Positions 1-64,000 of a stretch of DNA of 64,000 nt are shown one piece after another. The stretch is taken from contig CAWGUN010000013.1 in the NCBI GenBank assembly GCA_963825935.1, positions 558,807 through 622,806 on the forward strand, in the 5' to 3' direction. The stretch is from an uncultured Bacteroidales bacterium (GTDB lineage: Bacteria; Bacteroidota; Bacteroidia; Bacteroidales; VadinHA17). The notes under the pieces were generated by a model. It did not search any database. It had not been told where the DNA came from and worked only from the letters and a program-made list of their open reading frames with translations. Positions within the stretch are counted from its first letter, which is position 1. Each line of letters starts with the position of its first letter. A program made the position numbers and the translations under genes.

Positions 1-1258
1 CTTCAATCTTTAACCTTTTGGATAAATCGTATGATCCTGTGAAGTTTACAGAATTCCTTTTAATTGAGCTGTTTGCAAGAATCCCTTTCTCATTGACATT
101 GGTATATGATAATCTGAAGGAGCCAAGATCATTCCCTCCATCGAAAGAAATATTGTTGGTATATTTCATTCCGGTTTCAAACAATGCCTCTACGCTATGT
201 TTGGGGAATACCCACGGTCTTGTTTCACCATAATTCGAAGCAAGAGGATCCATAGCATCCCAATGAACCACCATCAGGTTTGGATCAAATTTTGCACCCC
301 ATGAGGCATCGTCCTGAGTTGGCACCACAAGTTCATCAATCCCGTCACCGTTAAAGTCATGAAGTTCAAAATTTCCATCTGCACTTTCCCAATACGGGCC
401 ATAACCGCCACCGTACTCTTTCTGATATTTAGGAAGAGTTGATTTGTCAATCTGGCTAACCATCAGGCTCGAGTTGAAAAAAATACCCAGTCCCTTATTC
501 CTGGTTCCTTTTTTTGTTGTAACAAGAACTACTCCGTTAGCTGCCCTCGAACCGTACAGGGCACTTGCTGCAGCTCCCTTCAGAACAGAAATTGACTCAA
601 CATCGTCTGGATTTATATCCATAGCCGCATTGCCATAGTCATAACCGCCACCGCCTGACTTCATTAATTCTGTATTCGTAATACTATTGTCGACTGGTAT
701 GCCATCGACGACAAAAAGTGCCTGGTTATTACCTAAAAGGGAGGCATTACCACGTATGACGATATTTGCAGAGCCCCCCATAGTATTCGGTTGTTTTATT
801 GAAACGCCGGATACTTTACCTGACATTGAAGAAACAAAATTTGTCTCCCGTGCAGTGTTAAGCTCTTCTCCTCCGATCTGCTGAACAGAATAACCGAGAC
901 TTTTCTTTTCGCGTGAAATACCCAGAGCGGTCACGACAACTTCATCAAGACCTGTGATCTCAGGTTCCATTAATATATTTATAACGGTACGACCGGAGAT
1001 CTGTACTTCTTGTGTCTTCATTCCTATATAAGAAAATACAAGAGTTGTTGAAGCCTGAGGAACCGCCAGTGTATATTTACCGTTGAAATCAGTTATTATA
1101 CCAGTAGTTGTTCCTTTTACCGAGACAGAAACTCCCGGCATTGAGCCTTCGCCCTCGATGGAGGAAGTTACTGTTCCTGTAATGGTTAAAGTTTGTGAAT
1201 ATAGCGGACTTCCGAATATGAACACAAACAATGCAAAAAACAGAATTAATTTTTTCAT
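1..1258 (-). CDS. SusC/RagA-family TonB-dependent outer-membrane receptor, N-terminal part (gene continues beyond window start)
   Basis: Absent from the ORF track because it has no stop inside the window. My reverse-complement translation from the ATG (rc of 1256-1258) reads MKKLILFFALFVFIFGSPLYSQTLTITGTVTSS..GVSVSVKGTTTGIITDFNGKYTL (CarboxypepD_reg-like). It continues LDEVVVTALGISREKKSLGYSVQQI..SISVLKGAAASALYGSRAANGVVLVTTKKG (plug) and stays open to position 1. Confidence 0.85.
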   Translation of the reverse strand, partial: MKKLILFFALFVFIFGSPLYSQTLTITGTVTSSIEGEGSMPGVSVSVKGTTTGIITDFNGKYTLAVPQASTTLVFSYIGMKTQEVQISGRTVINILMEPEITGLDEVVVTALGISREKKSLGYSVQQIGGEELNTARETNFVSSMSGKVSGVSIKQPNTMGGSANIVIRGNASLLGNNQALFVVDGIPVDNSITNTELMKSGGGGYDYGNAAMDINPDDVESISVLKGAAASALYGSRAANGVVLVTTKKGTRNKGLGIFFNSSLMVSQIDKSTLPKYQKEYGGGYGPYWESADGNFELHDFNGDGIDELVVPTQDDASWGAKFDPNLMVVHWDAMDPLASNYGETRPWVFPKHSVEALFETGMKYTNNISFDGGNDLGSFRLSYTNVNEKGILANSSIKRNSVNFTGSYDLSKRLKIE

Positions 1259-1658
1259 AAGCATTTATGTTAGGATTTTTGAAAAAAGAAAAAATAAAAC
1301 AGGAGTTCTTCTGAATATGTCAGAATGATTCTTTTCATGGCATTTGTCAATTATTAAACATTTTTATGCCTGTTAATTTCTGTCCGGGATTTTCGCAGGC
1401 ATACAAAGCATTTTTAGCTTCCGAATGCAATTTGGCTTTTGTTTAATTAAAACAGGGTAGTAATTTGACGGATGGTAATTTTGAAGTAACCGATTGCAAG
1501 TCAGAGGTAATTGATTGCATTTCCGAAACAGAATTGTTTTTTGGATAACTCAGGAATTATTTGTATATTTAAAGATTATGTTAAAGGGTAAAATCAAAGT
1601 CAGATAGTATTTAAACAGATAAAAAAGAGCACTATGGATAAATTATCACCTTAAATGT

Positions 1659-1689
1659 TTTGAAAAGTTTTTTTCTATTTCTATCTTTG
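1659..1689 (+). promoter_or_regulatory. Candidate Bacteroidota sigma-A promoter for rpsU (-33 TTTG / -7 TAnnTTTG)
   Basis: TTTG at 1659-1662 and TATCTTTG at 1682-1689, 19 nt apart, about 30 nt upstream of the rpsU ATG. Confidence 0.5.
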
Positions 1690-1718
1690 CGCCTCGATTT
1701 AAAACAGAATATTATATT

Positions 1719-1910
1719 ATGATCATTGTACCATTAAAAGAAGGCGAAAACATTGAAAGAGCTTTAAAAAAGTTCAAAAGGAAATTCGAAAAGACCGGAG
1801 TGATTCGTGAATTACGTTCGCGTCAGGCTTTTATAAAACCTTCAGTACGCCGGAGGGAAGAAATCAAGAAGGCTATGTACGTCCAGAAGATGCAGGAAAG
1901 CGAAGAATAA
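1719..1910 (+). CDS. rpsU: 30S ribosomal protein S21
   Basis: 63 aa, MIIVPLKEGENIERALKKFKRKFEKTGVIRELRSRQAFIKPSVRRREE. This is a typical S21 sequence and length. Confidence 0.95.
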   Translation: MIIVPLKEGENIERALKKFKRKFEKTGVIRELRSRQAFIKPSVRRREEIKKAMYVQKMQESEE

Positions 1911-1960
1911 TTCGCCCGACTGAATCTTTCATTTTAACATAACAGATAAGGGGTTCCTTC

Positions 1961-2848
1961 ATGGGTTATAAGGAATCGTTCTTACAGTTTCTGCAAATAG
2001 AAAAGCGGTATTCACCGCATACGATCAGGTCATATAAGAACGACCTGGATCAGTTTTTTTCCTTTCTTTCAGCAAATGATATGGCTGCAAGTCCTAAAGA
2101 TATAACTTCCCATCAGGTACGGGCGTGGATCGTAAGCATGATGGAAAATCAGATCACATCGGTCAGTGTTCACAGAAAAATCTCCTGTCTGAGAGTTTTT
2201 TTCCGCTATCTGAGAAAAGAGGGAGTAATAAAAAGTGATCCTCTTGATAAAGTTGTTCTTCCGAAACGCAAAAAAACCATTCCTGCATTTGTCGCGGAGG
2301 AGGCACTTGATTCTCTTCTCGATAATAACAATTTTGGTGATGATTTCGATGGTTTAAGAAACCGTACAATAATAGAGATGCTTTACCTGACCGGAATGAG
2401 AAGATCGGAACTTATTGGTCTGCATAGTAATGATATCGACTTCATGGAGGGAACAGTAAAGGTAACCGGTAAAAGAAACAAACAACGGATAATACCTCTT
2501 ACAAAACCGTTCGTTGCACGACTGGAAGAATATTACAACAAAAGGAATGAGTTTACCGGATCGGGGAATGCAGAGTGGTTTTTTATAACCGGTAAAGGGA
2601 ACAAATTATATGATAAATATGTTTATAATGTTGTGAGAGGTTACCTGTCCCTGGTTACAACTATTGAAAAAAGAAGCCCGCATATACTCAGGCATTCTTT
2701 TGCAACACATATGCTCAACCATGGAGCGGACCTGAACGCAATAAAAGAGTTCCTGGGACATGCAAATCTGTCTGCAACACAGGTATATACGCATAATACT
2801 TTTGAAAAACTTAAGAAGATATATAAACAGGCTCATCCAAGGGCTTAA
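1961..2848 (+). CDS. xerC: Tyrosine site-specific recombinase XerC/XerD family
   Basis: 295 aa. The N-terminal SAM-like domain (YSPHTIRSYKNDLDQF) is present. The C-terminal catalytic region reads HILRHSFATHMLNHGADLNAIKEFLGHANLSATQVYTH (R..HxxR..H..Y). The rpsU-xer-hpf context is the conserved housekeeping arrangement. Confidence 0.85.
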   Translation: MGYKESFLQFLQIEKRYSPHTIRSYKNDLDQFFSFLSANDMAASPKDITSHQVRAWIVSMMENQITSVSVHRKISCLRVFFRYLRKEGVIKSDPLDKVVLPKRKKTIPAFVAEEALDSLLDNNNFGDDFDGLRNRTIIEMLYLTGMRRSELIGLHSNDIDFMEGTVKVTGKRNKQRIIPLTKPFVARLEEYYNKRNEFTGSGNAEWFFITGKGNKLYDKYVYNVVRGYLSLVTTIEKRSPHILRHSFATHMLNHGADLNAIKEFLGHANLSATQVYTHNTFEKLKKIYKQAHPRA

Positions 2849-2878
2849 ATCTTAATCAAAAAAGAAGGAGGCAATACT

Positions 2879-3178
2879 ATGAACATTCAGATTCATTCAG
2901 TGCGGTTTGATGCCGACAAAAAGCTAATCGACTTTGTTCATCAGAAGCTGGATAAACTGACCCAGTATGGTGAAGATATTGTTAATGCCGAAGTATACCT
3001 CAGGCTTGACAAAGATATTGAGCGTGAGAACAAAATTAGCGAAATTAAACTGGATTTATCGGGTGGACCTTTGTTTTCCAGGAAGCAAAGTAAGACTTTT
3101 GAGGAGGCTACAGACGATGCTATTGATGCTCTTAAAAAGCAGATTACCAAACACAAACAAAAGAAGAGAGGTCTTTGA
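2879..3178 (+). CDS. hpf: Ribosome hibernation-promoting factor / RaiA family
   Basis: 99 aa, MNIQIHSVRFDADKKLIDFVHQKLDKLTQYGEDIVNAEVYLRLDKD. This is the short HPF/YfiA fold pattern. Confidence 0.85.
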   Translation: MNIQIHSVRFDADKKLIDFVHQKLDKLTQYGEDIVNAEVYLRLDKDIERENKISEIKLDLSGGPLFSRKQSKTFEEATDDAIDALKKQITKHKQKKRGL

Positions 3179-3209
3179 GATTTAAGGTAAAAAAAATATT
3201 CTGATTTTT

Positions 3210-3241
3210 TTTGAGATATATAATATAAATTCATACATTTG
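3210..3241 (+). promoter_or_regulatory. Candidate promoter for the tRNA-tuf transcription unit
   Basis: TTTG at 3210-3213 and TACATTTG at 3234-3241, 20 nt apart, about 50 nt upstream of the first tRNA. Confidence 0.45.
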
Positions 3242-3292
3242 CACACCGTTTTTTAAGGGTAAATTATGCCCTTGCGGAGCGTTCTTTAAATT

Positions 3293-3366
3293 GCCGATGT
3301 AGCTCAGTTGGCCAGAGCAGCTGATTTGTAATCTGCAGGTCGGGGGTTCGAATCCCTTCATCGGCT
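3293..3366 (+). tRNA. tRNA-Thr (anticodon UGU)
   Basis: Hand-folded cloverleaf. Acceptor GCCGATG/CATCGGC, D arm GCTC-AGTTGGCCA-GAGC, anticodon loop TTTGTAA, T loop TTCGAAT. No encoded CCA. Confidence 0.9.
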
Positions 3367-3416
3367 CTTGAAAGAGGTGTAAATGAGTGTCTTAGGAGAT
3401 TAACTCTGTTTCAGGA

Positions 3417-3499
3417 GGGGAGATACCAAAGTGGCCAACTGGGGCAGACTGTAAATCTGCTGGCGAATGCCTTCGTAGGTTCGAATCCTGCTCTCCCCA
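3417..3499 (+). tRNA. tRNA-Tyr (anticodon GUA), long variable arm
   Basis: Acceptor GGGGAGA/TCTCCCC, anticodon loop CTGTAAA, long extra arm, T loop TTCGAAT. Confidence 0.9.
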
Positions 3500-3571
3500 C
3501 TTTAAACAGAAAGAGACCGTGATTCTGTAAGTTTTTGAGCAGACATTGCGGGCCTTTTTGGACGATATCAG

Positions 3572-3644
3572 GCGGGAGTAGCTCAGTTGGTAGAGCATTA
3601 GCCTTCCAAGCTAAGGGTCGCGGATTCGAGTTCCGTCTCCCGCT
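3572..3644 (+). tRNA. tRNA-Gly (anticodon UCC)
   Basis: Acceptor GCGGGAG/CTCCCGC, anticodon loop CTTCCAA, T loop TTCGAGT. Confidence 0.9.
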
Positions 3645-3655
3645 CACTTTTTGAG

Positions 3656-3727
3656 GCCAGAGTAGCTCAGGGGTAGAGCACTTCCTTGGTAAGGAAGGGG
3701 TCGGGGGTTCAATTCCCCCCTCCGGCT
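3656..3727 (+). tRNA. tRNA-Thr (anticodon GGU)
   Basis: Acceptor GCCAGAG/CTCCGGC with one A-C mismatch at pair 4-69. Anticodon stem CTTCC/GGAAG, loop TTGGTAA, T arm GGGGG-TTCAATT-CCCCC. The Thr-Tyr-Gly-Thr-tuf order matches the classical thrU-tyrU-glyT-thrT-tufB arrangement. Confidence 0.85.
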
Positions 3728-3788
3728 CAACAGGAAAAAATGATTTTTAATTGATTATAGATAAACTAAATTTAATAAGCTTGGAGTT

Positions 3789-4976
3789 ATGGCAAAAGAA
3801 AAATTTGACAGGTCTAAACCTCATGTGAATATCGGTACAATCGGTCACGTTGACCATGGTAAGACCACCCTTACAGCAGCAATCACCATGGTACTTGCTA
3901 AAAAGGGACTCTCTGAAATCAGGGATTTTGATTCAATTGATAATGCTCCTGAAGAAAAAGAAAGGGGTATTACTATCAACACTGCTCACGTTGAATACCA
4001 GACAGCTACACGTCACTATGCACATGTTGACTGCCCCGGACACGCTGACTATATCAAGAATATGGTTACAGGTGCAGCACAGATGGATGGTGCGATCCTT
4101 GTAGTTGCTGCTGATGACGGCCCGATGCCTCAGACACGTGAACATATCCTACTTGCACACCAGGTTAACGTTCCTAAAGTGCTCGTATTTATGAATAAAG
4201 TCGATCTCGTTGATGACGCAGAACTTCTTGATCTGGTTGAAATGGAAGTACGTGATCTTCTCAATTTCTATGAATTTGACGGCGACAATGCTCCTGTTAT
4301 CCGTGGTTCAGCACTTGGTGCAATGCACGGTGAGCCGAAGTGGGAAGAAAAAGTAATGGAACTGATGGATGCAGTTGATGCATATATTCCAATTCCTAAA
4401 CGTGAAAATGAAAAACCATTCCTTATGCCGGTTGAAGACGTATTCTCGATCACGGGTCGTGGTACAGTTGCAACAGGCCGTATAGAAACAGGAGTTGTTC
4501 TTACAGGCGACGAACTTGAAATGATAGGTCTTAATGCTGAAAAACGCAAAACAGTATGTACAGGTGTTGAGATGTTCCGCAAGATCCTCGACAGGGGCGA
4601 AGCCGGTGATAATGTCGGTCTTCTCCTTCGTGGTGTTGACAAGAAAGAGATTAAAAGAGGAATGGTTCTTGCAAAACCAGGTTCAATTACCCCTCATACT
4701 AAAATAAAAGCTGAGATCTATGTACTTAAAAAAGAAGAAGGTGGCCGTCACACTCCGTTCCATAATAAATATCGTCCGCAGTTCTATGTAAGAACTCTCG
4801 ATATTACAGGAGAGATTACACTTCCTGAAGGTACAGAAATGGTAATGCCAGGTGATAACGTAACTATTACAGTCGACCTTATTTACCCGGTTGCTATTAA
4901 TGTCGGTCTTCGTTTTGCTATCCGCGAAGGTGGCAGGACAGTTGGTGCCGGCGCAGTAACACAGATTGTTGAATAA
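3789..4976 (+). CDS. tuf: Translation elongation factor Tu
   Basis: 395 aa with [18 protein letters not shown] and NKVD motifs. Unmistakably EF-Tu. Confidence 0.99.
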
Positions 4977-5035
4977 GAGGTTTTGGAAATATATATGGGG
5001 TAGAATTACGATATATCGTGATTCTGCTTTCATAC

Positions 5036-5108
5036 ACGGGTGTAGCTCAGTTGGTAGAGCACTGGTCTCCAAAACCAGGTGTCGGGAGTTCGAGTCTCTC
5101 CTCCCGTG
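5036..5108 (+). tRNA. tRNA-Trp (anticodon CCA)
   Basis: D arm GCTC-AGTTGGTA-GAGC, anticodon loop CTCCAAA, T arm GGGAG-TTCGAGT-CTCTC, acceptor ACGGGTG/CTCCCGT with one U-U mismatch. It sits in the conserved position between tuf and secE. Confidence 0.85.
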
Positions 5109-5124
5109 CAAAAATGTTTAGACT

Positions 5125-5316
5125 ATGGGTTTAAAAGGATATTTTAAGGAATCATACACGGAACTTGTTCATAAAGTTACATGGCCAACATGGAGTGAAC
5201 TTCAGAACAGTGCTGTGCTTGTAATGGTAGCTACACTTATAATTGCACTTATCGTTGCTGCAATGGATTTTGGATTCAGCAAGATTATGGAGGCGATTTA
5301 TAAACTGTTATACTAA
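5125..5316 (+). CDS. secE: Preprotein translocase subunit SecE
   Basis: 63 aa with a single C-terminal TM helix (AVLVMVATLIIALIVAAMDFGF). It sits in the conserved position before nusG. Confidence 0.9.
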   Translation: MGLKGYFKESYTELVHKVTWPTWSELQNSAVLVMVATLIIALIVAAMDFGFSKIMEAIYKLLY

Positions 5317-5334
5317 TAACGAAATCTCATCCAA

Positions 5335-5883
5335 ATGAGTGAGAATGTCAGGAAGTGGTATGTGCTCCGCGCTATAGGCGGAAAGGAAAAGAAGGTTAAA
5401 GAGTATATTGACAGCGAAGTGGCACGCCTCAAGCTTGGTGAGTTCGTTTCTCAGGTTCTTATTCCTACAGAAAAAGTATACCAGATAAGATCAGGAAAGA
5501 AAATAAGCAAGGAAAGGACCTTTTTCCCCGGTTATGTTCTGGTTGAAGCTGTTCTTGTCGGGGAAATTCCACATATGCTGAGAAATATCCCAAATGTAAT
5601 AGGATTTCTCGGCTCGCATGACGGAGAACCCGTTCCTCTCAGAAAATCAGAGATCAACAGGATACTCGGAAAGGTTGATGAACTGAATGCCAGCGATGAA
5701 GAACTGAATGTTCCGTTCTTTGTCGGCGAATCGGTGAAAGTGATCGATGGCCCATTCAATAGTTTTACAGGAATAATTGAAGAGGTAAATGATGAAAAGA
5801 AAAAGCTTAAGGTGATGGTCAAAATATTTGGCAGAAAAACACCGCTTGAGCTTAGTTTTATGCAGGTTGAAAAAGAAAATTAA
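5335..5883 (+). CDS. nusG: Transcription termination/antitermination factor NusG
   Basis: 182 aa. NGN domain ([19 protein letters not shown]) plus C-terminal KOW ([22 protein letters not shown]). Confidence 0.95.
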
Positions 5884-5967
5884 CAGAAGATATTTGACGG
5901 TTATTATATTTTTAATGCTTCCTGAATGACTGTCAAACTCTCGCAATAAACACGCAAATTTTAAATT

Positions 5968-6411
5968 ATGGCAAAAGAAGTTGCTGGACTTATAAAGTTA
6001 CAGATTCGTGGCGGAGGAGCTAATCCATCTCCACCGGTGGGACCTGCTTTAGGTTCTAAAGGTGTTAATATCATGGATTTCTGCAAGCAATTTAATGCGA
6101 GGACCCAGGACAAAGCTGGAAAAGTAATACCGGTAGTAATAACAGTATATGTTGACAAAACATTTGATTTTGTAACAAAAACTCCACCGGTTGCTGTTCA
6201 GCTTCTTGAGGTTGCTAAGTCAAAGAAAGGTTCCAAAGAGCCTAACAGAGACAAAGTGGCACAGGTAACCTGGGACCAGGTAAAATTAATTGCTAAGGAT
6301 AAAATGGAAGACTTGAACTGTTTTACGTTAGAGTCTGCTATGAAGATGGTAGCTGGTACCGCAAGAAGTATGGGGATTACCCTTAAGGGTGATTTCCCGA
6401 ACAAAATTTAA
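5968..6411 (+). CDS. rplK: 50S ribosomal protein L11
   Basis: 147 aa, [36 protein letters not shown]. Confidence 0.98.
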
Positions 6412-6423
6412 TCAGGAAAAATA

Positions 6424-7119
6424 ATGACTAAACTTACCAAAAATCGTAAAGCTGCCCTTGAAAATGTCGAAAAGGAGAAGCTTTATACATTGAAAGAGGC
6501 ATCGGTTCTGGTCAAGGAAATGACCAAAACAAAATTTGATGCTTCCATCGATATGGATGTGAGGTTAGGTATTGATCCAAGGAAATCCAATCAAATGGTT
6601 CGCGGTGTTGTTTCACTGCCTCATGGAACAGGTAAGCTGACACGAGTACTCGTTCTCTGCTCGCCCGATAAGGAAGCTGAAGCAAAAGAAGCCGGAGCCG
6701 ATTATGTTGGTCTCGACGATTTCGTTGAAAAGATCAAAGGTGGTTGGACAGATATGGATGTGATAATTACCATGCCATCCGTTATGGGGAAGGTCGGTCA
6801 GTTAGGTCGAATACTCGGTCCCCGCGGACTGATGCCGAACCCAAAAAGTGGAACTGTCACTATGGAAATTGGTAAGGCTGTTAAAGAAGTGAAGCAGGGT
6901 AAGATTGATTTCAAAGTTGATAAAAGCGGAATCATTCATGCCTCTATCGGAAAAGTCTCATTCGAACCTCATAAGATCGCCGAGAATGCCAAAGAGTTTC
7001 TCTCTATGGTAAACAAACTTAAACCGGCTTCTGCAAAAGGAACCTACATACGTAGCCTCTTCCTTTCAAGCACTATGAGCCCAGGTATTAAGATCGATCC
7101 AAAAGGTCTTGATGATTAA
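6424..7119 (+). CDS. rplA: 50S ribosomal protein L1
   Basis: 231 aa, [34 protein letters not shown]. Confidence 0.98.
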
Positions 7120-7144
7120 TTGTTAAGCTAAAACTCGGAAAGTA

Positions 7145-7669
7145 ATGAGACGTGAAGAAAAAAATGCTATCATAGACAGCCTTGCTGGGATATTAAAAGA
7201 GTACAGCCACTTTTATCTGACTGATACCGCTCAGCTCAACGCTGCAGATACAAGTGCCCTAAGAAGGAAGTGTTTCGAAAACGACATTAAGCTTATCGTC
7301 GTAAAAAATACTCTCCTGAAAAGAGCACTCGAGCAGTCTGGTGTGGACTTTGAAGAACTATATCCTGTTCTTAAAGGTACTACGTCCATCATGTTTGCAA
7401 ATGCCGGAAATGGTCCTGCAAAAATTATTAAGGAATTCCGCAAGCTGCATGATAAACCGGTTCTTAAAGCCGCATACGTTCAGGAATCAATTTATGTTGG
7501 AGACTATTTGCTCGATGAACTCGTCTCCATAAAAACAAAACAGGAACTTATCGGAGATATTATCCTTCTCCTCCAGTCTCCTGCCACGAACGTTATATCA
7601 GCTTTACAATCAGGTGGAAATAAAATTCATGGTGTTCTCGAAACACTATCAAAAAAGAGTAATAATTAA
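7145..7669 (+). CDS. rplJ: 50S ribosomal protein L10
   Basis: 174 aa. Position between rplA and rplL, with an L10-like N-terminus (KNAIIDSLAGILKEYSHFYLTD). Confidence 0.93.
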   Translation: MRREEKNAIIDSLAGILKEYSHFYLTDTAQLNAADTSALRRKCFENDIKLIVVKNTLLKRALEQSGVDFEELYPVLKGTTSIMFANAGNGPAKIIKEFRKLHDKPVLKAAYVQESIYVGDYLLDELVSIKTKQELIGDIILLLQSPATNVISALQSGGNKIHGVLETLSKKSNN

Positions 7670-7697
7670 AGTAAAATCAAATTAAAATCCAATAAAA

Positions 7698-8072
7698 ATG
7701 GCAGATCTTAAGAAATTTGCAGAAGAACTGGTTAACCTGTCTGTAAAAGAAGTAAACGAACTGGCTAAAATACTTAAAGAAGAGTATGGTATCGAACCTG
7801 CTGCTGCAGCTGTAGCTGTTGCCGGTCCGGCCGCTAGCGCAGCCCCTGCTGCTGTAGAAAAATCGACATTCGATGTTATTCTAAAAAATGCAGGCGGACA
7901 GAAATTACAGATTGTTAAACTTGTTAAAGACATTACCGGTCTTGGACTAAAGGAAGCTAAAGCAGTTGTTGACGCTGCCCCGGGTCCTGTTAAAGAAGGT
8001 GTATCAAAAGAAGAAGCTGAAGCTATTAAAAATCAATTGGTAGACGCAGGAGCTGAAGTTGAACTTAAATAA
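7698..8072 (+). CDS. rplL: 50S ribosomal protein L7/L12
   Basis: 124 aa. Ala-rich hinge and C-terminal domain [24 protein letters not shown]. Confidence 0.98.
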
Positions 8073-8099
8073 GTTATACCACATAGCTGGGTTTTAGGT

Positions 8100-8131
8100 T
8101 TAGTCCCGATTTTTCGGGACTAAGCCTTTTT
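8100..8131 (+). terminator. Intrinsic terminator/attenuator hairpin between rplL and rpoB
   Basis: 10-bp perfect stem TTAGTCCCGA (8100-8109) / TCGGGACTAA (8114-8123) with a TTTT loop, followed by GCCTTTTTG. This is analogous to the partial terminator known between rplL and rpoB in E. coli. Confidence 0.7.
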
Positions 8132-8167
8132 GTTCTTTAAATTATAAGTTCACTTAATCTTTTTACA

Positions 8168-11100
8168 ATGTCCTCAAAAAATACCGAAAGAATAAGTTTC
8201 GCCTCCAGAAAAAATCAACTTGAATACCCTGATTTTCTGGAAATTCAGTTGAAATCATTCGGTGAGTTCTTTCAACTTGGAACAACTCCCGAGAACAGGA
8301 AAAAGGAAGGATTATTTAAAGTCTTTACTGAAAACTTCCCCATAACTGACACAAGGAATAATTTCGTTCTTGAATTTCTGGATTATTATATCGACCCTCC
8401 CCGCTATACCATCGAAGAATGTATTGAACGCGGACTGACATTCAGCGTCCCGTTAAAAGCTAAACTAAAGCTTTATTGTACCGATCCGGAACATGAGGAT
8501 TTTGATACAGTAATTCAGGATGTATACCTGGGCACCGTACCTTATATGACCGAACGTGCAACATTCGTCATAAACGGAGCTGAAAGGGTTGTAGTATCAC
8601 AATTGCACAGATCTCCCGGAGTATTCTTCGGTCAGAGCATTCACGCTAACGGAACAAAACTCTATTCAGCGCGAATCATCCCCTTTAAAGGATCATGGAT
8701 CGAGTTTGCTACCGACATCAATAACGTGATGTATGCATACATCGACAGGAAGAAAAAGCTTCCTGTTACAACTCTCCTTCGCGCAATCGGCTTCGAAAGT
8801 GATAAGGAAATCCTTGAGATTTTCAACCTCGCGGAAGAACATAAAGTCTCCAAAACAAATATTAAAAAACTCGTCGGCCGGAAACTGGCAGCCAGGGTTC
8901 TGAAAACATGGATCGAAGATTTTGTTGATGAGGATACCGGTGAGGTAGTTTCCATTGAAAGAAATGAAGTAATACTCGACAGGGAAACCGTGATCGAACC
9001 TGAACATGTCGATCTTATAGTTGATTCCGGTGCTAAGACTATCCTTCTGCACAAGGATGATACAACCCTTTCAGATTATGCAATAATATATAACACGCTT
9101 CAGAAAGATCCGTGTAACTCTGAAAAAGAGGCAGTTATCTATATTTACCGTCAGCTGAGAAACGCTGAACCACCCGATGAGGCAACTGCACGCGATGTGA
9201 TCGATAAACTCTTTTTCTCCGACAAAAGATATGACCTCGGCGAAGTAGGACGATACAGGATCAATAAAAAACTCGGTCTGAATACCGAAATGGGTACTAA
9301 GGTTCTCACCAGGGAAGATATAATCAAAATTATCGGTTATCTGATTGAACTTATTAACTCAAAAACCGATATAGATGATATCGACCACCTGAGCAACAGG
9401 AGAGTACGTACAGTTGGCGAACAGCTTTATGCACAGTTTGGAGTCGGTCTTGCCCGTATGGCACGTACAATCCGTGAAAGAATGAACGTCAGGGACAACG
9501 AGGTATTTACACCCGTCGACCTTATCAATTCAAAAACCCTTTCATCGGTAATCAACTCGTTCTTCGGAACAAACCAGCTCTCTCAGTTCATGGACCAGAC
9601 CAACCCTCTGGCTGAAATGACGCACAAGCGTCGTATGTCAGCACTTGGACCCGGCGGTCTTTCGCGCGAAAGAGCAGGATTTGAGGTCAGGGACGTTCAC
9701 TATACTCATTATGGCCGCCTTTGCCCGATAGAAACACCTGAAGGACCAAACATCGGTCTTATTTCATCACTCTGCGTATATGCCAAGATCAACGATCTCG
9801 GCTTTATAGAGACTCCTTATCGCAAAGTGGATGATGGAGTTGTCGATTTTACAAAAGATGGTGTTGTATGGCTGAGTGCTGAGGAGGAAGAAGAAAAAAT
9901 GATTGCCCAGGCAAATGCTCCTCTCAGGAAAGACGGACATTTTGAAGAAGCAAGGGCTAAATGCCGCTACGAAGCCGACTATCCATTTGAAGAAGTATCC
10001 AAAATCGATATGATGGACGTAGCTCCCAACCAGATCGCTTCAATTGCTGCATCACTTATTCCTTTCCTCGAACATGATGATGCCAACCGTGCCCTTATGG
10101 GATCGAACATGATGCGCCAGGCAGTGCCGATCATTAGTCCTGAATCACCAATCGTGGGCACCGGGCTTGAAGCTCAGGTTATTAAGGACAGCCGTATATT
10201 ATATGTCGCTGAAGGCGACGGAGTTGTGGAATATGTAGATGCAAACGAGATTGTCGTCAGGTACACACGTACCGATGAAGAGAAATTCGTGAGCTTCGAT
10301 GATGATATCAAAAGGTATACTCTTCCAAAATACAAAAAGACAAACCAGAATACCTGTATAAATCTGATTCCCGTTGTTAAAAAGGGAGAGAAAGTTAAAA
10401 AAGGACAGGTGCTCACCGAAGGTTATGGAACCAAGAAAGGTGAACTGGCTCTCGGAAGAAACCTCAAAGTGGCATTCATGCCCTGGAAAGGATATAACTT
10501 CGAAGATGCAATTGTAATCTCTGAAAAGGTTGTTCAGGAAGATATGTTCACATCGGTTCATATCGATGAATATCAGCTTGAGGTGCGCGATACGAAACGT
10601 GGTCTTGAAGAGCTGACATCCGATATCCCTAATGTAAGCGAGGAAGCAACCAAGAATCTTGATGAAAACGGTCTTATCAGGGTTGGTGCACATATCAGAC
10701 CGGGAGATATTCTTATCGGCAAGATCACCCCGAAAGGAGAATCTGATCCTTCGCCTGAGGAAAAACTTCTTCGTGCAATCTTCGGCGATAAAGCTGGCGA
10801 TGTCAAAGATGCTTCTCTCAAGGCAGGACCTTCACTCGAAGGCGTGGTCATCGATAAGAAACTATTTACCAGGGCAATAAAAGACAGGAAGACAAAAGCT
10901 GTCGAAAAACCGATGCTCGATAAGATCGAAAATGAATTCAATAAAAATGTTGACGAGCTAAAAGCAAGACTTGTCGACAAGATTTTCATTCTTGTAAATG
11001 GCAAGACATCACAGGGCGTCAAGGATTACCTTAACGTTGATGTAATCCCGAAGGGCAGCAAATTCACCCTGAAACAACTTCAGGAGGTTGATTTTCTGAA

Positions 11101-11977
11101 TGTTAACCCTAATAAATGGACCACTGACAAGAAGAAGAACGATAGCATAAAGCAGCTCCTTCACAACTATATTATAAAGTATAAGGAAATTGACGGGATT
11201 TATAAGCGTAAGAAATACAATATTACCATTGGCGATGAGCTTCCTGCAGGTATAGTCAGACTTGCAAAAGTATATATAGCCAAGAAAAGGAAAGTCAAAG
11301 TTGGTGATAAAATGGCCGGACGCCACGGTAACAAAGGTATTGTTGCAAAGATTGTCCGTAAGGAAGATATGCCATTTCTTGAAGACGGAACTCCTGTCGA
11401 TATCGTTCTAAACCCGCTTGGCGTACCTTCGAGGATGAACCTGGGACAGATCTATGAGACTGTTCTGGGCTGGGCTGGCCAGAAACTGGGACTGCAATTC
11501 TCAACACCTATTTTTGATGGTGCAACACTGGACCAGATAACCGAATATACCGAAAAGGCAGAATTACCAAGATATGGAACAACCTATCTGTATGACGGTG
11601 GCACAGGCGAAAGATTTGACCAGCCAGCTACTGTCGGTATTATCTATATGCTTAAGCTGGGACATATGGTCGACGACAAGATGCATGCGCGCTCTATCGG
11701 GCCATATTCTCTTATTACACAGCAACCCCTTGGTGGTAAAGCCCAGTTTGGAGGTCAGCGTTTCGGTGAAATGGAAGTATGGGCACTCGAAGCCTTCGGG
11801 GCAGCACATGTTCTCCAGGAGATACTGACAATTAAATCTGATGATGTTGTCGGCAGAGCCAAAGCGTACGAGGCAATTGTTAAAGGTGAACCGATGCCGC
11901 AACCAGGTATCCCGGAATCACTGAATGTGCTGTTGCACGAGCTAAGAGGACTTGGATTGAGCGTAATACTTGATTAA
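8168..11977 (+). CDS. rpoB: DNA-directed RNA polymerase subunit beta
   Basis: 1269 aa with the conserved [12 protein letters not shown] and NLGQ motifs. Confidence 0.99.
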
Positions 11978-12027
11978 CAGCTCTTTCCTTAAATTATTTT
12001 AATCATTGTATAAAAAAAAATCAGTAT

Positions 12028-15000
12028 ATGTCATTCAGAAGAGATAACAAAACAAAAACCAGTTACTCAAAGATCTCAATAGGTCTTGCTTCACCTGAAG
12101 AAATACTCGATCGATCGAGCGGCGAAGTGCTGAAGCCTGAAACGATCAACTACCGTACATATAAACCTGAACGCGACGGTTTGTTCTGCGAAAGGATTTT
12201 TGGTCCGGTAAAAGATTATGAATGCCACTGCGGTAAATATAAAAGGATCCGTTACAAGGGCATTGTTTGCGATCGTTGCGGGGTTGAGGTTACAGAAAAA
12301 AAGGTGCGTCGTGAAAGAATGGGGCATATATCACTTGTTGTACCTGTTGCACATATCTGGTATTTCCGGTCGTTACCTAATAAAATAGGGTATCTTCTGG
12401 GACTTCCGACCAAAAAGCTTGATTCTATAATTTATTATGAGAGATATGTTGTAATAAATCCTGGTGTAAAAGCTGTTGATGGTGTAAAATATCTCGACTT
12501 TCTGACGGAAGAGGAATACCTCGAAATCACTGAATCTCTTCCAAAGGAGAATCAGTATCTTGAAGATAATCATCCTGATAAGTTTGTTGCTGACATGGGA
12601 GCAGAGGCTCTCTATAAGCTTCTTAGCCGTATCGACCTTGATGATATGTCTTATACTCTTCGCCACAGGGCAAATACAGAAACATCGCAGCAGCGTAAGA
12701 ATGAGGCTCTTAAGAGACTCCAGGTTGTAGAGGCATTCAGGGATTCAAAGCACGTGAATAAACCTGAATGGATGATAATCAAAGTGGTCCCGGTTATTCC
12801 ACCGGAATTAAGACCTCTTGTTCCCCTTGATGGCGGACGTTTCGCCACAAGCGACCTGAATGATCTTTACAGGAGAGTTATTATAAGAAACAACCGTCTG
12901 AAACGGCTTATTGAAATCAAGGCTCCGGAAGTTATTCTCAGGAACGAAAAAAGGATGCTCCAGGAGGCCGTTGATTCACTTTTCGATAATTCGAGAAAAG
13001 CCAATGCAGTCAAGACAGATGCAAACCGTCCTCTTAAATCTTTGAGCGACAGTCTTAAAGGTAAACAGGGAAGGTTCCGTCAGAACCTGCTCGGTAAAAG
13101 AGTCGACTATTCAGCACGTTCTGTCATTGTTGTCGGTCCTGAGCTTAACCTTCACGAATGCGGACTTCCAAAAGATATGGCTGCAGAGCTTTATAAGCCG
13201 TTTATAATCCGTAAGCTCATTGAGCGCGGAATTGTTAAAACAGTTAAATCGGCAAAGAAAATTGTCGACAGGAAAGATCCTGTTGTCTGGGATATCCTTG
13301 AGAATGTTCTCAAAGGTCACCCTGTTCTCCTTAACCGTGCTCCTACACTTCACAGACTTGGTATCCAGGCTTTCCAGCCCAAACTTATAGAGGGAAAGGC
13401 AATACAGCTTCACCCGCTTGTATGTACTGCCTTCAACGCCGACTTCGACGGTGACCAGATGGCAGTTCATCTTCCTCTGGGGAATGGTGCTGTGCTTGAA
13501 GCACAGATGCTTATGCTGGCTTCTCATAACATTCTGAACCCGGCAAACGGTGCGCCTATCACTGTTCCTTCGCAGGACATGGTTCTCGGACTTTACTATA
13601 TCACCAAGGGAAGAAAATCTACCGAAACTGATAAAGTAAGAGGTGAAGGGCTGATTTTCTATTCACCGCAGGAGGTAAATATTGCATACAATGAAGGTAA
13701 GATTGACCTTCATGCAGTTATAAAGGTAAAAGTAAGAGACAGGGTTGATGGTGAATTTGTAAACCATATTATTGAGACAACTGTCGGAAAAGTAATATTC
13801 AACCAGTTTGTTCCTGAAGAAGTTGGATTCATAAACGAGATCCTGACCAAAAAATCACTGAGGGATATTATCGGGCGCGTTCTGAAGCTTGCCGGTATGG
13901 CAAAAACTGCCGATTTCCTCGATGCAATTAAAAACCTGGGTTTCTATTCAGCATTCAAGGGAGGTCTCTCGTTTAATCTCGACGATGTTATTATCCCAGA
14001 AGATAAAACCAAATTTGTTACTGAAGGATATGAGCAGGTAGAAGAAGTGCTGAATAACTACAGTATGGGATTCATTACCAACAATGAACGATATAACCAG
14101 ATTATCGATATCTGGACCCATGTGAATGCACGACTTACTCAGTCTCTGATGAAGCAGCTTTCAAACGACAAGCATGGCTTCAACTCAGTTTATATGATGC
14201 TTGATTCAGGTGCAAGGGGCTCAAAAGAACAGATCCGGCAGCTTTCAGGTATGAGGGGACTTATGGCAAAACCTCAGAAATCGGGCTCTGCGAGTTCAGA
14301 GATCATTGAGAATCCGATCCTTTCAAACTTTAAAGAGGGACTTTCAGTTCTTGAGTACTTTATATCAACTCACGGTGCACGAAAAGGTCTTGCCGATACA
14401 GCTCTTAAAACTGCTGATGCCGGTTATCTGACACGTCGTCTTGTTGACGTATCACAGGATGTTATTATTAATGAGGAAGACTGCGGGACACTCAGGGGTC
14501 TTGTTGCAACAGCAATCAAGAAAAATGAGGAAGTTGTTGAATCATTGTACGAAAGAGTTCTTGGACGTACTACCGTTCATAATGTATATCATCCTCTTAC
14601 AGGCGAACTTATTACTGAGGCAGGGCAGGAGCTCACCGAAGATATTGCCAGGAAAATTGAGGATTCACCAATAGAGCAGGTCGAGATACGATCGGTGCTT
14701 ACCTGCGAATCTAAAAAAGGAGTCTGTGCTAAATGTTATGGACGTAACCTTGCAACAGGACAGATGGTTCAGAAAGGTGAAGCAGTCGGAGTTATTGCTG
14801 CCCAGAGTATTGGGGAGCCCGGAACACAGCTTACACTCCGTACATTCCACGTGGGAGGTACTGCGTCAAATATCACAACAGAATCGAGACTGGTTGCACG
14901 TTATGGCGGTATTGCTGAGATTGAGGAATTAAGATCAGTTCCCAAGAAAGATCCTGAAAAAGGCAATATTGATATAGTTATCGGACGTCTTGCAGAACTC

Positions 15001-16356
15001 AGAATCATTGACAAGAAAACAAGTATCGCTCTTACAACCCATACAATTCCTTACGGATCAAAGCTCTATATTAAACCCGGACAGGAAATTGAAAAGGGTA
15101 AACTTATTTGCGAATGGGATCCGTTCAATGCAGTTATTATTTCGGAACTCGGAGGTAAGATAGGTTATGATTACCTTATTGAAGGTATAACATTCCGCGA
15201 GGAGTCTGACGAGCAAACAGGCTTTAAAGAGAAGGTGATAATCGAAAGCAGGGACAAGACAAAGAATCCGGCGATCAAGATATTATCTCCGAAAGGAGAG
15301 GAGCTCAGGCTATACAACCTTCCTGTTGGTGCGCATCTTGTAGTTGAAACAAATAAAATGGTAGAGGCAGGTGAGGTACTTGCGAAGATTCCGCGTGCTA
15401 TCGGGAAATCTGGTGATATAACCGGTGGTCTTCCGAGAGTTACCGAGCTGTTCGAAGCACGTAATCCTTCAAATCCGGCAATTGTTTCGGAAATTGATGG
15501 TGAAGTGACATTTGGAAAGATAAAAAGAGGCAACAGAGAGATAACCATCAAGTCTAAGACAGATGAGGTTAAGAAATACCTTGTCCCATTGTCAAAGCAG
15601 ATACTGGTACAGGAAAATGATTATGTTAAGGCTGGTATTCCTCTTTCCGACGGTGCTATTACTCCTTCTGATATTCTTTCAATTAAAGGGCCAACAAAGG
15701 TACAGGAATATATTGTTAATGAGATCCAGGAAGTGTACCGTCTGCAGGGTGTGAAGATAAATGACAAGCATTTTGAAACCATTGTACGCCAGATGATGCG
15801 TAAGGTTGAGATAGTCGACCCGGGTGATACAAAATTCCTTGAGCGCCAGGTTGTTGATAAACTTGAATTCATGGATGAAAATGACTGGATCTACGGAAAG
15901 AAAGTCATTATTGAGGGGGGTGATTCTCCGGCACTTCGTCCAGGAATGATTATTACTGCACGTAAACTAAGGGATGAGAATTCCGTACTCAAGCGTAAAG
16001 ACCTTAAAGTGGTCGATGCAAGGGATGCCATTCCTGCAACTTCCAGCCAGGTTTTACAGGGAATTACCCGTGCGGCACTTCAGACAAACAGCTTCTTCTC
16101 AGCTGCTTCATTCCAGGAGACAACCAAAGTTCTGAACGAAGCTGCAATTTTAGGAAAAGTCGATAAGCTTGAAGGGCTTAAGGAAAACGTTATAGTAGGC
16201 CATCTTATTCCTGCAGGTACCGGACTACGCGAATATAACAGCATAATTGTTGGTTCGCTTGAGGAATATGAAAACCTTGTTGGTGGTGACCAGGAATCAG
16301 TGGTTGAAGCTGAAGGTGAAGCTGAACCAGTACCAGTACCTGTTCGAAAGAAATAA
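12028..16356 (+). CDS. rpoC: DNA-directed RNA polymerase subunit beta'
   Basis: 1442 aa with the zinc ribbon [20 protein letters not shown] and the catalytic NADFDGDQM motif. Confidence 0.99.
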
Positions 16357-16372
16357 TTTAATCTTCTTTATA

Positions 16373-16690
16373 ATGGCAGATCCAAAAGACCAGAACCAGA
16401 TCAGTATTGAGCTAAATGAAGAAATTGCCCAGGGAATCTATTCAAACCTGGCTGTAATTACTCATTCTGCTTCAGAGTTTGTAATTGATTTTGTGAGGAT
16501 AATGCCCGGTATTCCTAAAGCACAGGTAAAGTCGAGGGTAATTCTCACTCCTGAGCATGCAAAAAGACTGGTTGCAGCTTTGGAGGATAATATCGCTAAA
16601 TATGAATCTGTCCACGGACATATAAAGGAAGTCAAAGGGTCAGGACCAGTTATGCCTCTGACATTCGGAGGTCCGACAGCCCAGGCCTGA
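16373..16690 (+). CDS. DUF3467-family small protein (conserved downstream of rpoC in Bacteroidota)
   Basis: The track ORF 16247-16690 begins inside rpoC. The in-frame ATG at 16373, 16 nt after the rpoC stop, gives MADPKDQNQISIELNEEIAQGIYSNLAVITHSASEFVIDFVRIMPG, which is the typical DUF3467 sequence as I recall it. Confidence 0.8.
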   Translation: MADPKDQNQISIELNEEIAQGIYSNLAVITHSASEFVIDFVRIMPGIPKAQVKSRVILTPEHAKRLVAALEDNIAKYESVHGHIKEVKGSGPVMPLTFGGPTAQA

Positions 16691-16713
16691 AATGCCAATA
16701 ACTCATATATTAA

Positions 16714-16748
16714 GCCGTCAGAAAATTCTTTTGACGGCTTCTTTTTTT
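16714..16748 (+). terminator. Rho-independent terminator ending the rpoBC unit
   Basis: GCCGTCA (16714-16720) / TGACGGC (16732-16738) stem followed by TTCTTTTTTTG. Confidence 0.75.
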
Positions 16749-16813
16749 GTTATGAATGAAATAAAACCTTACTTTGTGTGTTGGTACTGTATATATATTA
16801 AGAGGGTCCTTTC

Positions 16814-17218
16814 ATGAAAATGTACATTATACGAAAAATAGTTGTTGTTCTGATAATGGTTATGCCGCTCATCTCATGGTCAGGGTGTAAAAAGCAGGCA
16901 AAATGCGGTTGCGGAAAAGATGTTCTTTTTTCTCTGGAAGATGAACTCATGGATCATTCTTCAATTACTTTTGGATCAAACGGTGCATCTGCTTCGTTTA
17001 CAATAGGTTATTCGACTTATATCTTTTGCAACCCTCTTGAAATGTACGCCATTTATACCGATATGAATAGTGGTGACCGTTTACGTTTATCAGGAGATGC
17101 TTTCTGGGAATGCAGTTACCTGATGCAAAGTGGCGGCGGCAGTTCTTATTCCTACTATTATAAAGTCTATAATATCCAGGTTACCAAGATGGAACCTGAA
17201 GTGTACGGGAAAAAATAA
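16814..17218 (+). CDS. Small hypothetical lipoprotein
   Basis: 134 aa. Signal peptide with lipobox LISWSGC. I recognise no family. Confidence 0.55.
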   Translation: MKMYIIRKIVVVLIMVMPLISWSGCKKQAKCGCGKDVLFSLEDELMDHSSITFGSNGASASFTIGYSTYIFCNPLEMYAIYTDMNSGDRLRLSGDAFWECSYLMQSGGGSSYSYYYKVYNIQVTKMEPEVYGKK

Positions 17219-17226
17219 AGTTTCCC

Positions 17227-18006
17227 ATGGCACAGTACAATTTATCTTTTGCAGGTGCCGGCCGGGTAGCCGGAGCTCTATGCCTGGAATTGTATCGTAG
17301 TGGATTTAAAATCCTGCAGGTTGTATCTGAATCTGAACGTGATGGAAAACCTCTTGCCAGCAGCTGTAACGCTTCATGGTCGTCTGAACTGAACTACAGC
17401 AATCAGAATGATATTATTATTGTTGCCGTGCCTGATCACAGGTTAAATGAAGTACTTGATCATATTAAGTGTACTGATAACACTATTGTTGCGCATACAG
17501 CTGGCAGTTTAGGACTTGAAGTATTCCCCGCCCATATTAAAAAAGCAGGTGTATTTTACCCGTTGCAGACATTCTCAAAAGGCAGAAACATAAGGTTTAA
17601 AGATCTGCCCTTTCTGTTGGAGGCATCCGGAAAAGAAACAGGAGAAATACTTGAATCTTTGGCAGTATCAATAGGGGGTAAAGCTCATTTTCTTTCTGTG
17701 GATCAGCGTAAAATGCTTCACCTTTCTGCTGTATTTGTAAATAACTTTACCAACTACATGCTGACAGCAGGAGAAGAAATAACTACCAGAGCCGGACTGT
17801 CATTTGAATTGCTTGTGCCTCTGATCAGGGAAACGGTTTCTAAAGCCCTCGAAACCGGCCCGGAAAAATCACAAACCGGTCCGGCAGTACGAAATGACCT
17901 AGACACTATTGAAAAGCATATAGAATTATTATCTTTCTCACCTGAATTGCAGACAATGTACAGTGAAATTACAAAGTCGATTATAAAACATTATAAAAGA
18001 GGCTGA
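17227..18006 (+). CDS. Rossmann-like / DUF2520 domain protein (ProC-like fold, function unknown)
   Basis: 259 aa with N-terminal FAGAGRVAGAL dinucleotide-binding motif. Position upstream of kdsC is as in other Bacteroidia. Confidence 0.65.
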   Translation: MAQYNLSFAGAGRVAGALCLELYRSGFKILQVVSESERDGKPLASSCNASWSSELNYSNQNDIIIVAVPDHRLNEVLDHIKCTDNTIVAHTAGSLGLEVFPAHIKKAGVFYPLQTFSKGRNIRFKDLPFLLEASGKETGEILESLAVSIGGKAHFLSVDQRKMLHLSAVFVNNFTNYMLTAGEEITTRAGLSFELLVPLIRETVSKALETGPEKSQTGPAVRNDLDTIEKHIELLSFSPELQTMYSEITKSIIKHYKRG

Positions 18007-18008
18007 TA

Positions 18009-18531
18009 ATGACAAATTTTAAAGAAAATCTGGCCGGAGTAAAAGCATTTATTTTTGATATTGACGGAGTATTGTCACTTCAGACTATCAGCCTGAATGC
18101 ATTCGGAGTTCCAAACAGAACTGTTAATCTTCGCGATGGGTACGCGCTGCAGCTCGCAGTAAAAAAAGGTTATCCTGTCGGGGTTATTTCCGGATGCAAT
18201 TCGAAGGAGTATCAGAAAAGGCTTAAGATCGCTGGGCATAACCGAAATCTACCTTAACAGCAGGTCAAAACTTGATAATTATAACAGCTTTAAGAAGAAG
18301 TTCAGGCTCAATGATCCGGATATTCTTTTCATGGGCGATGATATCCCTGATTTTGAAGTAATGAAGAGTGCCGGTGTCCCTGTCTGTCCCTCTGATGCCG
18401 ACAGCGAGATTAAGCAGGTTGCTTCTTATATTTCTGATAAGAAGGGTGGCGAAGGGTGTGTCAGGGATGTTGTTGAACAGGTTCTCAGGCTGCATAACAA
18501 CTGGATGGATTCTGATGCATTTTCATGGTAA
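18009..18531 (+). pseudogene. kdsC: KDO 8-phosphate phosphatase KdsC, interrupted by a +1 frameshift near 18234-18236
   Basis: ORF 18009-18257 gives the HAD N-terminus (FIFDIDGVL..GVISGCNSKEYQKRLKIAG) then HNRNLP*. Removing one G from GCTGGGCATA restores ..AGITEIYLNSRSKLDNYNSFKKKFRLNDPDILFMGDDIPDFEVM, which joins ORF 18331-18531 (..GGEGCVRDVVEQVL). Confidence 0.85.
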
Positions 18532-18532
18532 T

Positions 18533-19513
18533 ATGAAAGAATTTCTAAAACTTATAAGGTGGCAAAATCTTATCATTGTAATACTTACAATGGTGCTGAT
18601 GAGATATTGTATCATTGAGCCACTTATTAGCAAACTAAAAGTTATGATGTTGGATGGGAGTGGCCAGGTCTCACTCAAGCTTCAGTTTCCATGGTACGAT
18701 TTTATCATTCTTGTTGCAGCCACAGTTTTTATAACGGCGGGCGGATATGTGATAAATGATTACTTTGATATTAAAACTGACCTTATTAACCGGGGAAGTG
18801 TAATTGTCGGGACTAAAATCCCAAGACACAAGGCTATGATGTGGCACAACATTTTCAATATTGCAGGTGTTGCCGCTGGATTTTATATTTCCTGGAAGGT
18901 TGGATATATATGGATGGGAATATTTTTTCTTTTAGTTTCCGGACTTCTCTATTTTTATTCCGCAAGTTATAAGCGACAGTTCCTTATTGGTAATTTAATT
19001 GTCGCTCTTCTGACAGCGATGGTCCCTATGATGGTCATTATGTATGAGTGGCCCGTTCTTTACCGATACTACACGACCAGGGCAGCTGAACTGTATAATC
19101 TCAGCTTTCTGTTTTGGTGGATCGGAGGCTTTTCTGTTTTTGCTTTCATTACTACATTGACCCGTGAAATAATAAAAGATATCGAAGACTTTGAAGGCGA
19201 TATGGCATATGGCCGGAGGACAATCCCGGTGGTTATTGGAATACCTGCCTCAAAAGTAATAGCATTGAGCCTGATAATAATCACCATTGCAATGCTCTAC
19301 ATTGTATGGTTTTACTTCATAAATGATAAAATAACTTTTATTTATCTGACTGCAGGTATCGTTTTACCTCTCTTTTATATTATATATCAGTTGGTAGTGA
19401 GCAGAAACAGGAAGCAGCTTCACATTGCCAGCAGATTAATGAAAATTGTCATGCTGACCGGTATCCTCTATTCTGTTGTGGTAAAATCAATTATTACCTG
19501 GAATCTTTTCTGA
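18533..19513 (+). CDS. UbiA-family aromatic/isoprenoid prenyltransferase (membrane)
   Basis: The track ORF starts at 18368 inside kdsC. The ATG at 18533, 1 nt after the kdsC stop, gives MKEFLKLIRWQNL. Asp-rich motifs NDYFDIKTD and DIEDFEGD are present, along with multiple TM helices. Confidence 0.8.
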   Translation: MKEFLKLIRWQNLIIVILTMVLMRYCIIEPLISKLKVMMLDGSGQVSLKLQFPWYDFIILVAATVFITAGGYVINDYFDIKTDLINRGSVIVGTKIPRHKAMMWHNIFNIAGVAAGFYISWKVGYIWMGIFFLLVSGLLYFYSASYKRQFLIGNLIVALLTAMVPMMVIMYEWPVLYRYYTTRAAELYNLSFLFWWIGGFSVFAFITTLTREIIKDIEDFEGDMAYGRRTIPVVIGIPASKVIALSLIIITIAMLYIVWFYFINDKITFIYLTAGIVLPLFYIIYQLVVSRNRKQLHIASRLMKIVMLTGILYSVVVKSIITWNLF

Positions 19514-19515
19514 AG

Positions 19516-20103
19516 ATGCTGACTGATAGCCTGAAAAAATACAGAATAATCCTTGCTTCGCGGTCTCCACGAAGGCAGCAGCTTCTCAGGGACATGGGAC
19601 TGAGGTTCGAGGTCGTAATCAGGGATTTTGTTGAAGATTATCCGGAAAACATTTCAGGTGAAAAAATTGCCTTTTACCTGGCCCGAACGAAAGCTGAAAC
19701 TTTTAAGAATGAGATATCTGACAATGAGATCGTTATAACAGCAGATACTATTGTATGGTGCAATAAAAGGGTGCTTGGAAAACCTGCTGATAAGAATGAG
19801 GCTGTCATGATGATCAGGGATCTGTCAGCAAATACTCATGAAGTAATTACCGGGGTATCCATCCTTTCAGCTTTTAAGGAAAAAACTTTTACTGAATCCA
19901 CAAAAGTGACTTTTGAAAAACTGACTGAAGAAGAAATTCTTTATTATGTAGATAAATACGAACCCTTTGATAAAGCCGGTGCTTACGGGATACAGGAATG
20001 GATAGGTTTGGCTGCATGCAGCAGGATAGAGGGATCGTATTTCAATGTTGTGGGGCTGCCGGTACAGAAGCTGTACAAGGAACTGAAAGAGTTTATAAGA
20101 TAA
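19516..20103 (+). CDS. maf: Maf-like nucleoside triphosphate pyrophosphatase
   Basis: 195 aa with ILASRSPRRQQLL, AGAYGIQ and VVGLP motifs. Confidence 0.9.
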   Translation: MLTDSLKKYRIILASRSPRRQQLLRDMGLRFEVVIRDFVEDYPENISGEKIAFYLARTKAETFKNEISDNEIVITADTIVWCNKRVLGKPADKNEAVMMIRDLSANTHEVITGVSILSAFKEKTFTESTKVTFEKLTEEEILYYVDKYEPFDKAGAYGIQEWIGLAACSRIEGSYFNVVGLPVQKLYKELKEFIR

Positions 20104-20151
20104 AAGACAAAAGACCAAGATAAAGACCCAAGACCCAAGACCCAAGAATAT
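20103..20151. repeat. Phased heptanucleotide tandem array filling the maf-peptidase spacer
   Basis: AAAGACA AAAGACC AAGATAA then AGACCCA x3 (perfect). It runs directly into the ATG at 20150. Confidence 0.9.
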
Positions 20152-22318
20152 GAAAAAACCACTACTATTATTTGCATTCCTTTTCGCAATCATCTCTGTA
20201 ACTTCATCTGTCCCCGATGAGGGAATGTGGATCCCCTTATTAATTGAAAAATACAATATTAAGCTGATGCAGGAGAAGGGTTTTAAACTGACTGCTGAAG
20301 ATATTTATAGTGTAAACAAGGCCTGCATGAAAGACGCAGTTGTTTCATTTGGAGGGGGTTGCACCGGTGAGCTGATTTCGCCGGATGGTTTGCTGATAAC
20401 CAATCACCATTGTGGGCGCGGCCAGATACAAAGGCTCTCCAGCCTTGAGCATGATTACCTTGCAAACGGCTACTGGGCAATGTCGAAGGAGGAGGAGATG
20501 GCTTGTCCCGGATTGTTTGTAACGATACTGAAGAGGATGGAAGATGTAACCGAAAGAATGCTGAAAGGAATTACGGAGGATATGAATGATGAGGCGCGCC
20601 AGAAAATACTCACTTCCAATTCGGATGAAATCAGAAAGAGTGTGACAGACGGAAGTGGCTACGCAGTAAGCATAAGACCCTTTTATATGGGAAATCAGTA
20701 TTTTCTGTTTGTGAATGAGACATTTACCGATGTCCGTTTTGTTGGTGCTCCTCCTTACGCAATTGGTACATTCGGCGGGGAGACTGACAACTGGGTATGG
20801 CCACGTCATACGGGCGATTTCTCTTTATTCCGTGTTTATGCAAACAAGGATAACAAACCCGCAGGTTACTCTAAAGATAATATTCCTTATAAACCCCTTT
20901 ACCATTTCCCTATATCCCTGAAGGGTGTTAATGAAGGAGATTTTACGATGGTCTTCGGATACCCGGGATCAACATCAGAATATGTTCCTTCATATCACAT
21001 TGATATGGTAAAAAACTATGTCAATCCTAAAATGATTGCCATCAGGACAAAGAAAATTGAGATAATGGAAGCTGCAATGAATACGGATCCTCTTATCAGG
21101 CTTCAGTATACTGCAAAAAGTTCGGGAATTGCCAATTCATGGAAAAGATGGATCGGAGAGAACCAGGGACTCGAAAGGATGAATACAATTGAGAAAAAAC
21201 AGGAATTTGAGAAGAAGCTTACAGCATGGATCAATGCAGATGAATCAAGAAAAGCAAAATACGGAAATATCCTTCCTCAGTATGAGAAGCTTTATACCAG
21301 GCTCAGGGATTATAACCTCGTCAATAACTATACAAGCGATGCATTCTTCAGCACTGGGGCAGAAGCGGTCGGATTTGCCAGGAACATGATTTCGCTTGCC
21401 GGAATGTATGAAAATAATCTCGATCCCCGGAAAATAAGTGTAGTAAAAAGTGAAATGATCAATGGCGCAAAGGGATTTTTCAAAAACTACAACCTCGAAA
21501 CAGACAAGAAGCTTTTTGTAGCAGTAATGACAATGTATGGCGACAACCTCGATCCGAAATGGCAGGCACCGGAGTATATCAGGGTAAGGAAGGAATGCAA
21601 AGGTAACTTCCGGGCTCTTGCAGACAAATATTATGGCAAGAGTGTTTTTACAAACGAAGCTCGATATACGGCTTTTGTTAACTCCTTTAATAAAAGCTTT
21701 TTAGCTAAGCTGAATAAAGATCCTTTCTACAGGATCGCGAAAAGTGCAGGAGAATTTCTGTCTGCAAATGTAAGAGGTGAACTGAGCAGTCTGACATCTG
21801 AAATCCAGAAGCTAAACAAGGATTATATGACTCTCCAGATGGAATTCGACAAGGGTCATTTGTTTTACCCGGATGCTAACTCGACACTCCGGGTTGCCTA
21901 TGGCACTGTAAAAGGCTATTATTCAAAAGATGCTGTCTACTTTAAGCACTACACCACATTAAAAGGGATTATTGAAAAAGACAATCCCGATATTTATGAT
22001 TATGCAGTACCTGACAAGTTAAAAAAGTTGTATCAGGCAAGGGATTTTGGTCCATATACACAGGATGGAGAGGTCCCGGTCTGTTTTATAGCAGATAATC
22101 ATACAACAGGAGGTAATTCAGGAAGTCCGGTGTTAAATGCTTACGGTCAGCTGATAGGAATTAATTTCGACAGGGCCTGGGAAGGAGTTGCGAGTGATAT
22201 GGCCTTTAACCCTGATCAGAGCAGAAATATCAGCCTCGATATCAGGTATGCGCTTTTCATTATCGATAAATTTGCTGGTGCAGGATATCTGCTGAAAGAA
22301 ATGACAATTGTGGAATAG
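20150..22318 (+). CDS. dpp11: S46-family dipeptidyl-peptidase, DPP11-type (predicted acidic P1 specificity)
   Basis: 722 aa. Signal peptide, DEGMW start of the mature enzyme, ITNHHCG (His) and GGNSGSP (Ser). The residue 18 positions after the catalytic Ser is Arg (NFDRAWEG). Confidence 0.8.
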   Translation: MKKPLLLFAFLFAIISVTSSVPDEGMWIPLLIEKYNIKLMQEKGFKLTAEDIYSVNKACMKDAVVSFGGGCTGELISPDGLLITNHHCGRGQIQRLSSLEHDYLANGYWAMSKEEEMACPGLFVTILKRMEDVTERMLKGITEDMNDEARQKILTSNSDEIRKSVTDGSGYAVSIRPFYMGNQYFLFVNETFTDVRFVGAPPYAIGTFGGETDNWVWPRHTGDFSLFRVYANKDNKPAGYSKDNIPYKPLYHFPISLKGVNEGDFTMVFGYPGSTSEYVPSYHIDMVKNYVNPKMIAIRTKKIEIMEAAMNTDPLIRLQYTAKSSGIANSWKRWIGENQGLERMNTIEKKQEFEKKLTAWINADESRKAKYGNILPQYEKLYTRLRDYNLVNNYTSDAFFSTGAEAVGFARNMISLAGMYENNLDPRKISVVKSEMINGAKGFFKNYNLETDKKLFVAVMTMYGDNLDPKWQAPEYIRVRKECKGNFRALADKYYGKSVFTNEARYTAFVNSFNKSFLAKLNKDPFYRIAKSAGEFLSANVRGELSSLTSEIQKLNKDYMTLQMEFDKGHLFYPDANSTLRVAYGTVKGYYSKDAVYFKHYTTLKGIIEKDNPDIYDYAVPDKLKKLYQARDFGPYTQDGEVPVCFIADNHTTGGNSGSPVLNAYGQLIGINFDRAWEGVASDMAFNPDQSRNISLDIRYALFIIDKFAGAGYLLKEMTIVE

Positions 22319-22368
22319 CCGGCCGGGGAGAGGCCAGTTACCGTTTTCAGGTAAGAGTAGCTTTGACC

Positions 22369-24519
22369 TTAGAATCTGATCGTATATTTCACCTTCACTC
22401 TTGCCTCATATACCTCTGGCCTGAAACGCTCAAGAGGATCAATTAAAGGCGAATTGAATGTAAGGAATATTGCTTTGCCAGGTTTTATGATCCATTGGAA
22501 TCTCGATTGCCAGCCAAATGTTTCTGTCTTGTTGTCATACTGCGCAAAATTGGACCATGAAATGTCAGGACTGAAGAGAAAATTCAGATTTACCCGATAA
22601 ATCTGGGTTACAAAATTTCCTTCCTTTAAATTGACCCACCTCCGTTCGGCATCAAGACCGAAATAAACAGGAACGCATATTTTGTATCCGGTCTGGATGA
22701 GCAGATCAGTTCTTTTTCCGGAATAGAAAGTACCAAACACCACTTTTGTCAAAGCCCAAAGGTTTCTCCTCTTCGCTGAGGTCAGTGTCAATGTATGGCG
22801 CCAGAAATTATATTCATTAACAGGTATAGAGATAGTGTCAAATATATCGAAAGCTTCCTCAAGCTTATCAAACTGGTATTGCGAGGCGAGTGACACGATG
22901 TCGCCACTCAGAAATGTGACTTCAGAATACTTAAGGTTCACCTCACCAGACAGAAGCCCGTTATTATTCATGTTAAAAATAAATGAATAGTCAGCTCCGG
23001 TCTTTACCTGCAGTATTGGAGAATTCTTTGGACGCGGACCCAGGGTAATGCCTCCATAGATGTCCCTTATGCCTTTCCGGGGGACAAATCCGAGTCCAGC
23101 CGTAAAATTCTCACCAATCTGAAGATACCCTGTCCTGAAGTTGAGAAAATCGTTAGGGTAATTCAGCTCTGTTCCGAAGGAAAAATCATTTTTATTAAGT
23201 CCGGTAGTGAAAGATTTGACACCATACAGATTAAATATGATATTATTATTGCCTTTAAGCTCTGAGCTCCCAAGCCTCAGGTCAAATCCTGCCAGTGTAT
23301 TGCCGGCATCAGAAAATGCATTTCCGTTCGTTCCGATTAAACCTATAGATGATTGTTTCCCAAGATTAAGCGATATTCTGCCAACGGTATATCCCGGGTT
23401 GTCCCAGTTGTTGTCATCCTTTATATGAAGTAGTCCAAAATTCCATTTACCGGCTTTGCCGGTAAACTTTCCGCCATATCTTATTGCTACCGGATTTCCT
23501 GCGCTGTCGAGTCCGATACGCCTCGAAAAATAGGGGATCATCTCCGTATTCTTAGTGTTATCATCATCGCCGTTAATTCCAAAGGTAAAATAGTTGGAAC
23601 CATCAAGAAAGAAGTCCCTCTTTTCAGGGAAATAAAGTGAAAAACGCGTCAGGTTGATCTGTTTCGCATCAACTTCCGTCTGGGCAAAATCAGTATTGGC
23701 TGTAAGCGCTACTTTCAGTGACGGGGTAATCTGGTAGAAAGCATCCATTCCAAGATCATATACAGGGTCAGGAGCAACATCTTTCTTTTTGCTGAAACCG
23801 CCTGTAAAATAGGGGATTAGATCGAGGCCGATACCCTGCGTCATCCCTGTCAATCCATTAATTTTACCTTCATCTGAAACCTGGAACTTATCGGAATTTA
23901 GTGAGCTGGCCGGCCAGGAAGATGTTTCCGATTTTCTTTTAACATATCTAATGCACTTTAATCCCCAGGTATCGGATGCTTTGTTAAATCCCATTGTTTT
24001 AAAAGGAATTATCAGCTCGCCTTCCCACCCTTTATCGGTGATCCGGGCTTTTCCATCCCAGATGCCGTCCCATGATTTATTAAAATACTTCCCGTTCTCA
24101 TTGATAAGTGCATCACCGATACTGCCCCTCGGACCCAGTTGGAACCAGTATCCGCTACGACCGTCAAGATAAGTGTCAAAGATGATCTGTATCCTGTCAT
24201 CTTCCCCGAGGCTTACATCACGGGCCAGCTCTTTTGCAATGATCCCGGCAGGGTCATCAAAACATCTTATTCCTACATATATATTGTTATGATCAAACAG
24301 GAACAGGAATTCCGTTTTTTCTGAAATTGGCTCTCCTGTATTTGGTTCTTTCTGGTATAACTCATTAACAACGGATGCATTGGCCCATACCTCATCATTA
24401 ACAAATCCGTCAATTTCCGGTGCTTTTTGGGTAAAAACAGCTCTGATTTCAGGCTGGGAAAACAGGGAACTTATGCTCAGGATTAATGAAACAGAGAATG
24501 CTATTGATATCCGGATCAT
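22369..24519 (-). CDS. CBM9-like/DOMON-like N-terminal domain + DUF5916 outer-membrane beta-barrel protein
   Basis: 716 aa. Signal peptide, N-terminus APEIDGFVNDEVWANA..NIYVGIRCFD, then a long strand-rich region ending in the aromatic residue ..KYTIRF. Confidence 0.65.
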   Translation of the reverse strand: MIRISIAFSVSLILSISSLFSQPEIRAVFTQKAPEIDGFVNDEVWANASVVNELYQKEPNTGEPISEKTEFLFLFDHNNIYVGIRCFDDPAGIIAKELARDVSLGEDDRIQIIFDTYLDGRSGYWFQLGPRGSIGDALINENGKYFNKSWDGIWDGKARITDKGWEGELIIPFKTMGFNKASDTWGLKCIRYVKRKSETSSWPASSLNSDKFQVSDEGKINGLTGMTQGIGLDLIPYFTGGFSKKKDVAPDPVYDLGMDAFYQITPSLKVALTANTDFAQTEVDAKQINLTRFSLYFPEKRDFFLDGSNYFTFGINGDDDNTKNTEMIPYFSRRIGLDSAGNPVAIRYGGKFTGKAGKWNFGLLHIKDDNNWDNPGYTVGRISLNLGKQSSIGLIGTNGNAFSDAGNTLAGFDLRLGSSELKGNNNIIFNLYGVKSFTTGLNKNDFSFGTELNYPNDFLNFRTGYLQIGENFTAGLGFVPRKGIRDIYGGITLGPRPKNSPILQVKTGADYSFIFNMNNNGLLSGEVNLKYSEVTFLSGDIVSLASQYQFDKLEEAFDIFDTISIPVNEYNFWRHTLTLTSAKRRNLWALTKVVFGTFYSGKRTDLLIQTGYKICVPVYFGLDAERRWVNLKEGNFVTQIYRVNLNFLFSPDISWSNFAQYDNKTETFGWQSRFQWIIKPGKAIFLTFNSPLIDPLERFRPEVYEARVKVKYTIRF

Positions 24520-24609
24520 CTTTTATTTTGGCCGCCAAGATAACTCCGAATCATTTATTTTCCTAATGGAATAGTGGTCAAATCGAGGCGAGAAAATTAT
24601 TGAAAATTG

Positions 24610-25512
24610 TTATAATTTATATCCTTTAATTGTATTAAGCTTATCTTCAAATTTTTGTAAAACTGCCTCCTGGTCAGACACCTGATCCCTGAATTTTCCC
24701 TGGGTACGGTCATTCCTGGGTATATTCCTGTTTGCTTTATCAATTTCACCTTCAGCTTTGCTGATCTTTTTTTCAGAAACTGCAATAGCTTTAAGTGTTT
24801 TCTTTTTATTTTTTTCAAGCTCTTTGACAGCAGCAGCTTTTTCTTTCTTAGCATCACCTTCTTCCATAGAGTTCAACAGGGTAGTCTCGTCAATTATCTG
24901 AGCAGATAGAGAAGGAAGTCCATTGTTCAGGACACTAAGCTTATCTCTCTCTGTGGTGATAGTCTTGTTATTGGAGCGGATTGATTTTTCCATTCCTGAT
25001 TGATCCTTTTCAAGTGATCCGAGCTCCTTTTGCAGGTCTCTAAGTTTTTTCTCTTCTGCTTTAACCTGTTCGCTGACCAGGTCGATATATTGCTTCCTGG
25101 CAAAATTGAATAAAAAGTTTTTAGCCCTGGCGAGTTCTGTCTCTCCTGTAGCTCTTTCAATGTACTGATCTTTGCTGAGTTCGATTGAAACGCCAAGAAT
25201 GAGAACACTATCCTTATCCATAAGCTTGCTATAAACATTCACAGGGGTTTCTACGACACTTTTGAGAAGGGCTCCGAAAATTGTCATCTCTCCATTATCC
25301 GTAACAACGACAGATTTTGTACCTTCCTCCAGCAGTTTAGTCCAGCTTTTCAGAGTATTCTCATAATTGACTTCCGGAATAGAAACAAATAACCCCGGAA
25401 GCAAGGCTTTACTGATTCTAAGACTGTCTTCAAGAACTAAAACAGGTTTCTGGGCTCTGATTCCCAAACAGGAAATAATCAGCAACAAAATGATGGCAGG
25501 AAATGATTTCAT
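24610..25512 (-). CDS. Secreted/lipoprotein coiled-coil protein, unknown function
   Basis: 300 aa. Signal peptide LLLIISCLGIRAQ. The C-terminal ~160 aa are K/E-rich and heptad-like (EEKKLRDLQKELGSLEKDQSGMEKS..). Confidence 0.55.
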   Translation of the reverse strand: MKSFPAIILLLIISCLGIRAQKPVLVLEDSLRISKALLPGLFVSIPEVNYENTLKSWTKLLEEGTKSVVVTDNGEMTIFGALLKSVVETPVNVYSKLMDKDSVLILGVSIELSKDQYIERATGETELARAKNFLFNFARKQYIDLVSEQVKAEEKKLRDLQKELGSLEKDQSGMEKSIRSNNKTITTERDKLSVLNNGLPSLSAQIIDETTLLNSMEEGDAKKEKAAAVKELEKNKKKTLKAIAVSEKKISKAEGEIDKANRNIPRNDRTQGKFRDQVSDQEAVLQKFEDKLNTIKGYKL

Positions 25513-25566
25513 ATCAGTTAGTTTATTGAAAAGGGTTTATAGGATATATAAAAATACGAAATCCCA

Positions 25567-25588
25567 GCTGAATTTAGTAATATTCAGC
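25567..25588 (-). terminator. Possible terminator hairpin downstream of the SRPBCC gene
   Basis: GCTGAAT / ATTCAGC 7-bp stem with an 8-nt loop. T-rich tracts follow on both strands. Confidence 0.35.
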
Positions 25589-25710
25589 TTTATTCTTCAC
25601 AGTAAGAAAAAACGCTATCACTTACCAGAATGAAAGATATCCAGGTCAATTTGTTTCAAAACTATCTGTTCCGGAACCGAAAAGCGCCTGAATCTCCTTG
25701 GTCCGGCTTA

Positions 25711-26250
25711 TTATTCAAGTAGTACTTTCAGGTTCTTAAGCCCACCTTCAAGATCTTTTCCAAGCATAGAATCCATATTCATAAAGCTGAGCATAAGGTT
25801 CATCGGGTATTTCATCTTACCAAAGATACCCCATGTGACGTTAGTTGTTGAATCATTTACAGCCTTGAAAGAAATGAAAGCATTGTCAGTCGATTTCATA
25901 GGTTTAAAGAACCTGATAATGTAATCAATCCTTTCACCTTCTGCGATCTTTACAATTTCCTGTTCTCCCTTGCCTGCTTCCTTAACAGGGCTGTCCCAGG
26001 CTGCCACAAAACCGACTGATGCATCGGTGCCCCTGAACTCCTGTTTCATGTTCGGATCAATCTTTGCCCAGACACTGAATTTGTCCTGGTTTTTAAGGTA
26101 TTTTACGTAGTCGAAAATTACCTGTCGCGGCTGGTTAATACTTAAAGTCCGTTCGACAGTATAATCTTTCCTGACGAAAAGCGCAACTATTAAAAGTAGT
26201 GCAATTAAGCTTGCAACTATCAGAATGAGGTATTTAAGAAACTTTTTCAT
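25711..26250 (-). CDS. Membrane-anchored SRPBCC (START/Bet v1-like) family protein
   Basis: 179 aa with an N-terminal TM helix. The remainder (YTVERTLSINQPRQVIFDYVKYLKNQDKFSVW) is typical of SRPBCC proteins. Confidence 0.65.
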   Translation of the reverse strand: MKKFLKYLILIVASLIALLLIVALFVRKDYTVERTLSINQPRQVIFDYVKYLKNQDKFSVWAKIDPNMKQEFRGTDASVGFVAAWDSPVKEAGKGEQEIVKIAEGERIDYIIRFFKPMKSTDNAFISFKAVNDSTTNVTWGIFGKMKYPMNLMLSFMNMDSMLGKDLEGGLKNLKVLLE

Positions 26251-26362
26251 AGCTCAGATTTTTAATAATTTAATTCGATCATTTCTTTGATCTTAACAAG
26301 TTTACAGGTCATTTGTTCAATCTTCTAAAATTATTAACTTTCACGATAAATTATGTGGGGAA

Positions 26363-27487
26363 ATGGAAATTGTAGCAGACGATAAAATCCCTTTTCTGAA
26401 AGGAGTTCTTGATCCATATGCAAATATCATTTACCTGCCCGGGAAAGAAATTACCACGAAAGTTCTGATAGATGCAGATGCATTATTGATAAGAACCAGA
26501 ACAAAGTGTACGGAGGCTCTTCTGAATGGAACCGGTGTAAGGTTTATAGGAACCGCAACAATCGGGTTTGATCATATCGATACGAGATACTGCGGGTATA
26601 AAAATATTTTCTGGACGAATGCACCGGGATGTAATTCGTCGTCGGTTCAGCAATATATTGCAGGAGCACTTCTCAAAATGTCTTCCCAATCCGGATTTAA
26701 CCTTAAAGACAAGACAATCGGTATAATAGGTGTGGGCAATGTCGGATCAAAAGTTGAAAAGTTTGCACGGATTATGGGAATGAACGTCCTGCTGAACGAT
26801 CCTCCCAGGGCAAGGAGGGAGGGTCAAAAGAATTTCGCCAGCCTTGGAACTATTCTTTATGAATCTGATATTATTACTGTTCACGTGCCCCTAAATGTTG
26901 TGGGTGAGGATTGTACCTATCATCTTTTTAATACCCGGGCATTTAAAAAGATGAGAAAAGGGACCTGGTTCATTAACTCATCGCGTGGAGAAGTGACTGA
27001 AACTGCTGCCTTAAAAAAAGTTCTTTCTTCAGGGAAACTGGGTGGGGCAGTGCTGGATGTATGGGAGCATGAACCTGATATTGACCTGGAACTGATGTCC
27101 GGAACATTTATTTCCACACCTCATATTGCCGGGTATTCAACTGATGGCAAAGCTAATGGTACATCAATGGTGGTCAATTCATTATGCAAACATTTCAACC
27201 TTCCTCTGACCGGCTGGTATCCGGGCAATGTTCCTGAACCTGAAAAACCTTTAATATTAATTAACTGTAAAGGACTGACTGACGAAGATATAATCAGAGA
27301 AGCTGTTTTTCATACCTATAATATAGATGAGGATAATGTAAACCTCAGAATTAACCCATCGGACTTCGAAAAATTGAGAGGTAATTACAGGGTCCGAAGG
27401 GAATTCAAAGCATTTACAGTAAAGCTGTCAGGAGGATCGAAACAGGTAAGGAGGAAACTGGAAGAGATAGGCTTTATTGTGAGATGA
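26363..27487 (+). CDS. pdxB: 4-phosphoerythronate dehydrogenase (D-2-hydroxyacid dehydrogenase family)
   Basis: 374 aa. NAD motif GIIGVGNVGSKV, catalytic region SRGEV..HIAGYS, and a PdxB-type C-terminal dimerisation extension. Confidence 0.8.
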   Translation: MEIVADDKIPFLKGVLDPYANIIYLPGKEITTKVLIDADALLIRTRTKCTEALLNGTGVRFIGTATIGFDHIDTRYCGYKNIFWTNAPGCNSSSVQQYIAGALLKMSSQSGFNLKDKTIGIIGVGNVGSKVEKFARIMGMNVLLNDPPRARREGQKNFASLGTILYESDIITVHVPLNVVGEDCTYHLFNTRAFKKMRKGTWFINSSRGEVTETAALKKVLSSGKLGGAVLDVWEHEPDIDLELMSGTFISTPHIAGYSTDGKANGTSMVVNSLCKHFNLPLTGWYPGNVPEPEKPLILINCKGLTDEDIIREAVFHTYNIDEDNVNLRINPSDFEKLRGNYRVRREFKAFTVKLSGGSKQVRRKLEEIGFIVR

Positions 27488-27533
27488 AAAACGATAATTT
27501 AAACCCGAATTTATCAGCTAAAAGTTATTTGCT

Positions 27534-28463
27534 ATGAAAGACAAGAATCTGAACAGAAGAGATTTTGCCAGAAAAGTTGCCATAGCCGGCACAGGTCTTG
27601 CAGCTTCTCCGGTTATGATTTCAGCTGGCAGCAGGAAATCAATTCAATTTAATCAGGCAGCTTACGGGAGGCTTAAAATAAGTCTTAATGCATACTCATT
27701 CGACAAGCCTCTCAGAGCCGGTACAATGAAAATAGACGATCTGCTTGATTACTGTGCGAAAACAGGGTTTGAAGGCGTGGATATTACAGGTTATTATTTC
27801 CCCGGATATCCTGCTGTTCCATCAGATGAACTGATTTTTCATGTTAAGCAAAAAGCGTTCAGACTTGGTATTGAACTTGGGTGTACCGGAGTAAGAAATG
27901 ATTTTACCTGGTCCGACCCTGTTAAAAGGGCTGATGAGAAGAGACTTGTAAAAGAGTGGATATTAGTTGCCCAGAAGCTGGGTGCTCCTGGCGTCAGGAT
28001 ATTCAGCGGAAACCTCTCTAAGGAGAGTTTTTCGTGGGAGGAAAGGGCAAAATGGATCGCTGAGGAGATCCGTGAATGTGCTGATTATGGGAAAGAACAT
28101 GGAGTAATGCTTGCATTACAGAATCATAATGATTTCCTTAAGACTTCCTCCGAAACTGAAAAACTTCTTAAGTTAGTAAACCACGATTGGGTTGGCTTAA
28201 TGTGCGATATCGGAAGCTATCATACTGAAGACCCTTATACAGATATTAACGCCAACGCAAAATATGCAATTACCTGGCAGATGAAGGAAAAGGTGTTTGT
28301 CAAAGATAACCAGGTAGATACAGATTTTGATAAGGTCATTGCAATTGTCCGGCAAAGTGGCTACAAAGGATATCTGCCTCTCGAAACTCTCGGGGAGGGC
28401 GATCCGTATATCAAGGTTGAAGCTTTGCTGAAAAAAGTAAGAAGTGTATTAAATACATTTTAA
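27534..28463 (+). CDS. TAT-exported sugar phosphate isomerase/epimerase (xylose-isomerase-like TIM barrel)
   Basis: 309 aa. Twin-arginine signal NRRDFARKVAIAGTGLAASP. AP-endonuclease-2/xylose-isomerase-like barrel pattern (GFEGVDI..RIFSG..LALQNHN..LPLE). Confidence 0.75.
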   Translation: MKDKNLNRRDFARKVAIAGTGLAASPVMISAGSRKSIQFNQAAYGRLKISLNAYSFDKPLRAGTMKIDDLLDYCAKTGFEGVDITGYYFPGYPAVPSDELIFHVKQKAFRLGIELGCTGVRNDFTWSDPVKRADEKRLVKEWILVAQKLGAPGVRIFSGNLSKESFSWEERAKWIAEEIRECADYGKEHGVMLALQNHNDFLKTSSETEKLLKLVNHDWVGLMCDIGSYHTEDPYTDINANAKYAITWQMKEKVFVKDNQVDTDFDKVIAIVRQSGYKGYLPLETLGEGDPYIKVEALLKKVRSVLNTF

Positions 28464-28466
28464 TTC

Positions 28467-31400
28467 TTATTCAGTCTCTACCGGCTCCATAATCCTTTCA
28501 AACTCCTTCACCTGGAAAACAAAAGCCTGAAGCCTTGTATCAAGGGAAACGGAATCCTGGCCGTCGTAAGCAATATTAATAAACGGGATATTGTTATGAT
28601 CTTTACGGAACGAATCACTCACTGCAGATATCAGGGTTCCGGGCATGCAGGTAAATGGCAGGATAGCAGCCAGACCTGAAACTCCTCTTTTTGAAAGTGC
28701 AACCGAAGTGCCCATGGCAATCGCCGGATCACCGTCATAAAACTCATTCACATAGGTATTGCACAAAGTAAGCATTTCGTGAAGAGATACATCTTTATGG
28801 TGATCAGTAAATTTTTTGATTCCCCTTAGCAGGGAGTTCGCTATTACATCCTGTCCGAATCCCTGGATTTTGGATTTAATAACGCCCCGATTATCATTTT
28901 TCCAGCGACTGTCGCGGGTAAAACGATAAGTGGAATAATATATCCATTCTGAAAACGGTCCGATAATAACCTCCGCACCCAGATCTTCAAGCCGGTTTGC
29001 AATATTTCCGTTACATCCGGCATTATCACGCATAAATATTTCTCCTATAATTGCAACTACCGGTCTCCTGGTACTTTTATCAACTTTTATTGACATGAAA
29101 TCTGAAGCAATTCCTGCAAGAACGGTATGGAGCCCGCGGGCTCCCGTCTCGATGCATCTTTCAAGTCTCTTAATTGCATCTTCATAGACTTTATCTGATT
29201 CACCTTTGTTTATCTCATAAGGTCTTGTTTCCCTGTGGATCTTCCTGATATAATCGGCCACAAGAAATCCTTTCCAGGCATTTATTCTGAACTTCTGTCC
29301 ATGTTCCCCTGCAACGTCTTCATATGATGTATCATTAGAGGGAGTTATCAGCTCCGCATTGCTGAATCCAAGGCGATCAAACAGTATCCTGTGAAAGTGG
29401 TTATATTGTCCAAAGCGGCACGGACCATTGTGATCGGGCATGAAAAAACTCATTTTAGAAGGGTCAGCACCCGGTTCTGATAATTTCTTAATAAAACTTC
29501 CTGTGACACAGATCATTGGAAAACATTCTTTGGAGGAAGTATATTTTCTTCCGATAGCGAGATCCTCTTCAGTCTGTTTCGGCAGAACTTCAGAAGGGAC
29601 ACCTATACTCCTGGCCGCCGCAGCCAGCATATATGCTCCATCGTTCATATATGGAAAATATAACACCCTGTCTTTTGGCGGAGATGCAGGGCTTGGCCTC
29701 GGTCTGTAAATAGTGACTTCCTTCTTTTCATTCTGCTCAGAACCTCTCAGGCTATCCAGGAACGCCTCAATACGGGTTACCATGCCCGCATCAGCAGAGT
29801 GCTCATCCACTTCAAGATGAAGGAATGGTTTTCCTTTTAGCTCTTCCGTAACGTAATGCCAGATAAATGAATCGGGTCCGCACCTGAAGTTACTAATGTA
29901 TACGGCATACAGACCATCGGTTTTTGCAACATGCTGGGCCGCCGCAATAATCTTCTGGCCATTAGGCCAGTACATATTCCTGTAATTGACAAATATATTG
30001 TAAGGTGATAGATCGAGCATATCGATGGGGATAGGCATAACATTCTGGGCAATAAGCTTTTCGATCAATCCCAGATTAAGCTGCTGATCAGCGCTGTTAT
30101 AAGGTTTCCCGAGAAGTACGACAGGGCGACAATTTTTAGGGATATCCTTAAGGACATCTTTTCCATATGCCACTAACCTTTTTTCAAATGAGGTCTGAAC
30201 AGTATCAGCATAATATATTGCTTCCCTGATCTCATTTTTGCCGATTCCGAATTTCTCATTGAAAAAAGATGTCATCTCTTTTACAAGTGCACGTTCAAAG
30301 AACCTGAAGTGCAGTGTAGGGATCAGCAGCTTTGATTCATCGATTTTCCCTTTCAGGGCTGCTTTCACCATGAAGGGATAGGTCTGAATCCACGGACAAT
30401 TGCAGTTATATGTCTTGTTCCCTTCACGGAATTTAGCATTGACAATAAATGGCAGAAAGATATAATCAACATTTTTCTCCACCAGATCAATAACATGTCC
30501 GTGCATTATCTCTACCGGGAGACAAGTTTCGGTGGTCATTGTTTCTATTGAACGGGTAAGAAGCGTTTTATCTGATTCTTTTGAAACCACAACGGTAAAT
30601 CCAAGTCTTTCAAAGAATGTTCTCCAGAACGGAAACTGCTGGTAATAAACCATGAGTGCCCTTGGGATCCCTATGGTCGTGGTTTTATATTCTTTAGGTT
30701 CCTCGTAACCCTCTGTCAGCATTTCAATTCTTTTCAGGAATAGATTCGGGATATCGTTCCTTACCTTCTTACGTCCGTCAGTCTCATATTTCTCGCACCT
30801 TCCACCGTAATAAAGAGATTTCTTTTCTCCGGCAATTTTTACACGCCTTATTTCGCAATGGTTAGTGCACCCCTGGCAAACAAACCTGCTCATTTTATAA
30901 GTTGCATTCCTTATACCAAAACCTTTAAAGGTAGTTTTTTGCCCCTGGGTCATTGACCTTTGAGCAAGAATAGCGGCACCAATGGCCCCGGTAACATCAA
31001 AATGAGGGGGAATAATGATTTTCTTCCCCAGAACCTGCTCAAAAGCTGCAACGACTGCTTTATTATTTGTGACTCCGCCCTGAAAGAATATCTTGTCCCC
31101 AACTCTCCGGTCAGCAACTACTTTTTGCAGGTAATTGTAGACAATTGAGTAGGCGAGACCTCCAACGAGATTTTCATTTCTTGCTCCCTTCTGCATGAAT
31201 GAGTTAAGGTCTGATTCCATAAACACCGTACACCGGTCTCCAAGCTTTACGGGGCACTCTGAGTTTAGTGCCATGCACCCGAATTCTTCAATAATATTGA
31301 TATTCAGCTTCTCAGCCTGTTCTTCAAGAAATGATCCCGTTCCGGCAGCGCAAACCTTGTTCATTTCAAAGTCAACAACTACTCCGTTTTCAATGCTTAT

Positions 31401-32720
31401 ATACTTGGAATCCTGCCCGCCGATTTCAAAGATAGTATCAACAGTACGGTCATAATCAATAGCAGCTGTTGCCTGTGCAGTAATCTCATTCTGAATTGTA
31501 TCGGCACCTATAAAATCGCCTGTAAGATACCGGCCTGAACCGGTAGTACCGGCTCCAATTACTTCAACATCTTCGCCTACCTCTTCATAGATCTCGGTAA
31601 TCCCTTTCTGAATAGCTTCCAGGGGCTTTCCTGCAGTCGGAAGGTAACGCCTTGCTATTACATTATGATCAGAATCAATCACGACGACATTAGTACTTAA
31701 TGATCCGACATCGACCCCAAGATAAACAGGAAGCTTCTGATTTCCGTTCTTTTTAAAATTAACTACCTTGTTATAAAGTGCACCCGATTCCACGAGCTTC
31801 GGAAGGCTGACAAATGATGTTGAATCATCAGCCAGGTACTGTTGAAGTTTTTCCATACCCTTGAAATGATTCATTTCAAGTTTGTTGGAACGTGCGTACA
31901 TTACTGCTCCTATGGCTCCCATGGAAGCATGGTACTCAGGGATAATAAGCTCACCTTCCTTAAGATCAAGAATATCACTGAAAGCTCTTACCATGCCTGT
32001 GTTTGCGGCAACTCCTCCTGAAAAAATAACAGGTTTATTAATCTCCTTGCTTCTTGCAACATTGCTTCTGAAGTTACGGGCAAGTGCAAAACACAGACCT
32101 GCAACGATATCATGAAGAGGTGTAGCTATCTGCTGGTGATGAATCATGTCACTTTTTGCAAAGACGCTGCAACGGCCTGCTATTCTTGGAGGATCGACAG
32201 ACATAAGTGCCATCTCCCCAAACTCTTTTTCAATTGGGACTCCAATCCTGCGAGCCTGTTGATCGAGGAATGATCCTGTTCCGGCGGCACAAATACTATT
32301 CATCTCAAAATCAACCAGCCGTGAGGCTCCTGTTACAGGATCCTTTTCAAGAATGATGAGTTTAGAATCTTCACCTCCGATTTCAATAACTGTCCTGGCA
32401 TCAGGAAATAACTTTCCCGAAGAGGTTGCCTGTGCAATTATCTCATTTACAAAAATTCCACCTATGAGATCTGTAGCCAGCTTTCCGCCTGATCCTGTTA
32501 TCGCAATTCCAGTTATGCTATCTGATGAATGTTTTTTAAGAAGTGAGGAGAGTCTCTCATTGAGTATGTTAAATGGTTTGCCATGAACGTAATCATAATA
32601 GTCTTCAATGACATTATAATTTTCATCTAAAAGAACTGTGTTAAGAGAAACTGATCCAATATCCAAACCAAGATAATACTTCTGAAAATCAGCAGCTTCC
32701 GGAGTCCGATTTTGCGCCAT
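28467..32720 (-). CDS. Fusion protein: 2x BcrAD/BadFG-type ATPase (activase) domains + DUF2229/2-hydroxyacyl-CoA-dehydratase-like region
   Basis: 1417 aa.
- Domain 1: LGLDIGSVSLN..CAAGTGSFLDQQ..RCSVFAKSD.
- Domain 2: LGVDVGSLSTN..CAAGTGSFLEEQ..RCTVFMESD.
- Cys-rich linker: CQGCTNHCE..GGRCEKYE.
- The remaining ~800 aa are dehydratase/DUF2229-like (IGIPRALMVYYQQFPFW..). Confidence 0.85.
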   Translation of the reverse strand: MAQNRTPEAADFQKYYLGLDIGSVSLNTVLLDENYNVIEDYYDYVHGKPFNILNERLSSLLKKHSSDSITGIAITGSGGKLATDLIGGIFVNEIIAQATSSGKLFPDARTVIEIGGEDSKLIILEKDPVTGASRLVDFEMNSICAAGTGSFLDQQARRIGVPIEKEFGEMALMSVDPPRIAGRCSVFAKSDMIHHQQIATPLHDIVAGLCFALARNFRSNVARSKEINKPVIFSGGVAANTGMVRAFSDILDLKEGELIIPEYHASMGAIGAVMYARSNKLEMNHFKGMEKLQQYLADDSTSFVSLPKLVESGALYNKVVNFKKNGNQKLPVYLGVDVGSLSTNVVVIDSDHNVIARRYLPTAGKPLEAIQKGITEIYEEVGEDVEVIGAGTTGSGRYLTGDFIGADTIQNEITAQATAAIDYDRTVDTIFEIGGQDSKYISIENGVVVDFEMNKVCAAGTGSFLEEQAEKLNINIIEEFGCMALNSECPVKLGDRCTVFMESDLNSFMQKGARNENLVGGLAYSIVYNYLQKVVADRRVGDKIFFQGGVTNNKAVVAAFEQVLGKKIIIPPHFDVTGAIGAAILAQRSMTQGQKTTFKGFGIRNATYKMSRFVCQGCTNHCEIRRVKIAGEKKSLYYGGRCEKYETDGRKKVRNDIPNLFLKRIEMLTEGYEEPKEYKTTTIGIPRALMVYYQQFPFWRTFFERLGFTVVVSKESDKTLLTRSIETMTTETCLPVEIMHGHVIDLVEKNVDYIFLPFIVNAKFREGNKTYNCNCPWIQTYPFMVKAALKGKIDESKLLIPTLHFRFFERALVKEMTSFFNEKFGIGKNEIREAIYYADTVQTSFEKRLVAYGKDVLKDIPKNCRPVVLLGKPYNSADQQLNLGLIEKLIAQNVMPIPIDMLDLSPYNIFVNYRNMYWPNGQKIIAAAQHVAKTDGLYAVYISNFRCGPDSFIWHYVTEELKGKPFLHLEVDEHSADAGMVTRIEAFLDSLRGSEQNEKKEVTIYRPRPSPASPPKDRVLYFPYMNDGAYMLAAAARSIGVPSEVLPKQTEEDLAIGRKYTSSKECFPMICVTGSFIKKLSEPGADPSKMSFFMPDHNGPCRFGQYNHFHRILFDRLGFSNAELITPSNDTSYEDVAGEHGQKFRINAWKGFLVADYIRKIHRETRPYEINKGESDKVYEDAIKRLERCIETGARGLHTVLAGIASDFMSIKVDKSTRRPVVAIIGEIFMRDNAGCNGNIANRLEDLGAEVIIGPFSEWIYYSTYRFTRDSRWKNDNRGVIKSKIQGFGQDVIANSLLRGIKKFTDHHKDVSLHEMLTLCNTYVNEFYDGDPAIAMGTSVALSKRGVSGLAAILPFTCMPGTLISAVSDSFRKDHNNIPFINIAYDGQDSVSLDTRLQAFVFQVKEFERIMEPVETE

Positions 32721-32862
32721 AAAATATTGTATAAAAGTATGAAATATCCTATTCTACCGAAGGCGGCTAAAATATATATTTTTCCTTTAGGAACCTATTT
32801 TTAAGGTTCTTTTATGATATGTATCATAGCTGAATTTTGTACCAGGCCCGCATAATGCGTCT

Positions 32863-33594
32863 TTATACCCATTCATCTTTAAGTACGTCACCTGATATAC
32901 TGATGATCATCTGTTTGACGGGAACTTTCCTCGTTGATTTTGACAATGCTGACATCACCATTTGAAGCAGACCGCCACAGCATGGAACTTCCATCATCAT
33001 GACAGTGATTGTATTAATCCGGGCAACCTCGATCATTGCCGTCAGCTTTTCGACATAAATATCTGCCCCATGATCAAGTTTCGGACAGGCGATACCAAGT
33101 GATTTTCCAATCAGGAATTTACTGTGAAAGTTACCCAGAGAAAAAGCAACACAGTCAGCGGCAAGCAGCAGATCGGCATCCCTGAAATAGGGTGCATTCG
33201 GATTAACAAGATGCATCTGGATGGGCCATTGTCTTAATTCTGATTGCTGATCTGCAGTAACTATCCTGTTATCTGATTGTCCGGGTTTTTCAATTACCAT
33301 TGCACGTGATCCGGGGCACCCGCCACCTTCCTGACCGAGCTGCCGGGAGTGCCCATGATTATGAGCCTCTGCCATAACCATAGTTTCGCTGAATGGCTCA
33401 GCTTCTCTTGTCTCAATTGTTATTGCACCTTCAGGACAATGCCCAATGCATGCGCCCAGTCCATCGCACATTAACTCGCTTACCAGCCTTACCTTACCGT
33501 CAATAACCTGTAAAGCGCCCTCCTGACAATTTGGAACACACTGTCCGCATCCATTGCATAAATCTTCATCTATTTTAAGAATATCTCTTTTCAT
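32863..33594 (-). CDS. 2x[4Fe-4S] ferredoxin-domain protein with Cys-containing C-terminal domain
   Basis: 243 aa with CNGCGQCVPNCQEGA and CDGLGACIGHCPEGA cluster motifs. The C-terminal domain carries the CPKLD and EVPCCGG motifs. It lies on the same strand, immediately upstream of the activase fusion. Confidence 0.8.
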   Translation of the reverse strand: MKRDILKIDEDLCNGCGQCVPNCQEGALQVIDGKVRLVSELMCDGLGACIGHCPEGAITIETREAEPFSETMVMAEAHNHGHSRQLGQEGGGCPGSRAMVIEKPGQSDNRIVTADQQSELRQWPIQMHLVNPNAPYFRDADLLLAADCVAFSLGNFHSKFLIGKSLGIACPKLDHGADIYVEKLTAMIEVARINTITVMMMEVPCCGGLLQMVMSALSKSTRKVPVKQMIISISGDVLKDEWV

Positions 33595-33735
33595 ATCTGA
33601 TTTTTGAAAATCATTTCTGATACAAAAATGATTCTTTAAGTCGGAATAAATTGTAACAGATGATACAAATCATAAAGATAAATAAGAGGTGTACGAAAAG
33701 TTGCCCGGAGAAGAAGGTACTTAATAAGGGTATTG

Positions 33736-35238
33736 TTATAATTTTAAACTTTCATCAATTGCCATTTCTGTTATGGCCACATAGATCATTTTAGCGACAT
33801 CCTCCATTATCTCTATTGTGAGAGCATCTGGATCGTCACCCGGAAGGTGATAGAAGACCTTTTTATAACCTCCTGTGACACCTATCGACATGGTTCTGAT
33901 CCCGGCAGAACTGAAATTATATGAATCTGTTCTGGGGCGGCCGAAAAAACTTCCCGGATTGGGAGCTGATTCCGTGAGTGGTCTGTGGATATATTTTGTG
34001 TTGGCATCTTCAAAATATTTCAGAAGCTGTTTATAAGTCGATGAAGCGCTGACTGCCAAGCCTGTACCGTTACCGACCATATCGAGGTTAATATAAACTA
34101 TCGTTTTTTCAACCGGGAATAAAGGATTGCTTGCATAAAGTTTACTACCAATAAGTCCGTTCTCTTCACCACCAATAAACAGGAACATTACACTTCTTTT
34201 CAGAGTAATTCCTGATTGTGCCATGGCCTTTGCAGCACCCATAATATCGACAACTCCGCTGGCATTATCAAGGGCTCCGTTAACTACTTTACCGGCTCTG
34301 CCTACTGCATCAAAATGCCCGCCAATAATAATTACCTCATTTTTCAGAACAGGATCATTTCCTTCTATTAATCCAATGATATTGCAACCTTTTCCATCGT
34401 TGTGCCTTGTTGTATTTGCTTTTATTGTCACAATCTTGCCAGTATTAAACGAAGCAGGTTTGAATGTTTTTCTGATGCCGGCCGTCAGGTCATTATTAGT
34501 GGTTTTAAGGCCGGCAAAGATGTCGGCAAGCGGTTGTTGACCTATTCCGCAAACAAGTATTGACTTATCATAAGAAATATTCGGGTTTGCCCCGATACCA
34601 TCAATATACAGGAAACCGGTGGCACCATGCCTGACTGCATTTTCAAGCTTGTACTGATGGTAGCAATATCCTACCCACTTCTTATATTCAGGATTCCCCG
34701 GATCACTGTATGGGACATCACGGTTTATCAGGACTATCTTTCCCCTGACATCTATTCCCTTATAGTCGTCATAGTTCAGTTCCGGAGCAGAAACACCATA
34801 GCCTGCAAAAACCACTTCGGCCGTTACTTCACCACTACCGGAGTTCATTCCCGGATAATAATCATCAGGATAGTTATAATTCTTGGTTATGACAGTACCA
34901 TCGGATTGAGGTATATTAAGGGATAAACTACCAATATCATTAACTACAGTATAAGGTGAGTTAAACCATTGAAAATAGCTTCCATTGTCTCCGCCGGGTT
35001 TTAAACCCCATTCTTTAAGTTTTCCGGCAATCCATTCAGCACTTGCAACGAATTCAGGAGTACCCGTCAGTCTTCCGTTAAATTCAGGTGAACAAAGCTT
35101 TTCGACCCAACTCATCATTTCTTCGCTGGTAATTGAATGAAACTTGTTAAGGAGTTTTGATTCAAACGAATCCTGTGCATTGATAACAGTAAGTAATGAT
35201 AAGAAAAGGCAGATCAGTGCAAGTTTGATTCTATTCAT
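33736..35238 (-). CDS. Secreted M28-family aminopeptidase with PA domain
   Basis: 500 aa. Signal peptide plus metal-ligand motifs IGGHFDAVG, GGEENGLIGS and NLDMVG. Confidence 0.85.
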   Translation of the reverse strand: MNRIKLALICLFLSLLTVINAQDSFESKLLNKFHSITSEEMMSWVEKLCSPEFNGRLTGTPEFVASAEWIAGKLKEWGLKPGGDNGSYFQWFNSPYTVVNDIGSLSLNIPQSDGTVITKNYNYPDDYYPGMNSGSGEVTAEVVFAGYGVSAPELNYDDYKGIDVRGKIVLINRDVPYSDPGNPEYKKWVGYCYHQYKLENAVRHGATGFLYIDGIGANPNISYDKSILVCGIGQQPLADIFAGLKTTNNDLTAGIRKTFKPASFNTGKIVTIKANTTRHNDGKGCNIIGLIEGNDPVLKNEVIIIGGHFDAVGRAGKVVNGALDNASGVVDIMGAAKAMAQSGITLKRSVMFLFIGGEENGLIGSKLYASNPLFPVEKTIVYINLDMVGNGTGLAVSASSTYKQLLKYFEDANTKYIHRPLTESAPNPGSFFGRPRTDSYNFSSAGIRTMSIGVTGGYKKVFYHLPGDDPDALTIEIMEDVAKMIYVAITEMAIDESLKL

Positions 35239-35310
35239 TTTGGTTGATTATTAGGGCAGCAAATATAAAAAAAACATGACTTGTCTGAATAGGAAATGAT
35301 ATAATCAAGA

Positions 35311-37392
35311 TTAAGTCTTCTCCCCGGGTTTAGTTGGATCTCCCTGAAGGGTTATTAAAAAACATGTTCCTTCTCCCTCCTTGCTTTCGACACTTATTGT
35401 ACCCTTGTTTATCTTAACAAGCTCATTGCAGAGTTTGAGTCCGAGACCGGTACCCTTTTCGTTTTCAGTTCCGGGCATGCTGCTCATTTCAGCAGAAGTG
35501 AATAAATATTTTTGTTTTGTTTCAGGAATGCCGATCCCGTTGTCACATATTTTTAGCAGGATACCTTCTCCGTCAGCTGATTTATCTTTAAGAAATATAC
35601 TGATTCTTCCTCCCCGCGGGGTATATTTGACTGCATTTGATAAAAGATTCCTGATTATTATGTCAAGCAGATCTTTGTCAAAATATGCAATTGAACTGCC
35701 AACCTGGGTAAAGTTCACAGCGATATCCTTCTTGTCAGAAGTCTCTTTGAAAATGCTGAGGTTTGTTAGAATAATATCTGCAAGGTTCAGCATTCCCGGT
35801 GTGTATTTTATTTTGTCCTCCTGGCCTCTTCCCCAGACAAGCATATTTTCGAGCAATGAAATTACCTGTTGGGCATACTGGATACTTGAATTTGCAAAAG
35901 TGTCGTATTTCTCCTTGTACTCCTTCTCTTTCAGAAGATTAAGCATATAAAGGATGTTGACAACAGGGCTCCTGAGGTCGTGGGCAATAACTGAAAATAT
36001 CTTGTTTTTAAGCTGGATGGTTTCTGATAACTGTTTGTTTTGTAATGCAATCCTGATGTTCTGTTTTTCAATCTCGTCGGTTCGTGTCTTAAGCTCCTGG
36101 GTCCGTTCATTAACTTTCACTTCAAGATTTTTGTTCATAAATTCAAGCTCATTCTGGAGTTTATCTTTATCATTGTATGATTTAACCCATTTGTAAAGTA
36201 ATAGCGCTGCCTGGACGAAAACGAAGAGCACCACCATATAAGTCATTATATATCCGGAAGTGCTTTCAGATTTCCCGAGAGAAACGCGGATGTCATGAAT
36301 GCTGCCTGCTACAAGGAGCATGATTACGGAGAAATATGCAATATCGAGGTAATTCTTCCGGAAAATTCCTCTGAGACTCTGAACTATTGCATAGACCATC
36401 AAAATGAGTATCGAAGGGTAAACTATAAGAGTTGAATAGCTGAATATTTTTACCGGCAGGAAAAAAGTAAGGACGAATGCAATTACAAATATTACGGAAA
36501 GTAACCTCGAAATAATCCTGAAATACTTTGATGGGTAAAGGGTTGTTGCAAACCAAAACCATCCCACAATTACGACATAGAGACCAAGGTATTCGAACCT
36601 GACAATCCATGTCCAATCCATGTTTACGATGGTGTTTATCAGGAAGTGGGAAGTAAACAGAGGCCTTACAGCAAGGCCGATAGTTGCCATACAGAAGTAA
36701 ACCAGTGCTTTATCCCTGGGATATATCGCAAAAAAGAATAAGAAGAAAATTGAAAACCCTATCAGAAGACTTATTGTTGCCCATTCTCCGGCCCAGCTGT
36801 TTGCCATCGCTTTCTGAACTTCACTGAATGCCCCTATTTTTATCGGAAGCCAGAATCCGCCACGCCGGTGGGAAAAATTTGCAACATTTATTATTATCGA
36901 TAATGTGTCAGAAACAGGTTTGTAGCGGAAGAAGTTTCTCCTGTATTCAGGTTTAGTTTCAGCAGCCGATTTACCCGGAATACCGTTACCGCCAAAATAT
37001 TCATTATTAATATAAATATCATAGGAGGAATCAAAAACCGGCATATCAAATGCCAGTGGTTCCCTGAATCCAACCGGGAGAATAATTTTTAACCTGTACG
37101 TGGCATAACCCTCCTTTGTTGTTTTTACTTTTTCAGGCGGATAATCTGTCCAATAGGAGGGGATGTTGCCGTAATAATCCGGCAGAAGATCTTTATTAAC
37201 GAAATCATGAGGGTGGAGCATTTTCTTCCAGTAGAATTCCCATTCTCCATTCAGTTTTAAAACATATTTTTCATGGTACCTTATTCGATGGAGGTCTATT
37301 ACTCCTTTAACTGCTTTAGGAGCCGTTTCCTTAGCAGCCAGGTTCATGACTGCAAAAAATATAACCAGTAATACGGACAATCGGTTTTTCAA
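35311..37392 (-). CDS. Sensor histidine kinase, 7TMR-DISM type (no receiver domain; no response regulator nearby)
   Basis: 693 aa with a TTG start. The domains in order are a periplasmic 7TMR-DISMED2-like N-terminus, seven predicted TM helices and a coiled coil. These are followed by the H-box FSVIAHDLRSPV and the ATPase motifs DNGIGIP and GTGLGL. Confidence 0.85.
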   Translation of the reverse strand: MKNRLSVLLVIFFAVMNLAAKETAPKAVKGVIDLHRIRYHEKYVLKLNGEWEFYWKKMLHPHDFVNKDLLPDYYGNIPSYWTDYPPEKVKTTKEGYATYRLKIILPVGFREPLAFDMPVFDSSYDIYINNEYFGGNGIPGKSAAETKPEYRRNFFRYKPVSDTLSIIINVANFSHRRGGFWLPIKIGAFSEVQKAMANSWAGEWATISLLIGFSIFFLFFFAIYPRDKALVYFCMATIGLAVRPLFTSHFLINTIVNMDWTWIVRFEYLGLYVVIVGWFWFATTLYPSKYFRIISRLLSVIFVIAFVLTFFLPVKIFSYSTLIVYPSILILMVYAIVQSLRGIFRKNYLDIAYFSVIMLLVAGSIHDIRVSLGKSESTSGYIMTYMVVLFVFVQAALLLYKWVKSYNDKDKLQNELEFMNKNLEVKVNERTQELKTRTDEIEKQNIRIALQNKQLSETIQLKNKIFSVIAHDLRSPVVNILYMLNLLKEKEYKEKYDTFANSSIQYAQQVISLLENMLVWGRGQEDKIKYTPGMLNLADIILTNLSIFKETSDKKDIAVNFTQVGSSIAYFDKDLLDIIIRNLLSNAVKYTPRGGRISIFLKDKSADGEGILLKICDNGIGIPETKQKYLFTSAEMSSMPGTENEKGTGLGLKLCNELVKINKGTISVESKEGEGTCFLITLQGDPTKPGEKT

Positions 37393-37447
37393 GACTCAGT
37401 TGTTTTGGAGCTCAGGCTGTAAAGATAAATATTTCCGTATAAAAAGA

Positions 37448-37473
37448 AGGAAGACATCGTTCGATGTCTTCCT
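37448..37473 (-). terminator. Strong palindromic hairpin with U-tract on the minus strand, 56 nt upstream of the kinase start
   Basis: AGGAAGACATCG-TT-CGATGTCTTCCT (12-nt perfect arms). The minus strand continues TCTTTTTAT. Confidence 0.45.
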
Positions 37474-37501
37474 GACTAACTATAAACCTGATCGTAGAAT
37501 T

Positions 37502-37519
37502 GGCCGAACGGCCTTTTTT
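37502..37519 (+). terminator. Weak hairpin + T6 on the plus strand
   Basis: GGCC-GAAC-GGCC followed by TTTTTT. No annotated plus-strand gene lies upstream. Confidence 0.3.
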
Positions 37520-37819
37520 AAGAACTTAATTCAATGTAAAGACGTTCAATGAGAGGTTTTGTTGCATCCATTTCTGTTAATGTTATGTTAATCATTTGTT
37601 AAAATATTGTATTTATGCGCATAACAAAAAAAATATTTAACTTGCGTCAGGTTTTAAAGTATGATTTCTAATCTCAGATACCGGTTTATGATGCAACGTC
37701 TAGGACGCAGATTATATCATTGTCTGATGTTCTACAACAGGTAGTTAGCATCTTTCCTTTCTCCCAAGGATTATAACTTATTCCTTTTATTTCTTAATTT
37801 TTTATTGATCTCTTTCTTT

Positions 37820-38620
37820 ATGAAAGGCCTTATTTTCAGTTTCAGACGATATTCAATCCATGACGGACCGGGCATCAGGGTGACATTCTTTATGAAGGGA
37901 TGTCCTCTCTCATGCTGGTGGTGTCATAATCCGGAAGGAAAATCTCCGGATCCTGAAAAGGTTAAACAGATTGAAAAAGTGGGAGAGAGGCAGTTTTATA
38001 AAATCGAGGATGTTGGAAAATACTATTCTGTTGAAGAGATCCTTGATATACTTGAAAAGGATAAAATATTTATTTCGGAGTCAAAGGGAGGAGTTACTTT
38101 CTCAGGAGGAGAACCAATGCTTCAGACAGAATTTCTGACAGAAGCTCTGAAAGCATGTAAGGAAAACGGATATCATACTGCGGTCGATACTTCTGGATAT
38201 TCCAGGGCTGAAAATTTCAAAGCAGTGATTCCTTTTACCGATCTTTTCCTGTTTGACCTCAAGCACCTCGATAATGAAAAGCATAATCAGTTTACCGGAG
38301 TTTCTAATTTGTTCATTATCAATAATTTTAAACTATTGATTGACAGCGGAAAAGATATAATGGTCAGGATTCCGGTTATTCCCGGCTTTAATGATGATCC
38401 TGTAAATCTGTTGAAGCTGAAGGATTTTCTGATAGCCTCAAAAACTGAAAACCTGAAAAAGATAAACCTGCTTCCATATCATAAAACGGGTTCATCAAAA
38501 TATAAAAAGCTTAAAATTCCTGATCAGATGGAAAATATAACAGCACCGTCCACTGAGAGAATGAATGAACTGAAAAAATTCTTCGAAGAAACAGGAATTA
38601 AAGTTAAGATTGGTGGATAA
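37820..38620 (+). CDS. Glycyl-radical enzyme activating protein (radical SAM), short form without ferredoxin-like insert
   Basis: The in-frame ATG at 37820 gives MKGLIFSFRRYSIHDGPGIRVTFFMKGCPLSCWWCHNPE (CX3CX2C), whereas the track starts at the TTG at 37805. The following ~30 aa contain no Cys. GGEPMLQ is present. Confidence 0.88.
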   Translation: MKGLIFSFRRYSIHDGPGIRVTFFMKGCPLSCWWCHNPEGKSPDPEKVKQIEKVGERQFYKIEDVGKYYSVEEILDILEKDKIFISESKGGVTFSGGEPMLQTEFLTEALKACKENGYHTAVDTSGYSRAENFKAVIPFTDLFLFDLKHLDNEKHNQFTGVSNLFIINNFKLLIDSGKDIMVRIPVIPGFNDDPVNLLKLKDFLIASKTENLKKINLLPYHKTGSSKYKKLKIPDQMENITAPSTERMNELKKFFEETGIKVKIGG

Positions 38621-38630
38621 ATACTATCAT

Positions 38631-41000
38631 ATGATACTATCAGACAGAGTAAAAAAGTTGAGAGACCAGAGCCTGAATGCAGTAGAGAAGCTCTCTCCGG
38701 AACGTGCATTGTTAATGACTCAATTTTATAAAAGTGATGAAGCAAGAGAACTCTCTGCTCCTGTTAAAAGAGCGAGGTCCTTTGAGTATCTCCTGAAAAA
38801 TAAAAAGCTCTATCTCGGCGATGGTGAGCTGATCGTAGGAGAGAGAGGTCCGGCACCCAAGGAGACTCCTGCCTATCCTGAGATCAGCCTTCATTCTTTA
38901 AAAGACCTTGATATACTGAATTCAAGGGAAAAAGTTTCATTCAAGGTCGATGAAGAAGTGAAGAGTCTCTATGAGAAGGAGATAATTCCTTTCTGGAAAG
39001 GTAAAAGCAACCGGGACAGATTCATGAACCTGATGACGACGAAATGGCATAATGCTTATAATGCCGGAATGTTCACTGAATTTCAGGAACAGCGGGCTCC
39101 CGGGCATACAGTTCTGGGATATAAAATATTCAGGACAGGTTTTCTCAGGCTTAAAGAAGAAATAAAGGATAGCTTGAACGGACTGAATTATTTCAGCGAC
39201 CCGCTGGCCTTTGAGAAGCATGAGGAGCTCATAGCAATGGACATTGCCTCTGATGCTATAATTATGTACGCAAACCGGTATGCAGATGAGCTTGAGAGAT
39301 TTGCAAAAGGTGAAAAAGACCAGAAAAGGAGATCTGAGCTTGAGAAGATGGCTTCAATCTGCCGGAAGGTCCCTGCTCATGCCCCTGAAACAGTGCATGA
39401 AATGCTTCAGCATTACTGGTTCATTCATATTGGTGTTATCACAGAGCTGAATCCATGGGATTCCTTTAATCCCGGGCGTCTGGATCAGCATCTCTTCCCG
39501 GTTTATAAGAAAGAGATGGAAGCCGGGACGCTGACACAAGAAGAATTATTCGACCTTCTGGGATGTTTCTGGGTTAAATTCAATAATCACCCTTCACCTC
39601 CAAAAATGGGTGTAACTGCCTCTGAAAGCAGTACTTACACGGATTTTTGCCTTATTAATATCGGAGGTGTAAAACCCGATGGTACTGATGCGGTAAATGA
39701 GATGTCATATATTCTCCTTGATGTTGTTAAAGAGATGAGGATACTTCAGCCTGGTTCAATGGTTCAGATAAGCAGGAAGAGTCCCGACAGGTTTATCCAC
39801 AAAGCTCTCGATATAATAAGGACGGGTTTTGGCCAGCCATCATGTTTTAACACGGAGGCAATTATACAGGAACTTCTGCGACAGGGGAAAAATATTGCCG
39901 ATGCCCGTAACGGAGGAGCTTCAGGATGTGTTGAGACAGGAGCTTTCGGAACAGAAGCTTATTGGCTCACCGGCTACTTTAACCTTCCCAAAGTTCTTGA
40001 TCTTACTTTAAACAATGGAATTGACAGAATTACAAATCAAAAGGTTGGCCTGCAGACAGGATTTGCAGAGGATTACGGAACCTTCGATGAATTGTTATCT
40101 GCCTTTAAAACCCAGGTCAATTACTTTATTGACATTAAAATAAGAGGTAACAATATTATTGAAAAAACATTTGCAAAATGGCTGCCTGTACCGTTCCTTT
40201 CATTGCTGGTTGAAGATTGTATTAAAAACGGAAAGGATTACAATGACGGAGGGGCACGGTACAATACAACCTATATCCAGGGAGTCGGCCTTGGCAGTAT
40301 AACTGACATGCTTACTTCTATCAGGTATAATATCTATGACAGGAAAAATTTTACATGGAGTGAACTGACCCGGGCAACAGATGCTGATTTTGTGGGATTT
40401 GAGCAGATACAGCATGATCTGATTTACAATACTCCAAAATATGGGAATGATGATGATTATGCAGATCAGCATGCTGCTGCGGTTTTTGAAATTTATTATG
40501 ATGCAGTTAATGGCAGGCCTGATTCAAGAGGTGGTGTTCACCGGATAAATATGCTTCCTACCACATCGCATGTTTATTTCGGAAGCGTAACCGGTGCCAC
40601 ACCTGACGGACGCAAAGCACATAAGCCTCTCTCTGAGGGTATTTCACCAAGTCAGGGAGTTGATAAGGAGGGGCCAACCTCAGTCATAAAGTCTGCCTCC
40701 AGAATAGATCATCTGCGTACCGGGGGAACACTGCTTAATCAGAAATTTTCACCCCGGTTTTTTGAAGACGAGGAAAGCTATAACTGCCTTACTGCGCTCA
40801 TACGCAGTTATTTTGCTCTCGACGGGCATCATATTCAGTTCAATGTGGTTAATGCTGAAACTCTAAGGGATGCACAGAAACATCCCGAATTATACCGCGA
40901 TCTTATTGTAAGAGTTGCAGGGTACAGTGATTATTTCAACGATCTGGGAGAGGATCTGCAGAATGAGATCATTGAAAGGACGGAGCAAGAAAATGGATAA
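38631..41000 (+). CDS. hypD: Glycyl radical enzyme, dehydratase/lyase clade; trans-4-hydroxy-L-proline dehydratase (HypD)-like
   Basis: 789 aa from the ATG at 38631 (the track starts at the TTG at 38610, overlapping the activase stop). It has the Gly-radical motif RVAGYS, the thiyl loop GGASGCVETG, and the strings APGHTV, ELNPWDSF, ESSTYTDF, EAYWLTGY and LPTTSH. The family call (glycyl radical enzyme) is near-certain. The HypD assignment rests on remembered residues. Confidence 0.75.
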   Translation: MILSDRVKKLRDQSLNAVEKLSPERALLMTQFYKSDEARELSAPVKRARSFEYLLKNKKLYLGDGELIVGERGPAPKETPAYPEISLHSLKDLDILNSREKVSFKVDEEVKSLYEKEIIPFWKGKSNRDRFMNLMTTKWHNAYNAGMFTEFQEQRAPGHTVLGYKIFRTGFLRLKEEIKDSLNGLNYFSDPLAFEKHEELIAMDIASDAIIMYANRYADELERFAKGEKDQKRRSELEKMASICRKVPAHAPETVHEMLQHYWFIHIGVITELNPWDSFNPGRLDQHLFPVYKKEMEAGTLTQEELFDLLGCFWVKFNNHPSPPKMGVTASESSTYTDFCLINIGGVKPDGTDAVNEMSYILLDVVKEMRILQPGSMVQISRKSPDRFIHKALDIIRTGFGQPSCFNTEAIIQELLRQGKNIADARNGGASGCVETGAFGTEAYWLTGYFNLPKVLDLTLNNGIDRITNQKVGLQTGFAEDYGTFDELLSAFKTQVNYFIDIKIRGNNIIEKTFAKWLPVPFLSLLVEDCIKNGKDYNDGGARYNTTYIQGVGLGSITDMLTSIRYNIYDRKNFTWSELTRATDADFVGFEQIQHDLIYNTPKYGNDDDYADQHAAAVFEIYYDAVNGRPDSRGGVHRINMLPTTSHVYFGSVTGATPDGRKAHKPLSEGISPSQGVDKEGPTSVIKSASRIDHLRTGGTLLNQKFSPRFFEDEESYNCLTALIRSYFALDGHHIQFNVVNAETLRDAQKHPELYRDLIVRVAGYSDYFNDLGEDLQNEIIERTEQENG

Positions 41001-41114
41001 CCCCCCAACCCCCCTAAAGGGGGGCTATAACCCCCATTACAAATTTAAATAGAATCAGTTATATGTTTCAACCCTCCTTCAGGGGGGTGCCCCGTGATAA
41101 CGGGGCGGGGGGTT
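40999..41114. repeat. C6/G6-run structured element between convergent genes (possible REP/MITE-like element or bidirectional terminator)
   Basis: The outer ends are AACCCCCC (40999-41006) and GGGGGGTT (41107-41114). The internal hairpins are CCCCCC-TAAA-GGGGGG (41009-41024), CCCTCC-TTCA-GGGGGG (41072-41087) and GCCCCG-TGATAA-CGGGGC (41089-41106). Confidence 0.6.
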
Positions 41115-41120
41115 CTTAGA

Positions 41121-42056
41121 TTATTTCTTCTTGTCCTTCACCTCATTAAACACCGATGTTGCCGTTGCAACTATTCCCGCAATATCGGATAAGTTAGATG
41201 GCAATATCATAGTATTGTTCATTTTGGCAAGATTACCAAAAGCATTTAAATACTGTTCAGCAATCCTCAGGTTTACTGCATTGAGTCCGTTCTCCTCCGA
41301 AATCGCCAACGATATAGCTCTCAATCCATTAGCCGTTGCAACTGCAACCTGCTCAATTTCAGAAGCGCGACCGGCAGCTTCATTGATACGTCTTTGTTTT
41401 TCGCCCTCTGACTTAAGTATAAACTCCTGTTTATCGCCATCGGCATTATTTATCTTAGCCTGTCTGGTTCCCTCTGATTCTGCAATAACTGCTCTTTTTT
41501 CCCTTTCCGCTCTCATTTGCTTTTCCATTGCATCCTTGATGCTCTGAGGAGGAGAAATATTTTTAACTTCATATCGGGTTACTTTTACACCCCAGGGTTC
41601 GCTTGCTTTGTCGACTGCATCAACAATTGAAACGTTTATAGTTTCACGTTCTTCAAAGGTTCTGTCAAGTTCAAGCTTACCTATAACGCTTCTCATTGTG
41701 GTTTGAGCAATCTGTATTGATGCAAACCGGTAATTATCAATTCCATATGAAGCTTTCTGAGGATCGAGTACCTGCAGGTAGAGAATACCGTCAACTTCAA
41801 CGGCAATATTATCGCGTGTTATACAGATCTGTGGAGCGACGTCAATAGCCTGTTCTTTAAGGGTATGTCTGTACCTTATTTTATCGAAAAAAGGAATAAG
41901 TACCTGGAAACCGGCAGTAAATGTTGCCCTGTATTTACCCAGCCGTTCAACGATTATAGCTGTCCTCTGCGGAACAACTTTTACCATGGATGCAATGAGG
42001 ATGAAACCCAGAATGATTACACCCACAAGAATGAAAGTAGCGCTAGATCCTGCCAT
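41121..42056 (-). CDS. SPFH/Band 7 (stomatin-like) membrane protein
   Basis: 311 aa. N-terminal TM helix then VPQRTAIIVERLGKYRATFTAGFQVLIPFFDKI, followed by a coiled-coil C-terminus. Confidence 0.9.
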   Translation of the reverse strand: MAGSSATFILVGVIILGFILIASMVKVVPQRTAIIVERLGKYRATFTAGFQVLIPFFDKIRYRHTLKEQAIDVAPQICITRDNIAVEVDGILYLQVLDPQKASYGIDNYRFASIQIAQTTMRSVIGKLELDRTFEERETINVSIVDAVDKASEPWGVKVTRYEVKNISPPQSIKDAMEKQMRAEREKRAVIAESEGTRQAKINNADGDKQEFILKSEGEKQRRINEAAGRASEIEQVAVATANGLRAISLAISEENGLNAVNLRIAEQYLNAFGNLAKMNNTMILPSNLSDIAGIVATATSVFNEVKDKKK

Positions 42057-42058
42057 TT

Positions 42059-42514
42059 TTATTTGTTTTTAGGTTCAACTGTTAATTTAAAATTCTCTTT
42101 TTTTATAATTATTACAATTTGTCCCGTTTTAATTTCGGATTCCGATTCAGCTTTCCAGGTAGTGCCTTTGAATTCTACCTTACCCTGCTTGTCTTTTCCA
42201 ATATCGGTTTTGGCCAGAGCCTCTTTACCTGTGAACTCATCTTCAACTTCTTCCGAACGACCTTCACTCCTGTAAAAAAATCTCTTCTGAATAATTTTCC
42301 TCAAAGCCAGTAGCGAAAGAACTGAAGTAACTGCGAAAACGATGATCTGGATATTAACTCCGGGATTGGCAATCAGGCACAGTAGGGCAGTGATCCAGGC
42401 ACCTACGCCAAAGAAAAAAATCACAAATCCCGGCATAACAAGTTCAAGAACGAACAGAACAAGTCCTATAATAAACCATACTATTTCAGGTTTCGAAAAA
42501 ATCGATTCACTCAT
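42059..42514 (-). CDS. NfeD-family membrane protein (partner of the SPFH protein)
   Basis: 151 aa. Three TM helices and a C-terminal OB-fold-like GKVEFKGTTWKAESESEIKTGQIVII. Its stop lies 2 nt before the SPFH start, which is the classical operon arrangement. Confidence 0.85.
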   Translation of the reverse strand: MSESIFSKPEIVWFIIGLVLFVLELVMPGFVIFFFGVGAWITALLCLIANPGVNIQIIVFAVTSVLSLLALRKIIQKRFFYRSEGRSEEVEDEFTGKEALAKTDIGKDKQGKVEFKGTTWKAESESEIKTGQIVIIIKKENFKLTVEPKNK

Positions 42515-42808
42515 AATTTTGACTATTTGTTTGGAAAATTGTTTTGCATGTAGTAAAGGTAAGAAAATTGACTCAAATTGCCAAAAAGGAGGAATGATTC
42601 TTTATAGAGAAGAGTTCGAAACGGTAAAAAAATTTTCAACTTCCGATTTTTCTTTGTAATTTATAACGTTTTTAATTCTATATGAATTATTCCGGGATCA
42701 AAATGATTTCATTCTTTAATAATGGAGGATAAGTGGTTCATTTATAAGAATATAAAAACATGATTCGCCAGTTCACATTAACATTAGCGAGATAAGGAGA
42801 CAACTATT

Positions 42809-43531
42809 ATGGATAAATTCTTTGATTATTTTGACAGCCGTCACCGAGCCTCAATCCTCAGCAAGCCTTCTGCTGAAGATGGTCCCATAATTACAATCTC
42901 AAGGCAGACAGGATGTGATGCCCGTCAGGTAGCTGAAAATATAGTTGATAATCTCAACAGGAAAACCGGAAGCTCAAAATGGAAATGGGTCGACAAAGAT
43001 ATTATTTATGCAATTGCAAAAGAGCTAAATACAGATACACAGAGGGTTGAGAATTTTTACAAGGGTATAGAACTTTCAAATATGTCGGAAATGATTATGG
43101 CCTTTTCAGGTGGCTTTGTCAGTGATCTGAGGGTAAAAAAAGCAATAAAGGATGTCGTGCTTTCGATATGTAAAGAGGGTTATATTGTTCTTGTCGGAAG
43201 GGGAGGTGTATCAATAGCGCACGATATTGCTGATTCTTTGCATGTAAGGCTGATAGCTCCCTTTTACTGGAGAGTGGAAAGTATCATGAAAAAGAAAGGG
43301 ATGAATATTGAAGCTGCCGAGGAATTTGTCGTTGATACAGATGAAAAAAGATTTAACCTTATAACCACATTCCTCGAAAAAAAATCCCTGAATATTGATT
43401 ACCTCTTCGATACAACAATTAACAGACAGTCATTCAGCATTACAGAAACAGCTGACATAATAGTCTCTATGTATGAGAAGAAAATAGGCAGGCTGGTTGC
43501 AGAACGTAAAAAATCCGCAAATTTATTTTAA
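42809..43531 (+). CDS. Cytidylate-kinase-like family protein (uncharacterised P-loop-like)
   Basis: 240 aa. ITISRQTGCDARQVAENI is typical of the cytidylate kinase-like family. Confidence 0.6.
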   Translation: MDKFFDYFDSRHRASILSKPSAEDGPIITISRQTGCDARQVAENIVDNLNRKTGSSKWKWVDKDIIYAIAKELNTDTQRVENFYKGIELSNMSEMIMAFSGGFVSDLRVKKAIKDVVLSICKEGYIVLVGRGGVSIAHDIADSLHVRLIAPFYWRVESIMKKKGMNIEAAEEFVVDTDEKRFNLITTFLEKKSLNIDYLFDTTINRQSFSITETADIIVSMYEKKIGRLVAERKKSANLF

Positions 43532-43545
43532 ATACACCTGCAGAT

Positions 43546-44850
43546 TTAAATATTTACTTCTCCGATCTTTTTAATATGATCGCTAAGCCTCCTGTCGAGA
43601 CTTTTTCTATATGCATCCCAGTCTTTTATAGGATATTTTGCAACTCCACTCTCCATTGCAGCTTTAGCAACTGCTGATGCTACAGTGGATATCAGTCTTG
43701 GATCGACCGGTTTTGGAATTATATATTCTTTTCCGAAGGTGAGTTTATCAATATTATAAGCTTTAAGAACAGATGCCGGCACCGGTTCTTTGGCAAGGGC
43801 TGCCAGAGCTTTTGATGCTGCAAGTTTCATCTCCTCGTTTATTGTGGAAGCTCTTACATCGAGGGCGCCACGGAATATGAAAGGGAACCCCAGAACATTA
43901 TTGATCTGATTCGGATAGTCCGATCTTCCTGTGGCAAAAATCAGGTCGTTCCTGGTTGACATAGCATCTTCATAGGTTATCTCAGGATCCGGGTTTGCCA
44001 TAGCAAAAACAATCGGATTTGCAGCCATGGTTGCCAGCATCTCCTTTGACAACATATTGGCAGTCGATAGCCCCAGGAAAAGATCAGCTCCTTTTACGGC
44101 TTCCGCCAGGGTATCAATATCCCTGTCAGTTATAAATTCCTGTTTGAACTTATTTAGATCTTTTCTTTTCCTGTTAATCACACCTTTTGAGTCGACCATC
44201 ACGATATTTTCCTTTTTAACGCCAAGTGAAAGGTACAATTTTGAACAGGAAATTGCTGCAGCACCAGCGCCACATACCACCAGCTTTAGCTTATCGATCT
44301 TCCTTCCGGTTATTTCCAGAGAATTGAGAAGCCCTGCACCGGATATTATTGCAGTACCATGCTGGTCATCGTGGAATACCGGGATATCGAGCATAGCTTT
44401 AAGTTTTGTCTCCACCTCGAAACACTCAGGAGCTTTAATATCCTCAAGATTTATACCTCCGAAAGTAGGAGCAATTCTTGCACATATTTCTATCAGTTTG
44501 GCTGGATCTTTTTCATCTACCTCTATATCAAATACATCCACATCGGCAAACACTTTGAATAGTAATCCTTTACCCTCCATTACCGGCTTTCCTGCCATAG
44601 CCCCGATGTCGCCAAGTCCAAGTACCGCGGTTCCGTTCGAAATAACTGCAACAAGGTTCCCTTTGGCTGTAAAATTATATACATCGTCAGGGTGCTTCTC
44701 AATCTCGAGGCAAGGATAGGCCACTCCGGGAGTATAGGCAAGACTCAGATCAAACTGCGTAGTGTATGGTTTTGTCGGTATAACTTCAACTTTCCCATGA
44801 CGGCCCCTGCTATGGTAGAGAAGCGCATCTTCTTTAGTTACTTTTGGCAT
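43546..44850 (-). CDS. NAD(P)-dependent malic enzyme (short form, no PTA-like domain)
   Basis: 434 aa with [39 protein letters not shown] and VVCGAGAAA. Confidence 0.92.
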
Positions 44851-45047
44851 AAATCGGATTTATTTGAAAATTAATATTCTGAAAGGCATTAGATTTATCG
44901 AAGTTACGACTTTGAAATAATTATTTGTATGAGAAATATCAGTTTGTTATTGGTGAAAGATTAATTTTGGATTGCTGACAAATTTAGATATTTTCAAACT
45001 TTGTTTTTCAATAATTATTAACCTGATTTTTTTATTCCATTTTTTCA

Positions 45048-45983
45048 ATGAAGCGAAATATTGCAATTGGCACTGATATAGGCGGAAGCCATATCACTTG
45101 CGCAGCTGTTGATCTTGCCACAGGTAATATCCTCAGGGGGACCTTAACCGAACGGGAAGTTGATAACCAGGCCCGGGCCAAAGTGATAATTGATATATGG
45201 ACTGAAGCACTTAAAGGGGCTTTATCAAAGGTTCCGGTCGAAAAAGTCAAGGGGATCGGATTTGCTATGCCCGGCCCCTTCGATTATGTAAAAGGCATTT
45301 GTTATATTAAAGGTGTTGCAAAATATGAGAATCTGTATGGATTCAATATCGCCGAAGCTATTTCACTCAACCTTGATGTATCCCGCGATTTTCTGATAAG
45401 GTTCATGAATGATGCATCATCTTTTGCTGTCGGCGAAGCCTGGGCAGGCAGTGCAACAGGTACAATACGGTCACTGTCAATCACACTTGGTACCGGGTTC
45501 GGGTCAGCTTTCATAAGTAATCGCATCCCAATTGTTGATGGTCCGGAAGTGCCTAAACTGGGGTGTGTTTATCATCTTCCTTATAAGGATGGGATTGCAG
45601 ATGACTATTTCTCAACCCGTTGGTTCACCGGCAGCTATAAGAAAGCTACAGGAAAAACACTGAAAGGCGTCAGAGACATTGCAGATATTGCCGGATCTGA
45701 TCGGGTCGCATCAGGCTTATTTGAAGAATTCGGCAATAATCTCGGTGCATTCCTTGCTCCGTGGCTAATTAAGTTCAAAGCTGAAATCCTGGTGATAGGC
45801 GGAAATATTTCCCATGCATATAACCTCTTTGGGAATGTCCTGGAGGAGAGCCTGAAAAGAGAAAAATGTACATGTAAAGTTGCATTGTCGACACTTAAAG
45901 AAGATGCCGCTCTTCTTGGCAGCGCATATCTTCTTGATGATACTTTCTGGAAATCAGTGCAGCATGCATTGCCACTGATGTAA
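45048..45983 (+). CDS. ROK-family sugar kinase (no N-terminal HTH)
   Basis: 311 aa starting directly with the ATPase phosphate-1 motif IGTDIGGSHITCAAVD. Confidence 0.8.
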   Translation: MKRNIAIGTDIGGSHITCAAVDLATGNILRGTLTEREVDNQARAKVIIDIWTEALKGALSKVPVEKVKGIGFAMPGPFDYVKGICYIKGVAKYENLYGFNIAEAISLNLDVSRDFLIRFMNDASSFAVGEAWAGSATGTIRSLSITLGTGFGSAFISNRIPIVDGPEVPKLGCVYHLPYKDGIADDYFSTRWFTGSYKKATGKTLKGVRDIADIAGSDRVASGLFEEFGNNLGAFLAPWLIKFKAEILVIGGNISHAYNLFGNVLEESLKREKCTCKVALSTLKEDAALLGSAYLLDDTFWKSVQHALPLM

Positions 45984-45984
45984 A

Positions 45985-46082
45985 ACCGGTAACCGGCGAC
46001 CGGCAAACGGCGACCGGCAACCGGCAACAAGCGACCAGTAAACTTAAACCTTAAACCTTAAACCTTAAACCTTAAACCTTAA
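45985..46082. repeat. Two-part phased heptanucleotide array: 8x ACCGGCR-like then 6x ACCTTAA
   Basis: The units are ACCGGTA ACCGGCG ACCGGCA AACGGCG ACCGGCA ACCGGCA ACAAGCG ACCAGTA | AACTTAA ACCTTAA x5. All 14 units are in one 7-nt register. The array starts 2 nt after the ROK stop and ends 9 nt before the MFS ATG. Confidence 0.95.
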
Positions 46083-46091
46083 ACCATTTTT

Positions 46092-47246
46092 ATGGATACT
46101 CAAAAAATCAACCTGAAAAAGATAGCCCCGGTCCTGATGGCCTTCTTTGTAATGAGCTTCTGCGACCTTGTTGGAATTAGTGTTGACATGATAAAGCCGA
46201 TCTTCAATTTAACTGATTTTCAGGCACAGCTTATCCCTACATCGGTTTTTATATGGTTCCTCATCCTTTCTGTTGGGATCGGAGTTCTTCAGAATAGAAT
46301 AGGCAAGAAAAACATGGTGAATATTGGGATGATAATTACAGCAATAGGATTATTTATCCCTTTCTTCTTTTTCCATTATTCTACATTCTTAATTGGTTTT
46401 GCTTTTCTTGGAATTGGAAACACAATTGTACAGGTTTCTGCAAATCCTTTATTAATAGATGTTGTTCCTGCAAGCCGGACATCAAGTTACCTGAGTTTTT
46501 CTCAGTTTGTGAAAGCCATCGGATCGATGATAGCGCCATGGCTGGCTACAAAGATCTTTGCGGTATACTTTAACGACTGGAAGCTTCTGTTCCTCGTGTT
46601 TGGAATTGTTTCCATCCTGTCAGTGATCTGGCTGGGTTCTGTAAAGATAGAAGAACGTAAACAGGAAAATATAAAGGTGACATTAGGATCGTCTTTCAGA
46701 CTGCTTGGGAATGGATTTATTTTATTGATGGTTCTTTCAATATTCCTTGTTGTAGGAATAGATGTTGGATTTCAGTCTAACTCCGGACAACTTTTAATGA
46801 ACCATTTCGGTATTAATGAGAAATCAGCGGTATTGGGAAGAAGTGTTTATTTTTTCGGGCGTATGCTTGGAACGTTTGCAGGTGCAATTTTGCTGACAAG
46901 AATTTCATCAAGGAAATTCTTTATGTGGACAACTGTTCTTGGAATTATTTCTCTTATAGCTGTGCTTATTATTCCGGGGCAGATCGTAGTCTGGGGATTG
47001 GTATTCATTGTCGGACTTGCAGTTGCAAACATATTCCCCATTGTATTTTCATTAACCGTGGAGCGATTTCCTGAAAGAAGTAACGAAATTTCCGGTCTTA
47101 TGATAATGGCAGTATCCGGAGGGGCAATAATTCCTCCTGTTATAGGATGGATCAGCGACAATAGCAGCATTGCGATCGGAATGACGGTTCTTGTCGCCAG
47201 TATGATTTACCTGTGGGCTGTATCTGTGTTTTGCCTGAAGAAGTAG
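46092..47246 (+). CDS. MFS sugar transporter (FucP/GluP-like)
   Basis: 384 aa and polytopic throughout. It is adjacent to the ROK kinase. Confidence 0.7.
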   Translation: MDTQKINLKKIAPVLMAFFVMSFCDLVGISVDMIKPIFNLTDFQAQLIPTSVFIWFLILSVGIGVLQNRIGKKNMVNIGMIITAIGLFIPFFFFHYSTFLIGFAFLGIGNTIVQVSANPLLIDVVPASRTSSYLSFSQFVKAIGSMIAPWLATKIFAVYFNDWKLLFLVFGIVSILSVIWLGSVKIEERKQENIKVTLGSSFRLLGNGFILLMVLSIFLVVGIDVGFQSNSGQLLMNHFGINEKSAVLGRSVYFFGRMLGTFAGAILLTRISSRKFFMWTTVLGIISLIAVLIIPGQIVVWGLVFIVGLAVANIFPIVFSLTVERFPERSNEISGLMIMAVSGGAIIPPVIGWISDNSSIAIGMTVLVASMIYLWAVSVFCLKK

Positions 47247-47259
47247 AAGCTGATTTTTT

Positions 47260-49563
47260 TCAAATTACTCTTAGAACTACTTTTTGCAGGTCTTCATCGC
47301 GAGATGAGTTCCCAACCATAATTTCAAATTCACCCGGCTCCACAACAAAATTCATGTTGATATCATGAAATGCCAGGTGATCCGGATTTATTTCAAAAGT
47401 AACGGTTTTTGTATCACCGGGTTTTAAAGAAACCCTTTTGAATCCTTTCAATTCTTTAACTGGTCGGGTTACAGAACTTATTTTATCGCGGATATACATC
47501 TGTACAATCTCATCTCCTTCTCTTTTACCGGTATTTGTAATATCAACCTTTACCTTAGTGGATCCATCCTTTTTGATTTTATTCTTTTCCAGTCTCAGAT
47601 CAGTCCGGCTGAACCTGGTATAGCTTAAACCATATCCAAAATACCAGAGCGGCTTATTATCCATTGAAAGGTACTCGTTTATCTGTGCACTCGGTTTAAA
47701 GTTGTAATACATAGGCAGTTGTCCGACCGATTTAGGAACCGTTATTGTCAGCTTGCCTGATGGATTGACATCCCCGAATATAATATCGGCAACAGCATTC
47801 CCTGTCTCCTGACCCATGTACCACCCTTCAATAATTGCCGGTACATTTTGAGCAATGTAATTTACCGACAGCGGCCTTCCGTTCATAAGGTAAACAACAA
47901 CCGGTATGCCAAGAGCAACAATTTCTTTTACCAGCTTATCCTGCTGGCCGAACAGGTCGAGAGTCATGTTATCGCCAATATGATTTTTAGCCCATGCTTC
48001 GCGACAGAGATGATCATTTTCTCCGACGGCGAGGATAATTATTTCAGCCTTCTTTGCAACCTTAACGGCTTTAGCAATAAGCTTCATGTTTTCTTTCTTT
48101 GTCGGAAACTTGATTTCATCACCTTTCCAGTTAAAGAAGCTTATTGTGGCATTTGTCGTTAGTTTACAGCCCTGTGCAAACAGGACTTCAGACTTTTTCC
48201 CCACTTTGTTTTTAATCCCTTCCAACAGACTCACTTTATTGTAAGGTTCCCCGGCATATCCTCCGAAGAAAACATCTTTTGCACAGGGACCGATAACTGC
48301 AATTTTTTTGTATTTGTTCTTCGATAATGGCAGCAGCCCCTCATTCTTAAGGAGAACAATAGACTCATGCGCTGCCTTTAGGGCCAATTCTCCTGATTTT
48401 TTTTCTTTGCTTACTCTGACAGCATTATTCAGATCAACATAAGGATTCTCAAAAAGACCGAGCTTAAATTTAAGCTCAAGCACCAGAGAAACAGCTTTAT
48501 CAATATCTTCCAGCCTTATCTTTTTTTCTTTCAATAATTCAGGCAGATATTTGTAGCAGTTAGCCTGAGGAAATTCGTACTGAACACCACTGTTAAAGCC
48601 AATTCTTGCAGCATCCTTGATATCTTCTGCAACGAAATGCTTGTTAAAGAGCTGATCGACACCGTAATAATCAGACACTACCATTCCTTTGAACCCCAAT
48701 TTTTTCCTGAGAATATCATTCAGCAGCCACCCGTTGGCATGTGAAGGTACACCATCAATTTCATTGTAGGAAGGCATCACGCAGGCCGGCTTAACATTAT
48801 CAATGCACATCTTAAATGGTGGCATATGATAATCGTAAAGAACTCTCAATGAATAGTTTGCAGGACCCTGGTTTTGACCCCCTTCTGACTGTCCGTGTCC
48901 CGCAAGATGTTTCAGGGTTGCAGCAACATGGTCTGAAGCAATTGTCCCGTCAGAAGAGCCCTGCAGTCCTTTCACTGCAGCACAGCTCAGTACGCCATTG
49001 AGATAAGGATCTTCACCATAAGTTTCTTCTACCCGGCCCCACCTTGGTTCGCGGCAGACATCTATGACAGGAGTTAATGCATGGTGAGTGCCTCGCGTTC
49101 GCATTTCCCTTGCAATTGTACCGTACACTTTTTCGAAAAGGGACGGATCCCATGAACACGCCATTCCAATTGCCTGTGGAAATACTGTTACTTCGCGGCG
49201 CATCATTCCATGCTGACCCTCATCAACAAAGATGACAGGTATTCCAAGGCGAGTCTTCTCAACAACGTATTTCTGTATTTTATTTCGTTGTTCAACTGTC
49301 TCTTTTAAACCCCGGAAGGCCGGATGAACAGAGTTTATTCCCCTCCCGAAAGCTGCTTTCATTTTTTCCGGATCATTCAGAAATTCATCATTGAAATCCT
49401 CTACACCGCCATTCCATAACCCCATCAGCTGGGCAGCTTTTTCCTCAATAGTCATCCTTGAAAGCAGATCCTGAACTCTTTTTGAAACAGCAAGCTTTGG
49501 ATTTTTATAGGGTGTGTTCTTAAGAGTGCTTTTCTCTCTTTTTATTTGTGGTTTTTTTAACAT
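47260..49563 (-). CDS. bglX: Glycoside hydrolase family 3 (beta-glucosidase/BglX-like)
   Basis: 767 aa with MTIEEKAAQL, the nucleophile region GFKGMVVSDYYGV, and a C-terminal FnIII-like domain. Confidence 0.88.
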   Translation of the reverse strand: MLKKPQIKREKSTLKNTPYKNPKLAVSKRVQDLLSRMTIEEKAAQLMGLWNGGVEDFNDEFLNDPEKMKAAFGRGINSVHPAFRGLKETVEQRNKIQKYVVEKTRLGIPVIFVDEGQHGMMRREVTVFPQAIGMACSWDPSLFEKVYGTIAREMRTRGTHHALTPVIDVCREPRWGRVEETYGEDPYLNGVLSCAAVKGLQGSSDGTIASDHVAATLKHLAGHGQSEGGQNQGPANYSLRVLYDYHMPPFKMCIDNVKPACVMPSYNEIDGVPSHANGWLLNDILRKKLGFKGMVVSDYYGVDQLFNKHFVAEDIKDAARIGFNSGVQYEFPQANCYKYLPELLKEKKIRLEDIDKAVSLVLELKFKLGLFENPYVDLNNAVRVSKEKKSGELALKAAHESIVLLKNEGLLPLSKNKYKKIAVIGPCAKDVFFGGYAGEPYNKVSLLEGIKNKVGKKSEVLFAQGCKLTTNATISFFNWKGDEIKFPTKKENMKLIAKAVKVAKKAEIIILAVGENDHLCREAWAKNHIGDNMTLDLFGQQDKLVKEIVALGIPVVVYLMNGRPLSVNYIAQNVPAIIEGWYMGQETGNAVADIIFGDVNPSGKLTITVPKSVGQLPMYYNFKPSAQINEYLSMDNKPLWYFGYGLSYTRFSRTDLRLEKNKIKKDGSTKVKVDITNTGKREGDEIVQMYIRDKISSVTRPVKELKGFKRVSLKPGDTKTVTFEINPDHLAFHDINMNFVVEPGEFEIMVGNSSRDEDLQKVVLRVI

Positions 49564-49588
49564 GGGGTAATCTTTTTATATTGTGATT

Positions 49589-51034
49589 TTATTTCTGACT
49601 ATATGTTTTCCGGCGTTCAGCAAGTTCATCCTGCATTTTAAACTCACTGCTTTTATTGATCTGGTAGAAGAACAGAATAGCGATTCCCAGACCCATAAAA
49701 ATGACTGGAAAAATGCTTGTTGTGAGGCGTATACCAAGAAGAGCATGAGGTGTTTGTACTGCATTGGCTACATACCCGTACATATTGAGAAAAGAACCTG
49801 CGAGAGCGCCTCCGATTGCAAGTCCGACTTTTAAGCCAATGATAATGCCTGCAAATACAATTGCAGTTGCCCTCCGGTTATTTTTCCATTCCGAATAGTC
49901 TGCAACATCCGCCATCATTGCCCATGGCAGAGGCATCGAAACTCCCCAGGAGAAGTTAAAGAGAAGCTGTAAAAGGAGTACAAGTGTAACTGATTCGGGA
50001 GCAACTAAGATGAAAAGTCCGGCCATTATGACGCTGCAGATAAGGGCTCCTTTGAAGACATCCCTTTTTCCAAAGCGCGCAGCCAGTGGTTTCGACAGGA
50101 AGATACCAAGGATGGCTGCAAGCTGACTGAATATATTAATGATACTGAATGTATTACCGGCTATATCTGCATTCTGACCGATCATTCCCACATTAGCAAG
50201 AAGTCCGAACAGCCCTTTGTTTAAGCCTTCAAGGAATGTCAGCATGCTCTGCTTATCGAGATAATATTTAAAGAAATAGAGCATGATGCTGTTTCTGATA
50301 GCAAGGAAGATGAACATCATTACAAAAACCAGGAACATAATAACCCAGGGGCGGTTTTTCAACAGGTCTGAAATGTCCTGCTTCAATGATGTTTTCTGTT
50401 TGGGATCTGGCTTTATTCTTTCTTTTGTTGACAGGAATGTTATTATGAAAAAGATCACTGCGAGTGCACAAAAGATCCCCATCGTTATCTGGTACCCTTT
50501 TGCACTGTTGCCCTGTCCGAAATGATTGACCATAGGCAACGCAAATCCCTGGATGGCAATGGTTGCCAGTGTGACAAAAATAAAGCGGACTGATGAAAGG
50601 CTTGTGCGTTCAACCATATCACCTGTTATTACACCGCTGAGAGCTGAGTAGGGGATGTTATTTGCAGAATATATCGACATTAATAATATATAGGTAATAT
50701 AGGCATAAACGATTTTTCCGGAAGGACCGAAATGGGGTGTGGTGAATGCCAGGAATCCTATTATTCCAAACGGCACAGCAGTCCAGAGTATCCAGGGTCT
50801 GAATTTACCCCACCGTGTGTTTGTCCGGTCGGCAACAACACCCATTATGGGATCGAATACGGCTCCCCATAACCTGGCAACAAGGAAGAGCCAGCCTGCA
50901 GCAGCAGCAGATATTCCGAATGAATCGGTATAAAAACTAAGCTGCAACAACATGATGGTCTGAAAAATAAAGTTAGCGGCACTGTCTCCAAGACTAAAGC
51001 CGACTTTTTCTCTCATTGAAATTTTTTCTGCCAT
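49589..51034 (-). CDS. Glycoside-pentoside-hexuronide (GPH):cation symporter
   Basis: 481 aa with the GPH signature GVVADRTNTRWGKFRPW. Confidence 0.88.
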   Translation of the reverse strand: MAEKISMREKVGFSLGDSAANFIFQTIMLLQLSFYTDSFGISAAAAGWLFLVARLWGAVFDPIMGVVADRTNTRWGKFRPWILWTAVPFGIIGFLAFTTPHFGPSGKIVYAYITYILLMSIYSANNIPYSALSGVITGDMVERTSLSSVRFIFVTLATIAIQGFALPMVNHFGQGNSAKGYQITMGIFCALAVIFFIITFLSTKERIKPDPKQKTSLKQDISDLLKNRPWVIMFLVFVMMFIFLAIRNSIMLYFFKYYLDKQSMLTFLEGLNKGLFGLLANVGMIGQNADIAGNTFSIINIFSQLAAILGIFLSKPLAARFGKRDVFKGALICSVIMAGLFILVAPESVTLVLLLQLLFNFSWGVSMPLPWAMMADVADYSEWKNNRRATAIVFAGIIIGLKVGLAIGGALAGSFLNMYGYVANAVQTPHALLGIRLTTSIFPVIFMGLGIAILFFYQINKSSEFKMQDELAERRKTYSQK

Positions 51035-51226
51035 AACTTTTCTATTAATAGGTGTGATATTCTAATTGAATTACGAATTTAATAAATTAGAACTTCTTAC
51101 ACTTGGATTTTGGCTGTAAAACTTGCAAATTGCAGGAGTTAATTTAAAAATACGCACTTTTCGTTCTGAGCACTACGATCTGTGTGATAAGTATATTAAA
51201 GCAATATAATCTTAAACATAAAAATA

Positions 51227-52495
51227 ATGAAAGAAATAAAACTCGGCAGACGTGACTTTCTGAAACAAAGTACGTCCGCCGCATTTGCATTAACCATTAT
51301 TCCACGACATGTTCTTGGCGGTCAGAACTCTACAGCACCCAGCGATCAGCTCACGAAAGGAATAATAGGTGTCGGGGAAATGGGAATCGAACATATCGGA
51401 TATGAAGGGACCAGACTCCTTGCAGTCTGCGATGTCGATAAAAAACATCTTGCCCGGGCAATTGATCTGGCAGGAGGAAAAATAACAGGTTACCATGACT
51501 TCCGGGAACTGATTGCCCGCGACGATATTGATATTATTCATATTGCTACACCTCCGCACTGGCATGGAATTATTGCAAAAACAGCCGCTGAGGCAGGAAA
51601 AGATATCTGGTGCGAAAAACCCATGACACGTACAATAGGTGAGGGGATAAAAGTTGTTGAAGCGGTTCAGAAACATGGTAGAATGTTTCGCCTTAACACG
51701 TGGTTCCGGTTTAAGGATCAGTTTTATGGATTGGGAACTACTGTCAAACCTTTGAAGAAACTTGTCGACAGCGGGGTGCTTGGATGGCCCCTGAAAGTAA
51801 CTGTAAGCGGTATTACAGGTTACGACTGGAAATTTTTTTGGAGCGGTCTGCGTAATCTCCAGCCATTGCCTGTCCCTGAAGAACTCGATTATGATTTCTG
51901 GCTGGGACCTGCTCCTTACAAACCCTATAACCCCGAAAGAGTGCATGCAAAATTCCGCGGATACTGGGACTATGACGGCGGAGGCCTTGGTGACATGGGT
52001 CAGCATTATCTCGACCCGGTCCAGTACCTCCTCAGAAAAGATGAAACGGGTCCTGTTTCGGTAGAGATCGATGCTCCCCAGCAGCATTATGATGCAGTCG
52101 GATCCTGGCGAAGGATAACTTACACCTATGCCGATGGCTGCCAGATCATCCTCGATGGTGAAAACCGGGATGTAAATGCAGCATATATTGAAGGTCCTCA
52201 TGGAAAAGTTTTCAAAGGATTCAAATCAGATATTCCGGATATTGAGAAACTGATAGAATCTCTACCTGACCCTGAACAACAAATTACGACGTTCAGTGAT
52301 TCGGTAAAAACCAGGAAGAAGTTTGCACTAAATGAAGCAATTGGTCACAGGTCATGTTCAGTGGTAAACCTGGGGATCATCGCTCTGAGGCTTGGCAGGA
52401 ATCTGAAATTTGATCCTGTAAAACAACAGTTTATAGATGATGAGGGTGCCAACAGGCTTATAAACCAGCCTATGAGAGGGCCATGGAAAATATGA
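51227..52495 (+). CDS. TAT-exported Gfo/Idh/MocA-family oxidoreductase
   Basis: 422 aa. Twin-arginine signal GRRDFLKQSTSAAFALT, Rossmann motif GIIGVGEMG, and EKPM in the catalytic region. Confidence 0.85.
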   Translation: MKEIKLGRRDFLKQSTSAAFALTIIPRHVLGGQNSTAPSDQLTKGIIGVGEMGIEHIGYEGTRLLAVCDVDKKHLARAIDLAGGKITGYHDFRELIARDDIDIIHIATPPHWHGIIAKTAAEAGKDIWCEKPMTRTIGEGIKVVEAVQKHGRMFRLNTWFRFKDQFYGLGTTVKPLKKLVDSGVLGWPLKVTVSGITGYDWKFFWSGLRNLQPLPVPEELDYDFWLGPAPYKPYNPERVHAKFRGYWDYDGGGLGDMGQHYLDPVQYLLRKDETGPVSVEIDAPQQHYDAVGSWRRITYTYADGCQIILDGENRDVNAAYIEGPHGKVFKGFKSDIPDIEKLIESLPDPEQQITTFSDSVKTRKKFALNEAIGHRSCSVVNLGIIALRLGRNLKFDPVKQQFIDDEGANRLINQPMRGPWKI

Positions 52496-52518
52496 TGCTA
52501 ATTTGAAAATTTGAAGAT

Positions 52519-55500
52519 ATGAAACTCAAAAGAATACTTATTGCGACTCTTTCTGTACTTCTGGTCTCTGTTTCATCATATTCGCAGGACAAGAGAACTC
52601 TTGATACAAAAATTGCTGACCTGCTGGCGCAGCTTCCTGCCAACGACCTTCAGTATTCTGATAAACTTATAGGTGATATGCTGGCATTTGGCGAGGAAGG
52701 TCTGAAAAAGATATGCAGCCAGATCATCCCGGCAGGGACAGGCGATGATACAAAATCAAGGTTTGCTGTCGATACATTCTCAAGGTATCTCTCAAAGAAT
52801 GATAAGGTGAATGAAAAAGCCCTGTGGGAAAAGATTTGTATATCATTTGCCACCCGGCAAAAAGACCCGGGTGTGAAAGATTTCTTCATTAAACAGTTGC
52901 AGCTGACCGGAGGTGATCAGACAGCTGAAGCAATGAAAATATACCTTTCTGATAAGGACAATTGCAGTCCGGCTATAGCTGCAATTACTGCTGTGGGAGG
53001 AAAAACTGCAGAAAATATTCTTGCAGAATCACTTAAGAGCAGAGATCTTCCATGCGTTGCAGCAATTTTGAACGCACTTGCTGCAATGAAATCGGATATT
53101 GCTGTCAATGAATATATTTTCTGGTCGTCTGATGCAAATATTGATACAAAAGCTTCGGCCTATAACGCTCTTGCCTGGAGCGGTGCTCCACTGGCTTACC
53201 TGATACTTTTAAAAGCTGCAAAAAGCTATTCCTACAGGTGGGAGCGTACCGGAGCAACTGCTGCTCTGCTTGACTATGCTAAAAATGTTGCTCAGAACGG
53301 TGATCTTAAAACAATGGATAAGATATGCAGACTTATTATAAGCAAATGCAATGACAGGCTCACTTTCCAGAATAAAACGGCTGCTCTTGAGACTTATGTG
53401 AGTTTTCATGGGATTGATGCAATGCCTGAGATAATCAAAGCTGCAGGTCATCCTGACATTAAGTACAGGAATGCAGCCATAAATATGACAGCATCAATAA
53501 AGGAGAGTGCGGTAGTTAAAAAGTGGATCGATTATTTTCCGAAAGCTATATCGGCCGCAAAACCAGAAATATTGAGAATGCTGGGCGCACGAGGTGATCA
53601 ACAGGCACTGGCACTGATATACAGCTCCCTCAATGGAACTGAAAATGAGATCAGAACCGCTGCTGCAGAGGCTGTTGCAAGGATAACCGGAAAAGATGCT
53701 GTCCCCGCCCTCATTGCCTATATGATGAAATTCAGTAATTCATCAGATCAGGATGCAGTGATAACTGCTTTAAAAAGCGTTGCAGGGAACAATGAAATCA
53801 TGCTCCTTAAACCTGTACTGAAGGAAGGATCTCCGGAAGCTAAAAAGAGTACAATTGAACTGATGGCCTGGAATCAGGGACATGAATATTTTAATGAAAT
53901 ACTACCTTATGCCTCATCCCAGGATGAACCTGTGAGAACTGCAGCTTTTAAAGCGCTTGCCAGTCTTGCCGGTCCTGAAGATCAGAATGCCTTAATTGGT
54001 CTGCTTACTGCTACAGATAATGCTTCTTATGTATCTGATGTCCAGACAGCCCTTATCGATGCTGCAAATAAAACGGGCGTTCCTGAAAAACGATCATCAA
54101 TTATTCTGAAAGCAATGGAGGGAAACGCCGGAAAAGAGAAGCTTATCCCTGTGCTGGCGGGCACCGGAGGAAGAGATGCTCTTAATGCTGTACTGAAAGA
54201 ATTTGAAAATGGTAATTCATCTGTAAGAGAGATTTGTTTTAAAGCTCTCTCTTCCTGGTCAGATTATTCTGCATCATCTGCATTGTTTGAGATTTGCGCA
54301 TCCGGAAACAAAACCTATGAAACTCCGGCTTTCGAAGGATTTGTGCAGCAGATCAAATCTGCAAAAATTCCCAATGAGCAAAAACTATTACTCTTCAGGA
54401 AGATAATGCCTTTTGCCCTGACGCCACAGCTTAAGAACGAACTGCTGACTGAGGTCGGGAAGTTAAAAACTTACCAGTCGCTTTTCTTTGTTGCCGGTTA
54501 CCTCGATGATCCTGCTACATCTGCTATTGCAGCAAAAGCTGCTATGCACATTGCACTTCCTTCAGTTGGATCAAAAGCCGGTATGTACGGAAATATAGTC
54601 AGACAGATTCTTACAAGAGCAGTACCAAAGCTGTCAGGATCTGAAAGCGAATATGATAAAGAGCTGGTAAATAAATACTTAACCTCCATGCCTGCTGATG
54701 AAGGTTTTAAACCTATGTTCAATGGCAAGGATCTGTCAGGGTGGAAGGGACTTGTTGAGAATCCAGTTACCCGTGCAAAAATGAAACCTGTTGAACTGGA
54801 GAGAAAGCAGGCTGAGGCTGATACCAAAGTTCCGGCCAACTGGAGTGTAAAGGATGGCTGCATCTGGTTTAACGGCAGCGGAGAAAACCTTTGTTCAGTT
54901 AAAGAATATGGCGATTTTGAAATGCTTGTAGACTGGAAAATCTCGAAAAAAGGCGACAGCGGGATATATCTCAGGGGATCGCCGCAGGTTCAGATATGGG
55001 ATACATCAAGAGTGGACGCCGGAGCCCAGGTTGGTTCAGGCGGTTTGTACAATAATCAGAAAAATCCATCAAAACCTCTCATGGTAGCCGATAACCCGGT
55101 CGGAGACTGGAATACATTCAGAATAATTATGATAGGTGAAAAAGTTTCTGTCTGGCTTAACGGTGAACTGGTAGTTGATAATGTGATCCTTGAAAATTAC
55201 TGGGATCGCACTATTCCTATCTTCCCGAAAGGTCCGATAGAGCTTCAGGCTCACGGAACTGATCTTGGTTTCAGAGATATATATGTGAGAGAGATAAGTG
55301 AAAAGGATTATAATCTTACACCAGAAGAAAAAACTGAAGGATTCACCGCTTTATTTAATGGAAGGAATCTCGATAACTGGGTGGGTAATAAGGAGTCGTA
55401 TGTTGCTGAAGATGGGATGATTGTAATTAAACCAACAGATGGCAGCGGCGGTAATCTTTATACTGAAAAGGAATATTCAGATTTCATTTTCCGCTTCGAT

Positions 55501-55917
55501 TTTCAACTTACACCCGGAGCCAACAATGGGTTGGGTATCAGGACACCTGTTACAGGTGATGCTGCCTATGTAGGCATGGAGCTTCAGATACTCGATAATA
55601 CCGCTCCCGAATATGCAAACCTGCAACCATACCAGTATCATGGTTCAGTTTACGGAGTTATACCTGCAAAACGGGATTACCTTAAACCTGTAGGTGATTG
55701 GAATAATGAAGAAGTAATAGTGAAGGGAACGCAGGTTAAGGTAATTCTTAATGGGACCGTAATCGTTGATGGAGATATTGCAGGTCCGAGAGATAACGGA
55801 ACAGTGGATCATAATGATCATCCCGGACTGAAGAACAAAACAGGACATATAGGTTTCCTTGGACATGGTTCAGTTGTGAAATTCCGCAACATAAGAATAA
55901 AAGATATCTCCAATTAA
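52519..55917 (+). CDS. Secreted HEAT-repeat protein with two C-terminal DUF1080 (3-keto-disaccharide-hydrolase-like, concanavalin fold) domains
   Basis: 1132 aa. Signal peptide, then ~700 aa of Ala/Leu-rich helical repeats. Next come FNGKDLSGWKG..GDSGIYLRG..IELQAHG and FNGRNLDNWVG..NNGLGIR..GHIGFLGHG..FRNIRIK. Confidence 0.75.
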   Translation: MKLKRILIATLSVLLVSVSSYSQDKRTLDTKIADLLAQLPANDLQYSDKLIGDMLAFGEEGLKKICSQIIPAGTGDDTKSRFAVDTFSRYLSKNDKVNEKALWEKICISFATRQKDPGVKDFFIKQLQLTGGDQTAEAMKIYLSDKDNCSPAIAAITAVGGKTAENILAESLKSRDLPCVAAILNALAAMKSDIAVNEYIFWSSDANIDTKASAYNALAWSGAPLAYLILLKAAKSYSYRWERTGATAALLDYAKNVAQNGDLKTMDKICRLIISKCNDRLTFQNKTAALETYVSFHGIDAMPEIIKAAGHPDIKYRNAAINMTASIKESAVVKKWIDYFPKAISAAKPEILRMLGARGDQQALALIYSSLNGTENEIRTAAAEAVARITGKDAVPALIAYMMKFSNSSDQDAVITALKSVAGNNEIMLLKPVLKEGSPEAKKSTIELMAWNQGHEYFNEILPYASSQDEPVRTAAFKALASLAGPEDQNALIGLLTATDNASYVSDVQTALIDAANKTGVPEKRSSIILKAMEGNAGKEKLIPVLAGTGGRDALNAVLKEFENGNSSVREICFKALSSWSDYSASSALFEICASGNKTYETPAFEGFVQQIKSAKIPNEQKLLLFRKIMPFALTPQLKNELLTEVGKLKTYQSLFFVAGYLDDPATSAIAAKAAMHIALPSVGSKAGMYGNIVRQILTRAVPKLSGSESEYDKELVNKYLTSMPADEGFKPMFNGKDLSGWKGLVENPVTRAKMKPVELERKQAEADTKVPANWSVKDGCIWFNGSGENLCSVKEYGDFEMLVDWKISKKGDSGIYLRGSPQVQIWDTSRVDAGAQVGSGGLYNNQKNPSKPLMVADNPVGDWNTFRIIMIGEKVSVWLNGELVVDNVILENYWDRTIPIFPKGPIELQAHGTDLGFRDIYVREISEKDYNLTPEEKTEGFTALFNGRNLDNWVGNKESYVAEDGMIVIKPTDGSGGNLYTEKEYSDFIFRFDFQLTPGANNGLGIRTPVTGDAAYVGMELQILDNTAPEYANLQPYQYHGSVYGVIPAKRDYLKPVGDWNNEEVIVKGTQVKVILNGTVIVDGDIAGPRDNGTVDHNDHPGLKNKTGHIGFLGHGSVVKFRNIRIKDISN

Positions 55918-55928
55918 CTGAATTTAAG

Positions 55929-57374
55929 TTGAAACATAAATCTTTCCTCCTTTTTATAATTATAGTGTTATCTGCCTGTTTCAGGGTATCGCCGCCTCAA
56001 CCATATGGCCCGGTGCCATCAGAACGGCAGCTGGCATGGCATGAGATGGAATATTATATGTTCGTTCATTTTACTGTTAATACTTTCACAGATAAGGAGT
56101 GGGGTTACGGTGACGAAAGTGAATCTGTTTTCAATCCGACAGAACTAGACTGTCGCCAATGGGCACAAGTTGCAAAGGAAGCAGGGATGAAAGGTATAAT
56201 TATCACCGCTAAACATCATGATGGATTTTGTCTGTGGCCTTCAAAACTGACTGAACATTCAGTTAAGAATTCAATCTGGAAGGATGGCAGGGGCGATGTA
56301 CTGAAAGAACTGAGAAAAGCGTGCAATGAGTTCGGATTGAAGATGGGAGTTTATCTTTCTCCATGGGACAGGAACAGTGCCTCGTACGGCACTCCTGAAT
56401 ACCTTATTTATTACAGGAACCAGCTCAGGGAGCTGCTTACAGATTATGGGGATATATTTGAAGTGTGGTTTGACGGTGCAAACGGAGGTGATGGATATTA
56501 TGGAGGGGCGCGGGAAACAAGGCGAATCGACAATAAGACTTATTATGACTGGCCAATTACTCATAAGATAGTCAGGGAGTTGCAACCAAAAGCAGTGATG
56601 TTCAGCGATGCAGGTCCTGATGTAAGATGGGTGGGTAATGAACGGGGTCTGGGAAGCCTGACCAACTGGTGTCTCCTGAATAGAGACGAGATGTATCCGG
56701 GTGGTGATTTTGCCAGAATTCTGGGCGAAGGGCATGAAGATGGAAATCACTGGGTCCCTGCTGAGGTTGATGTTTCTATACGTCCGGGCTGGTTCTGGCA
56801 TAAGGAGCAGGATTCACTGGTCAGATCACCGGAAAATCTCATGGGACTGTACTACTCAAGCGTTGGAAGGAACAGCAATCTCCTTCTCAACATTCCCCCC
56901 GACAGGAGAGGATTATTAAATGAGAATGATGTAAAATCTCTGCTTGCATTCAGGGATTTGAGAGAAAAAGAATTTAAAACTGACCTTGCAAAAGGGAAAA
57001 AAGTAGATGCAACCATAATCAGGGGTAAAGGGTATGAAGCCTCAAATGTCAATGACGGCAATCCTGAAACTTACTGGTCAGCCAGAGACAATCAGACTAC
57101 GGCTGATATAATAATTGACTTTGGCACAGAAACTGAGGTAAACAGAATTGTTCTTCAGGAATATGTCAGGCTTGGACAAAGAGTTCAGGAATTTAAAATA
57201 GAGGCTTTAACTGGTAATGAATGGAAACCGGTTATTGATGGAACAACAATCGGATATAAAATAATCAGAAAATTTCCTGTTGTCAGGACATCAAAAATCA
57301 AAGTAATTATCAGCAAATCAAAAGCATGTCCAGTGATTTCGAATCTTGAGATATACCGGGCACCAGGGGAATAG
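55929..57374 (+). CDS. GH29 alpha-L-fucosidase with C-terminal F5/8 type C (discoidin) domain, lipoprotein
   Basis: 481 aa with a TTG start supported by the signal/lipobox LSAC. HHDGFCLWPS and WFDGANGG are present. The C-terminus has NVNDGNPETYWSA. Confidence 0.85.
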   Translation: MKHKSFLLFIIIVLSACFRVSPPQPYGPVPSERQLAWHEMEYYMFVHFTVNTFTDKEWGYGDESESVFNPTELDCRQWAQVAKEAGMKGIIITAKHHDGFCLWPSKLTEHSVKNSIWKDGRGDVLKELRKACNEFGLKMGVYLSPWDRNSASYGTPEYLIYYRNQLRELLTDYGDIFEVWFDGANGGDGYYGGARETRRIDNKTYYDWPITHKIVRELQPKAVMFSDAGPDVRWVGNERGLGSLTNWCLLNRDEMYPGGDFARILGEGHEDGNHWVPAEVDVSIRPGWFWHKEQDSLVRSPENLMGLYYSSVGRNSNLLLNIPPDRRGLLNENDVKSLLAFRDLREKEFKTDLAKGKKVDATIIRGKGYEASNVNDGNPETYWSARDNQTTADIIIDFGTETEVNRIVLQEYVRLGQRVQEFKIEALTGNEWKPVIDGTTIGYKIIRKFPVVRTSKIKVIISKSKACPVISNLEIYRAPGE

Positions 57375-57377
57375 ATC

Positions 57378-57399
57378 GGGAGAATGGGAGAGAATGGGA
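57378..57399. repeat. Short tandem repeat GGGAGAAT / GGGAGAGAAT / GGGA
   Basis: Read directly in the fucosidase to beta-helix spacer. Confidence 0.6.
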
Positions 57400-57431
57400 T
57401 TTGTTGTATTTAATTAAATAGAAATTTAGCT

Positions 57432-59150
57432 ATGATAACTATTAAGCCTTTATCTTTTATGGCAGGAATCTGTTTTCAGATTATGTATATTACCAGCCTC
57501 AATGCACAGCAGCCGTCCGACAATAAACAAAATCCTTATGCTGTTCCGACATATGAGTGTACTAGTGTCTACTGGAAAATGGCGGATGCCGGTGCATGTA
57601 AAATTCGTTACCGTGAGATTAAATCCGGTACCTGGAAAGAGGGGCTCGACCTGGTTTACGATTCCCGTGATGGTGAGTACCGCGGAAGTATCATCAGCCT
57701 GAAGCCGGGCATAGATTATGAAGCGGAATTGACGGCTGTTGCTTCAAAATCAAGTGTTAAATTCAAGACAAGGAGTGATGTATTCCCTGTTGGCAAGACC
57801 ACCATTCTGCCTGAAGGTGAATCAGATAAAACAATCTTTATAACGGTATCGGGAACACCTGGCGCTTATCATCTCGTGACTATTCCTGACAAGTCAAAAT
57901 CTGTACTTAATCTTAAGAATGTTTCAGATTTTGGTATTGTAATAGACGCTGATTATGTAATTGTAAGAGGAGTTGAGATCAGGAATGCAGCCAGAGACGG
58001 TATCAGGATTAAAATGAACAGGCATGATATTGTTATTGAGCAATGTCATATTACATTCTGGGGAAGAATAGGAGGACCTCATACTTACGGAAACTTTGAT
58101 GGAGGATCCGACAGCGGGATTTACGGCGAGAGGGGAACCGGTAACCTGACGTTCCAGCGTAACCTGATTGAAGATCCCAGGGGCGCTTCGAACGACTGGG
58201 AAACAGGTCATCCAGATGGCCCGCAGGGTATAACAGTGATACAGAGCAGTGGCGGAAACGTGATCCGGTATAATGAGATTGTTTCAACTGAGGATCATGG
58301 ATACAATGACGGTATTGGCGGTTCGGACAATTTTTCATTCATCGGGAATATGAACAGGGACTCAGACATTTATGGTAATATAATCAGGAATGCATTTGAC
58401 GATGCAATTGAAAGTGAAGGAGGAAACAAAAACGTTAGGATCTGGGGGAACTATATACATCTGTTTTATAATGGAATAGCGAGTGCCTCAACTTCAACAG
58501 GTCCTCTTTATATTTTCAGGAATATTGCAGGAGAAAGCAGACAGGGCCACAGCAATCCGACAGGAGGTGCTTTCCTGAAAACAGGTGAGAGGAAGGAATT
58601 CGGTGGTGGAAGACGTTATGTTTTTCACAATACTGTTCTGCAACCACGCGGTGTAGTCGACGCATTTTCAAGTGCTGTGAATCCAAATTGTATTACCCGA
58701 AATAATATATTTGATGTTCCCGGGAGACTGGCTACCGATAATGAAAAGGAACCTGCAAGTGACTATGATTATGATTATTTCCCGGGAGACCCAAGAGGTA
58801 AGAGCGCAAAAGAAGAACATGCTGTTAAATTCGGTACAACGCCTGCTGGGACAAGATTATACATCTCTTCCTATAAGCTGGAATTCTATCTCCGCTCAAC
58901 CATAAACAGCATAAAATGGGGTGCATGGCCTTATGAATTCGGCGACAGGAAAGTAAACATTACTGATCCCGTATTCTGGATTAAAAATCCACTTATTGAT
59001 TCAGGTGCAAAAATCCCCGGATTCAATGATAACTACCTCGGTGCAGGACCCGATCTGGGAGCCTTTGAAGTTGGAGCTCCGCCACTCGAATTCGGAAGAC
59101 GCGCTTATCTTAAATACGATGAAGGCTGGTCACCATGGGAAATATACTGA
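57432..59150 (+). CDS. Secreted right-handed parallel beta-helix protein (pectate-lyase-fold; lyase or hydrolase of unknown specificity) with N-terminal Fn3-like domain
   Basis: 572 aa. Signal peptide and PbH1-type repeats (VRGVEIRNAARDGIRI, IRYNEIV, IYGNIIRNAFDDAIESEGG, VRIWGNYI). Confidence 0.65.
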   Translation: MITIKPLSFMAGICFQIMYITSLNAQQPSDNKQNPYAVPTYECTSVYWKMADAGACKIRYREIKSGTWKEGLDLVYDSRDGEYRGSIISLKPGIDYEAELTAVASKSSVKFKTRSDVFPVGKTTILPEGESDKTIFITVSGTPGAYHLVTIPDKSKSVLNLKNVSDFGIVIDADYVIVRGVEIRNAARDGIRIKMNRHDIVIEQCHITFWGRIGGPHTYGNFDGGSDSGIYGERGTGNLTFQRNLIEDPRGASNDWETGHPDGPQGITVIQSSGGNVIRYNEIVSTEDHGYNDGIGGSDNFSFIGNMNRDSDIYGNIIRNAFDDAIESEGGNKNVRIWGNYIHLFYNGIASASTSTGPLYIFRNIAGESRQGHSNPTGGAFLKTGERKEFGGGRRYVFHNTVLQPRGVVDAFSSAVNPNCITRNNIFDVPGRLATDNEKEPASDYDYDYFPGDPRGKSAKEEHAVKFGTTPAGTRLYISSYKLEFYLRSTINSIKWGAWPYEFGDRKVNITDPVFWIKNPLIDSGAKIPGFNDNYLGAGPDLGAFEVGAPPLEFGRRAYLKYDEGWSPWEIY

Positions 59151-59204
59151 TCCTGACTATTAGAGATACACAGGAATTCACTTAGTCACATTGAGAGCTA
59201 AGTA

Positions 59205-59879
59205 TCATACTTTTTGAAACATGTGTGCAATTTTCACTGCACCGGCAACCCGTTCTGCAAGTCCTTTCCAGTTCTTTTCCTGGACGATCTCTTTGGTTAT
59301 CAGGTTCGATCCGATACCGACGCAAAAGACTCCGGCTTCAAACCATTCTCTCAGGTTTTCGACGGTGGGTTCAACACCCCCGGTCGGCATAATGCTCGTC
59401 CACGGACATGGACCCTTAACCGCTTTAACAAAATCCGGTCCTCCTACTGAAGAGCCAGGAAATATCTTAACTATTTCAGCACCAAGTTCTTCTGCATAAT
59501 TTATTTCTGTAAGAGATCCGCATCCCGGCGACCATAGGATTTTTCTGCGGTTGCAGACTTTTGCCATATCCGCATTGAGGATAGGTGAAACTATGAAATT
59601 TGCTCCGAGCTGGATATAAAGGGATGCAGTTCCGGCATCGACCACTGAACCGGCACCCATCACCATACCGGGAATCTCTTTCTCTGCCCATTTATTAAGG
59701 TCGCTGAAAAGCTCATGTGCGTAATCCCCCCTGTTTGTAAACTCAAAAACTTTTATTCCGCCCTCAAAACAGGACTTAACCACATTCCTGCAGACTTCAG
59801 GATCTTTATGATAGAAAACCGGAATAATTCCCGATTCCCTGATTTTGAGAATTACATCTATTCGTGTGAACCGTGCCAT
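59205..59879 (-). CDS. eda: 2-dehydro-3-deoxyphosphogluconate (KDPG)/KHG aldolase
   Basis: 224 aa with IIPVFYH..GIKVFEFTNRG..GAGSV..VKIFPG. This matches the Bacteroidia-type Eda. Confidence 0.85.
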   Translation of the reverse strand: MARFTRIDVILKIRESGIIPVFYHKDPEVCRNVVKSCFEGGIKVFEFTNRGDYAHELFSDLNKWAEKEIPGMVMGAGSVVDAGTASLYIQLGANFIVSPILNADMAKVCNRRKILWSPGCGSLTEINYAEELGAEIVKIFPGSSVGGPDFVKAVKGPCPWTSIMPTGGVEPTVENLREWFEAGVFCVGIGSNLITKEIVQEKNWKGLAERVAGAVKIAHMFQKV

Positions 59880-59931
59880 AATTACTCTATTTTATACAAA
59901 TATATTTAAAATTGCAATTTTTACAAATGAT

Positions 59932-59998
59932 CAAGGACCTGCAAGACCTGCAAGACTTTTATCTTTTGTCTTTTATCTTTTGTCTTTTGTCTTTAATA
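59932..59998. repeat. Composite tandem array: ~3x GCAAGACCT (9-mer) then 5-6x TTTTRTC (7-mer)
   Basis: CAAGGACCT GCAAGACCT GCAAGAC then TTTTATC TTTTGTC TTTTATC TTTTGTC TTTTGTC TTTAATA. It lies in the divergent eda / spmAB-like spacer. Confidence 0.9.
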
Positions 59999-60025
59999 AT
60001 TATCTTCGTCACACAAAGTTCCATT

Positions 60026-61258
60026 ATGGCCTTAAACTATATCTGGATAGCATTCTTCCTTATAGGATTTATTGTTGCACTAGGGCAGCTTATCTTTGCA
60101 GGCAATACACAGATTTTCAACGATCTTGTCAATGCTGTGTTCACAAATGCAAAAACGGGATTTGAAATCTCCCTCGGTCTTACCGGTGCGTTGACCCTCT
60201 GGATGGGTCTCCTGAAAGTAGGTGAGAAAGGCGGTGTGGTTACTATTCTTGGGAGGGCTTTTGGTCCGCTTTTTCAAAAGCTATTTCCCGGCCTTCCGAA
60301 AGGGCACCCGGCATATGGATCAATAATGCTTAACCTCGCAGCAAACATGCTTGGGCTTGACAATGCTGCCACTCCAATGGGTCTTAAAGCAATGAAAGAG
60401 ATGCAGGAATCAAATCCGGATAAGGAAACAGCTTCAAATGCTCAGATTATGTTCCTTGTATTAAATGCTGCAGGACTGACAATAATACCTGTAAGTGTTA
60501 TAGTCTACAGGATTCAACTTGGAGCTGCAAATCCTGCCGATATTTTTATACCTATTCTTATATCAACATTTTGTGCATTGCTTACCGGACTTATAAGCGT
60601 GGCAATAATTCAGAAGATTAATCTTTTTGATAAGGTGGTAATTGCCTACCTGGGAGGACTTATATCCATCGTCGCAGGAATAATTATTCTTTTCAGCAAC
60701 ATGCCCAGGGAACAGATATCTGCTGCTTCGACATTCGCAGCTAATTTTATTCTTATTTCAATAATTGTGATATTTATCGTTCTTGCCCTTATTAAGAAAG
60801 TGAATGTATATGACGCATTTGTTGAAGGAGCAAAAGAGGGTTTTGGTATTGCAATAAAAATAATTCCTTTCCTTGTAGCTATCCTTGTGGCAATTGGTGT
60901 ATTCAGAGCATCGGGTGCAATGGACTTTATAATTGCCGGCATTGCTCAGTTTTTTACCTGGCTTGGAGTAGATACGAGATTTACGGGTGCTTTACCGGTG
61001 GCTTTCATGAAACCTCTGAGCGGCAGCGGAGCCCGGGGTCTGATGATCGATGCCATGACTACGCACGGAGCTGACTCTTTCGTTGGCCGCCTTGCCTGTA
61101 CCATGCAAGGAACTACCGACACTACCTTTTATATTATAGCCGTCTATTTCGGTTCAGTGGGTATTAAAAATACCAGGTATTCAGTGGGTTGCGGTTTACT
61201 TGCAGATCTGGCCGGATTTATTGCTGCTATATTTGTAGCTTACCTGTTCTTCGGATGA
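60026..61258 (+). CDS. Nucleoside-recognition (Gate) domain membrane protein, SpmA/SpmB-like fusion
   Basis: The track ORF starts at 59912 and reads through the tandem repeats. The ATG at 60026 gives MALNYIWIAFFLIGFIVALGQ, the typical N-terminus, for a 410-aa polytopic protein. Confidence 0.7.
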   Translation: MALNYIWIAFFLIGFIVALGQLIFAGNTQIFNDLVNAVFTNAKTGFEISLGLTGALTLWMGLLKVGEKGGVVTILGRAFGPLFQKLFPGLPKGHPAYGSIMLNLAANMLGLDNAATPMGLKAMKEMQESNPDKETASNAQIMFLVLNAAGLTIIPVSVIVYRIQLGAANPADIFIPILISTFCALLTGLISVAIIQKINLFDKVVIAYLGGLISIVAGIIILFSNMPREQISAASTFAANFILISIIVIFIVLALIKKVNVYDAFVEGAKEGFGIAIKIIPFLVAILVAIGVFRASGAMDFIIAGIAQFFTWLGVDTRFTGALPVAFMKPLSGSGARGLMIDAMTTHGADSFVGRLACTMQGTTDTTFYIIAVYFGSVGIKNTRYSVGCGLLADLAGFIAAIFVAYLFFG

Positions 61259-61297
61259 AGAAGGGAAAAGGAATTCATTGCACTTAACTTTTAATTT

Positions 61298-62629
61298 ATG
61301 AGTCTTGTTACAGTCGCTATTCTTGTTATAGTCAGCATAATTGCGATAATCATTCTTACATCTACTCTTAAGCTGAAGGCTTTTGTCGCTCTTTTTATTG
61401 TTTCAGTTTTTCTTGCCTTTACAACACTTCCGGCTGATACAGTAGTCAAGACCATCAAAGAGGGTTTTGGCGGCACTATGGCCTCGATAGGGTTTCTGAT
61501 AATCTTCGGGGCAATGATCGGTATCACACTCGATAAAACAGGTGCGACAATTAGTATTGCAAATTATATTTTATCAAAAACAGGTGAGAAGAGAACCACA
61601 CAGGCACTTGGCATTACTGGATTCATAACCGGTCTGCCGATTTTTTGTGATTCCGGTTATATAATATTAAGCGGACTGGCAAAATCGTTCAGCTCAAAAT
61701 CAAAAATTGTCATGCCCTTTATGGCGACAATCCTTGCTACCTCGCTTTACTCTGTACATTGTCTTATACCACCCCATCCAGGTGCATTGGCTGCAGCCGG
61801 TATCTTTGATGTTAATGTGGGCAATCTCATCATTATTGGGATATTATTTGCAATTCCGGGTGCACTGGCAGCATGGTTCTGGAGCAGATTTATGACACGA
61901 AAGCTGATTTATTCACCGGCTGAAGAGAATAAACCCGAAAACATCAGGAAGCTTGAGAATCTTCCTTCAGCCTTTCTTTCATTTCTGCCGATAGCTGTCC
62001 CCCTGTTACTGATTACTGTAAAATCATTAATTAACCTTTTTGATAAAGAAGGAATCAGTCTGCTTTTTAAAATTTTCCGTTTCCCCGGTGAGCCGGTTTT
62101 TGCACTTGCAATTGGTGTACTGCTGGCCCTTATGCTTCTCAGGGAAAAGTCAATTGATTCCATAAATTCTGTTTTTTCGGAAGCAATTGAAAAGGCCGGT
62201 CCGATTCTTATAGTTACTGCAGCAGGTGGCATGTTTGGAATGGTAATCAAAGCAACAGGGATCGGGGAAGCAACAGGGAAAATACTGGCAGACACCGGCG
62301 TAGGACTGCTGGCCCCTTTCCTTATTGCAGTTCTTATGAAAACCGCCCAGGGCTCCTCTACGGTCGCAATAATTACTACAGCATCATTTGTGGTTCCCAT
62401 GCTAAATATGCTCGGACTCGATTCAGAATGGGGCCGGATGCTAGCAATGCTCGCAATGGGCGCCGGTTCAATGATAGTATCTCATGCTAACGACTCGTAT
62501 TTCTGGGTCATTTCAAATTTTGCTGGACTGGATGTCAGAACTACATTAAGAGTTTATTCAACATCAACAATTGTTATGGGAATCACAGTTTTTGCATTTG
62601 TCTGGGTCTCTTCCCTGTTTCTTTTATAG
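61298..62629 (+). CDS. GntP-family (gluconate/glycerate-type) permease
   Basis: 443 aa and polytopic, with the GntP-like motifs GLPIFCDSGYIIL and AQGSSTVAIITT. Confidence 0.85.
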   Translation: MSLVTVAILVIVSIIAIIILTSTLKLKAFVALFIVSVFLAFTTLPADTVVKTIKEGFGGTMASIGFLIIFGAMIGITLDKTGATISIANYILSKTGEKRTTQALGITGFITGLPIFCDSGYIILSGLAKSFSSKSKIVMPFMATILATSLYSVHCLIPPHPGALAAAGIFDVNVGNLIIIGILFAIPGALAAWFWSRFMTRKLIYSPAEENKPENIRKLENLPSAFLSFLPIAVPLLLITVKSLINLFDKEGISLLFKIFRFPGEPVFALAIGVLLALMLLREKSIDSINSVFSEAIEKAGPILIVTAAGGMFGMVIKATGIGEATGKILADTGVGLLAPFLIAVLMKTAQGSSTVAIITTASFVVPMLNMLGLDSEWGRMLAMLAMGAGSMIVSHANDSYFWVISNFAGLDVRTTLRVYSTSTIVMGITVFAFVWVSSLFLL

Positions 62630-62677
62630 GTCAGTTACCCGAAGTAAAGTACCTTTGAATAAGATAATATAACCGGT

Positions 62678-63994
62678 ATGAACAACCGTGAGATTGCTGA
62701 GCATATTTTCCTTTCAGGAATAAAAGGTGTGCTTCCCGGAACACTGATAAGCAACCTGATTTCATTGAGAGGACAACTCCTGAAAATAGGTTACCTGACC
62801 TATGACCTTGAAAAAATCAGGAATATATATGTAATTGGTGCCGGCAAAGCCAGTGCCTCAATGGCCCATTATGTGGAAACGATTCTTGGTAACAGGATAA
62901 CCCGGGGGTACATTGTTACAAAGTATGGATATTTGTGCCGGCTAAAAAATATTATTGTGACGGAAGCAGGACATCCCGTCCCGGATATTAATAGCTTCCG
63001 CAGTACAGAAGAAATTCTGAAGATTGCTGAAACAGCAGGCGAAGGAGATCTGGTTATTTGCTTATGGTCAGGAGGGGGATCTTCACTTATGGCCGATTAC
63101 CCTGAAACATCGTCAACGGAGGAGGCAGCTTACCTTAATCATATCCTTGTGAATTCAGGAGCTGATATCACTGAAATGAATGTAATCAGGAAACATCTCT
63201 CTAAAGTAAAAGGTGGGCAGCTGGCAAGGAAAATCTTTCCTGCCACTCTTGTTACCATCTATTTATCTGATGTCATTGGCGATCCTCCGGATATTATTGC
63301 ATCGGGACCAACAGTTCCTGATAATTCGACTTTCGGAGAGGCACTGGCTATAATTGAAAAATATCGCCTGGCAGATCAGATTCCGGCAGGACTAAGGAGT
63401 TATCTGTACCAGGGTGCAGGAGGCTTACAGCCAGAAACACCAAAACCCGGTGATATTGTTTTCAAAAATTCAGGTACAATTATAGCAGGCAACATTAAAA
63501 CTGCCCTGCAGTCTGCAAAGGCTGAGGCTGATAAACTTGAGTTTGCAACTTTTATTGTAACATCTGAACTGAATGGAAATACTTCTGAGGCATGCTCGTT
63601 CATGACTGATACAATTCATAGCTACCGCAACAACAATTCTTTGAAGAGGCCAATTTGTTTATTATTCGGAGGAGAGACAACAGTTACGGTTACCGGAAGC
63701 GGTAGTGGGGGAAGGAACCAGCATTTGGCTCTTTCAATGGCTATACGTCTTCAAGAAATTCCCGGCATCACTTTTCTTTCAGCAGGTACTGACGGCAATG
63801 ATGGTACTACTGAAATGGCCGGGGCTATTGTTGATTCTGAAACTAAGCATCTTGCTCTGTCATTGAATGCTGATCCTGTAAGGTACCTGGAAGATTTTGA
63901 TTCGTATAATTTTTTCAGATCTGTAGGTGGTCAAATTTTTACGGGACCGACAATGACGAATGTAATGGATATGGCAGTGGTTATCATTGAGTGA
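62678..63994 (+). CDS. Glycerate 2-kinase / hydroxypyruvate-reductase-like (DUF4147 + MOFRL domains)
   Basis: 438 aa with VIGAGKASASMA..WSGGGSSL..KVKGG..GGETTVTVTGSGSGGRNQ..AGTDGNDG. Confidence 0.85.
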   Translation: MNNREIAEHIFLSGIKGVLPGTLISNLISLRGQLLKIGYLTYDLEKIRNIYVIGAGKASASMAHYVETILGNRITRGYIVTKYGYLCRLKNIIVTEAGHPVPDINSFRSTEEILKIAETAGEGDLVICLWSGGGSSLMADYPETSSTEEAAYLNHILVNSGADITEMNVIRKHLSKVKGGQLARKIFPATLVTIYLSDVIGDPPDIIASGPTVPDNSTFGEALAIIEKYRLADQIPAGLRSYLYQGAGGLQPETPKPGDIVFKNSGTIIAGNIKTALQSAKAEADKLEFATFIVTSELNGNTSEACSFMTDTIHSYRNNNSLKRPICLLFGGETTVTVTGSGSGGRNQHLALSMAIRLQEIPGITFLSAGTDGNDGTTEMAGAIVDSETKHLALSLNADPVRYLEDFDSYNFFRSVGGQIFTGPTMTNVMDMAVVIIE

Positions 63995-64000
63995 TTTGCA

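Follow-up and report, generated by a model that had tools for sequence, protein, structure and literature searches.

Anaerobic ether-lipid synthases

Ether lipids can be made without oxygen, and the enzymes that anaerobes use for this are oxygen-sensitive, ATP-driven iron–sulfur proteins, which turn the acyl ester at sn-1 of a membrane glycerophospholipid into an ether. Two kinds have been described. The anaerobic plasmalogen synthase, PlsA/PlsR, comprises two BcrAD_BadFG domains and a DUF2229 domain, with or without an HGD-D domain (Jackson et al. 2021, as relayed in PMC12838417, PMC9702350 and PMC10191378). In Clostridium perfringens it is split over two genes (CPE1194 and CPE1195; UniProt Q8XL48 and Q8XL47), whereas in Enterococcus faecalis (Q835P9), Lactococcus cremoris and Bifidobacterium longum PlsA is encoded by a single gene, 4248 bp long in the validated E. 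faecalis example. The second kind, the glycerol ester reductase Ger, or ‘modified PlsA’, is represented by Tmari_0479 (AGL49404) of Thermotoga maritima and SHJ90043 of Desulfatibacillum alkenivorans; it requires anaerobic conditions for activity, and its target is the ester at sn-1 of membrane glycerolipids (PMC13159169). PlsA yields a vinyl ether (plasmalogen), Ger a saturated alkyl ether. Because validated members span the Bacillota, Actinomycetota, Thermotogota and Desulfobacterota (PMC13159169, PMC12838417, PMC13274423), a broad part of the family probably inherited ether-lipid activity from a common ancestor. Of the sequenced Bacteroidota, about 15% are reported to have PlsA/PlsR homologues, and phosphatidylethanolamine (PE) plasmalogens are reported from Bacteroides thetaiotaomicron (PMC10191378).

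We describe here a gene from a 64,000-nucleotide stretch of DNA (the ‘window’) of an uncultured Bacteroidales bacterium, whose product resembles these synthases from end to end. A glycyl-radical enzyme and its activase are encoded nearby, which indicates that the host is an anaerobe.

Organization of the large protein

The gene lies on the minus strand (28467..32720) and encodes, from an ATG start, a protein of 1417 aa; the coding sequence, 4251 bp, is similar in size to that of E. faecalis plsA. With 1417 codons and more than 8000 homologues in the databases, it is not a chance open reading frame. The best 120 of these homologues are from Bacteroidales/Bacteroidota and are 1386–1438 aa long, nearly all of them 1408–1431. 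A Kyte–Doolittle scan with a 19-residue window gave no indication of a transmembrane helix (maximum 1.63).

The N-terminal part of the protein consists of two activase (ATPase) domains in tandem. BcrAD_BadFG matches twice in Pfam (E 4.2e-77; the second copy at residues 334–586), and so does TIGR00241, acyl-CoA dehydratase activase, in NCBIfam (E 2e-94). Domain 1 (residues ~15–280; 31881..32678, minus strand) aligns by phmmer with HadI (4eht; E 7e-31), and its motifs, NSICAAGTGSFL and AGRCSVFAKS, supply C144 and C184. Domain 2 (residues ~334–590; 30951..31721, minus strand), with C457 in NKVCAAGTGSFL and C497 in GDRCTVFMES, aligns with MbdQ (9gai_D, E 7e-33) and with HgdC (1hux, E 7e-29). Cys127 and Cys166 of HgdC coincide with C457 and C497, and the ligand positions of HadI align likewise with domain 1, so that all four cysteines expected to bridge a cluster are aligned with known ligands. 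The original prediction had placed its two BcrAD/BadFG domains, with these motifs, at these coordinates, and had named the alignment with HgdC as a check; in all of this it was right.

Beyond the activase pair comes a short, Cys-rich linker (residues ~612–646; 30783..30887, minus strand) in which the motif CQGCTNHCE…GGRCEKYE supplies C615, C618, C622 and C642. It stands at the junction of activase and acceptor, and its sequence and conservation predict an additional Fe–S site there. Two acceptor modules complete the chain. Module 1 (residues ~682–991; 29748..30677, minus strand; C733, C775 and C947) includes a clear match to DUF2229 (PF09989), the ‘reduction’ domain that follows the activase domains in this family, at residues 682–902 (E 3.7e-63; 213.5 bits against a cut-off of 29.4), followed at residues 913–991 by a sub-threshold match to HGD-D (PF06050; 24.2 bits against 28.4). 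Module 2 (residues ~1031–1411; 28488..29630, minus strand; C1066, C1101 and C1358) is the equivalent of PlsR.

These 14 cysteines (4+4+3+3) are 99–100% conserved in 91 diverse sequences, a set that takes in 89 diverse full-length representatives and C. perfringens PlsAR. The four of the activase pair and the three of module 1 are invariant; those of the linker are 99–100% conserved, C. perfringens PlsA included, and those of module 2, 99%.

Relationship to PlsA/PlsR and Ger

The C. perfringens reference locus was recovered with a published plsA–plsR cloning primer (PMC12838417, Table S6), which matched 11 metagenome contigs. In one of these (L004) the distance from the start of the primer to the plsR stop codon is 4199 bp, exactly the length reported for the functional clone of Jackson et al., and this span together with the primer match authenticates the locus. 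The corresponding E. faecalis plsA primer, ATGGTTATGAGAGCAGGGAT, had no exact match among the genome contigs searched, and when homologues were sought from a Desulfobacteraceae protein as starting point, with cluster look-ups in addition, the entries returned were MAG or unnamed ones only and none of the validated Ger enzymes.

By BLASTP, residues 3–972 of C. perfringens PlsA match residues 15–991 of the window protein (30% identity, E 2e-130), PlsA 664–972 being aligned with acceptor module 1, and residues 34–418 of the 420 in PlsR match residues 1031–1411 (22%, E 7e-24). Concatenated, PlsAR is ~27% identical to the window protein overall. The parts occur in the same order in both—two BcrAD_BadFG domains, four-Cys linker, DUF2229 module and PlsR-like module—and all 14 cysteines are common to both; what differs is that the clostridial enzyme is divided between two genes whereas the window protein is one chain. 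Pfam finds in clostridial PlsA, as here, two BcrAD_BadFG stretches and DUF2229 (at 664–882). Ger shares the single polypeptide and the ‘BBD…’ or BBD(H…) architecture (PMC13159169), and is likened to the window protein through that description and through homologues in related lineages. The operational criteria of the field for PlsA/Ger, namely Pfam architecture, E≤1e-50 and coverage of at least 30% (PMC13159169), all admit the window protein, which combines the tandem activase pair, DUF2229, a PlsR-equivalent C-terminus and full-length, colinear homology to a validated member. We consider the 1417-aa protein likely to be a single-chain ether-lipid synthase of the PlsA/PlsR–Ger family, and its substrate is probably a membrane glycerophospholipid. 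The original prediction held that the large fused family had no assigned reaction; at the level of the family this must be given up, given an architecture that is that of PlsA/PlsR and Ger, and colinearity with validated PlsA and PlsR.

Which ether the enzyme makes is a narrower question. It might be of the Ger type specifically, forming saturated 1-O-alkyl (possibly also sn-2) ether lipids rather than plasmalogens. Its full-length homologues in Desulfobacterota, Candidatus Scalindua (anammox) and Thermodesulfatator MAGs are 42–47% identical to it, and ‘modified PlsA’/Ger has been placed in related lineages (D. alkenivorans, Ca. Kuenenia and Thermodesulfobacterium; PMC8788747), while the resemblance to clostridial PlsAR is comparatively low. 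It also has two activase domains, the ‘BB’ that PMC13274423 ties to validated Ger enzymes; since C. perfringens PlsA has two BcrAD_BadFG stretches as well, however, ‘BB’ does not discriminate Ger from PlsA. Against a Ger-type product, too, are the PE plasmalogens reported in B. thetaiotaomicron, the homologue, 59% identical to the window protein, in an uncultured Bacteroides sp. MAG (L026), and the view in the field that Ger and PlsA are at present inseparable from primary sequence (PMC13274423). We consider a specifically Ger-type identity less likely than not.

A more radical alternative is that the window protein has only its scaffold in common with PlsA/Ger, and is an uncharacterized ATP-driven, low-potential reductase or dehydratase that acts on some unknown, non-lipid small substrate. 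The family is very large, with 950 representative clusters at E≤1e-30 (query residues 600–1417), and the public databases name its members, among the matches listed, only as ‘acyl-CoA dehydratase activase’. In the genomes of Bacillota there are several PlsA-like paralogues whose role is unclear (PMC13274423), which makes paralogy a real risk for the assignment. The genome context offers no link to lipids; no lipid-biosynthesis gene in the window adjoins the synthase gene. Finally, the 89 top full-length representatives are 29–58% identical to the window protein, and C. perfringens PlsAR, the sole validated enzyme in the comparison, is 22–27% identical to all of them and thus forms their outgroup, so that the window protein belongs to a large fused clade and validated PlsAR lies outside it. 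Set against this are the end-to-end colinearity with PlsA plus PlsR, linker and all 14 cysteines included, the agreement with the operational criteria, and the breadth of phyla across which members have been validated and the activity is probably ancestral. We consider the non-lipid reading unlikely.

Comparison with dehydratases, benzoyl-CoA reductases and DCCP

The C-terminal 818 aa, searched as a sequence profile against the PDB, returned nothing meaningful, including no dehydratase chain; the relatives emerge by fold alone. The AF2 model of residues 600–1417 (pLDDT 79.5, pTM 0.80) has as its best PDB matches the double-cubane-cluster protein (DCCP), BzdNO and HadB (probability 1.0; E 4.6e-5 to 2e-3): DCCP at 4.6e-5 (7yyl_A) and 9.3e-5 (6eno), 8s02_B at 6.1e-5 and HadB (3o3m_A) at 1.8e-3. 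The anatomy set out in the original prediction, in which two covalently linked activase domains are tethered to an acceptor of the HgdAB/DCCP kind, is borne out by the Pfam domains and by these matches.

Likeness to the 2-hydroxyacyl-CoA dehydratases (HgdAB/HgdC, HadBC/HadI) extends from the activase domains and their cluster cysteines to the HadB-like fold and the three cysteines of each acceptor module. In the dehydratases, however, the activator is a free homodimer rather than a tandem fusion in the same chain, and the window protein has in addition the four-Cys linker. HGD-D falls below threshold, and the roughly 10 kb that flank the gene on each side contain no CoA-transferase, CoA-ligase or acyl-CoA dehydrogenase gene, an absence that had been taken beforehand to leave room for a substrate other than a CoA ester. 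That argument accords with the literature on PlsA/Ger, in which a membrane glycerophospholipid is the substrate: the dehydratases act on CoA thioesters, the family of the window protein on phospholipid esters. Membership of the dehydratases does not follow from such features.

With DCCP/DCCP-R and class I benzoyl-CoA reductase (BzdNOPQ/MbdONQP), which provide the top structural matches of the C-terminal model and, in DCCP-R (7yyl_E), MbdQ and MbdP, phmmer matches to the activase domains, the window protein has in common the principle of ATP-coupled injection of a low-potential electron. Its scores against the NCBIfam equivalog models for benzoyl-CoA reductase subunits (BcrA/BcrD/BzdQ) are far short of their cut-offs (TIGR02259, 168 against 578; TIGR03192, 115 against 380; TIGR02261, 99 against 313). 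Identity in the structural alignments is ~10–12%, and an [8Fe-9S] double cubane like that of DCCP is at most a possibility for the sites here.

The upstream ferredoxin

Directly upstream on the same strand, separated by a spacer of 142 bp (32721..32862), is an ATG-initiated gene (32863..33594, minus strand) for a ferredoxin of 243 aa. The spacer contains a small hairpin, GAACCT-N7-AGGTTC (32791–32809); a scan of it for promoters and terminators with a sigma-70 consensus, which does not fit Bacteroidota, found no convincing minus-strand site. Pfam matches an N-terminal pair of Fer4 motifs at residues 6–62. This, and the C-terminal domain with its ACPKLD and PCCGG motifs, agree with the initial description of the protein, but its designation as 2x[4Fe-4S] is less certain, because the second motif, C43-x5-C49-x3-C53-P, is one cysteine short of the usual four, and the N-terminal part has seven in all.

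The C-terminal domain is assigned to PF27217 (‘AF_0155’) on the strength of precomputed annotation of the ferredoxin's homologues; a literature search for AF_0155 brought up accession-number collisions only. Five cysteines of this domain are invariant (C93, C148, C170, C205 and C206), and the spacing C-x34-CC might, as an idea, be the mark of an HdrB-like CCG domain, although Pfam does not report one. The AF2 model is poor (pLDDT 55; C-terminal domain 62–92), and a Foldseek search with it found no match in the PDB at E≤1e-3, leaving the five-Cys domain without a detectable solved relative.

Could this ferredoxin be the dedicated, co-evolved electron donor of the synthase, the two genes forming one redox module, as the original prediction proposed? 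The genes share a strand and lie close together, and the extra five-Cys domain could hold another cluster. The same arrangement is found in ten loci, among them L012–L014, L016–L019, L031 and L096/L097, at about 74–87% synthase identity in the nine for which this was measured (L012–L014, L016–L019 and L031 included). But adjacency is confined to Bacteroidales relatives whose synthase is at least about 74% identical to that of the window. Across about 70 more distant loci (32–67% identity), no ORF with an AF_0155 domain occurs within 6 kb; 11 of these are other Bacteroidota (L020–L024, L026, L027, L047, L063, L068 and L028, the last labeled Thermotogaceae). What lies upstream at other synthase loci differs from one to the next (radical SAM, AhpC/TSA, PPK2, methyltransferase and others), and the clostridial plsA–plsR operon, unlike the window gene, has no adjoining ferredoxin gene. 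The ferredoxin, for its part, persists without the synthase: in L094/L095 and L098/L099 it occupies the same syntenic site, Crp…PdxB, where the interval lacks a synthase gene. Moreover, E. coli that expresses a single pls or ger gene makes ether lipids although no ferredoxin is provided as a partner (PMC12838417, PMC13159169). A dedicated donor thus seems improbable; the AF_0155-type ferredoxin is a local neighbor, neither a conserved nor a required partner, although it may feed electrons to the synthase in the lineage of the window. Near relatives have the pair downstream of a Crp/Fnr-type regulator. That a shallow Bacteroidales lineage of PlsA/Ger synthases recruited the ferredoxin as a lineage-specific electron input, in a fused clade that might also differ from both validated PlsA and Ger in product or substrate, is a further possibility, and an improbable one.

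Proposed mechanism

Returning to the single-chain ether-lipid synthase that we favor, we infer the cluster types, the path of the electron, the lipid substrate and the product from the anatomy of the protein and its relatives. The tandem BcrAD_BadFG domains would form an intramolecular pseudo-dimer, with one bridging [4Fe-4S] cluster held by C144, C184, C457 and C497. This cluster would be reduced by one of the cell's low-potential donors (ferredoxin or flavodoxin), and binding and hydrolysis of ATP would then push the electron downhill in potential by way of the linker site (C615/C618/C622/C642). It would arrive at the two HAD/BCR/DCCP-like modules (C733/C775/C947 and C1066/C1101/C1358), where reduction and dehydration of the ester carbonyl might give the 1-alkenyl ether or, with a further reduction step, the alkyl ether.

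Implications

If our reading is correct, the huge Bacteroidales proteins annotated as ‘CoA enzyme activase’ would belong to a family that forms bacterial plasmalogens and alkyl ether lipids by an oxygen-independent route, and this would bear on the lipid biology of gut and sediment, on the use of ether lipids as biomarkers, and on annotation pipelines.

Homology to an anaerobic plasmalogen synthase

The 1417-aa protein encoded at 28467..32720 on the minus strand was originally put forward as an orphan with no assigned reaction. That claim fails, for the protein is homologous, from end to end and in the same order, to the validated PlsA and PlsR proteins of Clostridium perfringens. In the ether-lipid literature, plsA-plsR is reported to encode the C. 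perfringens anaerobic plasmalogen synthase, a member of the benzoyl-CoA reductase/2-hydroxyacyl-CoA dehydratase family; in many bacteria elsewhere the synthase is a single gene of ~4.25 kb, and E. coli makes plasmalogens when given the genes of any one of E. faecalis, L. cremoris, B. longum and C. perfringens (PMC12838417). The related glycerol ester reductase, Ger or 'modified PlsA', from T. maritima and D. alkenivorans produces 1-O-alkyl ethers in E. coli—anaerobically only—and has two BcrAD_BadFG domains, DUF2229, and then small DUF2229/HGD-D pieces (PMC13159169). Among sequenced Bacteroidota, about 15% are reported to have PlsA/PlsR homologues, and PE plasmalogens are reported in B. thetaiotaomicron (PMC10191378).

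The plsA cloning primers in Table S6 of PMC12838417 served to find reference sequences. The E. faecalis primer matched nothing among species-representative genomes; the C. perfringens primer had exact matches in 11 metagenome contigs. At the locus L004, the primer's TTG start and the stop codon that ends the second gene span 4199 bp. This equals the length reported for the fragment cloned by Jackson et al., and so this locus is plsA-plsR. In BLASTP comparisons, residues 15-991 of the window protein align with PlsA 3-972 (30% identity, E 2e-130), and residues 1031-1411 with PlsR 34-418 (22% identity, E 7e-24). Because these matches run colinear with PlsA and then PlsR, the window protein is, as judged by sequence, a PlsA-PlsR fusion homologue.

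Domain organization and conserved cysteines

The predicted arrangement of two tandem ATPase domains and a DUF2229-like part is borne out by profile searches: Pfam finds BcrAD_BadFG twice (E 4.2e-77), DUF2229 at residues 682-902 (E 3.7e-63), and an HGD-D stretch, below threshold, at 913-991, and there are two matches to the NCBIfam acyl-CoA dehydratase activase model TIGR00241. The protein shows no evident transmembrane segment. All of the cysteine motifs originally quoted are present, C144 and C184 in ATPase domain 1, C457 and C497 in domain 2, and C615/C618/C622/C642 in the linker. Whether the cluster cysteines align with those of HgdC had been set as a check; in a phmmer alignment to PDB 1hux, C457 and C497 fall on the HgdC ligands Cys127 and Cys166, and domain 1 aligns likewise to HadI (4eht).

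A search with residues 600-1417 against 1.84 billion cluster representatives gave 4549 matches at E<=1e-3 and 950 at E<=1e-30, the top ones mostly ~1400 aa long. When the window protein was aligned with 89 diverse full-length representatives from this search and with concatenated C. perfringens PlsA+PlsR, fourteen of its cysteines proved 99-100% conserved: the four of the ATPase domains, the four of the linker, three in the DUF2229 module (C733, C775, C947) and three in the PlsR-like module (C1066, C1101, C1358). The 4+4+3+3 pattern would be compatible with a single bridging cluster, a single relay site and a pair of three-Cys clusters. Three-Cys clusters occur in the subunits of 2-hydroxyacyl-CoA dehydratases, as established for HadBC.

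Sequence profiles found no solved relative of the C-terminal 818 aa. An AlphaFold2 model of this part (pLDDT 79.5, pTM 0.80) has as its best PDB matches DCCP (7yyl_A, 6eno), BzdNO (8s02), the catalytic subunits of class I benzoyl-CoA reductase, and HadB (3o3m_A), all with probability 1.0 and E-values from 4.6e-5 to 2e-3.

Placement within the family

C. perfringens PlsAR is 22-27% identical to each of the 89 representatives and clusters outside them. The identity of these representatives to the window protein is 29-58%. The window protein is thus part of a large clade of fused ~1400-aa proteins that takes in Bacteroidota, Desulfobacterota, Planctomycetota, Nitrospirota, Armatimonadota, Chloroflexota and others. 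With proteins from relatives of the lineages in which 'modified PlsA'/Ger was described, it shares 42-47% identity. According to PMC13274423, primary sequence cannot yet separate Ger from PlsA, and in Bacillota there are additional PlsA-like paralogues whose role is unknown.

We place the window protein in the PlsA/PlsR-Ger family with good confidence; it is a member of an experimentally characterised family, not an orphan. An ether-lipid function is probable, and we grade it as moderate because PlsAR is an outgroup, because Ger and PlsA are inseparable by sequence, and because paralogues exist. The product may be a vinyl ether or an alkyl ether.

The source names of homologous proteins P0003-P0120 and P0391-P0510 are all generic—'predicted CoA-substrate-specific enzyme activase', 'acyl-CoA dehydratase activase', 'CoA activase' or 'hypothetical protein'—and none takes up the PlsA/Ger assignment that papers have made from 2021 on. 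At four loci, L028 (labelled a Thermotogaceae MAG) and L029, L059 and L089 (Spirochaetales/Spirochaetaceae MAGs), the synthase genes are 56-67% identical to the window protein, as near to it as other Bacteroidales. This is far above the ~32-50% of most non-Bacteroidota loci, which suggests that the contigs are mis-binned or that the genes were transferred laterally.

The upstream ferredoxin

A second ORF, of 243 aa, lies at 32863..33594 on the same strand, 142 bp from the synthase ORF, and both were correctly located in the original prediction. In that spacer is a hairpin, GAACCT-TAAAAAT-AGGTTC (32791-32809, minus strand), with no T-run directly after it. The description of the product as a 2x[4Fe-4S] protein holds in part. 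The N-terminal Fer4 pair (33409-33579, minus strand) and the extra C-terminal cysteine-containing domain are there, but the second Fer4 motif reads C43-x5-C49-x3-C53-P, three cysteines rather than four, as in all 37 aligned ferredoxin homologues. Two complete [4Fe-4S] clusters are therefore not assured; the second motif may hold a [3Fe-4S] cluster, or have a non-Cys or remote fourth ligand.

The C-terminal domain (32866-33327, minus strand) is assigned in homologues to a recent Pfam family, PF27217 'AF_0155', and has five invariant cysteines, C93, C148, C170, C205 and C206. The C170-x34-CC spacing may resemble half of a CCG motif. In many homologues an extra insert of ~50 aa, with a variable His-rich stretch after it, separates the Fer4 region from this domain; the window ferredoxin is without the ~50-aa insert. 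Its AlphaFold2 model is poor, and a Foldseek search turned up no relative of solved structure at E<=1e-3.

Does this ferredoxin belong to the synthase? It lies directly upstream on two large Bacteroidales contigs, at L096/L097, and at six genome loci (L014, L016, L017, L018, L019, L031), with synthases ~74-87% identical to the window's where measured; at L060 it comes after the synthase match. Beyond this shallow clade the idea of a ferredoxin of the synthase's own finds no support. HMM searches detected no AF_0155 domain within 6 kb in ~70 loci of 32-67% identity, 11 other Bacteroidota loci included, and no ferredoxin lies beside C. perfringens plsAR. Upstream genes at distant loci are heterogeneous, Radical SAM being commonest (11 of 113 upstream ORFs overall), and Fer4 is absent among the recurrent families. 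At L094/L095 and L098/L099, moreover, the ferredoxin is found at the same syntenic site, flanked by a divergent Crp/Fnr-type regulator on one side and AP_endonuc_2/PdxB on the other, and the synthase gene is missing. In E. coli, pls or ger genes function singly (PMC12838417, PMC13159169). Given the shallow adjacency, the ferredoxin sites that lack a synthase and the sufficiency of single genes in E. coli, a dedicated, co-evolved donor is unlikely; a lineage-specific functional link may exist instead.

Genomic neighbours

As first noted, no gene for a CoA-transferase, CoA-ligase or acyl-CoA dehydrogenase lies near the synthase in the window. At 37805-41000 on the plus strand are a 271-aa radical-SAM activase (Radical_SAM + Fer4_12) and then a 796-aa glycyl-radical enzyme (PFL-like E 1.7e-211, Gly_radical E 1.5e-36), from which we conclude that the host is an anaerobe.

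Relatives have a divergent gene for a 223-225-aa Crp/Fnr-type regulator (cNMP_binding + HTH_Crp_2) upstream of the ferredoxin (L012 2768-3439, L013 4208-4879, L094 1538-2215, L096 3703-4374, L098 4763-5434), sometimes with an M28 peptidase gene between. In the window, the gap from the histidine kinase gene to the M28 peptidase gene is only 72 bp (35239-35310), and there is no such regulator. In Desulfobacterota-type MAG loci, the PlsA/Ger-like gene is directly preceded on its own strand by a gene for a 304-335-aa Radical_SAM protein (L039 4958-5962, L040 4851-5819, L044 4691-5602, L046 4667-5596, L072 5030-5998, L080 4818-5741); four of the six proteins have a C-terminal winged-helix (MarR/HTH_20-like) match. 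Three further Bacteroidota loci, of 55-60% identity and with one of them labelled Bacteroides sp., have a gene for an AhpC/TSA peroxiredoxin directly upstream on the same strand (L020 1286-1843, L026 2097-2654, L063 4017-4703), with a thioredoxin-reductase-like Pyr_redox_2 gene farther out at L020. The peroxiredoxin may be related to the antioxidant role proposed for plasmalogens.

What remains of interest here is the product of the fused clade, vinyl or alkyl ether, together with the uncharacterised AF_0155 domain.

What the first reader, a model, noticed from the sequence alone, without database searches (positions are those of the whole stretch)
45984..46091. Whole ROK-MFS intergenic spacer is a two-part, single-register heptanucleotide array (8x ACCGGCR then 6x ACCTTAA)
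**Seen in the sequence.**
- Fourteen consecutive 7-nt units all start with A(C/A)C and stay in one register for 98 bp.
- The array begins 2 nt after the ROK stop and ends 9 nt before the MFS start.
- The first half is strikingly GC-rich for this genome and contains self-complementary CCGG cores. The second half is five perfect ACCTTAA copies plus one degenerate copy.

**Established knowledge.** Heptanucleotide repeats are classic slipped-strand contingency elements. One example is the 7-bp repeats upstream of the hmw adhesin genes in Haemophilus influenzae, which tune expression by copy number.

**Inference.**
- Copy-number change here would alter the spacing or structure of the mRNA between the kinase and transporter genes, or the transporter promoter.
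- Alternatively, the repeats could be a regulator-binding array.
Basis: partly seen in the sequence, partly recalled or inferred. Interest (0 to 1): 0.5.

Follow-up and report, generated by a model that had tools for sequence, protein, structure and literature searches.

The report
Heptamer repeat spacer between two genes
The 108-base gap between a sugar-kinase gene and a sugar-transporter gene is filled by fifteen in-register 7-base repeats; it is one of about a hundred such fast-evolving repeat runs in this uncultured Bacteroidales genome, a known but still unexplained kind of bacterial repeat, and nothing found here shows it to be a dedicated genetic switch.

Summary
Window 45984-46088 holds 15 heptamers in one register, directly after the ROK stop and 3 nt before the MFS start.

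It is not a locus-specific device. The genome has 105 period-7 and 49 period-8 tandem arrays, against none in a Markov-simulated genome, and 92 of the 105 are intergenic.

The arrays fall into two positional classes:
- **Next to stop codons:** GC-rich and foldable. The ACCGGY-type family has 29 runs.
- **Next to start codons:** G-free and unstructured.

This spacer is one of each, fused in one register. The first half folds into a -23.5 kcal/mol hairpin; the second half is fully unpaired.

The orthologous spacer is about 20 nt in distant relatives and 17-23 nt in three of the four closest. In many members of the clade it carries different heptamer arrays or hairpin pairs of arrays.

Best reading: a slippage-generated heptanucleotide simple-sequence repeat (LSSR class, Mrazek 2007) whose sequence is filtered by RNA-level needs of Bacteroidota, which lack Shine-Dalgarno sites.

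Phase variation and regulator binding are untested and have no support. Genes behind such arrays are mostly housekeeping.

This scan has already met the class in many other Bacteroidales genomes. It is a new member of a known kind.

The parts
44962..44969 (+). Bacteroidetes-type -7 promoter box (TAnnTTTG) about 80 nt upstream of the ROK start; likely promoter of a ROK-MFS transcript
   Evidence: Motif scan. No such box lies in 45984-46091. Co-transcription is inferred, not shown.
45048..45983 (+). ROK-family sugar kinase gene (311 aa), stop TAA at 45981-45983. The C-terminus ...HALPLM is shared with orthologues, so the stop is ancestral.
   Evidence: Pfam PF00480, E 1.3e-20; orthologue ends.
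45984..46039 (+). First block: 8 heptamers of the ACCGGY type with a self-complementary CCGG core. 66% GC. Begins directly after the stop codon.
   Evidence: TRF period 7, 6.4 copies, score 62. One of 29 runs in the genome with CCGG at 7-nt spacing, mostly at gene 3' ends.
45986..46024 (+). Predicted RNA hairpin formed by the first block (14 pairs with internal loops)
   Evidence: MFE -23.5 kcal/mol, z = -3.2, 0 of 200 shuffles as stable. The same hairpin appears in the 136-nt context fold. No T-run follows it.
46040..46088 (+). Second block: one degenerate unit, five perfect AACCTTA units and one degenerate unit. No G, and TAA in every unit. Predicted fully unpaired as RNA.
   Evidence: TRF period 7, 6.9 copies, score 87. 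Unpaired in the fold.
46089..46091 (+). TTT linker between the last unit and the MFS start codon
46092..47246 (+). MFS sugar transporter gene (384 aa). The start is supported by alignment of orthologues from residue 1.
   Evidence: Pfam PF07690, E 3e-31.

Best explanation
**What it is.** The spacer is a non-coding intercistronic gap. It has been inflated from an ancestral spacer of about 17-25 nt, poor in G and of the AACCTTAAAC kind, to 108 nt. The inflation came from slipped-strand amplification of 7-nt units.

**Its class.** It belongs to the heptanucleotide long simple-sequence repeats. These are abundant in this genome and unevenly spread through its Bacteroidales genus.

**The single register.** The shared AACC start of both unit types points to one array whose two ends were homogenised to different variants. 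The bridging units are mixed in sequence; one step (unit 8 to unit 9) matches at only 2 of 7 positions.

**What shapes the sequence.** Which variants survive where is set at the RNA level.
- **Stop-proximal half:** belongs to a genome-wide family of GC-rich, self-complementary arrays that fold into hairpins just behind stop codons.
- **Start-proximal half:** belongs to the G-free, A/C/T-only arrays that keep the 50-60 nt ahead of a start codon free of structure. Bacteroidota ribosomes lack Shine-Dalgarno pairing and need an unstructured leader.

**Shown.**
- The repeats and their excess over chance.
- The positional and strand rules.
- The predicted fold.
- The turnover among relatives.

**Inferred.**
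- Co-transcription of ROK and MFS.
- Slippage as the generating process.
- That the structure rules reflect selection on mRNA.

Unit number surely drifts over evolutionary time, but nothing indicates a programmed on/off switch.
For: **Genome-wide class.**
- 105 period-7 and 49 period-8 arrays, against 0 in a Markov-3 simulated genome.
- 92 of the 105 are intergenic.

**Positional dichotomy.**
- 17 arrays within 15 nt upstream of a start only: sense-strand median G 0.00 and MFE 0.
- 54 arrays within 15 nt downstream of a stop only: median G 0.32, GC 0.61, MFE -0.18 kcal/mol per nt.
- Mann-Whitney p for G is 8.5e-8.

**Orientation follows transcription, not replication.**
- The purine-rich strand is the sense strand in 37 cases against 15.
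- For genes on the lagging strand the count is 12 against 3.

**Placement and family.**
- In roomy spacers, arrays abut stop codons 24 times against 6.2 expected (p 5e-8).
- CCGG recurs at 7-nt spacing in 29 runs, against 1-7 at other periods.

**Fold of this spacer.** Hairpin of -23.5 kcal/mol (z -3.2) in the first block; the second block is unpaired.

**Same two zones in 35 long orthologous spacers.**
- Last 25 nt before the ATG: median G 0.04, MFE 0.
- 5' part: median MFE -16.8; 15 of 35 have z < -2.

**Turnover.**
- The spacer is 17, 17 and 23 nt in three of the four closest relatives, and 107 nt of unrelated sequence in the fourth.
- Median 20 nt in 49 distant orthologues.
- Median 69 nt, with period-7 arrays in 30 of 55 distinct spacers, in the near clade.
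- A duplicated locus in this genome (C1 vs C8) differs by exactly one 7-nt unit, with flanks 96-100% identical.

**Register.** Related adjacent direct blocks are in register elsewhere in the genome. A relative has a three-block array in one register ahead of an aquaporin-like gene.

**Literature.**
- Heptamers are the commonest LSSR class, and polymerase slippage has been proposed (Mrazek 2007, as summarised in PMC4679880 and PMC4692102).
- Bacteroidetes lack SD sites, need unstructured leaders and tolerate a hairpin 20 nt or more upstream (PMC3155529, PMC6847099).
Against: **No expression or population data.**
- There is no transcript map, so co-transcription and any RNA-level effect are inferred.
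- No same-species sequences or reads were available, so slippage at this locus is not observed directly.

**Observations a pure tolerance filter does not explain.**
- GC-rich arrays are enriched right behind stop codons.
- The same few unit families recur at many loci and in the same block order at unrelated genes.
- Both hint at a positive function or a spreading mechanism.

**Weak points in the analysis.**
- Only 12 of 65 stop-proximal arrays have a T-rich tail, so the role of the hairpins is unknown.
- Gene models came from a crude longest-ATG-ORF caller. Stops are exact but starts are approximate.
Confidence: 0.6

Rival explanations
1. **Adaptive modular RNA element.** The two blocks are positively selected parts. 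The hairpin behind the ROK stop would be a processing, stabilising or attenuating site, for example an RNase III or exonuclease barrier. The G-free block would be a ribosome landing pad. Unit number would act as an evolutionary tuning knob for the ROK:MFS expression ratio.
For: - Strong positional and strand rules.
- The two-zone architecture is conserved in orthologous spacers despite complete sequence turnover.
- The same block vocabulary and order occur at an unrelated gene in a relative.
- A heptamer repeat in Haemophilus influenzae hmw1A acts through a 5'-UTR hairpin cut by RNase III (PMC12721329).
Against: - Three of the four closest relatives manage with a 17-23-nt spacer and no array.
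- A complete genome of the same genus has almost no arrays: 1 in 400 kb.
- The unit families are patchy in the genus.
- The arrays are therefore dispensable, and no expression data exist.
Confidence: 0.2
2. **Contingency locus.** High-frequency gain and loss of units would switch or grade transporter expression within a population.
For: - Tandem heptamers are slippage-prone. One within-genome duplicate differs by one unit.
- There is precedent in hmw (PMC12721329).
Against: - The array is intercistronic and non-coding, and no promoter box lies in it.
- Changing the number of unstructured units 9-58 nt upstream of the start should have little effect.
- Genes behind start-proximal arrays are mostly housekeeping or metabolic.
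- About 150 such arrays exist in the genome.
- The organism is a free-living wetland or sediment bacterium.
Confidence: 0.08
3. **Protein-binding array.** Each heptamer would bind one copy of a single-strand RNA/DNA-binding protein (cold-shock or S1-type), or of a DNA-binding regulator.
For: - Strict 7-nt periodicity and strand orientation.
- MacGregor 2015 proposed S1, Csp or Csr binding for TAACTGA repeats, and cites work showing that Bacillus subtilis CspB binds one heptamer per protein (PMC4679880).
Against: - Dozens of unrelated unit sequences occur in one genome.
- Orthologous spacers carry different units, so no single sequence-specific partner fits.
- No candidate gene is linked to the arrays.
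Confidence: 0.08
4. **Assembly artefact or chance periodicity.**
For: The exact unit number cannot be checked without reads. Long arrays sit at contig ends in some relatives.
Against: - The array is only about 100 bp.
- Zero arrays appear in the simulated genome.
- Independent assemblies from many projects carry arrays at the same spacer.
Confidence: 0.02

Closest known systems
Long simple sequence repeats with 5-11-nt units, heptanucleotides above all (Mrazek, Guo and Shah 2007, as summarised in PMC4679880 and PMC4692102)
   Same: - Tandem direct repeats longer than chance allows.
- Mostly intergenic, with many loci per genome.
- Period 7 dominant.
- Lineage-specific abundance.
- Slippage origin proposed.
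   Different: This case adds a clear split into GC-rich foldable arrays behind stops and G-free arrays ahead of starts. It also shows multi-block arrays in one register. I did not find those rules described in the papers I read.
TAACTGA direct repeats of marine Beggiatoaceae, some Cyanobacteria and five Bacteroidetes (MacGregor 2015, PMC4679880)
   Same: - Heptamer arrays a few nt upstream of start codons in sense orientation.
- A stop triplet in every unit.
- Relatives with shorter, repeat-free spacers.
- Other heptamers in the same spacers in some Bacteroidetes.
   Different: The unit sequence differs. Here many unit families coexist, and most arrays abut stop codons rather than starts.
GGGAATC repeats of Xanthomonas and GGGGAYT repeats of Nostoc PCC 7120 (Rehm et al. 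2015, PMC4692102); cyanobacterial STRR heptanucleotides (Calothrix PCC 7601, cited there)
   Same: - Intergenic heptamer families.
- Inverted pairs that can form stem-loops.
- Found between operon genes (pecE-pecF).
- Length and sequence vary between close species.
   Different: Those repeats are G-rich and can form G-quadruplexes. The units here are CCGG-cored or G-free, and the phylum is different.
(ATCTTTC)n repeat in the hmw1A 5'-UTR of Haemophilus influenzae (PMC12721329)
   Same: A transcribed heptamer repeat acting through mRNA hairpin structure; unit-number change by slippage.
   Different: The hmw repeat lies downstream of a promoter of an adhesin gene in a host-adapted pathogen, and its phase variation has been measured. 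Here the repeat is an intercistronic spacer of a sugar-uptake operon, one of about 150 arrays, with no switching shown.

Membership tests
Heptanucleotide LSSR (long simple sequence repeat, 5-11-nt units) | Head-to-tail direct repeats of a 5-11-nt unit, longer than expected for the genome's composition | tested here: met
   15 units in register; TRF scores 62 and 87; no such array in a Markov-3 simulated genome.
Heptanucleotide LSSR (long simple sequence repeat, 5-11-nt units) | Many loci per genome, period 7 the commonest, mostly intergenic | tested here: met
   105 arrays of period 7, against 10 of period 6 and 49 of period 8; 92 of 105 intergenic.
Heptanucleotide LSSR (long simple sequence repeat, 5-11-nt units) | Rapid change of length and sequence between related genomes | tested here: met
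   Orthologous spacers range from 17 to 155 nt and carry different units. A one-unit difference separates two copies of a duplicated locus. Variation within the species could not be tested.
Phase-variable contingency locus (hmw type) | Repeat lies in the promoter or 5'-UTR (or coding frame) of a surface or host-interaction gene | tested here: not met
   The spacer is intercistronic, lies behind ROK and has no -7 box. The gene is an MFS sugar transporter. Sister arrays precede housekeeping genes.
Phase-variable contingency locus (hmw type) | Frequent reversible unit-number change within a population, with matching change of expression | not testable with these tools
   No reads and no same-species contigs; the best relative has 92-93% MFS identity.
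Intrinsic (rho-independent) terminator | GC-rich hairpin directly followed by a T/U run | tested here: not met
   The hairpin is present but no T-run follows it. Only 12 of 65 stop-proximal arrays have a T-rich tail. The terminator scan found none in the spacer.
TAACTGA repeat family (MacGregor 2015) | Unit TAACTGA, in sense orientation within a few nt of a start codon | tested here: not met
   The unit differs. Only the position and orientation of the second block match: it ends 3-9 nt before the ATG.
Known structured RNA family (Rfam) | Match to a curated covariance model | tested here: not met
   No match at E up to 1 in 45700-46400.

The most novel reading that the evidence does not exclude
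In Bacteroidales that lack Shine-Dalgarno sites, heptamer arrays may be evolvable, modular intercistronic RNA parts. Self-complementary arrays would build hairpins immediately behind stop codons, and G-free arrays would build structure-free ribosome landing pads ahead of start codons. Slippage would then provide a built-in way to retune the relative expression of neighbouring cistrons. The shared block vocabulary and order at unrelated genes would reflect function, not accident.
Probability: 0.2. Interest if true: 0.6.

Novelty: new member of a known kind. Interest (0 to 1): 0.3.

Why it matters
On its own this spacer is ordinary for its lineage. Its value is as a clean, compact example of two rules that hold across the genome. 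Heptamer arrays behind stop codons are GC-rich and foldable. Arrays ahead of start codons contain no G and cannot fold.

Heptanucleotide repeats have been known in bacteria since about 1990 (from memory) and were catalogued in 2007, yet their cause and role remain unexplained.

The genus offers a natural comparison set. Array-rich genomes include this one, G009, G055, G059, G063 and G065. By contrast, the 400 kb sampled from G004 held only one period-7 array. Comparing them could show what makes a genome prone to 7-nt slippage.

The two-zone rule also gives a simple, testable link to translation initiation without Shine-Dalgarno pairing.

Tried and rejected
**Same-species copies, for unit-number polymorphism.**
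- The metagenome and genome scans gave nothing closer than 92-93% MFS identity.
- The polymorphism test could therefore not be done.

**Intrinsic terminator reading of the first block.** Rejected: no T-run follows, and T-rich tails are rare in the class.

**Promoter inside the spacer.** No TAnnTTTG box was found. The sigma-70 consensus scan was at background level.

**Known RNA family.** No Rfam match.

**Restriction-modification link for the CCGG cores.** CCGG is not avoided genome-wide, with observed/expected 1.19. Dropped.

**Replication-strand bias as the cause of array orientation.** Rejected: the bias is the same for genes on the lagging strand.

**Purely local origin of the AACCTTA block from the ancestral spacer.** Only partly upheld.
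- AACC-type units are enriched at this locus among relatives: 11 of 40 arrays, against 9 of 105 genome-wide.
- The same unit also occurs ahead of unrelated genes in other genomes of the genus.

**Coding potential.** All six frames are closed. The minus-strand ORF 45635-46030 starts inside the array and overlaps ROK; I treat it as spurious.

Full report
**Observation**

The window sequence shows the ROK gene (PF00480) ending with TAA at 45981-45983 and the MFS gene (PF07690) starting at 46092. The 108 nt between them parse into 15 heptamers in one register, 45984-46088, followed by TTT.

Four are exact and four have 1-2 changes; unit 7 begins ACA.
- These are followed by one degenerate and five perfect ACCTTAA units, then a last degenerate unit.
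- The first half is 66% GC. The second half is 26% GC with no G at all.
- Every reading frame on both strands is closed.
- TRF reports both halves, with scores 62 and 87.
- An order-3 Markov simulation of the whole genome gave no period-7 or period-8 array at the same threshold.

**Context in the genome**

The window lies in a 4.03-Mb, 13-contig, 40% GC genome. The closest database relatives are uncultured Bacteroidales MAGs; metagenome contigs also carry orthologues. From memory of the sample names, not checked, these come from fens, wetlands and sediments.

- TRF over the whole genome finds 105 arrays of period 7 and 49 of period 8, against 10 of period 6.
- With a crude ORF model, 92 of the 105 are intergenic, and many touch a stop or a start codon.

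The finding is therefore one member of a genome-wide class, not a device particular to this operon.

**Two positional classes**

| Arrays within 15 nt of | n | Median G | Median GC | MFE | Other |
|---|---|---|---|---|---|
| a start codon only (upstream) | 17 | 0.00 | 0.28 | 0 | A 0.48 |
| a stop codon only (downstream) | 54 | 0.32 | 0.61 | -0.18 kcal/mol per nt | |

All values are for the sense strand. The Mann-Whitney p for G is 8.5e-8.

- In co-directional spacers the purine-rich strand of heptamer arrays is the sense strand 37 times against 15. The ratio is the same for genes on the inferred lagging strand (12 against 3). The orientation therefore follows transcription, not replication.
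- In spacers with at least 60 nt of free room, arrays lie within 10 nt of a stop codon 24 times against 6.2 expected (p 5e-8). They lie within 10 nt of a start no more often than expected, 8 against 6.4.
- Runs with a CCGG core at exact 7-nt spacing number 29, against 1-7 for periods 5, 6, 8, 9 and 10. Most sit at gene 3' ends.
- Only 12 of 65 stop-proximal arrays are followed by a T-rich tail, so most are not canonical terminators.

**How this explains the two-part array**

The spacer is at once the 3' flank of ROK and the leader of MFS. It carries one array of each class in the expected order.

- As RNA, the first block folds into a hairpin at 45986-46024 (-23.5 kcal/mol, z -3.2).
- The second block is predicted to be completely unpaired.
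- No Bacteroidetes-type -7 box lies in the spacer. One lies about 80 nt upstream of ROK. MFS is therefore probably co-transcribed with ROK; this is an inference.
- Bacteroidetes lack functional Shine-Dalgarno pairing and depend on unstructured leaders.
- In Prevotella bryantii, structure at the ribosome-binding region cut expression five-fold, whereas a hairpin inserted at -21 did not (PMC3155529).
- In Flavobacterium johnsoniae, low pairing from -20 to +20 goes with high translation (PMC6847099).
- Here the hairpin ends 67 nt before the ATG, and the G-free block fills the gap between.

**Relatives**

I extracted the ROK-MFS spacer from 108 loci.

| Group | n | Spacer length | Period-7 arrays |
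|---|---|---|---|
| Distant orthologues (ROK < 60% identity) | 49 | median 20 nt | 1 |
| Near clade (ROK ≥ 70% identity) | 57 | median 69 nt (17-155) | 16 at a strict score; 30 of 55 distinct spacers at TRF score 24 |

- The four closest relatives (87-92% MFS identity) have spacers of 17, 17, 23 and 107 nt without this array.
- Units differ from genome to genome. Many spacers carry two mutually complementary arrays that form a long hairpin.
- Across 35 long spacers the same two zones recur despite complete sequence turnover. The last 25 nt have median G 0.04 and MFE 0. The 5' part has median MFE -16.8, with 15 of 35 at z < -2.
- A short AACCTTAAAC-like motif just ahead of the ATG is widespread. 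AACC-type units are enriched at this locus: 11 of 40 arrays, against 9 of 105 genome-wide. Part of the array was therefore probably seeded locally.

**Register and block structure**

- Of 13 adjacent array pairs in this genome, about seven are inverted (hairpin) pairs. The direct pairs with related units are all in register.
- A relative (L214) has a three-block array in one register. It runs from an AAGACAA type, through an AACCAGT type, to AACCTTA, and ends 12 nt before the start of a gene whose predicted N-terminus looks aquaporin-like by eye; it was not scanned.
- One array differentiating by mutation and local re-amplification explains the single register. It also means that the block vocabulary and order are not unique to this operon.

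**Instability and distribution**

- A locus duplicated in this genome (C1 and C8) differs by exactly one unit, with 96-100% identical flanks.
- 400 kb of a complete genome of the same genus holds a single period-7 array.
- The CCGG-core family is present at 7 or more sites in only 10 of 61 genus genomes and absent from 42.
- AACCTTA arrays occur in 30 of 151 genus genomes.
- The arrays are therefore dispensable and specific to sublineages.

**Against a contingency role**

Genes directly behind start-proximal arrays include HisRS, DnaE, CysD/N-like, a 2-oxoacid dehydrogenase E2, MIP, GntP and ABC permeases, a fucosidase and a peptidase.

**Comparison with known repeats**

- Heptamers are the commonest class of long simple sequence repeats. 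Mrazek et al. 2007 proposed polymerase slippage; I cite this through PMC4679880 and PMC4692102.
- Related cases are TAACTGA repeats ahead of start codons, G-rich heptamers of Xanthomonas and Nostoc, cyanobacterial STRR, and the hmw1A repeat, which acts through an RNase III-cut hairpin (PMC12721329).
- No Rfam family matches.
- Earlier notes of this scan reached the same class for other Bacteroidales genomes and for an 8-nt array in this genome.

**Verdict**

- The contingency-switch and regulator readings are unsupported.
- The best reading is a slippage-made heptamer repeat shaped by RNA-level constraints.
- It is a new member of a known kind.

Noticed in passing
Whole genome (e.g. G000 C10:178939-179040, C2:222612-222714, C13:445202-445300): A family of 8-nt arrays of the NATGGTRY type. 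It reads G-rich on the sense strand when behind stop codons (about 19 cases against 2). Its complement, of the ACCATTAY type and G-free, is found ahead of start codons.
   Followed up: partly
G000 C1:231678-231704 versus C8:1874-1907: A duplicated locus near contig ends. Its ACCGGC-type array has 4 units in one copy and 5 in the other, with flanks 96-100% identical. This is direct evidence of whole-unit change.
   Followed up: partly
L191-L210 (G004 contig 4, 400001-800000): A complete genome of the same genus has only one period-7 array in 400 kb, against about 10 expected at this genome's density. Array load is very uneven within the genus.
   Followed up: partly
L214:1480-1640 (minus strand): A three-block array in one register. 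It runs from an AAGACAA type, through an AACCAGT type, to AACCTTA, and ends 12 nt before an aquaporin-like gene. The block vocabulary and order are the same as in this window, at an unrelated gene.
   Followed up: partly
window 20097-20147 and 59956-59994: Two further heptamer arrays in the same window: an AAGACCC type with 3.6 copies and a CTTTTGT type with 5.6 copies. Both belong to the AAGACAA family that recurs across the genome.
   Followed up: no
Relatives: G093 C35 and C66 starts, G013 C127 and C181 starts, G064 C3 start: Long AACCTTA arrays sit at the very ends of contigs. Long arrays therefore break short-read assemblies, and array counts in fragmented MAGs are underestimates.
   Followed up: no
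L133, L153, L154, L161, L165, L183, L186 (ROK-MFS spacers of relatives): Pairs of mutually complementary heptamer arrays form hairpins of -30 to -51 kcal/mol between ROK and MFS. They are followed by an A-rich stretch, not a T-run. They could be processing sites.
   Followed up: partly
window 44962-44993: Divergent Bacteroidetes-type -7 boxes lie in the AT-rich gap between the malic enzyme gene (minus strand) and ROK. TAATTTTG is on the plus strand at 44962 and TAAATTTG is on the minus strand at 44986.
   Followed up: no
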